DNA of 64,000 nucleotides from Chiloscyllium plagiosum. Taxonomy: Eukaryota. A program made the position numbers and the translations under genes. The stretch is from assembly GCF_004010195.1 (NCBI RefSeq), contig NC_057753.1, positions 5,853,488 through 5,917,487 on the forward strand, given 5' to 3'. Under the pieces are notes generated by a model. The model ran no database searches, was not told the DNA's origin, and worked only from the letters and a program-made list of their open reading frames with translations. Shown in pieces: positions 1 to 64,000 of the stretch (the stretch's first letter is position 1; every line of letters begins with the position of its first letter).

Positions 1-1166
1 GGTGATAGTATAGAGGGCTACTGCAGGCTGCAGCACGACATAGATAGGATGCAGAATTGGGCTGAGAAATGGCAGATGGCGTTCAACCTGGATGCGTTGG
101 CACATTGATTAGTACTGCTGCTTCACAGCGCCAGAGACCCGGGTTCAATTCCCGCCTCAGGCAACTGTCTGTGTGGAGTTTGCACATTCTCCCCGTGTCT
201 GTGTGGGTTTGCTCCGGTTTCCTCCCACAGTCCAAAAATGTACAGGTTAGGTGAATTGGCCATACTAAATTACCTGTAGTGTTAGGTGAAGGGGAAACGT
301 AGTGGAATGGGTCTGGTTGAGTTGCACTTCAGCCGGTCACTGTGGACTTGTTGGGCCGAAGGGCCTGTTTCCACACTATAAGTAATCTAACCTAAATGCG
401 AAGTGATGCATTTTGGAAGGTTGAACTGGATGCTGAATACAGGATTAAGGACCGGATTATTGGCAGTGTGGAGGAGCAGAGGGATCTGGGTGTGCAAGTG
501 CATAGATCCCTCAAAGTTGCCACCCAAGTGGATAGGGTTGTTAAGAAAGCATATGGTGTTTTGGCTTTCACTAACAGGGAGATCGAGGTTAAGAGCTGCG
601 AGGTTTTGCTGCAGCTCTACTAGTCCCAGGTGAGACCACACTTGGAATATTGTGTCCAGTTCTGGTCGCCCTATTTTCGGAAAGATACAGAGAGTGCAAA
701 GAAGGTTTACCAGGATGCAGCCTAAACTTGCCTTATGAAGAAAGGTTGATAAAGCTTGGACTTTTCTCTCTGGAGAGAAGGAGGAAGAGAGGAGACCTCA
801 CCAAGATATACAAGATAATGAGAGGAATAGATGGAGTCTATAGCCAGAGACTTTTCCCCAGGGCAGGATTGACTCGTACGATAAGTCATAGTTTGATGTT
901 ATTAGGAGGAAGGTGTAAAGGAATCGTCAGAGGTAGGTTCTTTATACAGAGAGTTGTGAATGCGTGGAATACGTTGCCAGCTGTAGTGGTGGAAGCGAAG
1001 TCATTGGGGACGTTTAAGCGACTGCTGGACATGCACATGTATAACAGTGAGTTGTGGGGTGCATAGGTTAAGTTACTATATTTTACATTATGATTAAATC
1101 TCGGCACAACATCGTGGACCAAAGGGCCTGTTCTGTGCTGTACTTTTCTATGTTTTATGTTCTATG
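1..1166 (+). mobile_element. CR1-type LINE, 3' part (RT C-terminus and tail), split by a SINE
   Basis: Translations VEEQRDLGVQVHRSLKVATQVDRVVKKAYG and YEERLIKLGLFSLERRRKRGDL..YKIMRGID..FFIQRVVNAWNTLP are typical CR1 ORF2 C-terminus. Ends in a ttctatgt-like tail at ~1146-1166; stops and frameshifts present. Confidence 0.9.
96..392 (+). mobile_element. tRNA-derived SINE (HE1/V-SINE type)
   Basis: B-box gggttcaattccc, V-domain core gtgtggagtttgcacattctccccgtgtctg..ctccggtttcctcccacagtccaaa, and a CR1-derived tail gggccgaagggcctgtttccacact. Inserted inside the CR1. Confidence 0.9.
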
Positions 1167-3735
1167 TTACGCCGAAGACAAAGGAGTAATCAATTGTACA
1201 TTAATGTTAACTAGAGAGAATGGTGTTACAGACACATTGTAATAAGCACACAAATAATCTGGATAAATCATATGTATGCAAAAAATGACATATGCTCGAA
1301 ACAACGGCACATGAGGTCTTTTGAGATCAGTAATTGTATCATGAAAGTTAGTGGACAGTTGTACAAATGATTTAAATAAAACAAGGAATTGCAGATGCTG
1401 ACGATGTGAATCACACAAAATCAAACATTGCTGAAGAGGCTTAGCAGGTCTGGCAGCAGCTGAGATGAGAAGACAGAGTTGATGTTTTTTTCTCCATAGA
1501 TGTTGCCAGACCTGCGGAGTTTCTCTAGCAATTTTTGGTTTTGTACATTTCATACAGATAATCCTTTGGTTAAATGTTTTGAAGAATTGAGCACATTCTG
1601 ACAGAACTTAGTGTAAGGCAATTCATAAGGTACGTAATGTAACACTCAAGATTTTCTTCATTCTATTTATTGCCTCAATAAACACCTACAACCACCATAT
1701 CGAACTGAAACACTGAAACTCCGCAGATAAAGAGTGCTTGTTCATAGTCATAATTACACACATCACGTCATTTGACTCTTCAGTTTTGCCAGTTCATGCC
1801 AAACACAATCCCAGACTAAACTAGTCCCACCTAACTGCTCCTGGCCAATGCCCCTCCAAACCTTTCGTATTTTAATATCTTTCCAAACGTCACTTAAACA
1901 TTGTAATTGTACCCACATCCAACACATCTTCGGGAAGGTCATTCTCCACGCGAAAAACCATTTATGCGAAAAGAAAAATCGCCTCTTTTGTCTTTTTAAA
2001 TATTTCTCCTCTATCCGTCACGATACGCCCACTAATCCTGAAATCTCCCACCTTTGGGAAAAGACAACGACTATTAACTCTCTCTTTATCTCTCACTTAG
2101 TTTAGAAATTTCTTTCATGTCACCTCTCATTCAAGCAACGTTTCTTAAAATGCACACTTCCTCAGTGCTGCAATTTATTGTCAGGGCAAGTAATGATTTC
2201 TGTGCAGTAGATATTTGCTTTCAAAACTTTAACACTTATTTCCATATGATCTTCGTTTCAGCAGTCGTTAATATGTTCAGATGAACAGTTGTGAATGTCG
2301 ATGAACCAGCAGCAAATTGGAAAGGGTTTATGCAGATCGTGTTGTGCACAAAGTTCAAAATTACTGTGCTATTCGCTTTAGGTACTGATTTTAATTATTT
2401 AACGAACGGGCACTAATATTTTGTGCTCGTCAATATCTAGGTATTTACAATATTTTATTCATTAAATTCGTTCTTAAAATAGATCGAATGTGACCAACGC
2501 TTCAAGTCCTATAAACAATCAATTATTTCGGCGAATGTTTATGCAACTTTCAATGTTTATTAAAAACAAACAGACTTTCCCCCTATTTCCAAAATGACAA
2601 TTCACCTCCAGAACAAATGGAACGCCTTAACCTGTTCGACATTTATATCAAAAAATGACAATGCAATGGTCCACAGACGGCCAAGATCGTGGTAAGACCA
2701 CATTTATATAGAAAGACTACGTTTCAAATCAGCCACAGTGAAAGCGCTTACAATGTAGCAGACTTAACCATAGTGATTGCAACAATGTTGTAACATTTCA
2801 ACATTCACACCAGCAATACTTTACGCTGCTCACTCAGAGTAATGTTCCCAACATGCAATGGCAAAGCACTTTACCTTGAGATGGTCGTGCTCACAAAGCA
2901 ACTTAAATCATTAAAATGCCTGTGGATAGCAGATGTGAAGCTATTTTTCCGACTAGTGAAATGATCAATAACGGGAGGTCAGAAAGTTGCAACAATCGAA
3001 AAATAAACGAAAATTATAGAGAGAAACGAAAATATTGTTTGCTCACAGCTATATGTTAATGTTAGGAATATACTGCCTAATGATGTGACAAATGCAATGT
3101 TTAACATTGAATTAGACTTTTGTCTTTGCGCAATATTATGCAGGCTTGTGAAGAGAATGCGTGAGAATAGACCAAGTGACTTGTTTACTTGGAGATCGAA
3201 TGAACAGAAGATGGAAAGAATGTCCTTCTTCTGTACTCTGACAAGTCTGCGATTTATTAAAAACAAGGAAGAGTACAGATATAATGTAAAATTATGGATT
3301 TAAAACAAAAACATTATACCTGAAAGAAAATCACCTTGGAACGGAATCAAATAATATTGTAGAAAGTGAGAAGATTACTGAATAACTTTCAAAATAAATG
3401 TCTACAATTGAAACATGTTGTTCCATTAATGTGCAGAGTAACATTAAAGTGAGTTTTTTTTGTACCTTATAAAAATGTTGCAAAGAAGAAATCAATGGCA
3501 ATGTATGGTAAAAAGACAATTCTGTAAAATAGGAGAAATGATGTCTTATAAAATGAAAAGACGCACCATTTAAAGGAAAACAGGACAGTTTAAATTACAG
3601 ACACGATACCCGTGCTGGGAAAATGTGCTATTGGTCGTAAAATGAGACATTTATAAATGTTTATAAATAATGTATAACTAACATTTATAAATAATTTCAA
3701 AACCAGCGAGTTATCGAATAATCCAAATACTTCAC

Positions 3736-3805
3736 CTGGAATCCCAATAGTTGCAAGTAAAGGAAAGAAAATGGAAAACACCAAATCATTTGGTGATATG
3801 CGCAT
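3736..3805 (-). CDS. Orphan class A GPCR (GPR139/142-like), copy C, exon 1 only; exon 2 presumably left of the window
   Basis: 70-nt exon MRISPNDLVFSIFFPLLATIGIP+G followed by donor GTGAAG. Same length, phase and upstream elements as exon 1 of the two complete paralogs. Confidence 0.78.
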
Positions 3806-3854
3806 TTCTAAAATAAGTTTTAATCACATTCCACGTTATGCTGTATTTTGCTAC

Positions 3855-3891
3855 ATTTATAAGCAACCTCGAGCTCCAGGGGTTGAATTAG
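3855..3891 (-). promoter_or_regulatory. Proximal promoter of GPCR copy C: homeodomain + O/E(EBF)-like composite and TATA box
   Basis: Minus strand CTAATTCAACCCCTGGAG (3874-3891) and TATAAAT (3855-3861), 69 and 50 bp from the ATG as in the other copies. Confidence 0.6.
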
Positions 3892-4569
3892 ATAGTTTTG
3901 ACCTTGAACAGCAAATGCCATGTCTGTTACAAAAACACATATTCGTATAGCTGCAGCTGGAAATGTTTTGATAAGGTATAATTGATTACCATGTCTTGAA
4001 TGCAATATATCTCGGGACTACAAAAAGCCCCAAAATAACTGCGGGTGCTGGAAGTCAGAAACAAAACCAGAAAATGCTGGAAACGCTTAGCAAATTTTGC
4101 ATCAGTGACCTTTCCTCAGAACTGGACGTGAAACGTTAATTCTGATTTATCTGCATCAAAAAAAATCTTAACTGCTTTTCTTCTAACAAAAATCTTTCGT
4201 ATACACTAATAGTCATTTTGATACAAACTGCATACCTCTATTAATGGAAACAAAACATCATACTAGAAATCTGAAATAAAAGAAAAAAAACACTTTGGAT
4301 ACACTCAATATTTCTGAAATAAATTACGGAGAGAGAAGGCTAAAACTTTATTTTCAGCTAACTATTTGTTAACAATATAAGTACTCTGGCTGCAGGGTAA
4401 GTCAGAGGCAATGAGTCCTGAACTGAGTACCTCAGCGTCTGACTCCCCAGAGCCTTTCCTCCAGCTACAAGGCACAAGTCGTCAGCGTGGTGGTGTACTC
4501 CCCACTTGGGGAATGCAGCAGCAGAAACGCTAAAGATTGAGGCCATCGAGGATTTTGCTGTGATTTGAT

Positions 4570-6580
4570 TTTACATTGTCACGTGCAGAGAAATGCAGTG
4601 AAAGTTACTGTACTGCCTGCTAACCAGATAAGTTGCACCTTGCAGATGTTCATTAGGGCAATAGAACAGAACTAATTAGAATAGAACAGACAAATGAAGG
4701 AACGCTGGTTTTTATAATGGACTGGCTATGTTCAGAATTCTCTATAATTTCCGACGAACTTAAGCACTGCAGTTTCTGTACCGAATTATGATGCATCTGG
4801 AAAGAATGCTTTCAAGGGTGCATCAAGAAAAATTGTGAAGAGTCATTGTAGACATGACAAATTTCCTTAACCTCCTGAAGCAGTTACAAGCATCGGTAGG
4901 CGATGCTTATTGCAGTGTCGACGTGGATATACCAGCATAGATCGTTGAAGGTCTTAATCGTTGCAGCTCTCCGTCACCTCCAATTAAGCACCATTCATCA
5001 CGCTTCCGGAGTCAATGAGCAGCTCCTCCATTTTGGTGACATTAAAAGAAAGATCATTGTCTTTATGACTTGCCACTGAGCTATCTGTTTCATTCATGTA
5101 CTATGTCTTGTCATTATTTGAGATCCGATTCATTACGGAATTGCCATCAACAAATTTGCAAATGAATTTCGAGCTGCATTTGGTAATAAAATCGTCGGTG
5201 TGGAAGAGCTGTCTTAAAAGGGTGAGTACACGACCGGAAGTCAATGTATAGGAGTCTGCTCTTGGGTGTCCTTGTTATCTAGATATTCCCAAACGGAGTT
5301 TAGAGTCAGAGATGCCACAATGTTGGAGGCTTGTGTTTATGTGTGCTATTACTGACCTCCAGAATTAATTAATAATATTGGACGTCAGAGCTCACTGAGT
5401 GATCGCTCTTTCGGGCACATTGTCGGACTTCACTTTGGCACAGGCATGGTAGTGGTGTTCTTCAGCAGGTGGGAAACTCACATCGTAGGAAGGAGAAATG
5501 AACAATGTCAGCACATACTCCTACAAACTAGTCTAAGCAGGATCTACGTGCGTGGGAACTTCTTCCACACTCGTTGCTTTCTGTGAGTTCATCCTTGGGA
5601 ACGCGGATCTGACCTTGTGGCAGTAACTTTGGGTATTTGTGCACCCACGACTGTTGGGGCAGGTAACATTATTTCGTTGAACCTCTGTTCAAAACGAGCG
5701 TAGTATGTATTGAGCTCATCGTGTCGGTCTGTCCTGCAATCAGCGAGTCTACTTGATTTCAACTTGTAGCCTGCTATATCTTGTATGGGTTGCCACAACT
5801 TGTGTGTGTATGTTTATTCAGCATGGGACTCTAGTTTAGTCTGCTGTTGTACCTTGGCTTCACTAGTGACTTTGGAAAACTCATACCTGGATTTTTTGTA
5901 CAGATTAGGGTTACCTGGCACATTCGTCTCAGACCAAGACTTCAGGGAGTGTACTTTATTGTTCATCCATCATCTCTGGTTGATGGACAGCTGGATTAAC
6001 TTCCTTTGTGTACACAATCCTCTACACATTTACTGAGGACGCCTGTGACCGTGGTGGCATACTCATTTATGATAGCCGCTGAGTTCTTGAATATGGATCA
6101 GTCAGGTAGAAGCTCCTCGATTATCGCAGACCAGCGATGCACGACTTCTGCAGTGGATCATCACACTTGATTTTTTTTTATTTCTTGCAAGCTGGGAGAA
6201 GAATCATTGACTTATTTTCTGATTTACTGGAGGTTTGGGCAAGGAATGGAGTGATATGCATCTTTGATGGTTGTGTAGAAATAGTGCATGGTGCTTGGAC
6301 TTCTGATAGTATAGGAGACGTGTTGGTGCTATCTCAGAGCACACTCATGACGTTTGCCTGGTTGAAGTCACTGGCAACATTGAATAACCCCTCGACTTGG
6401 TCCATCTCAAGACTATTTGGTGCAATATATTTTTCATCAAGTGCGCTCCTCAACTCCACACGTGGTAAAATGTAGCTAACTCTCGGGATAGCAGAAGTAA
6501 ATGTCCAAGGCAGGTATCGGCACTGGAATTCACCCTTAGATAATCAGGTTCAGGGACCGTAAATCACAAGGGTCATCACA
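4570..6580 (-). mobile_element. Decayed Rex1/Babar-type LINE
   Basis: Minus-strand peptide MWQPIQDIAGYK...DELNTYYARFE resembles the Rex1 ORF motif WQGL..IT.YK...DELN.FYARFE. Paralogous copy at 24260-26570. Confidence 0.75.
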
Positions 6581-6739
6581 TTCCGGGACCAAGAGATGTT
6601 GATCTGAAGGCAGAACCATTTGCTATTTGAATTGCCCGAGTACACCATGTGGTCAAAGCATCCCGCTTCTTAGGCACAAATTCACTAATGTTCACTCCCA
6701 CCAACACCAGTAATTTAGGAACCATCCATAAGATGAACA

Positions 6740-7075
6740 AAAATATTTGCAAAGGCTCCTTTGCACAGCACCTTCCAAGTCCAATAACCAATTTCACCTG
6801 GAAGGAAAAGGCGAGTAGCCGTTTGCGAAAAACAACATCAAGGAGTTCACTTCAGTCCACTCAAGAAACCTGATTGAAAGTGTATTGCTCTTCCTCCAAC
6901 ATCACTGGGTCAAAGCTGCCGAACTCATCCCTCACACCTCCAACATCATTGTGCGACTGCCTATTGAAAAAGGACTGCAGACGTTCAAGAAGGCAACTGA
7001 CCAGAACCTTCCCAAAGGGGTGGGAAGTAAGTTATGGTACAATCAGCGACAATTACGTCCTGTGTTTGAATAAAA
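6740..7075 (+). mobile_element. Old non-LTR retroelement 3' fragment (CR1/L2-like)
   Basis: cagcaccttccaa...gactgcagacgttcaagaaggcaactgacca..., A-rich end. Duplicated at ~26635-26960. Confidence 0.5.
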
Positions 7076-9439
7076 AAAGCACTGAAATGCATTTAATTAT
7101 GCTTCTGTTCTCCCAGATATGAAGTTATGGACAGTGAAAACGTTCGTATTTACATTTTCTCCCAAAGAATAGCCAATTTCAAAATGGTCAATTTCAGTTT
7201 AAAATATCGTTGTAAATTTTTCTTATAAAGGGTGCTCTTGAACTGCCATAATATTTGGATTTTCATGATGAACTGAAGATTAAATTTTCCAAGTAACTTC
7301 ATCCATAGATCTTTGGAAAGTTCATTTCTTTATCTGAGGTACCTGACAGTGTTGTGGATTGTTGTGGAAAGAGAGTACATCGCACTCTGTCGAAAATTAA
7401 AGCTGCAACGGGTTAGGTGGTGTCGTTTGTGGCAGATGAAAAATCTGCTTCTGAGGCAGTGATTGTGGAAATTCATTGCTACCTTAAATTATGATATTGA
7501 CTGAAGAGCGGTGTGGACCTGTGATGCGAGAGCTGTATCTGATTTCACACTGAGTGAGACAGGGTCACGCAACAGTATTTACCCTACACTCTCCAACCCT
7601 CACTATTGTACTATCGCTGGGATGCAATGTCCTCAAATCCAGGAAAGATCTGTCCTCCAATCTATGTCAGGCCTCCCAATAGACGAAGCAGTGGCTTAGG
7701 GAACCAAATGCAGAGATTTCCATACTCACCAAACATCCAAGCAACACTTACAGAATTCCCGAATGAGTTAACTTGTCATTAAACTACACTAAAGAAACCT
7801 CAGCTGAGAAACGTATAAACTTGCCTCTTGTGAGCGTTTCTTCTCATTCGAAGGGAGAAAAAACACAATAATTCTGTTAATGTTTGCAGCAAATAGTCCT
7901 TCGAATCTTTTACACCTGGCAAGTCAAGTCCTCAAAATGACAAGTGGCAAAAGTTGCTGAAACATTTAATAGGGAAAGTGGTGGGAGTATTGCAGAAATC
8001 CTAAAGGATGACGTTCCTTACATTCTGCACTAGATATATATGGTTGAATGAAACACTTTCACAGAATTATTCGCCCTCTCACAGAGTTATAGGGAGTCAT
8101 GTGATGTCTTTCATAATGAGTGTATCCATACTAAATAACGAAATATTGATTGCTAAATCCTGGAGCAAAAGTTGAAAATGGATTGCAGTGTTCTCAAGGA
8201 GTTACAGCTGAGAAGTGGAAGATGTGCATGACTATGTCAGTGATTCAGAGGAATGAGCTGAGATCTTCGGGCTTCACAAAACGATTACCTTTGATTCAGT
8301 TAAATTCAGCACAAACTACGCAAAACATAACTAAGAATCTCAGAGGACTAGAGGTATCGTGGTATGCTTTTTCCATTGTTCACTGAAGGTGGCAGAGCAG
8401 GTTAATAAAGGAGTTAATAAGGCAAATGCAGGGAGGTTATTTGGGAACTACGCAAATGCATTTGAGGCCATCGATAAAGTAATGTGCGCTTCTCTGATTA
8501 CCATACATGAAAATTGTGTGATTGCACTGGAGTGGGTACAAAAAGGATTCACCAGTATTTTGCTTGGAATGAAGCATTTCAGCATTGCGGCGAAGCATGA
8601 GAAGCTTGGAGCAGTGAACGTTCAATGCAGCCTATTAGAGGTTGAAACATCTCCACAGATAACTGAGCATTTCACAATGTGCAGTAACTTTGTTAGTAAG
8701 GTGCAGGGAGTGCTGTTAGCCGATGTACTTTAACAGACAGACAACCTGAGAACATTGTATCATAACAATTCATCATTTTTTAAAATCAGGAACTGGAGTC
8801 CAAGGACTAAACACAAAAGTAACACACGCCATGGTGTAAGCCATCTCCGACTTCAACTGTTTATGTTTCTGGACTCAGATCTGTGAGCAACGTTTGCAAT
8901 AAAATAATTACACTTACTGGATATCTGAAATAAAAAGAAAAAGTGCTGGTGAGAAGAGGGACTGATTGAAGATTCTGATCCCGACACATGGGGAGAATGT
9001 GATGAAAAGCTGTATGCAATACGGAATAATGATCGGGAATTCAATGCTTACTTTCAAAGTCCAGTGATATGAAGCGAGTGATTCTGTCCAGTTTACAGGT
9101 GATGCTTGGTTTCAGATTCCTGTCTGCAAATCCCTATGTAATAACCGGTAAATTAAGATTACAACATTTATCAATGTCGATACAAATGTAAATTCACCCT
9201 AGGGAATCTATTCAGGTCTTCTGTTTAAACTAGCATACAGAATATTGTTCATGGACTACAAAAATAACAACAGGGCGAATTTATATAAAACCTTTAATTC
9301 AACAAAAAAAACCTACTACACTTCACATCAGCATTAACATTCCTTACATTAAAATAGCAATTGCTTCTCTTTCCAGTTGGGTCTTGAAAACTATTGTAGA
9401 GAGAAATATCAAAAAGGAGTCTTAATCCTGAGTTGGTCG

Positions 9440-10085
9440 TTTCATATGCATACCAACGTCCGTGTAAAAAAAGGTTGCCCCTCAGGTTCCCTATTATTCA
9501 TTCCCACCTAAAATTCACAGTTGCCCTCCAGTCATCAATTCCCCAAACCGGGGGAAATATCTGAGTGCATTCACCTTATCCAAGGCCCTCATGATCTTGC
9601 ACACTTTTATATGATCACCCCTCCCAGTCTCCCAAGCTCTAAGAAACACTGGTAGCTTGTCACAACTCTCCCTGTAGCCCAGGCCATTGAATCCTATCAA
9701 CATCCTTGGAAATTTCTTCTGCACTCTGTCTAGTTTAATATTATCCCTCTTATAGCAAGGTGACCAAAACCGAGCACAATAAACCAAGTGCAGCCTCATC
9801 GACATCCTGTACTTCTGAATCATGAATTGCCAACTTCTATACTTAATGCCCTGAATTATCAAGACGAGTGTGCCAAACACCACATCCCCTGCCCATTCCA
9901 ACTGAGACTCAACTTTCAAAGAACCATGCACCTGAACTCTGTTACACTACACAACTAAGGTCTTACCATTTAGCATGAAACTCCTACCTTCATATGACAT
10001 TGCGAGCTCCGTTGGCCATTTGAAGTCCCACTTCTCCAACTGATCAAGGTCCTGCTCCAATTTTTGATAATCTTCTTCACTGTCC
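9440..10085 (-). mobile_element. CR1 LINE fragment
   Basis: MHGSLKVESQ...HLVYCARFWSPCYKRDNIKLDRVQKKFPRM is degenerate CR1 ORF2. Confidence 0.85.
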
Positions 10086-10709
10086 GAATTATTTCCATCT
10101 GCGCTTAAGTTTCAATTGTTTATGTATCCCATTCGTAACCTCCCTTTTTACGACTTTTCTCCTGTGTCAATGGTTTCTTGGTGATCCTGTTTATATCATT
10201 TATTACTTGAACATTTAAGTTTACATTTATTACTAATAATGCATTAATTCTTCTCATCGCCTATAAACATTTGCTCAAGGAATGCAACTAACATTTTCAC
10301 ACAAATTTGTTGTTTGTTTGCCTAAATTCACAATTATTTAAACAGTTCAGGTAGAGTACAATCAGACTTTTCCTTTTTTTAAAACTAAATAACAAACTTG
10401 GGATGTGGCTGAATTAGGCCTTACAAAAATGCCCCTTACTAAAATGCTGATATGTTTAGAACTATCTGTCTATAGAAACCTGATTAGCATCTCTACTGTT
10501 TCATCCTATGAAGAATCTTGTCCAGAATATCTGTTTGAACACTACAACTCTAACTGTGCACATTTGATGTATATAACTGCCAAACCCTTTCAGACTTTTT
10601 CTGCATGATAAAACAGCTCAGGTGACCATTGTGTGAACTTTGCGATGTTTTTGTTATAGCGACCCATAAACAAGTTTGCATACATTGAAAAAAAAAGTTT
10701 CAATTTTAA

Positions 10710-11240
10710 AAAGAACAATGAACAGTGCAGCACAGGAAAAGCAGTACAGTCTTCCAAGCCGTCGCCGACACATTTTGTCTTGCCATACCAAAACTGTCTT
10801 GATTTACAGGATCCTCATCCCACTATTTCTTTCCTGATGTTTCTTGAATGCTGCTATTGTGTCTGCTTCCACCGCTTCCTCTGTCAGCGCGTTCCAGGCA
10901 CTCTTCACCCTTTCTGTGTGAAACTTCCTTTGCACATCTCTTTTCAACTTCGCCCCTAGAATCTGTAATTGATCGCGCCACACTGGGAAAAAGCATCACA
11001 CTTTCCACTCTATCCATTACATTCACAATTGTATAAACTTCTATCAGGTCGCCCGTCAACTGTTGAAAATAAACCTAGTCTATCCAACCTTACTTCATAG
11101 CTAAACCCCCGCACACTAGGCCACATCCTGTTAAATGTTTTCGGTAACCTCTCCAAAGCATCCACATCCTTCTGGTCGCGTGGTGACCCGCACTTTATGC
11201 AGTATGACAAGTGTGGCCTACCTAAAATCCCATAAAGTTG
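10710..11240 (-). mobile_element. CR1 LINE 3' fragment
   Basis: KDVDALERLPKTFNRM...SYEVRLDRLGLFS and GDLIEVYTIVNVMDRV. Confidence 0.85.
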
Positions 11241-12904
11241 ATCAACAGCATTGAATCAGTCCGCTTCATGTTTAATCATTCTGCATGACATCCCTCTTGG
11301 GATCTCTCGTGCAGAATGAATCAATCTTAGAAATATCTACTCCAATGTAGCTGACCATTGCCGTTTACATAGCATTTATTTCAGGACACTACCAGCATAG
11401 AAAATTTGCAGTTTTGTTGTGCTCCCAACACCATCGCTTATATCGAGTCCCATTCGTGGAATGATGATTCCCTTGGCCTGTGTAGGCACTACATTTAACG
11501 TTTTCATTAACAAACTAAAAGCACACAGCGCAACGGTCAGAATCAGCGAGAGTTGAAGTTTTACATCTGAGCTGGAAATGTTACCTGAGTACAGGTTGTG
11601 CACAAACTTAGAGGCGGAGAGAGGGAGTGAAAGTGAAAACAGAAGGCCTGTGAGGTTTTGGAAACTACTGACTGCATAAAGTGATGGGCGGTGGGCGAAG
11701 GGTGATGGTGTGATCTGTTTAATGACTGAGTGTTTACGTTGGTACATTCATTACTCCCGAGCAAACATTCATAAAGTTCTTTCAAAGCGGCAGATGGGGT
11801 GACATGACCTATTTCTGTGCTGGCAGCTTCCTGTTTTCACTGGCCTAAAGCAAAAAAAAACTGTGCAAGCCGGAATTCAGAAACAGGCATAAACTTTGCT
11901 GGCGAAACTCAGCATGTCTTGCAGCATGATGAAGGTCAAGCCAAGTTAATATTTTGACTCCCGTGAACATTCATCAGAGAACCAGTCTGTTCTGTCTTTT
12001 ACAGATAGGAAAATTACGTGCACTTTTGCACTGTTATTCTGAATCCTGGAGCAGTGTACGGCAGTGAGTCCCGGAGTGCCCCGTGGGCAGTGACTCCCAA
12101 ATGGAGACTGACGTGGGGTATGCAGTCCTCAGACTTACCTTGGAGCAGCTGTGTGCCTGTTCAGAATTGTCTGAAGGCTTGCAGTGGAGTGTGGACCACT
12201 GTGGACTGGAGACGGGTGTGAGCATTCAGACCACACGTTATGGTCCTGTACTGAGCCAGTGCAATTCATTTTTTATTTGATATTTTTAAACTGACTGCAA
12301 CGACAATCCTCTGACGATGTTGAATTGATAACTTGTTTTTAAAATTTGCAAAACAAAGCAACTGCTTTTCGTTGCTCTTTTATCACCATGATTTGTACCT
12401 CGGTATTTGTACTTAACCTGGTGTCAATATAGGCAGACACTGAAAGTTTTTTAAAGCTTTGTTAAAAACAATGTCTACAATGGAGTACATATGACTATAA
12501 AGGATATCCTGTTCTATTCTACTCTGTTCTGCAGCAGCTCTGCACTCCTCTGCTAAGGCCCCTCATTTCTGTGCCCTTACTCCTTTATCACTACTGCTTG
12601 GGGAGCATTGTGCTTCTATTTAGACTGGCAAATGCAGCATTGTTCTGCTTTCACCTCCCTCTTCTGGTCTCTCTCTCTTCGACACTGCTCTCACTGGTTC
12701 ACGTTTTTTTTAAATCACTCCTGTATACTCCAAAACGTCTGTGTTGCTCTCCCTAAAACTAACTGTTGTCGCTCTTCAGTAATGTATATTACTTTAACCC
12801 AGCAACAGTCTATGGTTGCATTGTTTTTACTTATCAGGCTATCAAATTAAATCACAGAAATGTACTGCAGTGAAGTGAAAGAAATGTCACCTTTCAAAAT
12901 AACG

Positions 12905-12986
12905 TGGCATTGCAGACATTCAAACCCAATCTTCCAATGAATCTACAACCTTGAAGCGATGCCTTCAACACTTCATCCGCGTTATT
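12905..12986 (-). pseudogene. Decayed tRNA-Leu-like pseudogene
   Basis: Reverse complement aligns without gaps over 82 nt to a recalled vertebrate tRNA-Leu(AAG) sequence at 48/82 positions by hand. Degenerate A/B boxes (tgggtttgaat), tgcca end, T-run downstream; stems broken. Confidence 0.5.
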
Positions 12987-13277
12987 CAAGATATAGGGCT
13001 CTTTAGCATTGTTTTCGCTGCGGGTATTATCTCAAGCCTGCTCTGTCCTTTAATAAATCCACCACTGGCCCCCAATCAAAACTCCAAGTTCATGCTGAAT
13101 CCTTGCTGAAAAAGCGACAAGACAAATAAACACTGCATGGCGGACGGGAAAAGGTAAGGCAGTGAGACTGTTGAGTTGCTGCTGCCACGCACCAAGACAG
13201 AGGCAACAAGTCAAATTATCAGCTACGCAACTATATCCGTCCTGATGTTTTATTTGAGTCGCATGAACAATGTGTGT

Positions 13278-13359
13278 GCTGTAGTGGCGCAGTGGTGAAA
13301 GGGAGCAATATGAAGACTATTCGGATCTCCCTGTACACGTTCAATCCCTCCCGATTGAA
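13278..13359 (+). pseudogene. Decayed tRNA-Ser(TGA)-like pseudogene
   Basis: Ungapped 82-nt alignment to a recalled vertebrate tRNA-Ser(TGA) gives 52/82 identities by hand. A box gtggcgcagtgg, TGA at the anticodon position, long variable arm, B box gttcaatccc. Confidence 0.55.
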
Positions 13360-13829
13360 TTTCTCGTGTTCCCTGATTTTAGCTTTTGCAATTCACTTAG
13401 TGTCGTGTAGAAGTTCACACACAACTGTTACTTTTTAATAAATGGATGTAAACCAAAGTTGCTGATCTCCAGTTTAAGGAAAAACAGTTATTCTGTACTA
13501 CATCCATCCATGTGACTTTAGAAACAACTCCAGGGAGCCCCTCATTCTGTCACCAAGTTACCATTCCGGTTTAGGTGGATAGTATTTGGAACTGTCCAGC
13601 CAACACAGAGCCAATCCCGAGAGTGAGGGAAATTCCCGAGACTTCTCTTTAAATCTGTCAGCCAGGACACACTAATTCACCCAAGTTAGCAAACATGAAT
13701 AGGGAATTCCTACTCACTGAGATTCACTTAACAAACGGAATTCCAATCAATAAACTTTGCTTTACCTCAAGTTTCAAAACAAATACCTGAAACTTCCACA
13801 CTCATGAAACAGGAGAAATGTTAAGCAGG

Positions 13830-16690
13830 ATATTGGTGAGGCTGGACAAAGATTTGGACAAGCCAGACGAGTGGGCAATGAAGTGGCAGATAGAGTACAA
13901 TATGAAAAATTGAGTTTATACATTTTAGTGGGAAGAACGGAGGTGCAGATTATTTTCTAAAGGCTTTCTAAATCTGAAGCACAAAAGAATTTGTGAGTCC
14001 ACAGAAAGGATACCTTTTCAGTTAATATGCATGTTAATTTGGTAATTACGAAGGCCAAAGTGGTGGAATGCAGGAGTCGTGATATATACTCTTAAGGCTG
14101 TATGAGGCGCTAGACAGATTGGGTTTGGAATATCGTGAGCAAGTTTAGTTTCCAGGTCAGAGTTTTCGTGGGGGTTCAGTGAAGTTTAGCAAGAATAATT
14201 CCGGGAATGAAGGGTTTTTCTTTTGAGGAGTGGTTGAGGACTCTGTAACTTACCTCGATGGAATTTAGAAATATGAAGGAGATGTCAGTGAAACTTACAG
14301 AAAGCTAAGAGGCCTGGGAAGAGTGGAGTTGAAAAAAAAAAATGAGACGAATCTGTTGAGGCACAGCCTCGGAGAGAAAGTATAATATTTTAGAGCTAAG
14401 ATGAGGAAGAATCTCTAAAATCAGATGGTGCTGAATCTATGGAATTGATTGTTGCAGAAGGGCTGTGAAGCCCAACTTATTGAGTGTCGTTCAACCAAGA
14501 GACTGAGGACATAGGTATGCAAGTTTTTGGGTGAGACTGTGAGGTGCTTGAGCGAATGGACATAGGTTAGGACAAGGTTTTAGAAATGTTGGCCGGCTTG
14601 AAATTGCATAAATTTCACGGTCCAGATGTAATGTGTCACAGCCTAATGTAGGAGGCAAGGGAGGAGATTGCAGAAACACTGATGTTTTAAAAACAAAATC
14701 TCTGCAGGTCGCAGAGTACAGGAGAACAATTAATGTGTTTTTGATACTTATGAAGGGTTTCAGAGATAAGCCAGAGGACAACAGAGCAGTGATTCTCACA
14801 TCAGTGGTCAGGAAACTGCTGCAGATAATTCTGAGGGACAGCGTCTATCTCCACTTGGAGAAGCAAAGATTAATCAGGACAGTCAGCATTGGCTTGGCCA
14901 GAGTATGGTCAAGCCGACTGAATGAGATTGAAACGTGAGAAGGTGACTAAATGTGTAAATGATGTTAGTAATTGACACAGTTAATATACATTTAATCAAA
15001 ACTGTTGACGAGAACCCACAGAGGAAATTATCAAGAAGGTAAACTTATATGACGCACAGGGTAATTTAATGGATTTGATTCAAAATTAATTCAGTTCCAT
15101 CAGGCAAAGTGTGGTGACAGAAGGGTGTTTTAATAATTGGAAGCCAGTTTTCAGTGGCTGATGAAAGTGGTGCCTGCTGAGTCCTTAATTATTCATTTTT
15201 TTTATAAATGACTTAGATGACTGTGTGAGGGGCTGGATGGGTACATTTAGAGATGACAGAAAGTTTGTTCAGGTAGTTAAGAGTGCTGTTGAATGTCTTG
15301 GGCTACAAGAAAAATATAAACGGGATGGTCAAAGAGAAAATACATCAGACATAATGTAATCCTGAGAAATGTATGACGATACACTTTAGAAGGAAAAACT
15401 TGACACGAAGTATAAAAGAATGGCATGATACTATGAAGTTCCATCGAGCAAAATGATATGGAGCATTTGTCCTAAACTCTCTGAAGCTGAAAGGGCATGA
15501 AGTTAGGATAGTGAAAAAAGGAATTCGGGGCACTTGCTATTATGAAGGAGACAAACAATGCTTGGCTAATTTTGTGAGTGTTCTTCAAAGAACTAACAAG
15601 CAATGTGGATAATGGCGGTTCTGCAGGTATAATTTATGTGGTCTTCAGGAAGGCGTTTGATTGGACAATGCAAACATAAAAAGATTAATTCACAGGTTTG
15701 GATCATGTTGGATTAGCAGTATTGTTTTATCGTAGATAGTTGACTGGCTGATGAGAGAAGACAGAGAGTCAGGAAAAATCTGCTTTTTGAATGGAAAATG
15801 GAACTTGTACGATGCAATAAGGTTCGGTCTTGGACTCCAGCTATTTACAATCTGCATTAACAACCTTGAGGTAGAGGTAGAAGCTACAGTTGGCGGACGA
15901 CACAAAAGTAGACAGGACGCTTAATTGCAATGAGGAATTAAGAACATTAAGAATGAACATAGATCGGCGAGAAGAGTGAAGCAAAATGTGTCAGGTGGAG
16001 TTCGACATGGATAATTATAAGGTCGTGCATTTGGGATGTTAAAATGAGAGGACGACCTATTATCTTAATATGGAGACACTTCCGTGTGATCTGGTGTAGA
16101 CGGATCTTTGTGTCCTCGTTCATGAGTCCCAGAAACGCGTACACAGATACAGCAGATGATAAAGGAAAAGAACGGAACGTTGGCTTTTATATTTAAGGGA
16201 ATATGATGTAAAAGTAAGACCGTATTGTTGCAAGTACACAAGGTAATGGAGAGACTGCATCTGGAGTCTTTGCACATGTTTGCCTCACAATTGGAGGAAA
16301 TATATTGGAGGCAGTTGAAAGGAGGTTTACTGCATTAATTCCAGAGATGAGTTATTTGTGTTATTGAACAATTTAGACCCGACACTCTCTGGAATTTAGA
16401 AGCATGAGGAGAGGTTAAATTGAGGTATTCAACATGATAAAAGATGTGAATGCAAATGTTATTGAACAGGTGCTATCTTTTGCGGGGCATTCAAGTGCGA
16501 GGGGTCATAGTCCGAGAATAAAGATTAGAGAATTCAAAACAGAGTTCATGAGGATTGTGCATGTGTCGAAGTCGCTAACCCAAAGTGGAGTGTATGCTGA
16601 AACAGTGAATAAACTTAAGGAGAACTTAAGCATATTGTTTAGTTGGCAATGAGTTGACGAGATATGGAGAGAAGGCAGGAAAATGAGAGA
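13830..16690 (+). mobile_element. Cluster of old CR1 LINE fragments (at least three pieces)
   Basis: Degenerate motifs such as KGFRDKPEDNRAVILTSVVRKLLQIILRDSVYLHLE, aggcgtttga (KAFD) and tail-region motifs. The 16200-16690 part is paralogous to 35600-36240. Confidence 0.75.
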
Positions 16691-19600
16691 GGCATACACG
16701 TGAATAAATACTGGGCAGAGGAAAACAACGCAAAAAAGTGTGTTAATTCTCAACTAACATTGCTTTTAACTGGTTACGTTGGTGGTAGGGGTGGGTGTCC
16801 TTTCTCCTCGTGTCTATCTTGTTAGAAGTTGGGACTTAGAACCAATATCTGTTTCTGTGTTTTGACAGTGTACCAACAGCATGAATCTCTATATACACAC
16901 AGAATAACTTTAACATGCCGCCACAGCAATGAATGTCTGGGGTGGGAGGAGGGGGGAGTGGTGGCTGCATATTGCAAGAGCGCTTGAGATCATTGCAATT
17001 GAAGATTCACTCCACAATACTGGTATAGTGTGGTTCCCTACATGGCTGGAGCACATAAACCTGAGCTGCAATTGAATCAGGCGAAATGCCTCTCCACGCA
17101 AAGAAGTTTAAGCAGAGTTATTACTTTTGAGGAGATCTTGAATCTGTTCCTGAACTTAGAACATTGAAAGACGCAAGATAGCCACATGCCACTGTGATTC
17201 CACAACTGGAAGGTGTGATTGAATTCTTGTCAACAATGGATAGGCCTCTCAATGGTATCATAATATAACCCATCCCCTGTCCCTTTCTGACATGTTGCAG
17301 CTTCAGCAGGTTGGAAGGTTGTGTGAAGTTTCACATGTACATTTTACAGGCGAAAGCCCGTGACTGGATGCGAATTCATAGCGGGTCAGGAAATTTCAAT
17401 TTCCACGTCTCCTATTGGAATCAACTTAGTCTCCCATTCATCTTCTGTGACAAACTGTGGACTATGTGATATATCCCTCTATCTCTCTATAGCACGGATC
17501 TCCATGACCAACTTATCAGCCACATCACTGCTTGACTCCACATCTGCGCCACTACCCCATCCCTACAACATACTCTGACTCTTCCTTACTGATCAAAATT
17601 CTGTCCTTGTTTTACAATGCTAAAGCGACCAGTAGTGTTGGCAATTAGCAGATTTTAGTCTGTTAAACTGCAGTTGAATCCGATGGTATCTTGGATTCGT
17701 TTTCACAATATGTTAAGTTACCAACTGTCTCCAATGCACCAAAAGCCGGATGTAGAAGATTTGAACGTATTACTTCATTTTTTAAAAAAAAATTTGTGAT
17801 CATTTTACACCAAGGATCAGGAAATGGGAAATGTAGTTCAGACCTGCTTTTCAATATTGCATCCAACTTTTTACAATTCTTAACATCTTACTGATTGCAA
17901 ATTAATTGTGAAAATGTGGCACAGAAGGAAGGCGCACTGATATTGGAATCATGATTCTTCATTTCTCACCACTGAGAGGGTACATCTTGTCAAGTAATTT
18001 GCTATGTTATTTCTTCCATTGAGAGTCTCGATGCTCATATCCAGTGGAAGTCGCAAGATCACGGGGCATAAGTGTGGAATATACAGGTGCAAATTCAGGT
18101 TAATTAACTGTTTTCTAGATGAGTGAGCAGGCCAGTGAGATCTCGTGAGTGTGAGGAAACACGAGCGAAGTTATGGCTTCTGCTGTTTTACAACGACTTT
18201 AATTGCAAATGAGTAATGTCTGAGTGAGGAGTAGTGATATGTTTTCTTGCAGGACCAGTACTTGGAAAATTTGCAATAAAATTAGAAACAACTCCATGAT
18301 CTCAGCAGTCATTTGTTTTATCCAAACATTTTACTGCAGATCTGAGTGACGATAAATGAATGGAAATTTACTACTAAGTTGCCTACACTGGGACCTATGG
18401 ACGATCAACCTTAGAACAAGAACAAAGAAGGAGAAAGAAAATTTCAGCCCATCCCCACTCCCAAAACCTGCACCCATCTAGATCCTCTATCTCGGCCTGT
18501 CTCCTATTTTCTAAGGACCTATATCCCTCTATTCTCTGCCCATTCATCTATCTGTCTAGATACATCTGAAATGACGCTGTCGTGCCAATTTCTTCCAACT
18601 CTGCTGGCAATGTATGACTGGCACTTATCAGCTAGATAAAAGCAAAGGTGAAACAGGTGCCCCAGGTGTTTGGAAATCGTCAGATTGGCTTTCAGAAGCA
18701 TTCTCGACTCTCTGTTCAATGTGTATATGTATTAGACGTCCCTGATGTGTAACTGTCATTGATTGATCGCATGCATGTGCTATGCCTGTCGCACCATAAT
18801 GTCCATGTTTCACCACTCGCACCATCAGGGCGAGACGAATGAAATGCATGAGCACCCAGAGATCATAGATCAGGATAAACATAAAAACTTAAAGAGACAA
18901 AATACCTGTAACTGAAGAGGGGGGGGGGGGGGGGGGGGGGAAATGGGATCGATGAAGGCAGAGTGGTCAATTAATATTGGAGAAACATGAGAAGGAGAAT
19001 GGGCGATCGTTGAGCTGAAATAACCATCCACAAATTAAAGAACAAAACGCTCACACATGGAGAGATGTCAAGTTTCAGGTCCTGATATGTTATTGGACAC
19101 GTTACCCTCTCAAAACACTCAAGCTATCACATAGGCAATCAGCAAGTTTTATGCTAAGGTTGACCAGCTCTGAACATGACAAACATCTTAATAATTGTTT
19201 GTACCCTCTATTAACGAAGATGCTATCCTGCAGGTGCACAGGTGCATCCATTTCATGACTACTTGCGATATCCAGATGCAGAAATTCCGACAAGAGAATT
19301 GATAGTTTTCGTCGTTGATACTCAGATGAAAAAGTCAGAGAATGGCAACGTTTCAGTTCCGACTGCGACCGTGGCGCTGGTGCAATCACAAGGGCAGCAC
19401 AAGGTACGCTGTGCAAGACGTTTGACTGTTCATAAATTATATGAATATCTGACGAAGCTTTAAGTAGAAATGCACAAAATCAGGGTCCATGAAAGAGAGC
19501 CCAGGATATCGTGAAGCCAGGTGGATGGTCACACAAGAACAATGAGCATGTGTGAAATTTTCTGATGTTGCAAGCTTTGCAAAAAGCCAAGAGAGCATTG

Positions 19601-19889
19601 GACGGGCCGACGTGATCCGTTATTCATTGCTTGCAAACAAAAGGCAACTGGAACATATTGAGTTTGTGCATGGCAGAACTTGCACGGACAGAAATTTACC
19701 AGCTAAAATTTCACTTTGCAATGAGGAGTTGTAAATTAATTAAAGAAACATTACATACATATTTGGCAAGTGGACAAACACGAATGAACTTTGGAATTGA
19801 GGTCACGAATGACAGGACAGGGAGAAGGCATGTGTGGGCTAAACGTAATATCCATGAATTATTTTATATTCTCAAAGAGTTGAACGTTT

Positions 19890-20791
19890 TTAGAATTTAG
19901 CAAATAATCTCAGCGGATATATCAAACCATTCTTCAACTCGTCTCTGAATTTACTCTGCGTACCAGCATAGATAAAGGGATTGATGCAGGAACTTAGAAA
20001 CTGAAGCATATACCCGGATTCTTCCAGGATAAAAGATGAATCACCGTAATCTGAACGTGAATAATAAGCAACTTTTGCAATTCGTGAATACAGTACTGTT
20101 ATAAAAAGTACCGAATATAGCAAGGTAAAACTACCTGAAATGCCAAAAAGTAAAACGATGGATTTTTTCCTCTTCTCCATCTCTGGGTCACTCTGATTCT
20201 CTCCATTACTCTGGGTCCGGAGTCTCCTGCGAGCTCTATTAGCTGCTAGGATGTGCCTGACAGTCAGAATATTGAGCAGTAAAATCAGAACGAATGGGAG
20301 ACAGGGAGCTAAAATGGACCGAATCAAATCGTATGCAGTCCATGCTGGTGTTGTACTAAATAGTTGCTTTATAACGCAGAACCAGGGCACGTTATCAATT
20401 ACGTACAATGGTTCAAATATAAAATACAAGAATACATTTTTTAGACAGCTCAGTGTGCAAACACTAGCTATAGCCCACGTTGCTATCTTCTCTGTACAAT
20501 ATCTAATTTTCAGCTTGTGGCAACAAATGGCCACAAATCGATCAAAGGTGAAAGCTACTGTTAACCAGGCAGAACTGTCAATAACTGCATAAATTAGGAC
20601 TACACGGAGACTGCATACTGGTGTGATGGATAGGAAACTAAATGGGAAATAAATACCAGAAATCCGATTTATAATGACAGTAACAATGATCACCAAGAGA
20701 TCTGCTAGCGCCATGGACACAACGTAGTAAATGATACATCCAGAGAGACCACATCTTTTTCGGTAAAGGATCACTACCACTGCCAAATTAG
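19890..20791 (-). CDS. Orphan class A GPCR (GPR139/142-like), copy A, exon 2 (323 aa with exon 1)
   Basis: Intact 7TM-type ORF: MALADL (TM2), C3.25, FDRFVAIC (TM3), ECL2 PWFC, PCLPF (TM5), CINPFIY (TM7). Acceptor tttctgttacAG|CT AAT joins the phase-1 exon 1 in frame to give ..GIPANLAVVVIL. Confidence 0.93.
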
Positions 20792-22183
20792 CTGTAACAG
20801 AAATAATAAAGTCAGGAAATAGTGATAATTATGTTTCAGAGCGGGAGAGCAATAAACTTATTGGTCTGACATTCCACAAAATAATTTGAACAGTATATTG
20901 CACGAAGCCTGTATTGTTGTGGTCTGTTTATGAGCTGGAAACATGCCTCACACTTCCTTCGGAGTTTCTGTTAACATTAAGGCAATCATTTAATGTTACG
21001 TCAATGACAAAGGAGTAGGTAATTAAATAATATGGTACAATGAAAAGGTTGCCTTTACAGACAGGTTGAAAGAAACACAGCAATAAACTGTCGAAATAGT
21101 ACATATGCAAAAAAAGTCATATATTTGATACAACAGCACATGTGAGGTCTTTTGTGATAAGTCGTTTTAACTTGAAAGTTAGAGGATGAATTGTACAAAT
21201 TATTAAAATAAAACAAGGAACAGCAGGTGCTGGCTATCTGATTCACACAAAATCAAACATCGCTGGACAAACTCAACAGTTGTGCCAGCATCTATGGTGA
21301 AAAGGCAGACTCTCTCCGCAGATGCACGAAGACCTGTAGAGTATCATAGCTTCATACAGCATGGAACCGGTCCGTAGGTCCAAACAGTCGAAGCCGAACA
21401 TGATCCCAAAATTAAACATTCCCACCAGCCTGCTTCTGGCTAATATCCCTCCAAACACTTCGTATTCATGTACCTATCCAAACGTATTTTAAATCAAGTA
21501 ATTGTACCAACATTCACAATACGTTCGTCACACACGCGAACCACACCCTGAGCAAAATAACAAATAATCACTTCTGTGCAGTAGATACTTGTTTTCAAAA
21601 TTATGTCTCGTACGTACATGAAAACGTAGTTTCAATAATCGTTAATATAAAAAAGTTAGTAGTTAAGTTAATGCTCATATCGATGAATCAACAGTCAATT
21701 GGAAAGAGCAAAGCTTGCCTTACTCATGTAGTGTTTTATGCATAAAGATCAAAACTGCTGTCCTGTTCGAATTAGGTTCCATTTCCAAGTAATCAACAAA
21801 TGGGCACTGATGTATTGTACTTGTCAGTATCTCGGTGTTTACAATATTTTATTCATTTAATTCCTTCATTAATTTGGGTTGGATGTGATCGGTGCTTCAA
21901 AATCGATAAGCAATCAGTTACTTGGGCAAATTGCTCCGCAAATTTCACTTTTTTAAAAAAATTGACAATATACTTTCAGACTTGCACCGACATTCAAAAA
22001 TGATAATTAACCTCCAGTCCCAATTCAACACCATAACTGTTCAACATTTATATCAAAAAAGACAATGCAATGATGCACATATAGTGTTTACAGCTCAAAA
22101 CATGGTAAAACTACGTTACACATGCCAGCGACCTGTTAAGTCAGCCATAGTAAAACGCCCAATAATGTAGCAGAAATCAATTT

Positions 22184-22345
22184 ACAGAGGAACCTCGATT
22201 ATGCGAAGGACACAGACGGTGAGTATTTTGTTTGGTTAATCAAACGCTGGATAATTGATGGCAAATAACATAGTTAACCACACATCGGGACCTTGTGATC
22301 TTGTTTGGATCATCCAAAATTCGGTTAATTGAATGATATTTAACC
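22184..22345. mobile_element. pogo/Tigger-like MITE remnant in the GPCR intron
   Basis: ta|cagaggaacctcgattatgcgaa resembles pogo/Tigger terminal repeats at a TA site. The segment is absent from the paralogous introns (~2760, ~43300). Confidence 0.5.
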
Positions 22346-22936
22346 GAGAAGTCAAACGTACTGACTGCAGCAATGTTGTAGCACTTCAACATTCACAGCA
22401 TTATAACTTTAGAAAGTTGACTCACAGTAGTATTCCTATAACACAATAATGCAACACTGTACATTGAGATGGTCGGACTGAAGAAGCAAACTAACTTGCT
22501 ACAATGCCTGAAGAGAGTAGATGTGGAACAAGTTTTCCCACTGGTGAAATGATCAAGAATGAGAGGAAAGAAAGATTCAACAATTGAAGAAAAAGGAAAT
22601 ATTAGAGAAAATAAAAATTGCACGCAACTGCATGTTAAGGTTTGCAATAAACTACCTGACAGTATATTGGATGCAGTGCCTTTGCAAGGATAGTTTTGTT
22701 TTTAAATCAAAGCATTGATACATGGAAGACATCCATGAAAATTTATTTACGACAAAGAAAAATTATGTAAGAGAGGGGAAATATTTCCTGGTGAAGTGAA
22801 AAGATGCATTGTTTAAAGAAAAAACAGAATAATTGACATTACAAACAAAATATCCGCGCTGGGAAAATGGGCGCTTGGTTGTAAAGGAAACATAATGCAA
22901 CAAACCAACGAGTCAGCTAGTAATCCAATACTTTAC

Positions 22937-23006
22937 CTGGAATCCCAATCGCTGCAAGCAAAGGATAGTAAATGGAAAACAACAGGCCTTTTGGTGATAT
23001 GTGCAT
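22937..23006 (-). CDS. GPCR copy A, exon 1 (N-terminus and start of TM1)
   Basis: MHISPKGLLFSIYYPLLAAIGIP+G then donor GTAAAG. Peptide identical to copy B, with 8 synonymous and 0 non-synonymous codon differences. Confidence 0.9.
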
Positions 23007-23055
23007 TTCGACCAGAGGTTTCAAGCACATTCCCCGTTAAGCTGCATTTTGCCGC

Positions 23056-23092
23056 ATTTATAAACAATGTCAGACTCCAGGGGTTTAATTAG
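23056..23092 (-). promoter_or_regulatory. Proximal promoter of GPCR copy A: homeodomain + O/E(EBF)-like composite and TATA box
   Basis: Minus strand CTAATTAAACCCCTGGAG (23075-23092) and TATAAAT (23056-23062). Confidence 0.62.
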
Positions 23093-24014
23093 ATATTTTG
23101 AAACTTTTACAGCAAATACCATGCTTGTTACAAAAACGCAAATTAGAACAGTTCCAGCGGAGCATGTTTTGATGGAGTGAGGTTGTTAATCATGTTTTGA
23201 ATGAAATATATCTGGGGACTACAATGTATCTTCAAAACTTGCCAAAAGAGCTGCAGAATGCTGGAAATCAGAAACAAAAGCATAAGTTGTTTGAAAGTCA
23301 GGTCTAACAGCATCAGTGGAGTGAAATCAAAGTTAACGTTTTGGGTCCAGTTCTGAGGAAGGGTCACTGGATCCGAAATGTTAATTTTGATTTCTCTCCA
23401 CCATAAAATGTTTGAACTGCGTTTCTTTATTAAATTGCATAACCCGGATTTTGACTTCTTGGCTGAAGCAATGGTGTACTCCGCTGGTCAATGTGAGAGG
23501 TGGTAATTTGCCTTGATCTTTGTCAGTAGCATAAAAAATAATTTCTGGTTAATATCTTGGGAGCAAATGAATCTTCCAGTGCAAATCAACGAAGAGGCCA
23601 AGTCCAGAGAAAGAGCACATTCCATCATAACATTATTGAATGAATGTACAAACTTGCTCATATCTGCCATAAGCTGAAATCGAGGCACATACTTTCCAAT
23701 GACTCATATTTTGGTAAACACACCAAAACCCTTTGGTATGAACTTGTTATTTTGCCATCACATCTGTATGAAACGGGACAAAACAGGATACTGGAAATCT
23801 GAAATAAAAGAAGAAAAAATGTTGGAAAAACTCAGCAATTCTGAAAATAAATTATGGAGAGAGAAAGCTCAAACTTTAACTTATACATAACTATTTATTA
23901 ACCATATAAATACCCTGGCTGCAGGGCAAGTCAGAGGCGAAGATCCCTCAAGAGAGTATCTCAACGACTGACTCCAGCTACAAGGCACATGTCGACTGTC
24001 TGATTGAATACTGC

Positions 24015-24188
24015 GGAGAAAGTGAGGTCTGCAGATGCTGGAGATCAGAGCTGAAAATGTGTTGCTGGAAAAGCGCAGCAGGTAAGGCAGCATCCAGGGA
24101 ACAGGAGAATCGACGTTTCGGGCATAAGCCCATTCCTGAAGAAGGGCGTATGCCCGAAACGTCGATTCTCCTGTTCCCTGGATGCTGC
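24015..24188. mobile_element. Palindromic Penelope-like mini-element with hammerhead core
   Basis: ~42-bp perfect inverted arms around CTGAAGA-A-GGGC-GTAT-GCCC-GAAAC-GTC (24136-24163). Flanked by a 15-bp duplication ctgat(t/g)gaatactgc (24000-24014 / 24189-24203). Confidence 0.8.
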
Positions 24189-24259
24189 CTGATGGAATAC
24201 TGCCCAGTGTTTGAGGGCATCAGCAGAATCATTCAAGGAGTTTGAGGTCGTCAAGAATA

Positions 24260-26570
24260 TTGATTTGTTTTGACTTTCATGTAGAGAAATACAATGAAAA
24301 TTATTGCAATGCATGTGAACCAGATAATTTACAGCCTATGTAAGTACATTGGGATAATAGCAGAGAATTCAGAATAAAGTGCTATGACAGAGAACGCGCA
24401 GAGAAAGATCAAATATAATTCATAAGATTTCTGTTCATAAGTCTGATAACACCGGGCAAAAAACCGAGCCTTGGTACATGTTTTCGTGTCTTCTGCCCGA
24501 AGTAAAAGATGCAGGATTGTAAAACCTACATGGAAGTGGTCTTTAATTCTGTTGGCTGTTTTCTGGAGACAATCGGAATTTTAGACAGAGTCAATGGACA
24601 GAACACTAACTTCCTTGACTGACTGGGGTAAGCTCACAACCCTATATAATTTCTGTGATCTTTTGCACAGCAGTTTTCATATCAAAGTGTGATTCATCCG
24701 ATTAGGATGCTAACAATGGTGCATGTACAAAAATTGCTTAGTCATTGTAGACATGCCGAATTTCCTTCGTCATGTGAGGAATTACAGACATTGGTGCTTT
24801 CACCTTACTGTAGTGTCGAAGCGGATGGGCCAGAGCAGATCGTTGGTGCTACTTACTCATTGCAGCTCTTGAGAGCCACCAACTCAGCATCATTGACACA
24901 AACGGGAGCGTGATCTTCTCCCCGCTTCCTGAAGTAGATGACCAGCTCCTTCACTTTGCTGACATCGTTGTTTTTACATCATGCCACTGAGCTGTCTATT
25001 TCCTTCCTGTCCTTGTTTGAGATCTGACCAACTACAGTAGCGTTGTCAACTAATTTGCAAACGGGGTTCGAGCTGCATCTGACAATATAATCGTCAGTGT
25101 TTAATGAGTGCAATAAAGGATTGAGTATGAGGTCTAAAGTAAACAATTACCGGCCTGACGTGCGTTTCCTTGTCTTCCAGATGGTCCAGGGCTGCGTTTC
25201 GAGCCTGGTAGATGACAATCTTGGAGTCCCGTGTTTTTGTGTGCTACTACAAACCTCCGGAAGCATTTCATAACAGTGGAAGTCAGAGCCACTGGGCGAT
25301 AGTTCTCTAAGGCAGGCTGCCCGATTTTCCCCTGGCATCCGGATGACAGTTGTCCTCTTAACAAGGTGGGAATCTCACATCGTAGCAAGAAAAAATTAAA
25401 GATATCATCAAATACTCCCACTAGCTGAGCGATGCGGGTCCCAAGCGCACAGTAAGGATTCCATCCAGATCAGTTGCTTTCCGTGGGTTTGTTCTCAAGA
25501 AGGCTGATCTGACCTTGCAGCAGTAAATTTGGGTGCAGGTTCACCTGAGACCGTTGGGGCTGGTGACAACTTTTCACTGACCTTCACTTCAAAACGAGCA
25601 TAGAATGCATTCAGCTCATCGGGTTCGGCTGCACTGCTTCAGTGAATTGACTTCACTTTGCATTCGGTTATATCACGTAAGCCTTACCACACTTGGCCTG
25701 AGACTTTGGTTTAGACTGGTATTGTGTTTCGGTATTCATGGTGGTTTTGGGAAGATCAAGATTCGAATTTCCATATAGGTCAGGGTCACCTCACTTGAAC
25801 GCCTCAGACGTAGACGTTTTTAGAGTTTGGATCTTTTGGATGATGTGGCTCCTGATTAGGGAAAACTTGGATTTACTTCATCGGAGTACCCAGCCCTCGA
25901 AACATTCAGTGATGGAGTCTGTGACAGTAGGGATATTCTCAATAACGTTGACTGCTGAGATATTGAATATGGACCAGCCCAATGACTCCAGTCAGATCGT
26001 AGATCCTTCATTTCCTCAGACCTGCAATGAATGATTTTCTGTAATGGATTCTCACACTTGAGTTTTAGCTTGCAAGCGGGAGAAGAACCGTGGCCTAATG
26101 GTCTGATTTGCTAAAGTTTAGAACAGGGATTAGAAAGGTAGGCACCTTTAATGGTTGTACAGAAATGGTCCATGGTGTTTGCGCCATGGCAGAACAGAAG
26201 GCATGTTGGTGCAATCTTCACAGAACACTCTTGTGGTAGGCCTGGATGAAGTCAAAGGCTAAGGGGATTAAACCTTCGAGGTGTTCCATATCAAGGCTAT
26301 TTGGAGTGATGTATATTTCATCAAATGCGTTCTTCACTTCTACATTGTGTATAATATAGACTGCTGTCAGGACAGCCAAAGAAAATGACCGCAGCAGATA
26401 GAAGGGATGGTACCTCACCGTTCAATGTTCAAGTCCGGCGAGCAGTAACTCATCAGCTTCACCACATCGATGACCAAGTGATGTTGATTGTAAGGCAGAC
26501 CCATTCGCCCTTTGACTTGCCTGAGTACGCTGTATTTCAAAGCAGCCCAATTGCTGGACCCAAATACACA
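24260..26570 (-). mobile_element. Decayed Rex1/Babar-type LINE (paralog of 4570-6580)
   Basis: LENYRPVALTSTVMKCFRRFV matches the Rex1 RT motif NDYRPVALT..MKCFERLV. Confidence 0.8.
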
Positions 26571-27889
26571 AATTTTCATTTGCACCGGTAATTTGGGTAC
26601 TGTCTAAAAAATTAACAAAGATGTGTGTAAAGGTTCATTTGAGCAGTACCTTCCAAGTCCATCACCAAAACCACAGGGAAGGAAAAGGTCAGTAGCCGTT
26701 TGCTAAAAATATCACCAGCAAGTTCATCCCCAAGCTACTCACGACCCTGATTGGTAACATCATGCTCTTCCTTCAGTTTTACTTGGTGAAAACCCCAGAA
26801 CTCACTTCACACCCCTAACAGCATTGTGAACCTGTCTATAGGAAAAAAAGGCATAATTTCAAGAAGGCAACTGACCACTGTCTTCTCAGGGGAAATGAAT
26901 GGTGGGGCATAAGGCATGATCCAACCATCAACTATCACGTCCTGCTTTTGAAATAAAATGCATTGAAATGCATTAAAGGGTTTTTGTTTTTTTACCTGCT
27001 GACATACGAAATAATGCGCAGTGAAAACTCTTGTATTTACACTTTCTCCCAAAGAATAACTAATTTCAAAGTGGCCAATTTCACTTTAAAAGTTATTTGT
27101 AATTGTTTTAAAAAGTGGGAGCTCTTGAATTGATGAATGGCATGAGTTTTTAATGATGAGCATTTGTGAAGATTTTTTAAGGTAAATTCATCCAGAGACT
27201 TGTGGAAACTTTGTTTCATTATCCGAGGTACCTGACAGTGGTGCAGACTGAGTAGAATGGGAGTGCATCAGACTCAGTCTAAATTTGCAGCTGCAACAGG
27301 GTAGGGTGCATCGTATCTTGAAGATGAAAAATCTGCTTCGGAAGGCAGTGTTTGTGGAGATTAACTGATAGCTTAAAAATGACATTGTCTGAGGCAGACT
27401 GTGAACCTGTGATATGACAGCAATAACTGATTCCACACTGATTGAGACAGGGGCAAAGAGCAGAATGTGCCCCACACTATCCAAACTCGCTGTCAGCCCC
27501 CAAAAAGCAACAACGGTGCATCTTTAATAATCCCATCTCTGTGATGCAACGACGTCCAAACCGAGTCAGACCTTCCAATGGATGACGCAGGAGCTAAGGA
27601 GTAAGCATGGAGAGTACAGCACACTTACTAAATATTAACAACACTTACCCAATTCCTGAGTGAGTGAAGCTTTCAAATTAAACATCACCTGAGAAACTGT
27701 AGCTGATACATGCAAACAATTTGCTCCTTATGAGTATTTCTACTCTTTCAAAGGTGGAAAGAATACTTCTGATTTTATCAATGTTTGAAGCAGGTAGGTC
27801 TTGCCTTAGAAGCTTTGAAATCCTGAAAGCCCAGTCCTCAAAATGAAAAGTGACAGAAGTTGTTGCCACGCAGAAAAAAGGGAAGTGAT

Positions 27890-28047
27890 GGAGTCGAGAG
27901 TGTAGTGGTGAAAAAGCACAGCAGGCCAGGCAGAATCTGAGGAGCAGGAGAAGCGACGTTTCGGGCATAAGCCCGTCATCAGGCTGTGCTTTTCCAGCAT
28001 CACGCTCTCGACTCTGATCTCCAGCATCTGCAGTCTTCACTTTTTCC
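27890..28047. mobile_element. Penelope-like mini-element with hammerhead core on the minus strand
   Basis: Minus strand CTGATGA-C-GGGC-TTAT-GCCC-GAAAC-GTC; partial foldback. Absent at the paralogous site (~7970). Confidence 0.75.
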
Positions 28048-30240
28048 AAAGGGATGGGAGTGTTGCGTGTAAGTCAGTTGATGGATGACCATTTGGCGCA
28101 AGAAACTGTGGGTTTATTGCAAAACATCCACATATTTATTTGCAGTCTCACAGTTACTTGGAGTCATGTGAACTGCTTAAAGATGAGGGTATCCATATTA
28201 AAATAAAAATTGAGTGTTGATATGAAATCCAGGAACAAAAGTTGAAAGTAGATTGCAGTGTTCACAAGGAGTCACAGCTGAGTAGTGGAAGATGTGCATG
28301 ATGGTTTTGGTGATTCAGAGGAATGAACTGTGGCCTTCAGTTTTTTTTTTAAAATGATTACCTTTGTATCATTAAAATTCAGAATAAACTACTCCACAAA
28401 TTGCAAAGCAAAACTAAGAAGCTCAAAAGTTTAGCGGGATTGTGGGATGCCTGTCCAGAGATCACTCAAGTTGGATGAACAGGTTAATAAAGCAGTTAAT
28501 AATGCAAAAGGGACGCTTGTTTTTTTTTAAATCAGAGATGAAAAAGTTTAAACGGGCAGGGAATTAATTTCGGAATTACACAGACGTTTTTGACGCCATA
28601 AATAATGTAATGGATGCTTCTCTGAATACCACACGTTAAGAAAAGATGTGACTGCACTGGAGGGGGAGAAAGGAAATTCACCGACATTTTATCCGGAATG
28701 AAGTATTTCAGCATTGCAGAAAATTTATCGATAAACTTGGAGCAGTGAATGTTGAAGGGACCCTGTTAGAGTTGAGCAATATTATGAGGGACACGGACAG
28801 CGTGAATGGAAAGCAGTTGTTGCCCTGAAGTCGAGATTCAATAAGAATTGGGGAGTTGCGGGGTGGAGGTGGTGTGGAAGCAGACTGGTGCTAAGTGAAT
28901 GTCAAGAGGTTGAGTGGAGATGTGAGGATTTTTTATTTGTTTTGCTCATTTCTTGTCCCATGTACTGAGATAGAGTGAAACAATTGTATTGTGTGCTAAC
29001 CGTTCACAACTATGGTAAAACATTTTTAACAAGATGAACTTCCAAGTGCATCTTCCCATCATCATAAAGACAACCTAGATCCACCTCAGTAGCATATCCT
29101 GACTCTGCCCAAGTCTCACTCATCTGCTGCTGTTACTCTCATCCAATCCATTGGTTCCTCTAAACTTAACTACACCAATGCACACTCAACTGATAAAAAA
29201 TCACTCCACCATTATTGGCAATTCTACAATTTACCGAGGCCAGAACCTCTGGAATTTACTTTGTTAACGCCCGTGAGTCTCTACCTTCCTCTCCTCCATC
29301 AAAATGCACCCCCATACCTCACAATTCAGTCAAATATTTGAATCACCGATCATAACATCTGAGTATGTGTCTCGATGTTAAAAATGACATTTTTTTTTGT
29401 GAACGGACCTGGAGCATTGTATTACTTGCTGTCGTTGATTTCGACAAGTCACTGTTCCTTCATCATCATTGGGTTAATAAACTGGAAAAACATCTGTCAG
29501 TGTTGTAGGTTATCAGAGTATACTCGACAAAAAATATCAAAATGAGGAACAGCAATGAGGCATTGATATAAATTAATTAGCAAGTGCACAAGCCTGAAGC
29601 AAGACAATTAATATCGTACAAATAGTGATTTATGTCTGGAATACACTGGTGGGTTTGAGCTCTGAGCTCCCCAGCGAAATACAACATTTTTTGTACCCTT
29701 CACACTGGCGGGTGAAAGCAGGTTTACCTGAAACGTTCAGGACGGCATGGGAGATTATTCAAACTTGGACAAAGTGCAGAGGTACAGGTTAAAAGCAGGC
29801 AGAACCCATAGCATCAATTGGAAAGTTGGTGCAAACAGCCTATTGGCCTTATAGTACATTACTGCACCATGTGATTCACGATCTTCATCACATAGACTAC
29901 ATCAGTTCAAGCATGTGAAGCATTTTTACAGGTAACTGGATATTTCACAATGTATGTTAATCTTGTTAGTGAAGAGCAGGGAGTGTGATTAGTCGATGTG
30001 CTTTTACAGACAGCCAACCTGGACACAATGTGTTGCAACAAATCAATCTTCCAGCTACTCAGGAAATGAAGGCAGGCTACCAAACACAAAACTAACACAC
30101 GCTATGATATAAGCCATCTCCGTCTTCGATCGTTTCTGTTTCTTGATTCGGATCTGTGAGCAGAGCTTGCAATAAAACAATTACGCTTGCTGGAAATCTG
30201 AAAAAGAGAAAATGCGGGTGATACTCTGGAAAACAGATAT

Positions 30241-33200
30241 AGAAGAACAAAGAACAAAGAAAATTTACATCCCAGGAACAGGCCCTTTGGCCCTCCAAGC
30301 CTGAGCCGTTCCAAATCTACTGGCTAAACCTGTCGGTCAATTCCTAAGCATCTGTATCCCTCTGCTCCCCACCTACTCATGCATCTGTCCAGATGCATCT
30401 TAAATGAATCTTCCGTGCCTGCCTCTACCACCTCTGCTGGCAACGCGTTCCAAACGCCCACCACCCTCTTTGTGAAGTACTTGCCGCGTGTATCCCCTTT
30501 AAACTTTCCACCTCTCACCTTGAAAAATGACCTCTCGTTACTGAATCCTTCACCCTGGGAAAAAGCTTATCTCTATCCACCCTGTCTATACCCTTCATGA
30601 TTTTGTAAACCTCATTCAGGTCCTCCCTCAATCTCCTTTTTCCTAATGAAACAATCCTAACCTACTCAACCTTTCTTCATAGCTAGCAAATTCCATAACA
30701 GGCAACATCCTCGTAAACCTTCTCTGCAACCCCTTCAATGTGTCCACATCCTTTTGGTAATGTGGCGACCAGAACTGTACACAGTATTCTAAATGCACTG
30801 AACCAATGCCTTGTACAACTTCAACATGACTTGCCAGTTTTTATACTCAATACCCCGTCCAATGAAGGCAACCATACTATATGCCTTCTTGACCACTCTA
30901 TCCAGCTGTGCAGCAACCTTCAGAGTCCAATAGTCCTGCATTCCCGGATCTCTCTGCCCATCAACTTTTCCCAAGGCTCCTCTGTTCATTGTATAGTTCA
31001 CTCTGGAATTAGTCTTGCCTAAATGCCTGAACTGAAATCCATCTGCCACTTTTCCGCCCAACTCTCCAGTCTATCTATATTCTCCTGTATTCTCTGACAG
31101 TTCCTTGTGTTTTCTGCTACTCCACCAATCTTCGTGTCACCTGCAAACTTGATGATCATACCAACAGTGTCCTTTTCCAAATCATTTAGGTATACCATTG
31201 GTCACCTTTCTCCATTTCGAGAAACTCCCTTCTACTACTTTCTGTTTCCTGTTGCTCAACGAGTTCTTTATCCACCTCGCTAGAACACCCTGGACACCAT
31301 GTGACTTCACTTTCTCCATTAGTCTACTATGGGGAACTTTATCAAACGCCTTACTAAAGTCCATGTATGTGACATCAACAGCCCTTCCTTCATCTTTCAA
31401 CTTGGTCACTTCCTCGAAGAACTCTATTAAGTTGGTAAGGCACGATCTCCCCTGCACAAAACCATGTTGCCTATCACTGATAACCTCATTATTTTCTCAA
31501 TATAAATAGATCCTGTCCCTCAGTACCCTCTCCAGCAACCTTCCCACCACAGACATCAGGCTCACTGGTCTGTAGTTACCCAGAATATCCCTACTACCCT
31601 TCTTGTACAGGGGGACAACATGAGCAAACTTCCATTCCTCCAGCACCTCACCTGTATTTAAGGCTGCCACAAAGATCCCAGCTATTTCCTCTCTCACCTC
31701 CCTCAGAAACTTGGGATAGATCCCACCCGGTCCTGTGGATTTGTCCACATTCATAACCTCTAGCCTACCCAATACATCTTCACTACGTATCTCAACGCAA
31801 TCCAGACTAATCAAGCTTCTATCTCTAATCTCAAGATTCCTCATGTTCCTCTTCTCAGTGAACACTGATGAGTAATCACTCAGAACCTCACGCATTCTCT
31901 CAGGTTCGACACACAGCCTTCCTTCATTATCTTTTAGTGGACTAATCCTTTTCTAGTTGCCAATTGCTTCTTATATAAGAATAAAATACTTTGGGATTCT
32001 CCTTAATTCTGCTCACTAAAGCTATTTCATGACCCCTCTTAGCCCGCTTGATTCCTCATTTAAGTCTTGCCCGACTCTTCTGAAATTCATCCAGGGCCCG
32101 TTCTGTTCTTAACTGCCTGGACCTTATGTATGCTTCCCTTTTCCTCTTGGCTAGTCGTACAATTTTTCCTGTCATCCACGATTCATGAATCTTGCCCTTC
32201 CTATCCTTTGCCTTCAACGGGACATGTCTACCCTGCACTTTCTTTTACCTATCTTTGAAAGCCTCCCAAATATCAAATGTGGACTTCCTCCAATCAACAT
32301 TTCCAAGCTCCTGCCTAATTTTGATATAATTTGCCTTGGCCCGGTTTAATACTCTGCCCTTAGGAGCACTCTCAAAGATCCCAGCTATTTCCTCTCTCAC
32401 CTCCCTCAGAAACTTGGGATAGATCCCACCCGGTCCTGTGGATTTGTCCACATTCATAACCTCTAGCCTACCCAACACATCTTCACTACGTATCTCAACG
32501 CAATCCAGACTAATCAAGCTTCTATCTCTAATCTCAAGATTCCTCATGTTCCTCTTCTCAGTGAACACTGATGAGTAATCACTCAGAACCTCACCCATTC
32601 TCTCAGGTTCGACACACAGCCTTCCTTCATTATCCTTTAGTGGACTAATCCTTTCTCTAGTTACCAATTGCTTCTTATATAAGAATAAAATACTTTGGGA
32701 TTCTCCTTAATTCTGCTCACTAAAGCTATTTCATGACCCCTCTTAGCCCACTTGATTCCTCATTTAAGTCTTGCCCGACTCTTCCGAAATTCCTCCAGGG
32801 CCCGTTCTGTTCTTAACTACCTGGACCTTATGTATGCTTCCCTTTTCCTCTTGGCTAGTCGTACAATTTTTCCTGCCATCCACGATTCATGAATCTTGCC
32901 CTTCCTATCCTTTGCCTTCAACTGGACATGCCTACCCTGCACTTTCTTTTACCTATCTTTGAAAGCCTCCCAAATATCAAATGTGGACTTCCTCCAATCA
33001 ACTTTTCCAAGCTCCTGCCTAATTTTGATATAATTGACCTTGGCCCAGTTTAATACTCTGCCCTTAGGAGCACTCTCAACTTTATCTACGAGTACTCTAA
33101 AACTTACAGAATTGTGATCACTGTTCCCAAAGAAATTCCCACCACACCTTCTACCACTTCTCCTCGCTCGTTCCCCAGTACCAGGTCCAATGTGGCCCCT

Positions 33201-33570
33201 TCTCTCATCGGAGTATTGGCATACTGCTCAAGAAAATTCTCCTGGCTGCTTCTTACAAATTCCACCCCATCCATGCCTCTGACTCTATATGTATCCCAGT
33301 CAATGTTGGGAAAATTACAATTTCCCATCACCACTACCCTATTTCATCCAAAACTTTCCATAATCTATTTCCTATTTGTTCTTCTACCTCACGCTCACTG
33401 TTGGGAGGCCTGTAATACAGCCCCAACAACGTAACTGCACCCTTCTTATTTCTCAGATCCACCCATAATGCCTCACTACCCAAGACCTCCATTGTGTCTT
33501 ACTTTAGCACAGCCATGATATCGTCCCTGACCAGCAATGCAGCTGCACCCCCTTTTTACTTCTCTCCCTG
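30241..33570 (-). mobile_element. CR1 LINE, most of ORF2 (APE endonuclease + RT), disrupted, with internal duplication
   Basis: MGNCNFPNIDW..ATLDLVLGN (EN); GNYRPVSLMSVVG; SCLTNLIEFFEEVT..DFSKAFDKVPH (RT); 3' tail repeats gaacaaagaacaaa at 30244. Confidence 0.93.
31671..33077. repeat. ~703-bp direct tandem duplication inside the CR1
   Basis: Units start aaagatcccagctatttcc at 31671 and 32374 and end taggagcactctc. Near-identical with scattered substitutions. Confidence 0.92.
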
Positions 33571-35599
33571 CCCTGCATGTCTACAGCGCAGAAAAAAGTA
33601 TCCTGAGGTTCAGCGTGTCTACACTAGTCAAAAACATGTAGAAATAAAGGCAGTTAAATTTTCATGTTCTACAGAATGATCCACGGTAAACCAAAGAGGT
33701 ATCGAATTTGAGGATCAATCTGAGCTCAGACCTACAACAGAAAAACGATCCTTAACTGTGAAAGATGCAGTAATAAGATGAAACTTTTAAGAGAGCAATA
33801 AGTAGATAAGAGATGAGCAGCATTGTGAACCTTATTTAGACACTGTTGGCAGAAATAAGAGTGAAATACTAAACAGGTATAAAAGACGTCTATGACTAGA
33901 GACAGAGGAAGTTATTCAATGGCAATGTGATGTTCTGGGAGGGCAGTGGTGAAGCAGAGTTATGGAGGGTCATGGTCTTAGATTCACTGGATAGATTCAC
34001 AGTCCAGAGCCTCATAACCTCCCACAAATAACAAAGCATAGGCAACTTGGAAAATCACTACATGAATGAATTTGCCCTAAACACTCATTTGTTAAACAGT
34101 CTCACTGTTTACAATGGAGCCTGGATCGAGATCAAAAGTATTGGAATCCGAGGCAATAACTCCTAGTTGAATGAATCCTGGGGCAGCGGATGATGTCACG
34201 TGCAATTATCGCTGCGTGGTGACATCAGACGCAGGAATACAGAAAATCTGGATCTATGCAAACCAGAGACCACAACGCAATATGAAGCATGGCAGTCTGT
34301 CTGAGATTTACAGGAATGGTTCAAGAGATAGGAACTTCAGTTACATTGTGATGTTTCAAATCGTCTGTTTGGACTGAATTAGATTGAGCAGAGATGTGTT
34401 TGCCAAAGATGAGTGTTTGGTATATAAGAAAATGTTAGTTGTCCATAAAGAAGGGACAACGATTGAAGATTCTGATGAAGTGACATGGAGAGAATGTGAG
34501 TAAAAGCTGTATGCTACAGGGAATAATGCTTTGGAACTCAACGCTTACATTCAAAGTTCTCTGCGATGAAGCAGGTGATTCTGTGCGGTTTTTGGATGAT
34601 ACTTGGTTTCAGTTTCCTATCTGCAAAGCCATGTTCTTTCCTGTAAAATAAGATGACAACATTTATCACAGCCAAGCCAGGATATAAATTCAACCTGGGG
34701 AATATGTTAGGTTGGCAACAGAGGATTGCCGATGGACAACAACAATGACAACAGGGTGCATTTATATAACAGTTCGAACCCAATAACATTAACATTCCTT
34801 ACATTAAAATAGCCCTTGCTTCTCTCCCCAGTTGGTTCTTGAACATTGTTGTAGGAACAAATATCAAAGAGGAGGCCTATATCCTGTGTTGCTTAGCACA
34901 AGCGAGCTTTATTGCCACACATATTGGTGAAGTCAGAGGCCACCAGGAATCTGGCTTTGATGTGGAGCCCAGTTGCCCTCTTGATCGCAATTCAGATCGG
35001 AAGGTCAATGAGCTCTGAACTCCCCAGCGAAATACAAAACTCTTTGTACCCTTCACGTTAAAATAATTACATGCAACATTGGCATCTTTGTAAACCACAT
35101 CCCCGAATCTATACATCCAATTCAGTTAATGCACATTCAGTGATGAATAACTCACTCTACAGCTCATCGTCCTCCGAAAATCTCATGATGTCTGCCAGTT
35201 ATTTCCACACTCTGTCTGTGGGATCTTATAACGATTTACTTATATTTATTTATTATAACGAAGGAATAACAGATTTATTCCTTCCCAGGCATTTCCCAGC
35301 TTTATCGCATTATTAAACAATAACATAAATTGTTGCTTTTTCACTAAGAACTCTTCCAAAATCTATCTTAAATGTTGTATAGCAGACTAGGAAGCATATT
35401 AATTTCAATTGTCATAATGTTTTTTTAAAAAAAACTGCTCCAATATAAAGTTAATGTGACACAGCTGACAAATTGAGAAAAGTCACTTTCTCACTTCAGC
35501 TTGGGAGATCAAACTTCCTCTGAATTGCAACTGCAGTTTTCGACCCTTGCTATTTGCATGCCGTAAGTCGATTTAACTAAATTTGGCTTTTATATCTAC

Positions 35600-36320
35600 A
35601 GGATTATGATATAAAAGTAAGAAGGCATTGTTGCAATTGCAAAACGTATTGGTGAGATCGCCCCTGGAGTATTGTGCACAGTGTTTGTCTCCTTATTTGA
35701 GGAAACATATAATGGCATTGGAGGCAGTTTAGAGGAGGTTTACTACATCTATTCCAGAGATGAGTGGTTTGCTTTTCGAGGAGTGATTGAACTATTTAGA
35801 CCTTTACTCTCTGGAATTTAGAAGAATGACGGGAGATGAAATTAAGGTATTCAAGATGATAAGAGATGTGGATGTATTAGATGTGGAACAAATGCTTCAT
35901 CTTGCGGGGCATTCTCGAACGAGAGGTTATGGTCTTAGGATACGGATAAGAAAACTTAAAACAGATTTAAGGAGGAACTACTTCTCCCAGAGGGGTGTGA
36001 ATCTGTGGAATTCGCTAACCCAAACTGTAGTGGATACTAGCCCCGTGAGCTGAAAATGTGTTGCTGGAAAAGCGCAGCAGGTCAGGCAGCATCCAAGGAA
36101 CAGGAGAATCGACGTTTCGGGCATAAGACCTTCTTCAGGAACTAGCCCAGTGAGTAAATTTAAGGAAGATTTGAGCAGATTTTTAAAAATTGGTAATGAG
36201 TAGAAGGGATATGGAGAGAAGGCTGGAAAATGGGGGATGTGTTGTATATCAGCGATGATCGAATGATACAGCAGACGTGATGGGCTGAATGACTTAATTC
36301 TGCTCCTGTATCTTATGAGC
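35600..36320 (+). mobile_element. CR1 3' fragment containing a 91-bp Penelope-like insert (36050-36140)
   Basis: LDLYSLEFRRMTGDEIKVFKMIR..FSQRGVNLWNSL. The insert is flanked by actagccc(c/a)gtgag (36036-36049 / 36141-36154). Confidence 0.85.
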
Positions 36321-39300
36321 TGATGAAATATAAGGCAAAGCCTAAAAGAATAGGGAAATCGTGTTGGAGTTGAACAGAAGTTTGCAGATAGTACAATTCG
36401 GAATTTTGTCACCACATTACGAGGGATGCGAGGGGGTGCACAGCATACATGGATAGGAAAGCTTCAGAATGTTTTGGGCCAAGTTCAGGGAAATGGGGAA
36501 GGAGTGGATAGACATTTTGGGAGGAATGGAAAAGTTTGGACCAATGGGCATGTCTTCATGCTGTAGGGCTCTGCTGTTTGACATAGGCGCAGTGGGATGA
36601 AGGGGCGCCTTTCTGCTGCCTGATTTTATGAAATCCTGACTGTAGCTCCCTTGTATACCGGAGGGCACGCTGAATCCTCCTGACATATGCTGTTGAGACA
36701 GATGTTATCGACACAGTTTGAAAGTTACTAGCCAGCTCCCAGTTTGTCATGGGCAACACCAATAATGTTGGTTGTCGTAGAATATATCTCCAGCTTCTTA
36801 TTTTAAAATAATACATGTAACAGTCACTTGTCTCTTACTCAAGGATGCCCTGTTTGCAATATTTCAATCTCCTTGTTTGTTAAGAACCAAAATAAAATGT
36901 TTTACCATGGGGGAGATAGACGCAAAAGTCTAGTCACAAACAAAGTCTAACTGTAAGTCTCCATTAAAAAAAAGGTACAGATAGTATTCACATACAAATA
37001 CACATAATTAGGCGAAATATATGCAATGAGAGAGAGGCATATACTACTACCAGACAGAGGAACATAACACAAGAAAGTGTGTTAAGTCTCAACTAACACT
37101 ACTTGTATCTCATTCTGTTAGTGGTAGGGGTGAGTGTTCATTCTCCCAGTGTCTGTTTTGGTGCTTCAGCAGCTGTTAGAATTATATGTGGCACTGAGAA
37201 CCAACATCCGTTTCTGTTTTGACAGTAGATCGAGCGCTTGAATCTCTCCCTACACGCAGAGTAATTTGACCTGTCGCCACAGCTACGAATGTATAGGTGG
37301 GGCTGCATGTTACAAGAGCGTTTGAGATCATCACAGTTGAAGATTCGCTCCACCGTGCTGTTGTAGTATGGTTCCCTACTTGGGTGGAGCACATGAACCT
37401 GTGTTGCAATTCCATCAGGCAAAATGCTTCCGCACGCAGCGAATGTTCAGCAGAGTTATTACTTTTGAGGAGATCTTGAATCTTTTCTTGAATTTAGAAT
37501 ATGGGAGCACGCAAGATGGCCACGTGACACTGCGATTCCGCAACTGGAAGGTGTGACTGAATTGCTGTCTACACCAGACAGGCCTCTCAGTGGTATCATA
37601 ATCCTCCCGTCCGTTCTAACACGTTGCAGCTCCAGCAGATTGAAATATTGTGTGAAGTTTATCATGTACATTCTACAGTCGAAAGCCTGTGACTGGTTGT
37701 GAATTCATGTTTGGTCAGAAAAGTTCAAATCCCGTATTGAAATCCACTGAGTCCCCATTCATTCTTTGTAACAATGTGGGGATTATCCCTCCAAAGCGCG
37801 GATCCCTAAGACCACAGCACTGCTTGACTACCCGCTCCACTACCCCATCCCTACAACATACTCCGTCTCTTCTTTACTGGTCAAAGCTCTTTCCTTGTTT
37901 TACAATGCTGAAGCGCCTGGTAGTGTTGACAAGTAGCAGACTTTAGTCTATTAAGCTACTAGTGGATTCTATTGCATCTTGGAAACATTTTCAAAGTATG
38001 ATGAGCTACCAGCTGTCTCCAATGCACCTGAAGCTGGATGTAGAAGATTTGAACGTATTTCTTCATTTTCTTTTAAATTTGAGATCATTTTCCACCAAGA
38101 ATCAACAAATGGGAAATATAGTTTCGAACTGCATTTTAAAAGGAATCCAATTTTTTACGTCTCTTGACATTTTATTGATTTCGTTATAATTATTAACTAG
38201 CTGCACAGAAGCAAGACATATTGAAATTGGGATAACAATTTTCCGTCTCTCACTATTGGGTGGGTTCTTCTTGATCAAGTAATTTGCTGTGTTATTTCTT
38301 CTATTCTGAGTCTCAATGTTCAGATCCAAATGGAAGTCACCTGAACATGCACAAGTCTCAATTCTGGTTAATCAAGTATTGTCCAGATAAGTGAGCAAGC
38401 CAGTGAGATCGCCAGTGAAGTAATGGGTTGTGCTAAATTGCAAATATTTTAATTTCAAAGGAATAATGTCCGAACGAGGAGCAGTGTTTTTTTTTCTCCC
38501 TCGGGAGCAGTACTGGGAGAATTTGCAATATAACTAAAAAGTTTTGCATGATCTCAGCAGTCATTTAGTTCATCCAAGAATCAGACTGCAGATCTGAGTG
38601 ACGACAAAGGAATAGAAGTTTTCTCCTTAGTTGCCTACAGTAGAAAAAAAGGACAAGCAACCAGGATAAATGCGAAGGTGTAGCAACAGCCCCAGGTTCA
38701 ATCATCAGATTAGCTAGCAGAAGGATTTTTGTCTCTGTTCAGGGTATTGTTGAATTCGAGGTCACTGATATACATCCATCATTGACTGATCACATGTATG
38801 AACTGTGCCTGTAGCACCTTAATGGCCATGTTTCACCACTCTCACCATGTGTGCAAGGACCAATGAAATGTATGCACAGGCAGGGATCACAGATCACGAC
38901 GAAAATGAAGAATGAAATAAGAGACAACATGTCATGTGTACGAGATCTCATGCCCACGACGGAAGAGGTATAGGAAATGGGATAGAAGGCAGAGTACACA
39001 ACTGTTATTAGAGAGCTCGGCGAGGTGTCCTGAGCAGGTGAATGGGCATTCGTTGAGCTGAAGAAATCCTCCACAAATTAAAGAACAATATGCTCACATG
39101 TGGAGAGATATTAAGTTCCGGGTCATCATCTATCATTGGAAATCATGCCTTCTCAACACTCTCAATAATTCACGCAAGCAATCTGCAAGTTTTGTCAGAA
39201 GTTTAAACAATGCAAACGTGTATTAAATCTGAACTTGGGAAACATCTTAATAATTGTTTATTCACTCTGTTTGCACATAGTTGCATCTAATTCATGATGG

Positions 39301-39898
39301 CTTGAGACGTGACAAAGCGCACATGCACAAAATATGATAATGGCATTGATTGATATGGCCGTTGACACTAAGAGAATGTCAACAAACGGCCACATTCTAC
39401 TTCTGATTGAGGCCTTGGCCGTGGTAGAATCATAAGGGTAGTACAAGATTCAATTGTGCATAACTTTTGATTGCTCAGCGATTGTGTGAATATCCGACAA
39501 AGCTGGAAGAAGAAATGTGTAAATTCAGGGACATGGGGGACAGACAATGCAATCGTGAAGCCAGGATGATAGTCTTCGAAGAACAATGGACATGCATCAC
39601 GTTTCCTGTCCTTGCTAGCTTAGTGAACAATCCTTTGGAGCACCCCTGACTTACTGATTCCAAATAAAAGGCAACTGGAGTTTGTTGAGAATTCTCAGGC
39701 CAGAACCTACAAAGATGGAAATTTACAAGCTGCTGTTTCACTTTTCAATGTGGCGTTGTTAATTAAATTAAAGAAGCTTTACTCACACGTTTGGCAAGTG
39801 TCCAAACGCAAATGAACTCTGGAATTGAGGTCACGAGTGCCAGGTCACGAAGATGGCATGCGTGAGCTAAATATAGTATCCATGTTTCATTTCAATTC

Positions 39899-40818
39899 TC
39901 AAAGAGTTGAACATTTTCGCATATTAGCAAATAACCTCAGAGGATATTTCACCCCATTCTTCAACTCGTCTCTGAATTTTCTCTGCGTTCCAGCATAGAT
40001 AAACGGATTGATGCAGGAACTTAGAAACTGAAGCATATACCCGGTTTCCTCCAGGATAAAAGATGAGTCGCCGTAATCAGAACGTGAATAATAAGCACCT
40101 TTTGCGATTCGTGAATACAGTGCTGTTACAAAAAGTAGTGAGTATAACAAGATAAAACTACCTGAAATGGCAAAAAGTAAGATGATCGATTTTTTCCGTT
40201 TCTCCATTTCTGGGTCATTCTGAATTTCGCCAGTGCTCTGGGTCCGAAGTCTCCTGCGAGCTCTATTCGCTGCTAGGATGTACCTGACAGTCAAAATGTT
40301 GAGCAGTAAAACCAGGATGAATGGGAGACAGGGAGCTAAAATGGTCCGAATCAAATCGTACGCAGTCCATGCTGGTGTTGTATTAAATAGTTGTTTTATA
40401 ACGCAGAACCAGGGTACATTATCAATTGTGTACAAAGGTTCAAATATAAAGTATAAGAATACATTTTTTAAACAGCTCAGTGTGCACACAGTTCCTAAAG
40501 CCCACTTCGCTATCTTCTCTGTACAATATGTAATTTTCAGCTTGTGGCAACAAATGGCCACAAATCGATCAAACGTGAAGGCAACCGTTAGCCAGGCAGA
40601 ACTGTCAATGACCGCAAAAATTAGGACTACACGGAGACTGCAAATTGGTGTGATCAATAGGAAACTGAATGTGAAATAAATAACAGAAATTCGATTTATG
40701 ATGACAGTAAAAATGATCACCAAGAGATCTGCCAGCGCCATGGACACAATGTAGTAAGTGATACATCCAGAGAGACCACATCTTCTTCGGTAAAGGATCA
40801 CTACCACTGCCACATTAG
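39899..40818 (-). CDS. Orphan class A GPCR (GPR139/142-like), copy B, exon 2 (329 aa with exon 1)
   Basis: Intact ORF with the same motifs as copy A (about 37 aa differences by hand count, plus a 6-aa longer C-terminus). Acceptor ttctgttacAG|CT AAT GTG. Confidence 0.93.
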
Positions 40819-41394
40819 CTGTAACAGAACGAATAAAGTGATGAAATGTCTCAGAGCATGAGAGCAAGAAACTTATTAACTGACATTCACCAAAATATTT
40901 TACACAGAATTCTGCAGGAAGCCCATATACTTGTTCCCTGTTTATGAGTTGAAACGTGCCTCACACTTGCTTCAGGGCTTTCTGTCACTCTTAAAACGAT
41001 TATTATATGTTACACAAATGACAAAGGAGTAATTAATATATTAATGCTGTGTAATAAAGAAGATGGTGTTACAGACACGTCAAAAAAATCACAGAAATAA
41101 ACTGGACAAACATGATATATGCAGAAGATGTCACATGCTCAATAGATTGGCACCTGTGAGGTCTATTGAGATCATTCATTTTATCATGAAAGTTTGAGGA
41201 TGAGTTGTGCAAATTATTAAAATAAAACAAGGAACTGCAGATGCTGCCGATCTGAATCACACAAAGTCAGACATCGCTGGAGAAACTCAGCAGGTGTGGC
41301 AGCGTCGGTGATGAAGAGATAGTGTAAATATTTTCTCTCCACATGCTCCCACAGCTGCGTAGTTTCTCCAGCAATGTCTGCTTTTGTGAATTGA

Positions 41395-42060
41395 GAGATG
41401 TGCAGCAAGGAAACAGACCCTTCATTCCAACTCATCCATGCCGACCAGATATCCTAAACTAATCTAGTCCCACCTGCCAGCACCCCGCCCATATCCCTCC
41501 AAACCATTCCTATTCATATAATCATTGTAACACCCTCCCCCACTTCCTCTGGCAGCTCATTCTATGCACACACCACCCTCTGCATGAAAATAAATGCCCC
41601 TTCAGGTCACTTTGTCCCTTTCCTCCCTTGCTCGAAACCTAGATCCTCTAGTTCTGGACTCTCATACGCCAAGGAAAAGATCTTGGCTGTTTACCCTACC
41701 GAAGCCCCTCATCATTTTATAAACATCTACAAGATAACCTCTCAGTCTCTGACACTCCTGGGAAAACAGCCCCAGCCTATTAAACTTCTCCCCTTCTCGC
41801 TCAAACCTCCAACACTGGCAACATCCTTGTACTCATTTTCTGAACCCTTTCAAGTTTCACAACATCACTCTGATAGGAAGGAGACCAGAATTGCACGCAA
41901 TATTGCAACCGTGAGCTGACCAACTTGCTGTACAGCAACAACATAACCCCTCAAACCCTGTACTCAATACTCTGAACAGTAAAGGAAAGCATACCAAAGG
42001 CCTTCTTCACTATCCTACCTAACTGCGACTCTACTTTCAAGGAGCTGTGAACGCGCACTC
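41395..42060 (-). mobile_element. CR1 3' fragment in the intron of GPCR copy B
   Basis: CR1 tail and degenerate YCVQFWSP region (gagaccagaattgcacgcaatatt); absent from paralogous introns. Confidence 0.8.
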
Positions 42061-43506
42061 ATTGTTTGTTTAAATGGTTTGAACAAGTATATACGACAAC
42101 AGAAATCACTGGAGGGGAAATTAATAAGTTAACTACGTGGCACAAGATTTTCTACATGCTATTCATTTACTCAATCACCTTCTGACAATTACAATAACGA
42201 CCTGAGACACTGAAACTACGCAGATGATGACCTCTCATTCATCCAGCCCGAGATTCATACAGCACGGAATGGCTGCTTCAGTCCAACCAGTCAAAGCCGA
42301 ACTTGATCTCAAAGTAAACTAGTCTCACCTGCCTGCTCCTGGTCGATATCTCTCCAAACATTCCCTGTTCATGTATCTGTCCAAATGTCTTCTAAACCTC
42401 GTAACTATACCAGCATCTGTCGCTCCCTCCGGAAATTCATTCCTCACGCGAACCAATCTTTGAATAAAGTATTCGGTGCATGTCTACTTTAAATCTCTCT
42501 TCCCTCACCTTAAAAATGTGCCCCACTCCCCGAGTCCTGAAATTCCCCATCCTCGGGAAAAGACAAGAAGTTCCAACTATATCTGAACCTCTCATTATTT
42601 TAGAAACTTTTATCATGCCGCCTCTCACACAGATAACTTTTTTTCTTGAATAACAGCAAGCATCCAAGCTGCAATTTATTGTGAGGTCAAGTAAGCACTT
42701 CTGTTCAGTAGATACTCGTTTTCGAAACTTTGTCCCATACGTGATGAAATCTTAGCATCAGCAGTCATTAATATCGATAAATTAGCCGGTATTCATGTGG
42801 ATGAATCACCAGAATTTACAGCAAAAATTTGCAGTGTGATGTAACTGAAATCATACATTGAAAAATTGTCTGATGAGTCTTTCAAAGACCCACATGCACA
42901 TATATATTTTGTCGGGTGCTTTTGTACTTTCAGAGTTACATTATACTTAGCTCAAAAACTGCATGAATTCATGTAAAACTCTGAGCTCAAAATCTAATTA
43001 AATTGGGTCGGATGTTGAACCAATGCCTCAAACCCTATAAACAGTCAGTTATTTGGACGAATTGTTACGCAACTTTCAACTTTTGGTATTCAGACTTTCA
43101 CTGTCATTCCAAAGTGATAATTAACCTCCAGAAACAATTGAACGCCATAACTGGTCGAAATGTATATCAAAACAAAACAATGCAATGATCCACATAAAGT
43201 GAATACAGCCAAGATCATGCATAGTCTGCATTACACAGACTGGCTCCATGCTAAGTCAGCCACAGTGAAAGCCGCCTAAAATGTGGCAGAAATCAATTTA
43301 TATTGTGATACCAGGGTGAGAACTAAACCGTGGCGACTGCAGCAGTGTTGTAAAATTTCAACATTTACAGCATCATAACTTTATGATGTTCACTCACAGT
43401 AGCGTTCCCATAATGGCAGAGCACAACACCTTGCATTGAAGGTATACTCAGGAATGGTATACTCAGGAAGCAAATAATAATCACTAAAATGCCTGAAGAG
43501 AGTAGA

Positions 43507-43790
43507 TTACATGACACTACCGTGTGGAAACAGACTCTTCGGCCCAACAAATCTACACCGACCTTCCAAAGAGCAACTCACCCAGACACATTCCATTACA
43601 TCTACTCTTTCACCTTACAATACGGACAATTTAGAATGGCCAATTCACCTAGCCTGCACATCTTTGTGATGTGGGAGGAAACCCACGCAGACAATGTGCA
43701 AACTTCACACAGAGAGTTGCCCAAGGCGGAAAAGTGAACCCGGACCTCTGGCACTGTGAGGCAGCAGTGCTAGCCACTGTGCCACCCAAC
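43507..43790 (-). mobile_element. HE1/V-SINE in the intron of GPCR copy B
   Basis: Reverse complement of the SINE seen at 96-392. Empty site gagtaga|tgtggaac in copy A (~22520). Confidence 0.85.
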
Positions 43791-44521
43791 TGTGGGACAA
43801 CTGTCCCCACTAGTGAGGTGACCAAGAAAGAGATGACAGAAAGTTGCAACAGTTGAAAAAGCAAAGAAAATGATACAGAAAAATGAAAATAGGTTTTGCA
43901 CGCAGCGGCATGTTAAGGTTTGGAATACACTATCTGATGGTAACATGGACGCAATATTCAAACTTTATTTAGACTTGTCTTTACTGGATATTATGCAGGT
44001 TTATGTAGAGGTGCAAGAGAATGGGACCAACAGAATTGTTCACTTTTAGAGTGGACGCACACAAGATGACCGAATACCCTCCTTCTGCCCCGTGACAAGA
44101 TTGTGACTCGTTAAAGAAAAGGAAGAGTGCAGATATTAGGTAAAATCTTAGAGTCAAAACAGAAAGGTTATATCTTGGAATTGGTATAAATGATATTCTA
44201 GAAGGTGAGAATATCAACGATTAATAATGAAAATAAAAGTCAGTAAGTGAACTATATTATTTCATTAACGTCGAGAACAATTATAAGGATAGTTATTTTT
44301 CACTTATAATATTGTTGCACAGAAGAAATCAATAGAAAGTCTATCTTAAAAAAAATATTTCGTGATGTCGGAGAAACCATGCCCGATGAAGTGAAAAGAT
44401 GCACCGCTTAATGATAAACCGCTAAAGGAAAGAATATCCGCGCTGGGAAAATGGGTTATTGGTCGTAAAAGGAAAAGTACTGCAACAAACCAACGAGTCA
44501 GCGAATTATCCAATACTTTAC

Positions 44522-44591
44522 CTGGAATCCCAATAGCCGCAAGTAAAGGATAGTAAATGGAGAACAGGAGACCTTTTGGTGATATATGCAT
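44522..44591 (-). CDS. GPCR copy B, exon 1
   Basis: MHISPKGLLFSIYYPLLAAIGIP+G, donor GTAAAG, 70 nt, phase 1. Confidence 0.9.
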
Positions 44592-44640
44592 TTCTACCTG
44601 AAGTTTTAAGATGATTCCACGTTACGGTGTACTTTGCCAC

Positions 44641-44677
44641 ATTTATAATCATTGTCAAACTCCAGGGATTTAATTAG
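44641..44677 (-). promoter_or_regulatory. Proximal promoter of GPCR copy B: homeodomain + O/E(EBF)-like composite and TATA box
   Basis: Minus strand CTAATTAAATCCCTGGAG (44660-44677) and TATAAAT (44641-44647). Confidence 0.62.
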
Positions 44678-45564
44678 ATGCTTTGAAACGTTAACAGAAA
44701 ATACCATGCTTGTTACAAAAACACATATTACAACAGCTGCAGCGCAGCATGTTTTGGTGGAGTGAGGTTGTTAACGAGGTTTTGAATGGAATATGCATAG
44801 GGACTACAAAACGCCTAAACAAAAAGAGGGATGCAGATGCTTGAAATCGAAAAAAACCCAGCAATTTCTGGAAAGGCAGGTCAAGCAGCAACCTTGGAGA
44901 GACATCAAAATTAACGTTTTGAGTCCAGTGGAACATTACTCACAATTGGGCTGGAAATGTTAAATCTGATTTATCTCCACCATAAAATGTCTTAATTGTG
45001 CCTTTCGTTATTAAAATGCATAACCTTTTTTTGATTTCATAGCTGAAGCAATGGTGTTTTCCCCTGGTCAATCACAGATGTATGAATATGCGTGAAGTTT
45101 AATCTCAGTTTAATATCTTGGCAGCAAAAGAATCCTCCAGTGCAGCTCAACAGAGGCCAGATGCAGAGAAAGAATACATTCCATCATAACATTACTGATC
45201 GGATAAAATTCCACTTCCATCTGTCTTAAGGTGAAAGCGAGGCACATAGTTTGCAATGACTGTTTTTTTGGTAAACACACCAAAAATCTTTCGTATGGAC
45301 TTCTCGTTATTTTGCGATCAGACGAGACTATGTGTACTACTGGGAAGGAAACAGAATGCTGTAAATCTGAAATGAAACAGTAAAAATGTTGGAAAAACTC
45401 AGTCGCTCTGAGAATAAATTATAGAGGGAGAAATCTAAAGTTTTAACGTCAACATAACCATTTCTTAACCATACAAATACTCTAGGTGCAGGGCAAGTCA
45501 GAGGCGAGGATCTCTGAAGCAAATATCTCGACCTCTGACTCCAGTTAAAAGGGACAAGTCGGCA

Positions 45565-46450
45565 GCTCATTCCATACACATACCACCCCCTGCGTGAAAA
45601 AGCTGCCCCTTAGGAGTCTTTTATATGTTTTCCCTCTCACCTAAACCTATGCCCTCTACTTCTGGATTCCCCCATCCCAGGGAAAAAAGACCTTGGCTAT
45701 TTACGCTATCCATACCCTCATGATTTTATAAACCTCTAAAAGGTCACCCCTGAGCCTCTGACGCTACAGCTCAAACACTCCAACCCTGGGAACATTCTCG
45801 TAAATCTTTACTGAACCATTTCAGGTTTCACAACATTCTTCCGATAGGAAGGAGTCCAGAATTGCAAATATTCCAAAAGTGGCCTCACCAATGTGCTGCA
45901 CATCTGCAACAGATCCTCCCAACCCCTGTACTCAATACACTGACCAATAAAGGAAAGCATACCAAACGCCTTCTTAACTATCATTTCTACCTGTGACTAT
46001 ATTTTGAAGGAACTATGAACCTGCATTCCAAGGTCTCTTCATTCAGCAACACTCTCTAGGACCTTACCATTCAGTGTATCAGCACTGCTGATGTTTGCTT
46101 TCCCAAACTGAACACCTCATATTTATCTAAATTAAACTCCATCCGCCACTCCTCAGCCATTGGCCCGTTTGTTTAAGATCCCATTGTAATCCGAGGTAAC
46201 CTTCTTTGCTGTTCACTATGCTTCCGATTTTGGTGTCACCTGCAAACTTACTAACTATGCCTTTTAAGCTCATATCCAAGTCAGTTATATAAATGACGAA
46301 AAGTAGAGGGCCCAGCACCGGTCCTTGTGGCACTCCACTGGTCACAGGCGTCCAATATGAAAAAAAAATCCTGCACCACCACCCTCTGAGTTCTATCTTT
46401 TGAGCCAGTTCTGTATACAAATGGCTTGTTCTCCCTGCATTCCATGAGAT
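45565..46450 (-). mobile_element. CR1 LINE fragment (RT)
   Basis: VTSGVPQGPVLGPLLFVIYITDLD..SKFAGDTKIG. Confidence 0.88.
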
Positions 46451-46479
46451 TAGCGAGTAATAGGGACTTTTGGTGCCTC

Positions 46480-46830
46480 ACAATGGGTTGTGTGTAATAG
46501 CAGACTATGTGATAACAAGACCTGGTCTATGGATATTGGGATAAGGACATCGAAGAGCTCAAGAACAAAAGGTTGCTGAACTCTATATTCAATCCAGAAT
46601 GCTGCAGGCAGCTGTCCTTTCAGCTTGCTGAGTTTCACTGGAGCTCTGCAACAAGCCTGATATACAGATATTGGCAAGGGAACAGAGTGATATGTTGATG
46701 TGGCAGGCAATTAGATGCTCAAAGTCTTTATTTTGCGGACAGACTGTAGGTGTTCTGCGAAGTGGTCATCCAACCTATGCTTACTTACCCCATTGTAGAT
46801 GAGAGTGCGCTGTGAGCAGCGAATGTGGAG
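46480..46830 (-). mobile_element. Penelope-like element, GIY-YIG endonuclease remnant
   Basis: HIRCSQRTLIYNGVSKHRLDDHFAEHLQSVR resembles the PLE GIY-YIG motif CIRCS.C.L.YIGETKR.L..RF.EHL.SV. Confidence 0.72.
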
Positions 46831-47717
46831 GAGAGCGCACGGCTCTCGTCCTGTTTCCCCATGCAGTCGAACCAAAATGCTCAGAGACACAGGTTTCACC
46901 TCGTTCATCTTTATTCCACTCCCTGGAGGGAGAGAAAGATCACCCATGTGCACAGGGACATGAGTTCACGATTATCTCTGATACAGCAGTTTGTCAAAGA
47001 ACTTATATAGTAATTTCACAGGGAAGAGCATACAGATCAGGCAGTTACATATTAATTGGGTGACCATTACAATCAGCGAATGTCAATAGTTAAGATTAAG
47101 CCACCTGCTGTTACACAATGAATAACTGGCTTCACATACTGATTATTTTTCTGCTTGTTGAATTGACCTCACACACTGAATGCTTGCAATATTGTGAAAT
47201 GGCTCTACATAATGACTGCTTTTCCACCTTTTTAACCCATTACTATGCCTCCAGCACCCCATTGCTAACTGGAAGTTCTTATCTGATCTGAGTCATGCTC
47301 AGCTGAACTTCTTGCTTCACAAAACTCAGAACTTAACCCTTTCCCTGCCTGCTAATGCCCTATACACATTCTCACTGCGGGCAGGCAATGCGGAGAAGAC
47401 TGCAGGTCACTACCTTTTGCCTGCCTCCCTTCCTGAACAAGGCCCTTTTATATTAACATTTCTTTCCAATCCTCTTGAAACTTTTCAACATTCAGGGAAT
47501 TTTGGAAAATTATAACCCATGGATCCACTCTCTCTTTCCCCTCCTCTTTTAACAAGCCCTGGTTACTTGACTGCCTTGCTCAGCACGTTTTCACTCATGG
47601 TAATGATTTTTCTATTCTGTAGCTGTGTTTCCTTTTAGTAGTAGTGGTTGTAGTATCCTCCACTGTGGAAACTGAAGCAACATGATGATTTAGAGTCTCC
47701 GTCATTTTGTATCTACA

Positions 47718-48022
47718 GTGACTCAGTGCTCAGCACAGCTGCCTCACAGCGCTAGGGACCAAGGTTCGACTCCAGACTTGGGCGTCTGTCCGTGTGGAGT
47801 TTGCATGTTCTCCTCTTGTCTGCATGGGTTTCCTCCCACGATGCAAAGATGTGAATTGACCATGCTAAATGGCCCACAGAGTTCAAGGATATGTAGGTTA
47901 GGTGTATTGGTCATGGTAAATATAAGATAGTAAGGTAAGGGAATGGGCCTGGGTGGGCTACTCTTTGGCAGGTCCGGTGGACTTGTGGGCCAAAGGGCCT
48001 GTTTCCACACTGTCGGGATTCA
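47718..48022 (+). mobile_element. HE1/V-SINE
   Basis: A/B boxes, V-core and tail as at 96-392. Confidence 0.85.
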
Positions 48023-48329
48023 CTGTTGTCTGTTTTTTCCACAATTAACTCACAAACCTTATTCTCCAAGGGAACAACATTCACTGTGTGATGTCATTGA
48101 TTGCATTGGTGACGTCAACATTTCCCCAGGGATTTCCAAAACTGAGATTTCTCTGGACTCCGGTGTTTCTGATATCTGTCTACTGCAGAGGGAGGTGTTA
48201 AAATTGAAAACGGTTTCAGTGTTCGAAGTATTTTTGGCCATCTGTTCTCAATTTGTAAATTTTAGTACAGTGGTCTCTGTCCCACTGCATCCCCCAGGCC
48301 ATCTCGCCATCCTTGAATTTCCTCACCGA

Positions 48330-48560
48330 TGTACCACAATTACCCTCCCATCTGCACCCACCTATCGCCTTCCCAGCTACCTTCCCCCAGACTCTCCCCT
48401 CCCCACCCCAACCCCCATTTTTTGTCTATCAGCCTCCTTCCCTCTCCACATTCTTGATGAACGGCTTATGCCCGATACTCCAACTCTCCTGCTCCTCGGA
48501 TGCTGCCTGACCTGACGTGCTTTTCATGTGTCACACTTTTCGACTCTGACTCTCCAACAT
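48330..48560 (+). mobile_element. Penelope-like terminal repeat with degenerate hammerhead
   Basis: ttgatgaacggcttatgcccgatac followed by tctcctgctcctcggatgctgcctgacctg; same family as 24015-24188. Confidence 0.7.
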
Positions 48561-48928
48561 ATGCAGTCCTCACTTTCTGCTTGACTGTGGGTCTGAATCC
48601 ATGCCCATTCTTTATTGTGTTTCACCTCTAACCGTTCTGATCACCCCTCTTCCATTATCGAAAAACTTCCTGTTTCCTCTTCTCGTGTATTCTTGCTCCG
48701 TTTAGGTTGACATTGCGATCGTGCACTGTTCATGAAATAAAATATTATGCTTACTCTTCAAGATTGTTACAAAGAAACGTTTGACACTGAGGAACAGAAG
48801 CATGTATTAAAACAGGTCGAAAAAAATCTGTGCGAACCTTGGCCTTGACAGATGACAGAATAGTCATAGCAATGAATTGGAGATGCTAGAAGGGGCTGGA
48901 ATTAGTTGAATTGTACCGTATTTTTCAG

Positions 48929-49213
48929 GTTAGATTAGCGTGGATACAGGCCATTTAGCCCAACAAGTTCACACGGATCTCTGAAGAGTTACCCACCCAG
49001 ACCCATTCCCTACATTCCCTGGCTAACACACCTAACACTACAAGCAATTTAGCACGGTCAATTCACCTGATCTGCATATCTATGGATTGTGGGAGAAAAC
49101 TCACGCAGACACAGGGAGAATGTGCATACTCCACACAGACAGTCGCCCCCAAGGCTAGACTAGTCCCTGGCGCTGTGATGCTGCAGTGCTAACCACTGAA
49201 CCACCGTGTCACC
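48929..49213 (-). mobile_element. HE1/V-SINE
   Basis: Reverse complement of the SINE family at 96-392. Confidence 0.85.
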
Positions 49214-49560
49214 CTTGAATAGGTGTATAAGATTTCAGAGTAAGACCAAGTAATGTGGCTCATTAAACATGCTTTGTCTCTCAGTAACATCATTCTTAAT
49301 CTTTTTGTGCTCCCTATCCCACTTTCCTGTCTGCTGTCCTTCATCTTAGTTAATGTCTATGTCTACAAAAATACGATTGAATTCTGCCTTGATAGATTCA
49401 GTGGTACAGCCCCTATTGCTTTCTGTGGAAAGAATATGTAAGATTTTGTGACTGGAGCTTTTCACAAAAACAGAGATTATCATGATCCAAAGAAAGTCAG
49501 AAACATCATTTTTTTTAAAAAAATGTTCTTCTTAAATAGCAGATTTTGTAGGTCAGTAAG

Positions 49561-49747
49561 AGACAAAAAAAAACCCTGCAGATGCTGTAATCCAGGGTAG
49601 ACAAGCAGGAGGTTGGAGGAACATAGTTAGCCAGGCGGCATCAGGAGGTGGAGAAGCGGAATAAGGGTTACACCCAAAATGTTGACTTCTCCACTCCTTG
49701 ATGCTGCCTCACTTGCTGTATTCTTCCAGCCTCTTTCTTGTGTACTC
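49561..49747. mobile_element. Foldback Penelope-like mini-element with perfect 14-bp target-site duplication
   Basis: tgtaggtcagtaag at 49547-49560 and 49748-49761; imperfect inverted arms. Confidence 0.75.
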
Positions 49748-51637
49748 TGTAGGTCAGTAAGCATGGCTGATGGGTGAACTGACTTGGTGTGAGTCTGCGC
49801 ACTGGAAGCATAAACTTCAATGACCATAACATGACAGGGAGGTTGAATGTGGGAGGCCCGCTAGAAGTCTGTTTGGATTAGGAAGTCGACAGGTAACAAA
49901 TACATGAGATTTTCAGCAGCAGATCTGCTGAGACTGTTATAGTCATAGTCATAGAGTCATAGGGATGAATTTGAGTGACGTTACTGAAATGAAAGTAGGT
50001 GGTCTTGACGATGATGAGGGTATGTTGTTGGAAACTCACCTTAGGATGAAGTATTTCACCATGCTTGTGCCCAGTCTGGCTCAGCCTCACGGTTGCTTGA
50101 AAGAGGGATGCAGTCCATGGCAAATTAGAGGACACTGAATTCGATGGCTTCAGTCTACTTTGTAATTAACGGAGGAAATTTCAGCTTTACATGTACTGGA
50201 TGTCAGATGAGTCATGGTGGTGTGTGACTTGGAATTTGTGATATTATAAACTTCAGAACTTCAATAACTGTTCAGGGATTGAAAGAATCATTAAATGTAA
50301 ACGTTTACACATGGATGAAGCAATAATAATAATAGAGTAAAAAAAATATAAAGAGCAAGCATACATTTGCACAAGAATTGAAAGCAATTAGCCATGTTTT
50401 GGAAAAGGAGTCAAAGCTACATGAATGAAACAGTGTTTTAAGTACTGCTTGATAAATGGCTATGCCGCAAGGATTGACCTGCAGACGAATTCAAGGAGTT
50501 AGCTGCAGGAAAGCCATATCTTTAAACAGGCAGTCAATTCAAATATAGTAAGGAACACTGAAGCTACTTCTGATAAGAATGCAAGTTGCAGCCTTGACTG
50601 TTTCAGAGGAGTAGTCAATAATTTGGATGAAAGAAGTTAAAGAATCATTAATAGCATCATATCATAGACATGAAGGAAGTAAATACTACAAGAATCCAAC
50701 ACCAGAACTCCTCTTTAGCAGACTTTCAAAGAACATCACCGCACAACGATCAAACCTGGACATCAGAAGCGTGCTGTTGGTTGGAATGGTAGCTAAGTTC
50801 CACCAGGATTTGGGTAATAGCCAAGTTGAGTTGCGAAGCTGAACTTGCTTTCTTGGGGGGGCATTATTTTGGTTGCTACATGCAGTAAAGTTTAAATAAT
50901 TATTTGAGTTATTTGATTGTCTGTAAGATTTCTTAATAAGTTGCTAAATTAAAGATAACTTGTGATTTATCCACGATAAGGTGATGGTGTTCACTTGCAC
51001 CTATGCCTTGGATTCTCTTCATGGCAGAGGTTGGAAGGTTCTGTCAAAGTTCTGATCAAGTTATAGGTGCATAAAATCCTCCCTCCTTCATCTCCACCCG
51101 CTTCCTTCATCCCTGCCTCATTTCTTCATCTCCTCCCGTAAATGCCAGAGTCTTGCGTAGGGCCAGACCTGGCAGCATGTATCTTTCCCTGATGGACATT
51201 ACTGAACCAGTTAGCTTGTTCAACCTTGTCAAGAGCTGGCCCCACCAGTTACAGTTTCTTTCAACTCAACTTCGCAACATGCCTCTGTTGTTGTCATCTC
51301 TATCTCATACTCACTTATTCTGTTTAAGTTGGTTTCACAGGATTTTAAAAGGACTGAGTTTGCAGTCTGAAGACTGAAAACAAACATCATCAGATCTGGC
51401 AGAGTTGTTCAATTTGTCAAATATGAATATTATTTGATGTTGAACAAGGAAAGAAAAATCTCTGATCACAGATGAGAGGGTATTCTGGGTGCCAGTGAGG
51501 TTTTGGCCAATCACCTGGCCTGCTGAAACACGTGCAGTCACACTGGGAGAAACCATGGGAATGTGGAGACTGTGGGAAAAGATTTACATCCACTTCAAAA
51601 CTGGAAATGCATTGCTGCAATCATATTCGAAAATTGC

Positions 51638-51935
51638 ACGATACCAGGTTATCGTGCACCAGATTTATTTGAACATAGAGGCTTTTGCAGCGCTGCTCCT
51701 TCGTCAGGTAGTGAGTGGGACGGGATACATAGGACACGGATTTATAAATAAAATATCAACAATCTCTGAGCTGTAAATTTCGTGTCGTATGTATCCTGCC
51801 TCACTTACTACCCGATGTAGGAGCAAAAGTGCGTAGTTTAAGTCCAAAAGTCTGTAGTTTAAAATAAAGCTGTTGGACTATATCCTGGTGCTGTGTGATT
51901 TCCAACTTTGTCCACCTCAGTCCAGCATCGGCATT
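51638..51935. mobile_element. Penelope-like foldback element inserted in the ZNF pseudogene
   Basis: Inverted arms (gcgctgctccttcgtcagg / cccgatgtaggagc) and terminus ctgttggactat..ctggtg..tgtgtgattt..actttgtccac, shared with 57730-57800. Confidence 0.7.
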
Positions 51936-52174
51936 TCGCCATCAACTCGGAAGAAGCATTGGTCAGCTGCAAGTGTGGGAAAGGGTTCACTCCATCAACC
52001 CACCTGCTGGAACAAGACAGTGTTCACACTGGGAAGAGCGAATTTCCCTGCTCTTCAGTGTGGAACGGGGGTTCACTCACTCTTCCAATCAGCTGAAACA
52101 TCAGCGAGTTCACTGGAGAGAGGCTGTTTATTTGCTCCGAGTGTGGGAAGGGGTTCACTCAGTCAACCCGCCTT

Positions 52175-52435
52175 GTGGGGTGGCACTAGTTTGCCCTGCC
52201 GCCTCACAGTGCCAGGGACCAAGCTCCATTCCCGTGAGTGTGTGCGATGAGTTTGCACATTCTCTCCATGACCTGTGTCGGTTTCCTCCAGGTGCTGCAG
52301 TTTCCTTCCACATCCAAAGATGCACACATTAGGTTGGTAAATCTTGATCAATGTAGGGTTATGTGGGTAGGATGGGATGCTCTTTGGTGAGTCAGTGCAG
52401 ACTCAATGGGCTGAATAGCCTCAATCTGCACTCTA
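52175..52435 (+). mobile_element. HE1/V-SINE inserted in the ZNF pseudogene
   Basis: gcctcacagtgccagggacc...gagtttgcacattctc...tttccttccacatccaaagatg. Confidence 0.8.
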
Positions 52436-52947
52436 ACATCACAGTGTCCACACTGGGAATAAACACTTCACCGGCTGAGTGTGGTACAGGATTTATTTAG
52501 TTATGAAGTCGACTGTCACACCAGCAAGTCCATCCAGAGGAGAGACCAGTTACCTGTTGAGTGTAGGATTTTCACTGACTCGCGGAGTCACCAGCATTTT
52601 TGCAGTGAAGAGAGACCTTTTAATTTTCCAGACTGTGGAAGCACTTTAAAGATTTTGGGGACCTGATGTCCCATCAATGTGTTTGCAATGATGAGAGACC
52701 ATTTAGATGGTCCGACTCCAAGCGATCATCTCACTTCACTGCATACCAGCAAGTTCACTCTCATGACAAGCCAGTCACCTCTTCCCATTGTGGAAAGGGG
52801 TTCACTCTGTTATTCCACCTTTAGGCACATAAACAATTTAAAGCAACTGCAGAGTTTGTGCATTTTGCCAACTCAAGTGGTTTACCATTGGTAAGGAGGA
52901 GCTATCAGGTGTCTGTTTTTAAAGTTAGTGAGACGTTGGGTCTGGAG

Positions 52948-53223
52948 TAGATTAGATTCCCTACAGTGTGGAAACAGGCCCTTCGGCCCAACAAGTCCAC
53001 ACCGACCCTCCGAAGTGTTACCCGCCCAGACCCATTTCCCTCTGACTAATGCATCTACACTATGGGCAATTTGACATGGCCAATTCACCTGAACTGCGGG
53101 AGGAAACTGGAGGTAACCCACGCAGACACGGGGAGAATGCGCAGGCAGTCACCTGAGGCTGGAATTGATCCTGGGACCCTGGTGCTGTGAGGCAATATTG
53201 CTAACCACTGAGCCACTGCGCCA
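52948..53223 (-). mobile_element. HE1/V-SINE
   Basis: Reverse-complement SINE with tagattagatt tail. Confidence 0.88.
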
Positions 53224-53389
53224 ATCCGAGGATACTGAAGGAAGTGAGTTTGGAAACTGTAGAGGCAGTTGTCAATATTTGTCAACCATAACACTTGGCA
53301 ATGGTACCAGAGAATTGGAGATTTATAAACAATAATTTGAGTTAACATCACGTAGATGGTTACTGGCAAATTAAGCAGAGCTGGCATAA

Positions 53390-56300
53390 CATAAAACATA
53401 GAACAATACAGCGCAGAACAGACCCTTTTTGCCCTCAATGTTGCACTGGCCTGTGAACTACTCTAAGCCTATCACCCTACACTATCCCATCATCATAGAA
53501 CGTAGAACAATGCAGCACTAAACAGGCCCTTTGGCCCTTGAGGTTGTGCCAACCTGTGAACTAATCTAAGCCCATCCCCCTACACTAACCCACCAACATC
53601 CAAGGTTTGTTTCAGTCTCCCTAATGTGGCTGAGTTAACGACATTGGAAGGCAGGGCATTCCATGCAATTACCAATCTCTGAGTAAAGAACCTGCCTCTG
53701 ACATCTGTCTTAAATCTATCACCCCTCAATTTGTAGCTACGCCCCTCATACAAGCTAATGTCATTATCTTTGGAAAAATACTTTCACTGTTACCCTATCT
53801 AATCCTCTGATCATCTTGTATGTCTCTATCAATACCACTCTCTGCATAAAGAACCTGCCTCAGACATCTGTCTTAAATCTATCACCCCTCAATTTGTAGC
53901 TATGCCCCTCATACAAGCTAATGTCATTATCTTTGGAAAAATACTTTCACTGTCTACCCTATCTAATCCTCTGATCATCTTGTATGTCTCTATCAAATCC
54001 TCTCTTAGCCTTCTTCTTTCCAATGAGAACATACCCAAGTCTCTCAGCCTTTCCTGATAAGACCTTCCCTCCAGACCAGGCAACATTCTGGCAAATCTCC
54101 TCTGCACCTTTTCCAATGCTTCCACATCCTTCCTGTAATGGGGCGACCTGAACTGTACACAATATTCTGACTGAGGACACACTAGTGTTTTGTACAGTTG
54201 CAGCATGACATCATGGCTCTGAAAGTCAATCTCTCTACCAATAAAACCTTACACATGGTATGCTTTCTTAACAGTACTATCAACCTGGGTGGCAACTTTC
54301 AGGGATCTATGTACATGGACACCAAGATCCCTCTGCACACCCACATTACCAAGAATCTTTCCATTGACCCAGTATTCTGCTTTCCGGATGTTCTTCCCAA
54401 AGTGAATCACCTCGCATTTATCTGTATTGAACTCAATTTGCCACCTTTTAGCCCAATTCTGTAGTTTCATCCAAGTTCCCCTGCAACCTGTAACATTCTT
54501 CCAAACTGTCCACTACTCTACCGACTTTAGTATCATCTGCAAACTTACTAACCCATCCACCTATGCCTGCGTCCAAGTCATTTATAAAAATGACAAACAA
54601 CAATGTTCCTAAAACAGATCCTTGTGGCACACCACCAGCAACAGGACGCCAGGCTGAACAGTTTCCATCAACCACCAGTCTTTGCATTCTTACAGAAAGC
54701 CAGCTTCTAATCCAAACTGCAAAATTACCTTCAATCCCATGCCTCTGCATTTTCTCCAAAGGCCTAGCATGTGGAACCTTATCAAAGGCTTTACTGAAGT
54801 CCATGTACACCACATCAACTGCCCTATCATCATCCACATGCTTGGTCACCTTCTCAAAAAACTCAATGCAGTTTGGGAGACATGGCCTGCCCTTGACGAA
54901 TCCATGTTGACTATTTCCAATCAAATTGTTGCTTGCGAGATGATTATAAATCTTATCTCTTATTATCCTTTCCAAAGTGTTTCCTACCACAGACGTAAGG
55001 CTCACTGATCTATAATTACCTTGGTCATCTCTACTGCCATTCTTGAACAAGGTCACAACATTTGCAATCCTCCAGACCTCTGCTACTAAACCTGTAGACA
55101 ATGATGATGCAAAGATCAAGGCCAAAGGCTCAGCCATCTCCTCCTTGATTCCCAGAGAATTCTCAGAAAAATCACATCCAGCACAATGGACTTACCTACT
55201 TTCAAACCTTCTAGAACTGATAACACCCCTCCTTACTAACCTCCATCCATTCAAGTCTAATAGCCTTTCAGTCTTCTTCTCTACAATATTCTCCTTTTCC
55301 TGATGAAAACAGATGAGAAATATTTGTTTGGCACCCCTCCAATCTCCACAGGTTCTACACACAACTTCCCACTTCTGTCTTTGACAGGCCCTATTCCTAC
55401 CCTAGTCATCCTTGTATTCCTCACATACCTACAGAAAGCTTTAGGGTTCTCCTTTATTCTATTTGTCAAAGACTGCTCATGTCCTCTCCTTGCTCTTCCT
55501 AACTCTCTCTTTAAAACCTTCCCAGCTGACCTGTAACTCTCCATCACCTCATCTGAATCATCTCACCTCATTGTCACAAAAGCCTTCCTCTTCCAATTAA
55601 CAAGAGATATAATTTCTGTCATAAACCATGGTTCCCTTACCTTATCACTTCCTCCCTGCCTGACAGGGATATACCTATCAAAGACAAGCAATGTCAATTC
55701 CTTAAATCAGCTCCTCATTTTGATTGTCCCCATGCCCTACGTTTTGCTGCCCCATTCTATGCCTCCTCAGTCTTGTTTAATCGCATTATAATTGCCCTTC
55801 CCTCATCTATAACCCTTGCTCAGTGCCATGCGCCTATCCTTTTCCATCACGAATCTAAACAAAATCGAATTATGGTCGCTGTCTCCAATGAGCTCACTAC
55901 AACTTAATCAAAAACCTGGCCTGGTTCATTACGAAGTACCAGATGCAGTGTGGCCTCCCCTCTTTTCGGCCATTCAACATACTGTGTCAGGAAACCCTCC
56001 TGCACACATTGGACAAAAACTGATCCGTCTGATGTACTAGGGTCATAGGGATTTGTTAAAGTCTCCCAAAATGCCCACTCTGTTCCTTCCACTCCTGCCC
56101 AGAATCGATTTGCCAATCCTCTCGTCCACATACCTGGAACTCTGCAGAGGGTGTACAAAACTTACAGCAATGTGACCTCTCCTCTCCTGTTTCTAACCTC
56201 AGCCCATACCACCTCAGTAGACGAGTCTTTGTCAAACGTTCTTTCAGCCACCGTTATACCATCCAATAGTAACAAAGCCACACCTCCCCTTCTTTTACCA

Positions 56301-56740
56301 CCTTCCTTGATCCTAATGCAAGTCTTAAGCCCTGGAACCTGCAAAACCCATTCCTGACCTTGCTGTAGCCATTTCTTAAAAATGGCCACAACATCGACGT
56401 CCCAGGTATCTATCCATGCTGCAAGCTCACCTACCTTATTCCAGATATCCCTGACATTGAAGTTGAGACACTTCAAATCAGCTTGCAGTCTGCCAGCACA
56501 TTCCTGTGACCATGAAATCCTATTAATGTCCTCCCTACTCTCAGCCTCCTGTGTACTGGAACTAAAACAGGTTCCCATCACCCTGCTGATCTAGTTTAAA
56601 CCCACCCGAATAGCACCAGCAATTTCCCACACAGGATATTAGTACCCCTCTGGTTCAAAAAAAGACTGTCCTTTTTGTAGAGATCCCATATCCCCAGAAC
56701 GAGCCCCAATCATCCATACACTTGAAACCCACCCTCTTGC
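53390..56740 (-). mobile_element. CR1 LINE: ORF1 esterase C-terminus plus nearly all of ORF2, disrupted
   Basis: ORF1 end ..LNQRGTNIL...VGLN* (~56590-56680). EN: FNVRDIWNKVGELAAWI..RGGVALL. RT 54448-55137: DFSKAFDKVPH..GVPQGSVLG..FADDTK. Duplicated 3' tail and a 163-bp internal duplication. Confidence 0.93.
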
Positions 56741-57069
56741 ATTACCTGAAACCTGCAACTCCTCCACCTAACACTAAGGAAATTCTGTGTTTAACTAACT
56801 TAATGTAGTTTTTGTGGAAGTCACAGATAGGGTTGATCACCTGTGCTGTTGATGTGACGTATGTTGACTTTCAAATGGCATCTGATAGCATAACAGCCTT
56901 GTGTGCAAAGTTTGAGTGTACTTAATAAAAGCGATAGTAGCAGCATCAAAGTTGTAGAATTGGCTGATTGACAGGAAACAGTAGAGATGAATTCATATTT
57001 TAAAGGCTGGAGGAAGTCTTGTGCTGGAGTTTCCCAGGGGTCAGTTTTAGGACACTTGATTTTCTTATT

Positions 57070-57800
57070 CCCTTGGGAATGGCATCAACTGGGACCTTGG
57101 GTTCATGTCATGCTACAGCTGACCCCACTATTTTACATATTCTCTCTCACGGGCATGCTTATGTGCACACGCATGCATACACACACACACACACAGAAAC
57201 ACAGACACACACACACACATCCTCTAACGCCATTACACTCACACACAGACACACATTCTTTCACAGTCACACTCCCACTTGCACACACTCACGTGGTTTT
57301 CCCTGCACGCACACACACAAGTTTGTGGGGGGTCTTTGTATTTGAAGAATTACATTTTATTTTGCTCAAAAACTGCATAAATCCATGTAAGGTTCTGTAA
57401 CTCCCACTTTAGAAATACAATCCGTCTGACCTAATATTGGGAATCAGACGGATTTTAACTCCACACCTTCAATGCATTATCTGAGCTGAGATCGCACCTA
57501 TTGTTAAAAACTGTGCTGAGAATGTAACGTTGAAAAAGTTATGGGATTTACATATGAAGGAACCGAAACTAACATAATCATTTTAAAAGATGGAAGACGT
57601 AGGCTAAATTTGTTTATTATTACATTCCATGACACTGCAATCCTGTTGCTTTAAAGCCTGTGTCTTATAATTCTGCTTCACAATCACCTGATGAAGGAGC
57701 AGCGCTCCGAAAGCTAGTGATTCCAAATAAACCTGTTGGACTATTACCTGATGTTGTGTGATTTTTAACTTTGTCCACCCCAGTCCAACACTGGCATCTC
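57070..57800 (+). mobile_element. Penelope-like element 3' end (ORF terminus, CA-rich tract, terminal repeat)
   Basis: GNGINWDLGFMSCYS* resembles the PLE ORF end GLNRDLGF; (CA)n tract; terminal repeat containing a hammerhead. Confidence 0.75.
57682..57722 (+). ncRNA. Minimal type I hammerhead ribozyme motif
   Basis: AATCAC-CTGATGA-A-GGAGC-AGC-GCTCC-GAAAG-CTA-GTGATT: helix I AATCAC/GTGATT, intact core, 5-bp helix II, palindromic AGCT helix III, NUH triplet CUA. Confidence 0.7.
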
Positions 57801-58262
57801 CAATTCTTTCCTATTATAAGTTGTCACCAATGGATTTAAAATGATCCTTCATAGATTCTGACAATTGGGTTTAGTGACAATTTGTGAACAGTCTAGCAAT
57901 GCTGTTTGCTGTAATCATCTTAGTAGATTTAGCAGCAGCCTAACAGAAGTTGCTTGTAAACTCAGTCAACTAGACAATGAACATTTCTTATACTGCCTGC
58001 TGGGACTGGAATATTGAAGTATTATGTAATAAGCTAACAAAAAGACAGATTGCCTCCTTACAACCTCCAACTTTGAAGCATTGCAATTTCCCTATTCTGT
58101 GAAGTCATATGTTAACTTCAGAGGTTGCTCATAGACAGTTGTTGATCTGCGATGCAGTGCTTTCTCATGATGGTAACTGCCCTCCCCTACCAACCCTAAG
58201 GTGGCACTGCTAGATGTTAAATTTTGACTAATTTGAAATGTTGGAATTTTTAAATAGCAGTT

Positions 58263-58515
58263 GATTAGATTAGATTAGATTACAGTGTGGAAACAGGTCC
58301 TTCTGCCCAACAAGTCCACACCGACCCGCCGAAGCGCAACCCACCCATACCCCTACATTTACCCCTTACCTAACACTACGGGCAATTTAGCATGGTCAAT
58401 TCACCTGACTGGCACATCTTTGGACTGTGGGAGGAAACTGGAGCACCCGGAGGAAACCCACGCAGACACAGGGAGAACGTGCAAACTCCAACACAGTCAG
58501 TCACCTGAGGCAGGA
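58263..58515 (-). mobile_element. HE1/V-SINE (5' truncated)
   Basis: (gatta)n tail and well-preserved V-core in reverse complement. Confidence 0.88.
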
Positions 58516-58584
58516 AGGTTCAGGCCTTCATGTTTCTTTATGCAATATTAAAAAAAATCACAGAACCTCATGGGGGGCGGGGGG

Positions 58585-59815
58585 ATTATAGTCCATCAGG
58601 TTTATTTGTAAGTATAAGCTTTCGGAGAGCTACTCCTTCGACAGATCGGAGGAGGGGTAGGATCATAGGACACAGAATTAATAGTAAAAAATAGAGTGTC
58701 ATACAACTAATACAATGTATTGAACGAATCGAGCTTTTAATCACTTAGAATGGGGATACAGGTTTTGATTTAATATGTAAGTCCTAGAACTTCTTTTAAG
58801 TCACTATGATAACTTAATTTTTTTATGAGAAAAAATTGACATCTCAGCTCAGACAATGCTTTGTGAGGTTCGAGTCGATCTGTATCCCAATCTTTACTCA
58901 GACTAGTTCTATTTCCAAAGTAGGAATTGGTTAAAAATGTCACTTAAACTGACTGTCAACAGATTGTGTGCTTTTTGAACAAGATATAATGCATTGCAAA
59001 TGCAAATTCACCTCGTGGACTTGTGTGTGCGAGGGAGAGAGTGTGTGTGTCGGAGAGAAGGGGACAGTGTGTATGTGAGTGTTGTGTGCATTTGCTTGTT
59101 AGAGTGTGGGTGAGTATGATGCGCCAGTATGTGCCTATGAGCGTGTGCATGTGAGTATTAGAGTGTGCATATCTGAGAGAGAGTGTGTGTATTAGAAAGA
59201 ATCTGTATGAGTTTGATTGTGTGTAAGAGTGTGTGTGTGTGTGCGAATGTATAGTGCAGTGTGGTCACCTGTAATGTAACATCAATCCAAGATCCTATTT
59301 GAGGCCATCTCCATGGGTACTAAATCTGGCTATAAGCCTCTGCTTGGTGACTCTGCCTTGCTGTCCTGAAGTCCGCCTTGGAGGATGGTCACCCGAATGT
59401 CTAAGGCTGAATGTTCAAAGAGCACACAGTGTGTCAGCAGTCGGTCCATGTGATATTTTATTAATTCCTACTTTGGAAATTGAACTAGTCTGACTAAAGG
59501 TTGGGATGCAGACAGACTCTAACCTCATATCTTTAATACGTTGTCTGAGCTGAGAAGTCATATTCTTCATGAAATTTTCAGTTACCTTGGGTATGTAGCT
59601 TCAAAGAATATAGTAATGAATTGAAACCTGCATCCCCATGGTAAGTGATTAACGGCTTAACTTCAATCTAAGTTTGTTCAGTGATCTTTGACTACTTGCA
59701 AAGGAGTAGTGCTCCAAAAGCTTATACTTCCAAGTAAACCTGTTGGATTATAACCTGGTGTTGAGTGATTTTTAACTTTGTCCACCCGAGTCCAACACCG
59801 GTTCCTCCAAATCAT
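58585..59815. mobile_element. Penelope-like element with inverted terminal repeats
   Basis: Minus arm 58585-59420 includes DIRVTILQGGLQD..QRLIARFSTHGDGL, a (GT)n tract and a degenerate hammerhead. Plus arm ~59440-59815 ends in the same terminus as 57730-57800. Confidence 0.75.
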
Positions 59816-60382
59816 GGCTTCATATAACATTTGCTGATGATATCAAAGCAATACGAGTAAAGCTTTCAGCCTATTAGAAACAATAGTCACAGACATGCAC
59901 GGGTGCGCTTGTAATTCATTAACTTTATTTTGACAAAGCCACAAAGTAGAGATTACATTTCTGCAGTATTTGTCAGACAACATTTCAAGGAAATTTATCG
60001 AGAAGGAATGGTTCATAACTCTTGGATTGCTGGATAGCCAATCAACTACCCCTGCAAAGTAATTCTAGACTGCTAACTGCAGCTCTGGACTTTAGGACTA
60101 AACCTGATCAACATGAGCAGACAAAAACTGATATCCATCAATCACTTCAAATGGTAAATTGCCATTAAATGGATAATGTCTTTGCTTCTTTTTCTTTATG
60201 CATAGCTATCCTTGCAGGTCTGTGAATAAGACTGTATTGTGAATAAGCAGGACATCATCACCCCCATAATGAGTGTGTCGATAAATTTACAACATGAATG
60301 TTGCAGTCCTTACAAAGCTAAAAGTCCATAAAGGGAGCGGCGAAAGATGCCACGGTAAAACTTGAATCAAAGGATATGAGAA

Positions 60383-61530
60383 ATGGACAAAGTTAAAAAA
60401 TCACGCAACACCAGGATATGATCTGTGGGATATAGGTAAATTAATGTTTCTTCTGCAGATCTGCAATTCTGCAATTATAATTTCTGATACAGAGTAAATG
60501 AGCTCACATCAATGTGTAATTGTTTTAGCCAAGAGCTGAGTCAACAAGAATGGAAACTATGTAAAGGAAATATATAATTGTTTTCGTATCAGTTAAAAAT
60601 GGTATGTTAGCATGAAACGTGATTGCAAAACAATGGTAGACGTATGGGCAAATCGATAAGAAGTTGTAAGGGGATGACCTCGGCTTGTATAACAGTAGGT
60701 AAAAACATCTGTTTCCCACTTGTACAGAGACACAGGAACAAACCCTAATTAAAGAGGTCATAAAGATCAGAGTGGCCTCCGGAGAGGCCCAGATGGAAAG
60801 AATATGCCTAACGATGACCTGCAGTGGGATGACGTCAAACGACCTTATGAGGCCAGAGATAAGCATTCTATCACAGACAAGGCCGGATAAGCAGGGATGG
60901 TGGGATCAGTCTTAGGGAAGTGAATGATGTAAATGGGGGTGGGGAAACAATGAAATAATGAAAAATATGTAGGAACCCAAATTATATAAATTTCGAGAGT
61001 GTGTTGAATTTGGTGTGTTTTTGTCCTCTGCCTTGCCCGGCAGTAGACATTACACCCACCTGCAAGTGTAAAAGTAAAGGACACTACTGATTCAGATTTT
61101 TGTCTCGGACTGCAATAATTGAAGTGAGTGAGCTTTGTTTCTCACATGATCCAACAGGTTTATTTGGAAGCGCTAGCTTTCGAAGTGCTGCTTCTTCATC
61201 AGGTGATTGTGGAGCAGGACCAGAAGACACAGAATTTATAGCAAGATTACAGTGATATAGTGATACATTGAACATAAATTGTTAAGTCTTTGATCTTTTA
61301 GAATGGATTTGAATAGAAAAGATGGAAGACTTAACAATCTAGGTTTGTTCAATGTATCATTGCATCTGTGTAATCGTTCGCTCTTACTTCTGTGTTTTAT
61401 GTCCTGCTCCGCAACTACGTGATGAAGGAGCAGTGCTCCGAAAGCTCAGTGCTTCCAAATAAACCTGTTTGTCTATAACCTGGTGTTGTGTGATTTTTGA
61501 CTTTGTCCACCCCAATCTAACACCGGCTCC
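60383..61530. mobile_element. Penelope-like foldback element split by a solo LTR
   Basis: Left end ggacaaagttaaaaaatcacgcaacaccagg is the reverse complement of ~61479-61508. Opposed degenerate hammerhead cores at ~61175-61203 (-) and ~61419-61446 (+). Confidence 0.75.
60424..61146 (+). mobile_element. Solo LTR, 723 bp
   Basis: TGTGGGA...TCTCACA inverted termini (TG..CA); 5-bp TSD TGATC (60419-60423 / 61147-61151); TATATAAA ~60983; AGTAAA ~61073. Removing it restores the host repeat. Confidence 0.82.
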
Positions 61531-61689
61531 TGCAAATTGAAAAATGAAGAGAGATGGGTGCTTTACAACTGTGCGACCAGCGCAGAGATGATGAAGTGTT
61601 GGGCTTTTTACCCCTGCACCGCAGTGCAGACCCCTCTAACTCCAGCAACAACCTTGACACGATGGGCCAAAGGGCTTTCTCCGCGCTAA

Positions 61690-62330
61690 TTGATCTCTCT
61701 GACTCATCGATGAGCTGAAAGACCAATGAGAGGAGAGGGGGCGGGCAACGGCCAGGGCCCGGGCCAGGGCCAGCCAATGGGACTGAATCAGGGGCGGGGC
61801 AAAACCGCGCGCGGGGCCAAGGGCTTTGTCCCCCCCCCCCCGATATAACTCTCTGACCCACATTGGGAAGGGGCGGGGCTTGGCCAGGCTCGGCCAATGG
61901 AACCGAGGCAGGGGCGGGGCTGGGTCAGGGGCAGCCAATGGAACGGAAGGCGAGGCGGGGCTAATCCGCGCGCTTTGTGTGGGGGGGCGTTGGGAGAAAA
62001 CGTCCTACGCAAGCGCGCTGTGCGGTTGTGATCGAAGGGTGTGGGAGAAGACGGCAAAGGGGGACAATTGGAACCAGTCTGAGAAGGAGCTCGGAGAAAC
62101 ATCCGGTGTACGCCGCCACGTGCGATTTCCATGCTCCCGGTCCCGACTTTGCTGCAAATGCTAAACGGCCGAGGGCCTCGGGGTGGGGTTGCATTCGCCG
62201 GCCATCTTTGTTCGGGGCAACCTGTGGCCGGCGCATGTGGATCGCCATCTTTGTTCGGGGCAGTGCGCTCCCGGGGGACGTTCGGAAGGCGAGCAGTGAT
62301 ACGCGGTGCAAATTCACAGTGTGGTTCGTT
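61690..62330. promoter_or_regulatory. CpG-island promoter (NF-Y, Sp/KLF, ETS, YY1 motifs) of an unidentified gene
   Basis: Only CpG-rich stretch in the window. CCAAT at 61723, 61774, 61894, 61935; GC boxes at 61737, 61791, 61870, 61911, 61952; GCCATCTT at 62201 and 62244. Confidence 0.82.
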
Positions 62331-62984
62331 TACTGAATTTCTGGGGGTGGGTTGCGATTTGGAAACTCCCTTTGTCAGGGAGGTTGGAAGGCGAGGACTT
62401 ATGCACGAATTGCAATTTCAGAAATGTTTGTTTATTCTCAATTCCTGTGCCTGGCTGACCATGTACACTCTGTGCGCACTTTCTAAACAGGATAATAGAG
62501 CAGCATCCACAGACGGCAAGCTCTGAACAAACTGCACAGCGAGATCTGCCACAGTTACCCTATTCACAAGGACTTGGATATCACTGGCCTCTGACCGTGG
62601 AGTGATAAAGATCTGGGAAGGATTTCAGGTACGGATTTGACTGCAAAAGCACAGGGATATTGGAAATTCTGCTTAGGCCCACTCCTGGAGTCTTCAGCTC
62701 TGGATACTCAGGAGGTTGATCCCATACTGGCTGCCTGAAAAATAATTCAGTTTATCTCGTTCGCTTCTCTGATCTTGGAAGCCCTGCAAGCTTATTTACC
62801 TTTGGTGCTGATCGAACTTCCTTTATCTTGCACTCATCTGCACTTCCACCACCCACACAGGCAGTGTATTCTGCATATTATCAGTCACTGCATGAAAAGA
62901 AAAGCTTGGTCCATTTATATCTATCAGTTTCTTTCCTCTAATCCGATGCCATCACCCTCTGGAAATAACTTTGCCTGCTTTCTT

Positions 62985-63615
62985 TAGAACATAGAACGTT
63001 ACAGTGCAGTACAGGCTCTTTGGCCCTTGATGTTGTGTTGACCTGTGAAAATAATCTGATGCCCATCTAATTGACACTGTTCCATTATTATCCATATGTA
63101 TATCCAATGCCCATTTAAATGCCCTTAATGTCAGCGAGTCTATTACTGTTGCAGGAAGGCGTTTCCACGCCCCAACTATTCTGAATGACAAAACTACCCC
63201 TAATATCTGTCCTAAATCTGTTACCCCTCAATTTAAAGCTCTGTCCCCTCATGTTAGTCTTCACCATCTGAGGGGGAAAAAGTACTTTATTTAAGCATTT
63301 TGTAATCTTGTACAACTCTATCAACTATCCCAACTACTTTCCTTGAAGGGGAATAATCCCAGTTTTTCCAAACCAAATCTTGTGACTAAAACTTTTTTCT
63401 TCCCAGGAATCGTCTGGTAATTTCTGCTCTGTTATCCTAAGGACATTCGTTCCTGAGGAGTGAGCAGAGATGGACACAATACTTGAGTCGTGACCAAACC
63501 AGACTTTTATAAACTTTTCCCTGCGTTTGTTCCCATTACCTCTGTTTCTGAAGCCAAGATCCAAAATAGTTTTCAACCTGCTCTCGGTATATCCTGTCAC
63601 CTTTGTAAAAGGTTT
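62985..63615 (-). mobile_element. CR1 3' fragment
   Basis: IELYKITKCL..RGQSFKLRGNRFRTDIR and RIVGAWKRLP..FKWALDIHMD; tail tagaacatagaac. Confidence 0.82.
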
Positions 63616-63829
63616 TGCACGCATGCGTCGGCCACAGGTTGCCCCCCAAAAAGATGGCAGGGGTGCCCGTTTCTGCATCAGCCCTCAGCCCTGCTCTTTC
63701 AATTTGTGCCCTTCAGAATATGTTCACTTGCCCCACTTCTTTTGTGTTTTCTAAAGAAGAATCAACTTTGATACAAAATATTAACTTGCCTTCTCTCCCA
63801 TTGAATCATAGAGCTTTAAAGCATGGATT

Positions 63830-64000
63830 GATTAGATTTTAGATTAGATTACATTACAGTGTGGAAACAGGCCCTTCAGCCCAACAAGTCCACACCGACC
63901 CGCTGAAGCATAACCCACCCATACCCCTACATTTACCCCTTACCTAACACTACGGGCACTATAGCATGGCCAATTCACCTGATCTGCACATCTTTGGACT
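63830..64000 (-). mobile_element. HE1/V-SINE 3' part (runs off the window)
   Basis: Same sequence family as 58263-58440. Confidence 0.85.

Follow-up and report, generated by a model that had tools for sequence, protein, structure and literature searches.

The window, by which we mean the whole 64-kb stretch of shark DNA analysed here, carries on its minus strand the first exons of three receptor genes, A, B and C, and the second exons of B and C. Each of the three ATGs opens a 70-nt first exon that ends in a GT donor in phase 1, with MHISPKGLLFSIYYPLLAAIGIP in genes B and C, and the exon 2 open frames, which match Pfam 7tm_1, start 2.1 kb (B) and 3.7 kb (C) downstream, after a pyrimidine tract and an AG. 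Ahead of each ATG lie a TATA box and, further upstream, an 18-mer made of a homeodomain-type box and a box resembling the O/E (EBF) site. The features are as follows:

3736-3805, minus strand: gene A exon 1; the broken exon 2 of this gene falls outside the window
3855-3861, minus strand: gene A TATA box, at a fixed distance from the ATG
3874-3891, minus strand: gene A 18-mer, TAATTC replacing TAATTA; 19.3 bits
19890-20791, minus strand: gene B exon 2, the remaining seven-transmembrane (7TM) receptor, intact, stop included; Pfam 7tm_1
22937-23006, minus strand: gene B exon 1, 70 nt, MHISPKGLLFSIYYPLLAAIGIP, phase 1, GT donor; N-terminus matches RefSeq shark models
23007-23055, minus strand: gene B stretch from TATA box to ATG; start predicted at about 23030, leader about 25 nt
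23056-23062, minus strand: gene B TATA box (TATAAAT); 0.94 bits per column family-wide
23063-23074, minus strand: gene B spacer, 12 nt, with a weak CRE/AP-1-like TGACAT; length kept, sequence not
23075-23092, minus strand: gene B 18-mer, with CTAATTA as the homeodomain-type box and CCCCTGGAG as the O/E-like one; 23.4 bits with a matrix from 103 other paralogs
39899-40818, minus strand: gene C exon 2, intact; one unbroken match (L208), Pfam 7tm_1
44522-44591, minus strand: gene C exon 1, ATG at 44591
44641-44647, minus strand: gene C TATA box, at a fixed distance from the ATG
44660-44677, minus strand: gene C homeodomain-type plus O/E-like 18-mer; 23.1 bits

The receptor genes and their family

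The exon structure and the Pfam matches identify these, at the level of sequence, as two-exon genes for G-protein coupled receptors (GPCRs) of class A, belonging to a shark 'GPR139-like' expansion, with B and C intact. The second exon of gene A (L134:8203-9101, minus strand) sits 0.9-1.8 kb before window base 1, and its reading frame is interrupted: a stop takes the place of the R in the DRF motif, the frame shifts after roughly residue 117, and one more stop and one more shift occur in the TM6 region. The preliminary description had spoken of three GPCR promoters; this wording holds for the intact genes B and C, but because gene A exon 2 is broken, one of the three belongs to a pseudogene.

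A protein search with the window receptor returned 2113 proteins at E≤0.001, the best of them 82% identical, and the closest relatives were hundreds of shark proteins with automatic names such as 'probable G-protein coupled receptor 139'. RefSeq models from three other sharks begin at the same MH..PKGL methionine and have the same MH..PKGL..IYY..GIPANLAV join between exon 1 and exon 2. Like GPR139, the products are class-A 7TM receptors, and PDB chains of GPR139 align across the whole exon 2 product, but they do so at E=4e-4 only, so that GPR139 does not outrank PAR4, CCK-A, TRH and other class-A receptors. A close sequence relation to GPR139 was rejected on this account, the match being similar to that with unrelated class-A receptors; on these shark genes 'GPR139' is a label rather than a statement of orthology, and the relation to true GPR139 is remote. 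Full-text searching of the literature found no paper on this shark class-A receptor family.

In a DNA run, the part of gene B exon 2 that encodes TM3 and the DRF motif (20376-20586) has a summed contig depth of about 35,000, as against about 24 in single-copy flanks, which fits very many family copies, although the depth figure is not a copy number. Two repeats in intron 1 of gene B (21338-21571 and 22157-22390) also have very high depth, in DNA and RNA runs, reaching thousands at 80% likeness, and are probably a short interspersed element. Retroelement remnants lie between the genes at 54448-55191, 31497-31952 and 32245-32706 (all minus strand) and at 593-1066 (plus strand). The first of them matches Pfam RVT_1 (E=1.8e-23), while the second and third are near-duplicate open frames with no Pfam match.

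Two boxes and a TATA box at fixed distances in the window

The 18-mer, CTAATT[C/A]AA[C/T]CCCTGGAG, occurs in exactly three copies in the 64-kb window, all on the minus strand, when up to two mismatches are allowed; three or more matches to the pattern were found in none of 100 dinucleotide shuffles. TAATT is present in all three copies, and the O/E-like box begins with TCCC in copy C and with CCCC in copies A and B. From the final base of the 18-mer to the A of the ATG (3805, 23006 and 44591 in A, B and C) the distance is 69 nt at all three, and TATAAAT ends 50 nt ahead of the ATG, again in three of three. When the window was scored with a position weight matrix built from 103 other paralogs in the same genome, the three 18-mers reached 19.3-23.4 bits, and the next best segment on either strand of the 64 kb reached 12.3; the scan found no further copy of the module on either strand of the window. 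These results bear out what the preliminary description had reported, namely an 18-mer at three places on the minus strand and an invariant spacing of both the 18-mer and the TATA box from the ATG.

That description had also warned that the copies share ancestry, and rightly so. The upstream regions of genes A, B and C are 78-85% alike over about 300 nt, and the 18-mer is invariant at 16 of 18 positions, as against 152 of 261 (58%) neighbouring non-coding columns (P=0.0055 for a single placement of the 18 columns, uncorrected for scanning). Among the three window copies alone, therefore, the 18-mer is barely better kept than its flanks, and by themselves the three copies prove little.

Conservation of the module across the family

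Since conservation within the window hardly exceeds what shared ancestry would give, the family was sampled without using the promoter, with a pattern drawn solely from exon 1, at its coding end. This pattern has 124 matches in the genome and none in a reversed control; the sample consists of 105 unique promoters out of these 124 places, with the other 19 places standing outside it, and spans at least 15 contigs. In a MAFFT alignment of the 105 promoters, a procedure that can sharpen shared motifs and for which an ungapped scan and the fixed distance to the ATG are only a partial answer, the homeodomain box CTAATTAT carries 0.76 weighted bits per column, the O/E-like box CTCCCTGGAGCC 0.92 and TATAAAT 0.94. 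The corresponding values are 0.44 for the spacer between the O/E-like box and the TATA box, 0.34 for 92 columns upstream, 0.34 for the leader and 1.10 for coding exon 1. The 18-mer averages 0.86 bits, while the maxima for windows of 18 columns are 0.54 upstream (74 windows) and 0.46 in the leader (29 windows). The preliminary description had named, as an outcome that would speak against it, a motif no better conserved than neighbouring DNA across divergent paralogs; the boxes are clearly better kept.

The ungapped scan, made with a leave-one-out matrix, set the promoters against 2000 control segments: 80 of the 105 exceeded the 99th percentile of these controls, and 74 exceeded their maximum. 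Position and spacing are rigid: 54 of the 80 modules start 85-87 nt before the ATG, and the segment from the homeodomain box to the TATA box measures 36-37 nt in 81 of the 105 promoters. TAAT[TG] is present in 86 of 105, as against 42 expected from shuffles. Moreover, the module is restricted to this family, in that a strict pattern for the whole of it has 15 matches in the 3.56-Gb genome (one in the control), every one followed by a family first exon, with 55-57 nt between TATA box and ATG. A search for the module in metagenome contigs gave five matches, which we attribute to chance because none has a family exon behind it.

Twenty-five of the 105 promoters fell under the matrix threshold, some of them being a short-spaced variant from contig C48 and others being without the module. 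In the C48 subfamily (L105-L116), TAATTG directly abuts CTCCTGGGAG, and most members score below the threshold although their genes are intact. Four near-identical copies on contig C7 (L032-L035) resemble first exons, have no module and mostly have no ATG at the usual place, and behind three of them no exon 2 follows within 8 kb; they may be relics, or else a subfamily of different build.

Slower change in the boxes than in their flanks

Because paralogs share descent, rates of change were compared in independent sister pairs, with six homeodomain, nine O/E-like and seven TATA columns counted as boxes. Over all 42 pairs the boxes differ at 143 of 906 positions (0.158) and the flanks at 1139 of 5294 (0.215), an odds ratio of 0.68 (p=6e-5), and the spacer changes at a rate of 0.25. 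The difference is 77 of 520 (0.148) versus 859 of 3082 (0.279) in the 24 pairs in which both members have an intact exon 2 (odds ratio 0.45, p=6.5e-11), with 0.30 in the spacer and 0.132 in coding exon 1; in the 12 pairs with a broken or missing exon 2 the boxes change at 0.156 and the flanks at 0.228 (odds ratio 0.63). By these rates, purifying selection acts on the three boxes about as strongly as on coding exon 1.

The spacer keeps its length of 12 nt but not its sequence. In the columns that correspond to 23063-23074, many of the 105 paralogs read TGAC(A/T)TCA, which we take to resemble a CRE/AP-1 site, and the C48 subfamily reads TCACGTCA. As a conserved site this sequence was rejected, as the spacer changes at 0.25-0.30 and the flanks at 0.22-0.28.

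The status of exon 2 was read from the 8 kb behind 100 first exons: it is intact behind 60 of them, broken behind 23 and not found within reach behind 15, two being incompletely covered. The module is present ahead of 51 of the 60 intact genes, 18 of the 23 broken ones and 6 of the 15 first exons without exon 2 within 8 kb. Intact and broken genes do not differ significantly in the presence of the module (51/60 versus 18/23, p=0.52), and so this comparison gives no support for selection. As the module is about as frequent in broken copies as in intact ones, its presence in a single copy says nothing about that copy, and in any one of them, gene A included, it may be there by inheritance alone.

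A likely proximal promoter

Conservation of the boxes across the family, together with the rates in sister pairs, argues for a real, selected family promoter, and the module is likely to be the proximal promoter shared by a large family of shark orphan class-A GPCRs. Two constrained boxes that stand 12 nt upstream of a TATA box, itself set at a fixed distance from a short leader, make up the anatomy of a compact proximal promoter. The 18-mer forms the upstream half of a module of 36-37 nt (CTAATTR, 3 nt, TCCCYNGAG, 12 nt, TATAAAT) placed about 86 to 50 nt before the start codon. The preliminary description had taken the 18-mer and the TATA box to be promoter parts, which agrees with their place directly ahead of real first exons, whose MH..PKGL methionine is shared by the RefSeq shark models.

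In the arrangement that we propose, a homeodomain protein of the Q50 type is predicted to bind beside an O/E(EBF)-like factor, or another factor that reads a palindrome, just upstream of TBP. Transcription would begin some 25-30 nt past the TATA box, which for gene B means close to 23030; this position follows from the usual distance between TATA box and start. The two upstream boxes would be the factor binding sites, and would confer expression restricted to certain cell types.

In the family alignment, a weakly kept TTCAGTGAAnTGCAG is found 12-30 nt after the TATA box, where the start is expected, and may be an initiator. The CA of GCAG in the majority sequence comes 30 nt after the TATA box's first T; in the subfamily to which the window genes belong, the element is displaced. 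Exon 1, the promoter and the exon junction were covered by no reads from a presumed RNA contig set and two single-cell RNA runs bearing the same species label, which is no test of expression. At 95% likeness the RNA runs gave repeats only, and at 80% they gave partial reads, less than 90% alike, on a conserved part of exon 2, as well as intronic repeats.

Which factors, and other readings of the boxes

If the module is a promoter, the identity of its factors can be approached through the resemblance, pointed out in the preliminary description, to the Lhx2/Ebf code of odorant receptor (OR) genes. In Greek Island enhancers, Lhx2 and Ebf sites are stereotypically adjacent, with the Ebf part relaxed to runs of pyrimidines and purines, and this composite is enriched there relative to OR promoters (PMC5608512, in the text available). 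A composite is required for the activity of the J element, a class I enhancer (PMC7804114), and the accessible part of PMC11643329 places the Lhx2 and Ebf sites 1 bp apart, describes the composites as depleted from OR promoters and gives, as one search pattern, WWAHDRRBHHHHNDRDD. In mouse OR promoters, O/E and homeodomain sites are enriched and TATA boxes occur in a subset, the O/E core of the MatBase matrix V$NOLF being TCCCyngrgar (both from the available portion of PMC3247239).

At the register of the module, 23 of the 80 modules fit the composite pattern without a mismatch and a further 37 have a single one. Almost all mismatches fall in the 2-nt linker, and the pyrimidine and purine blocks fail in three cases only. 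The window copies depart from the published pattern, with two mismatches in A and one each in B and C. As a statistical test the pattern was set aside as too degenerate, since it has 117 exact matches in the 64 kb, or 1.8 per kb. The part TCCCYNGRG of the V$NOLF core is found in 37 of 80 modules and the full core TCCCYNGRGAR in none of the 80. Compared with the Sfaktiria probe (TAATTGA followed by TCTCCAAGGA), the family majority sequence (TAATTA followed by TCTCCCTGGAG) is one base tighter. The CTAATTR box fits matrices of the Lhx, Dlx, Cart/Alx, Nkx6 and other classes. The EBF palindrome is TCCCNNGGGA; at the position of its G, 85 of 105 family promoters carry A, and the next two positions are C/T and C.

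It is possible, though we would not put our weight on it, that the boxes are Lhx2 and Ebf sites by which the OR code would drive an overlooked olfactory repertoire in olfactory sensory neurons. Order, orientation and register all fit the published composite, the Sfaktiria probe resembles the family majority sequence, nearly half of the modules have the shorter part of the V$NOLF core, and the family is a large one in tandem arrays, in animals for which few ORs are reported. On the other hand, the composite pattern that they fit is very loose, the full core is absent and the G of the palindrome is mostly replaced, the homeodomain box suits many classes of factor, and mouse composites, as far as the cited text goes, mark enhancers and are depleted from OR promoters. 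In addition, the available parts of two studies of the shark nose (PMC11979771, PMC10116579) name V2R as the principal family and say nothing of GPCRs like these. The olfactory assignment thus falls short of proof, because the O/E half is atypical and the homeodomain box generic. Of the likeness drawn in the preliminary description, order, orientation and, to within one base, register hold, but the O/E core is incomplete; the tight mouse composite marks enhancers and is described as depleted from OR promoters (PMC11643329, available text). The bolder form of this idea, that the 'GPR139-like' genes are the large odorant-receptor repertoire missing from elasmobranchs, each with a Greek-Island-type Lhx2/Ebf composite in its own promoter, seems to us unlikely.

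The boxes could also be real sites for another pair of factors, for instance a Q50 homeodomain protein with an Ikaros-type or other dimer that binds CTCC..GGAG, acting outside the olfactory system; we consider this doubtful, as we do the candidate cells that would go with it, namely another sensory type or a neuronal, immune or germ-line type. The family consensus CTCC-CT-GGAG is a perfect inverted repeat unlike that of EBF, the homeodomain box is generic, and in OR promoters there is overlap between O/E-like sites and Ikaros-type matrices (yyTGGGagr), as the accessible text of PMC3247239 has it. However, no candidate fits better than O/E, and tight adjacency of a homeodomain site and an O/E-like site has documented precedent, in the available text of the sources cited here, in the olfactory system only.

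That the motif has no function and was kept because the copies are young duplicates would suit the near-background conservation in the window, the retention of the motif in pseudogene A and its equal presence in broken and intact copies. This explanation is disfavoured by the pair test, in which the boxes, but not the spacer, change half as fast as the flanks, and subfamilies spread over at least 15 contigs have retained the boxes amid saturated flanks; we regard it as very improbable. Least probable of all, hardly to be entertained, is a transcription start far upstream with the module inside an intron or leader: many copies do have an AG 3-4 nt before the ATG that could be an acceptor, but the two bases at that place in intact gene B are CG, one would not expect an intron to keep a TATA box at a fixed distance, and the strict module always lies 55-57 nt before the family ATG.

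Significance and comparison with known systems

According to the available parts of PMC11979771 and PMC10116579, sharks possess very few ORs and depend on V2Rs in the nose; their genomes still hold a very large, unstudied family of class-A receptors. If the module is the family's proximal promoter, as we favour, a selected element of such rigid form would offer a compact reporter element, a search key for further members and a concrete hypothesis about the regulators. Should the factors be Lhx2 and Ebf, the family would become a prime candidate for shark odorant receptors, with the composite working at promoters, and if the genes were indeed the missing repertoire, the composite logic of receptor choice would be older than, or independent of, the OR family and its distant enhancers. 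Should the factors be others, the module would still be a clean case of conserved promoter grammar in a fast-duplicating family.

Given the looseness of the published pattern, the incomplete O/E core, the generic homeodomain box and the location at a promoter, the resemblance to the olfactory code is real in form but not diagnostic. With the proximal promoters of mouse ORs, as far as they are covered by the available text of PMC3247239, the shark module has in common a multigene family of receptors and homeodomain, O/E-like and TATA elements near the start, which in the shark is a predicted one. There, however, the sites are statistically enriched at loose positions, whereas most shark family members have the rigid 36-37-nt layout; the shark O/E-like box never reaches the full matrix core, and the shark receptors are not ORs. 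The composite of the Greek Islands and the J element (PMC5608512, PMC7804114, PMC11643329, each in the portion available) shares with the shark module a TAATT box followed by runs of pyrimidines and purines in the same orientation, and a register that agrees to within one base. That composite belongs to distant enhancers and is reported as depleted from OR promoters, whereas the shark module stands 12 nt from the TATA box of each gene.
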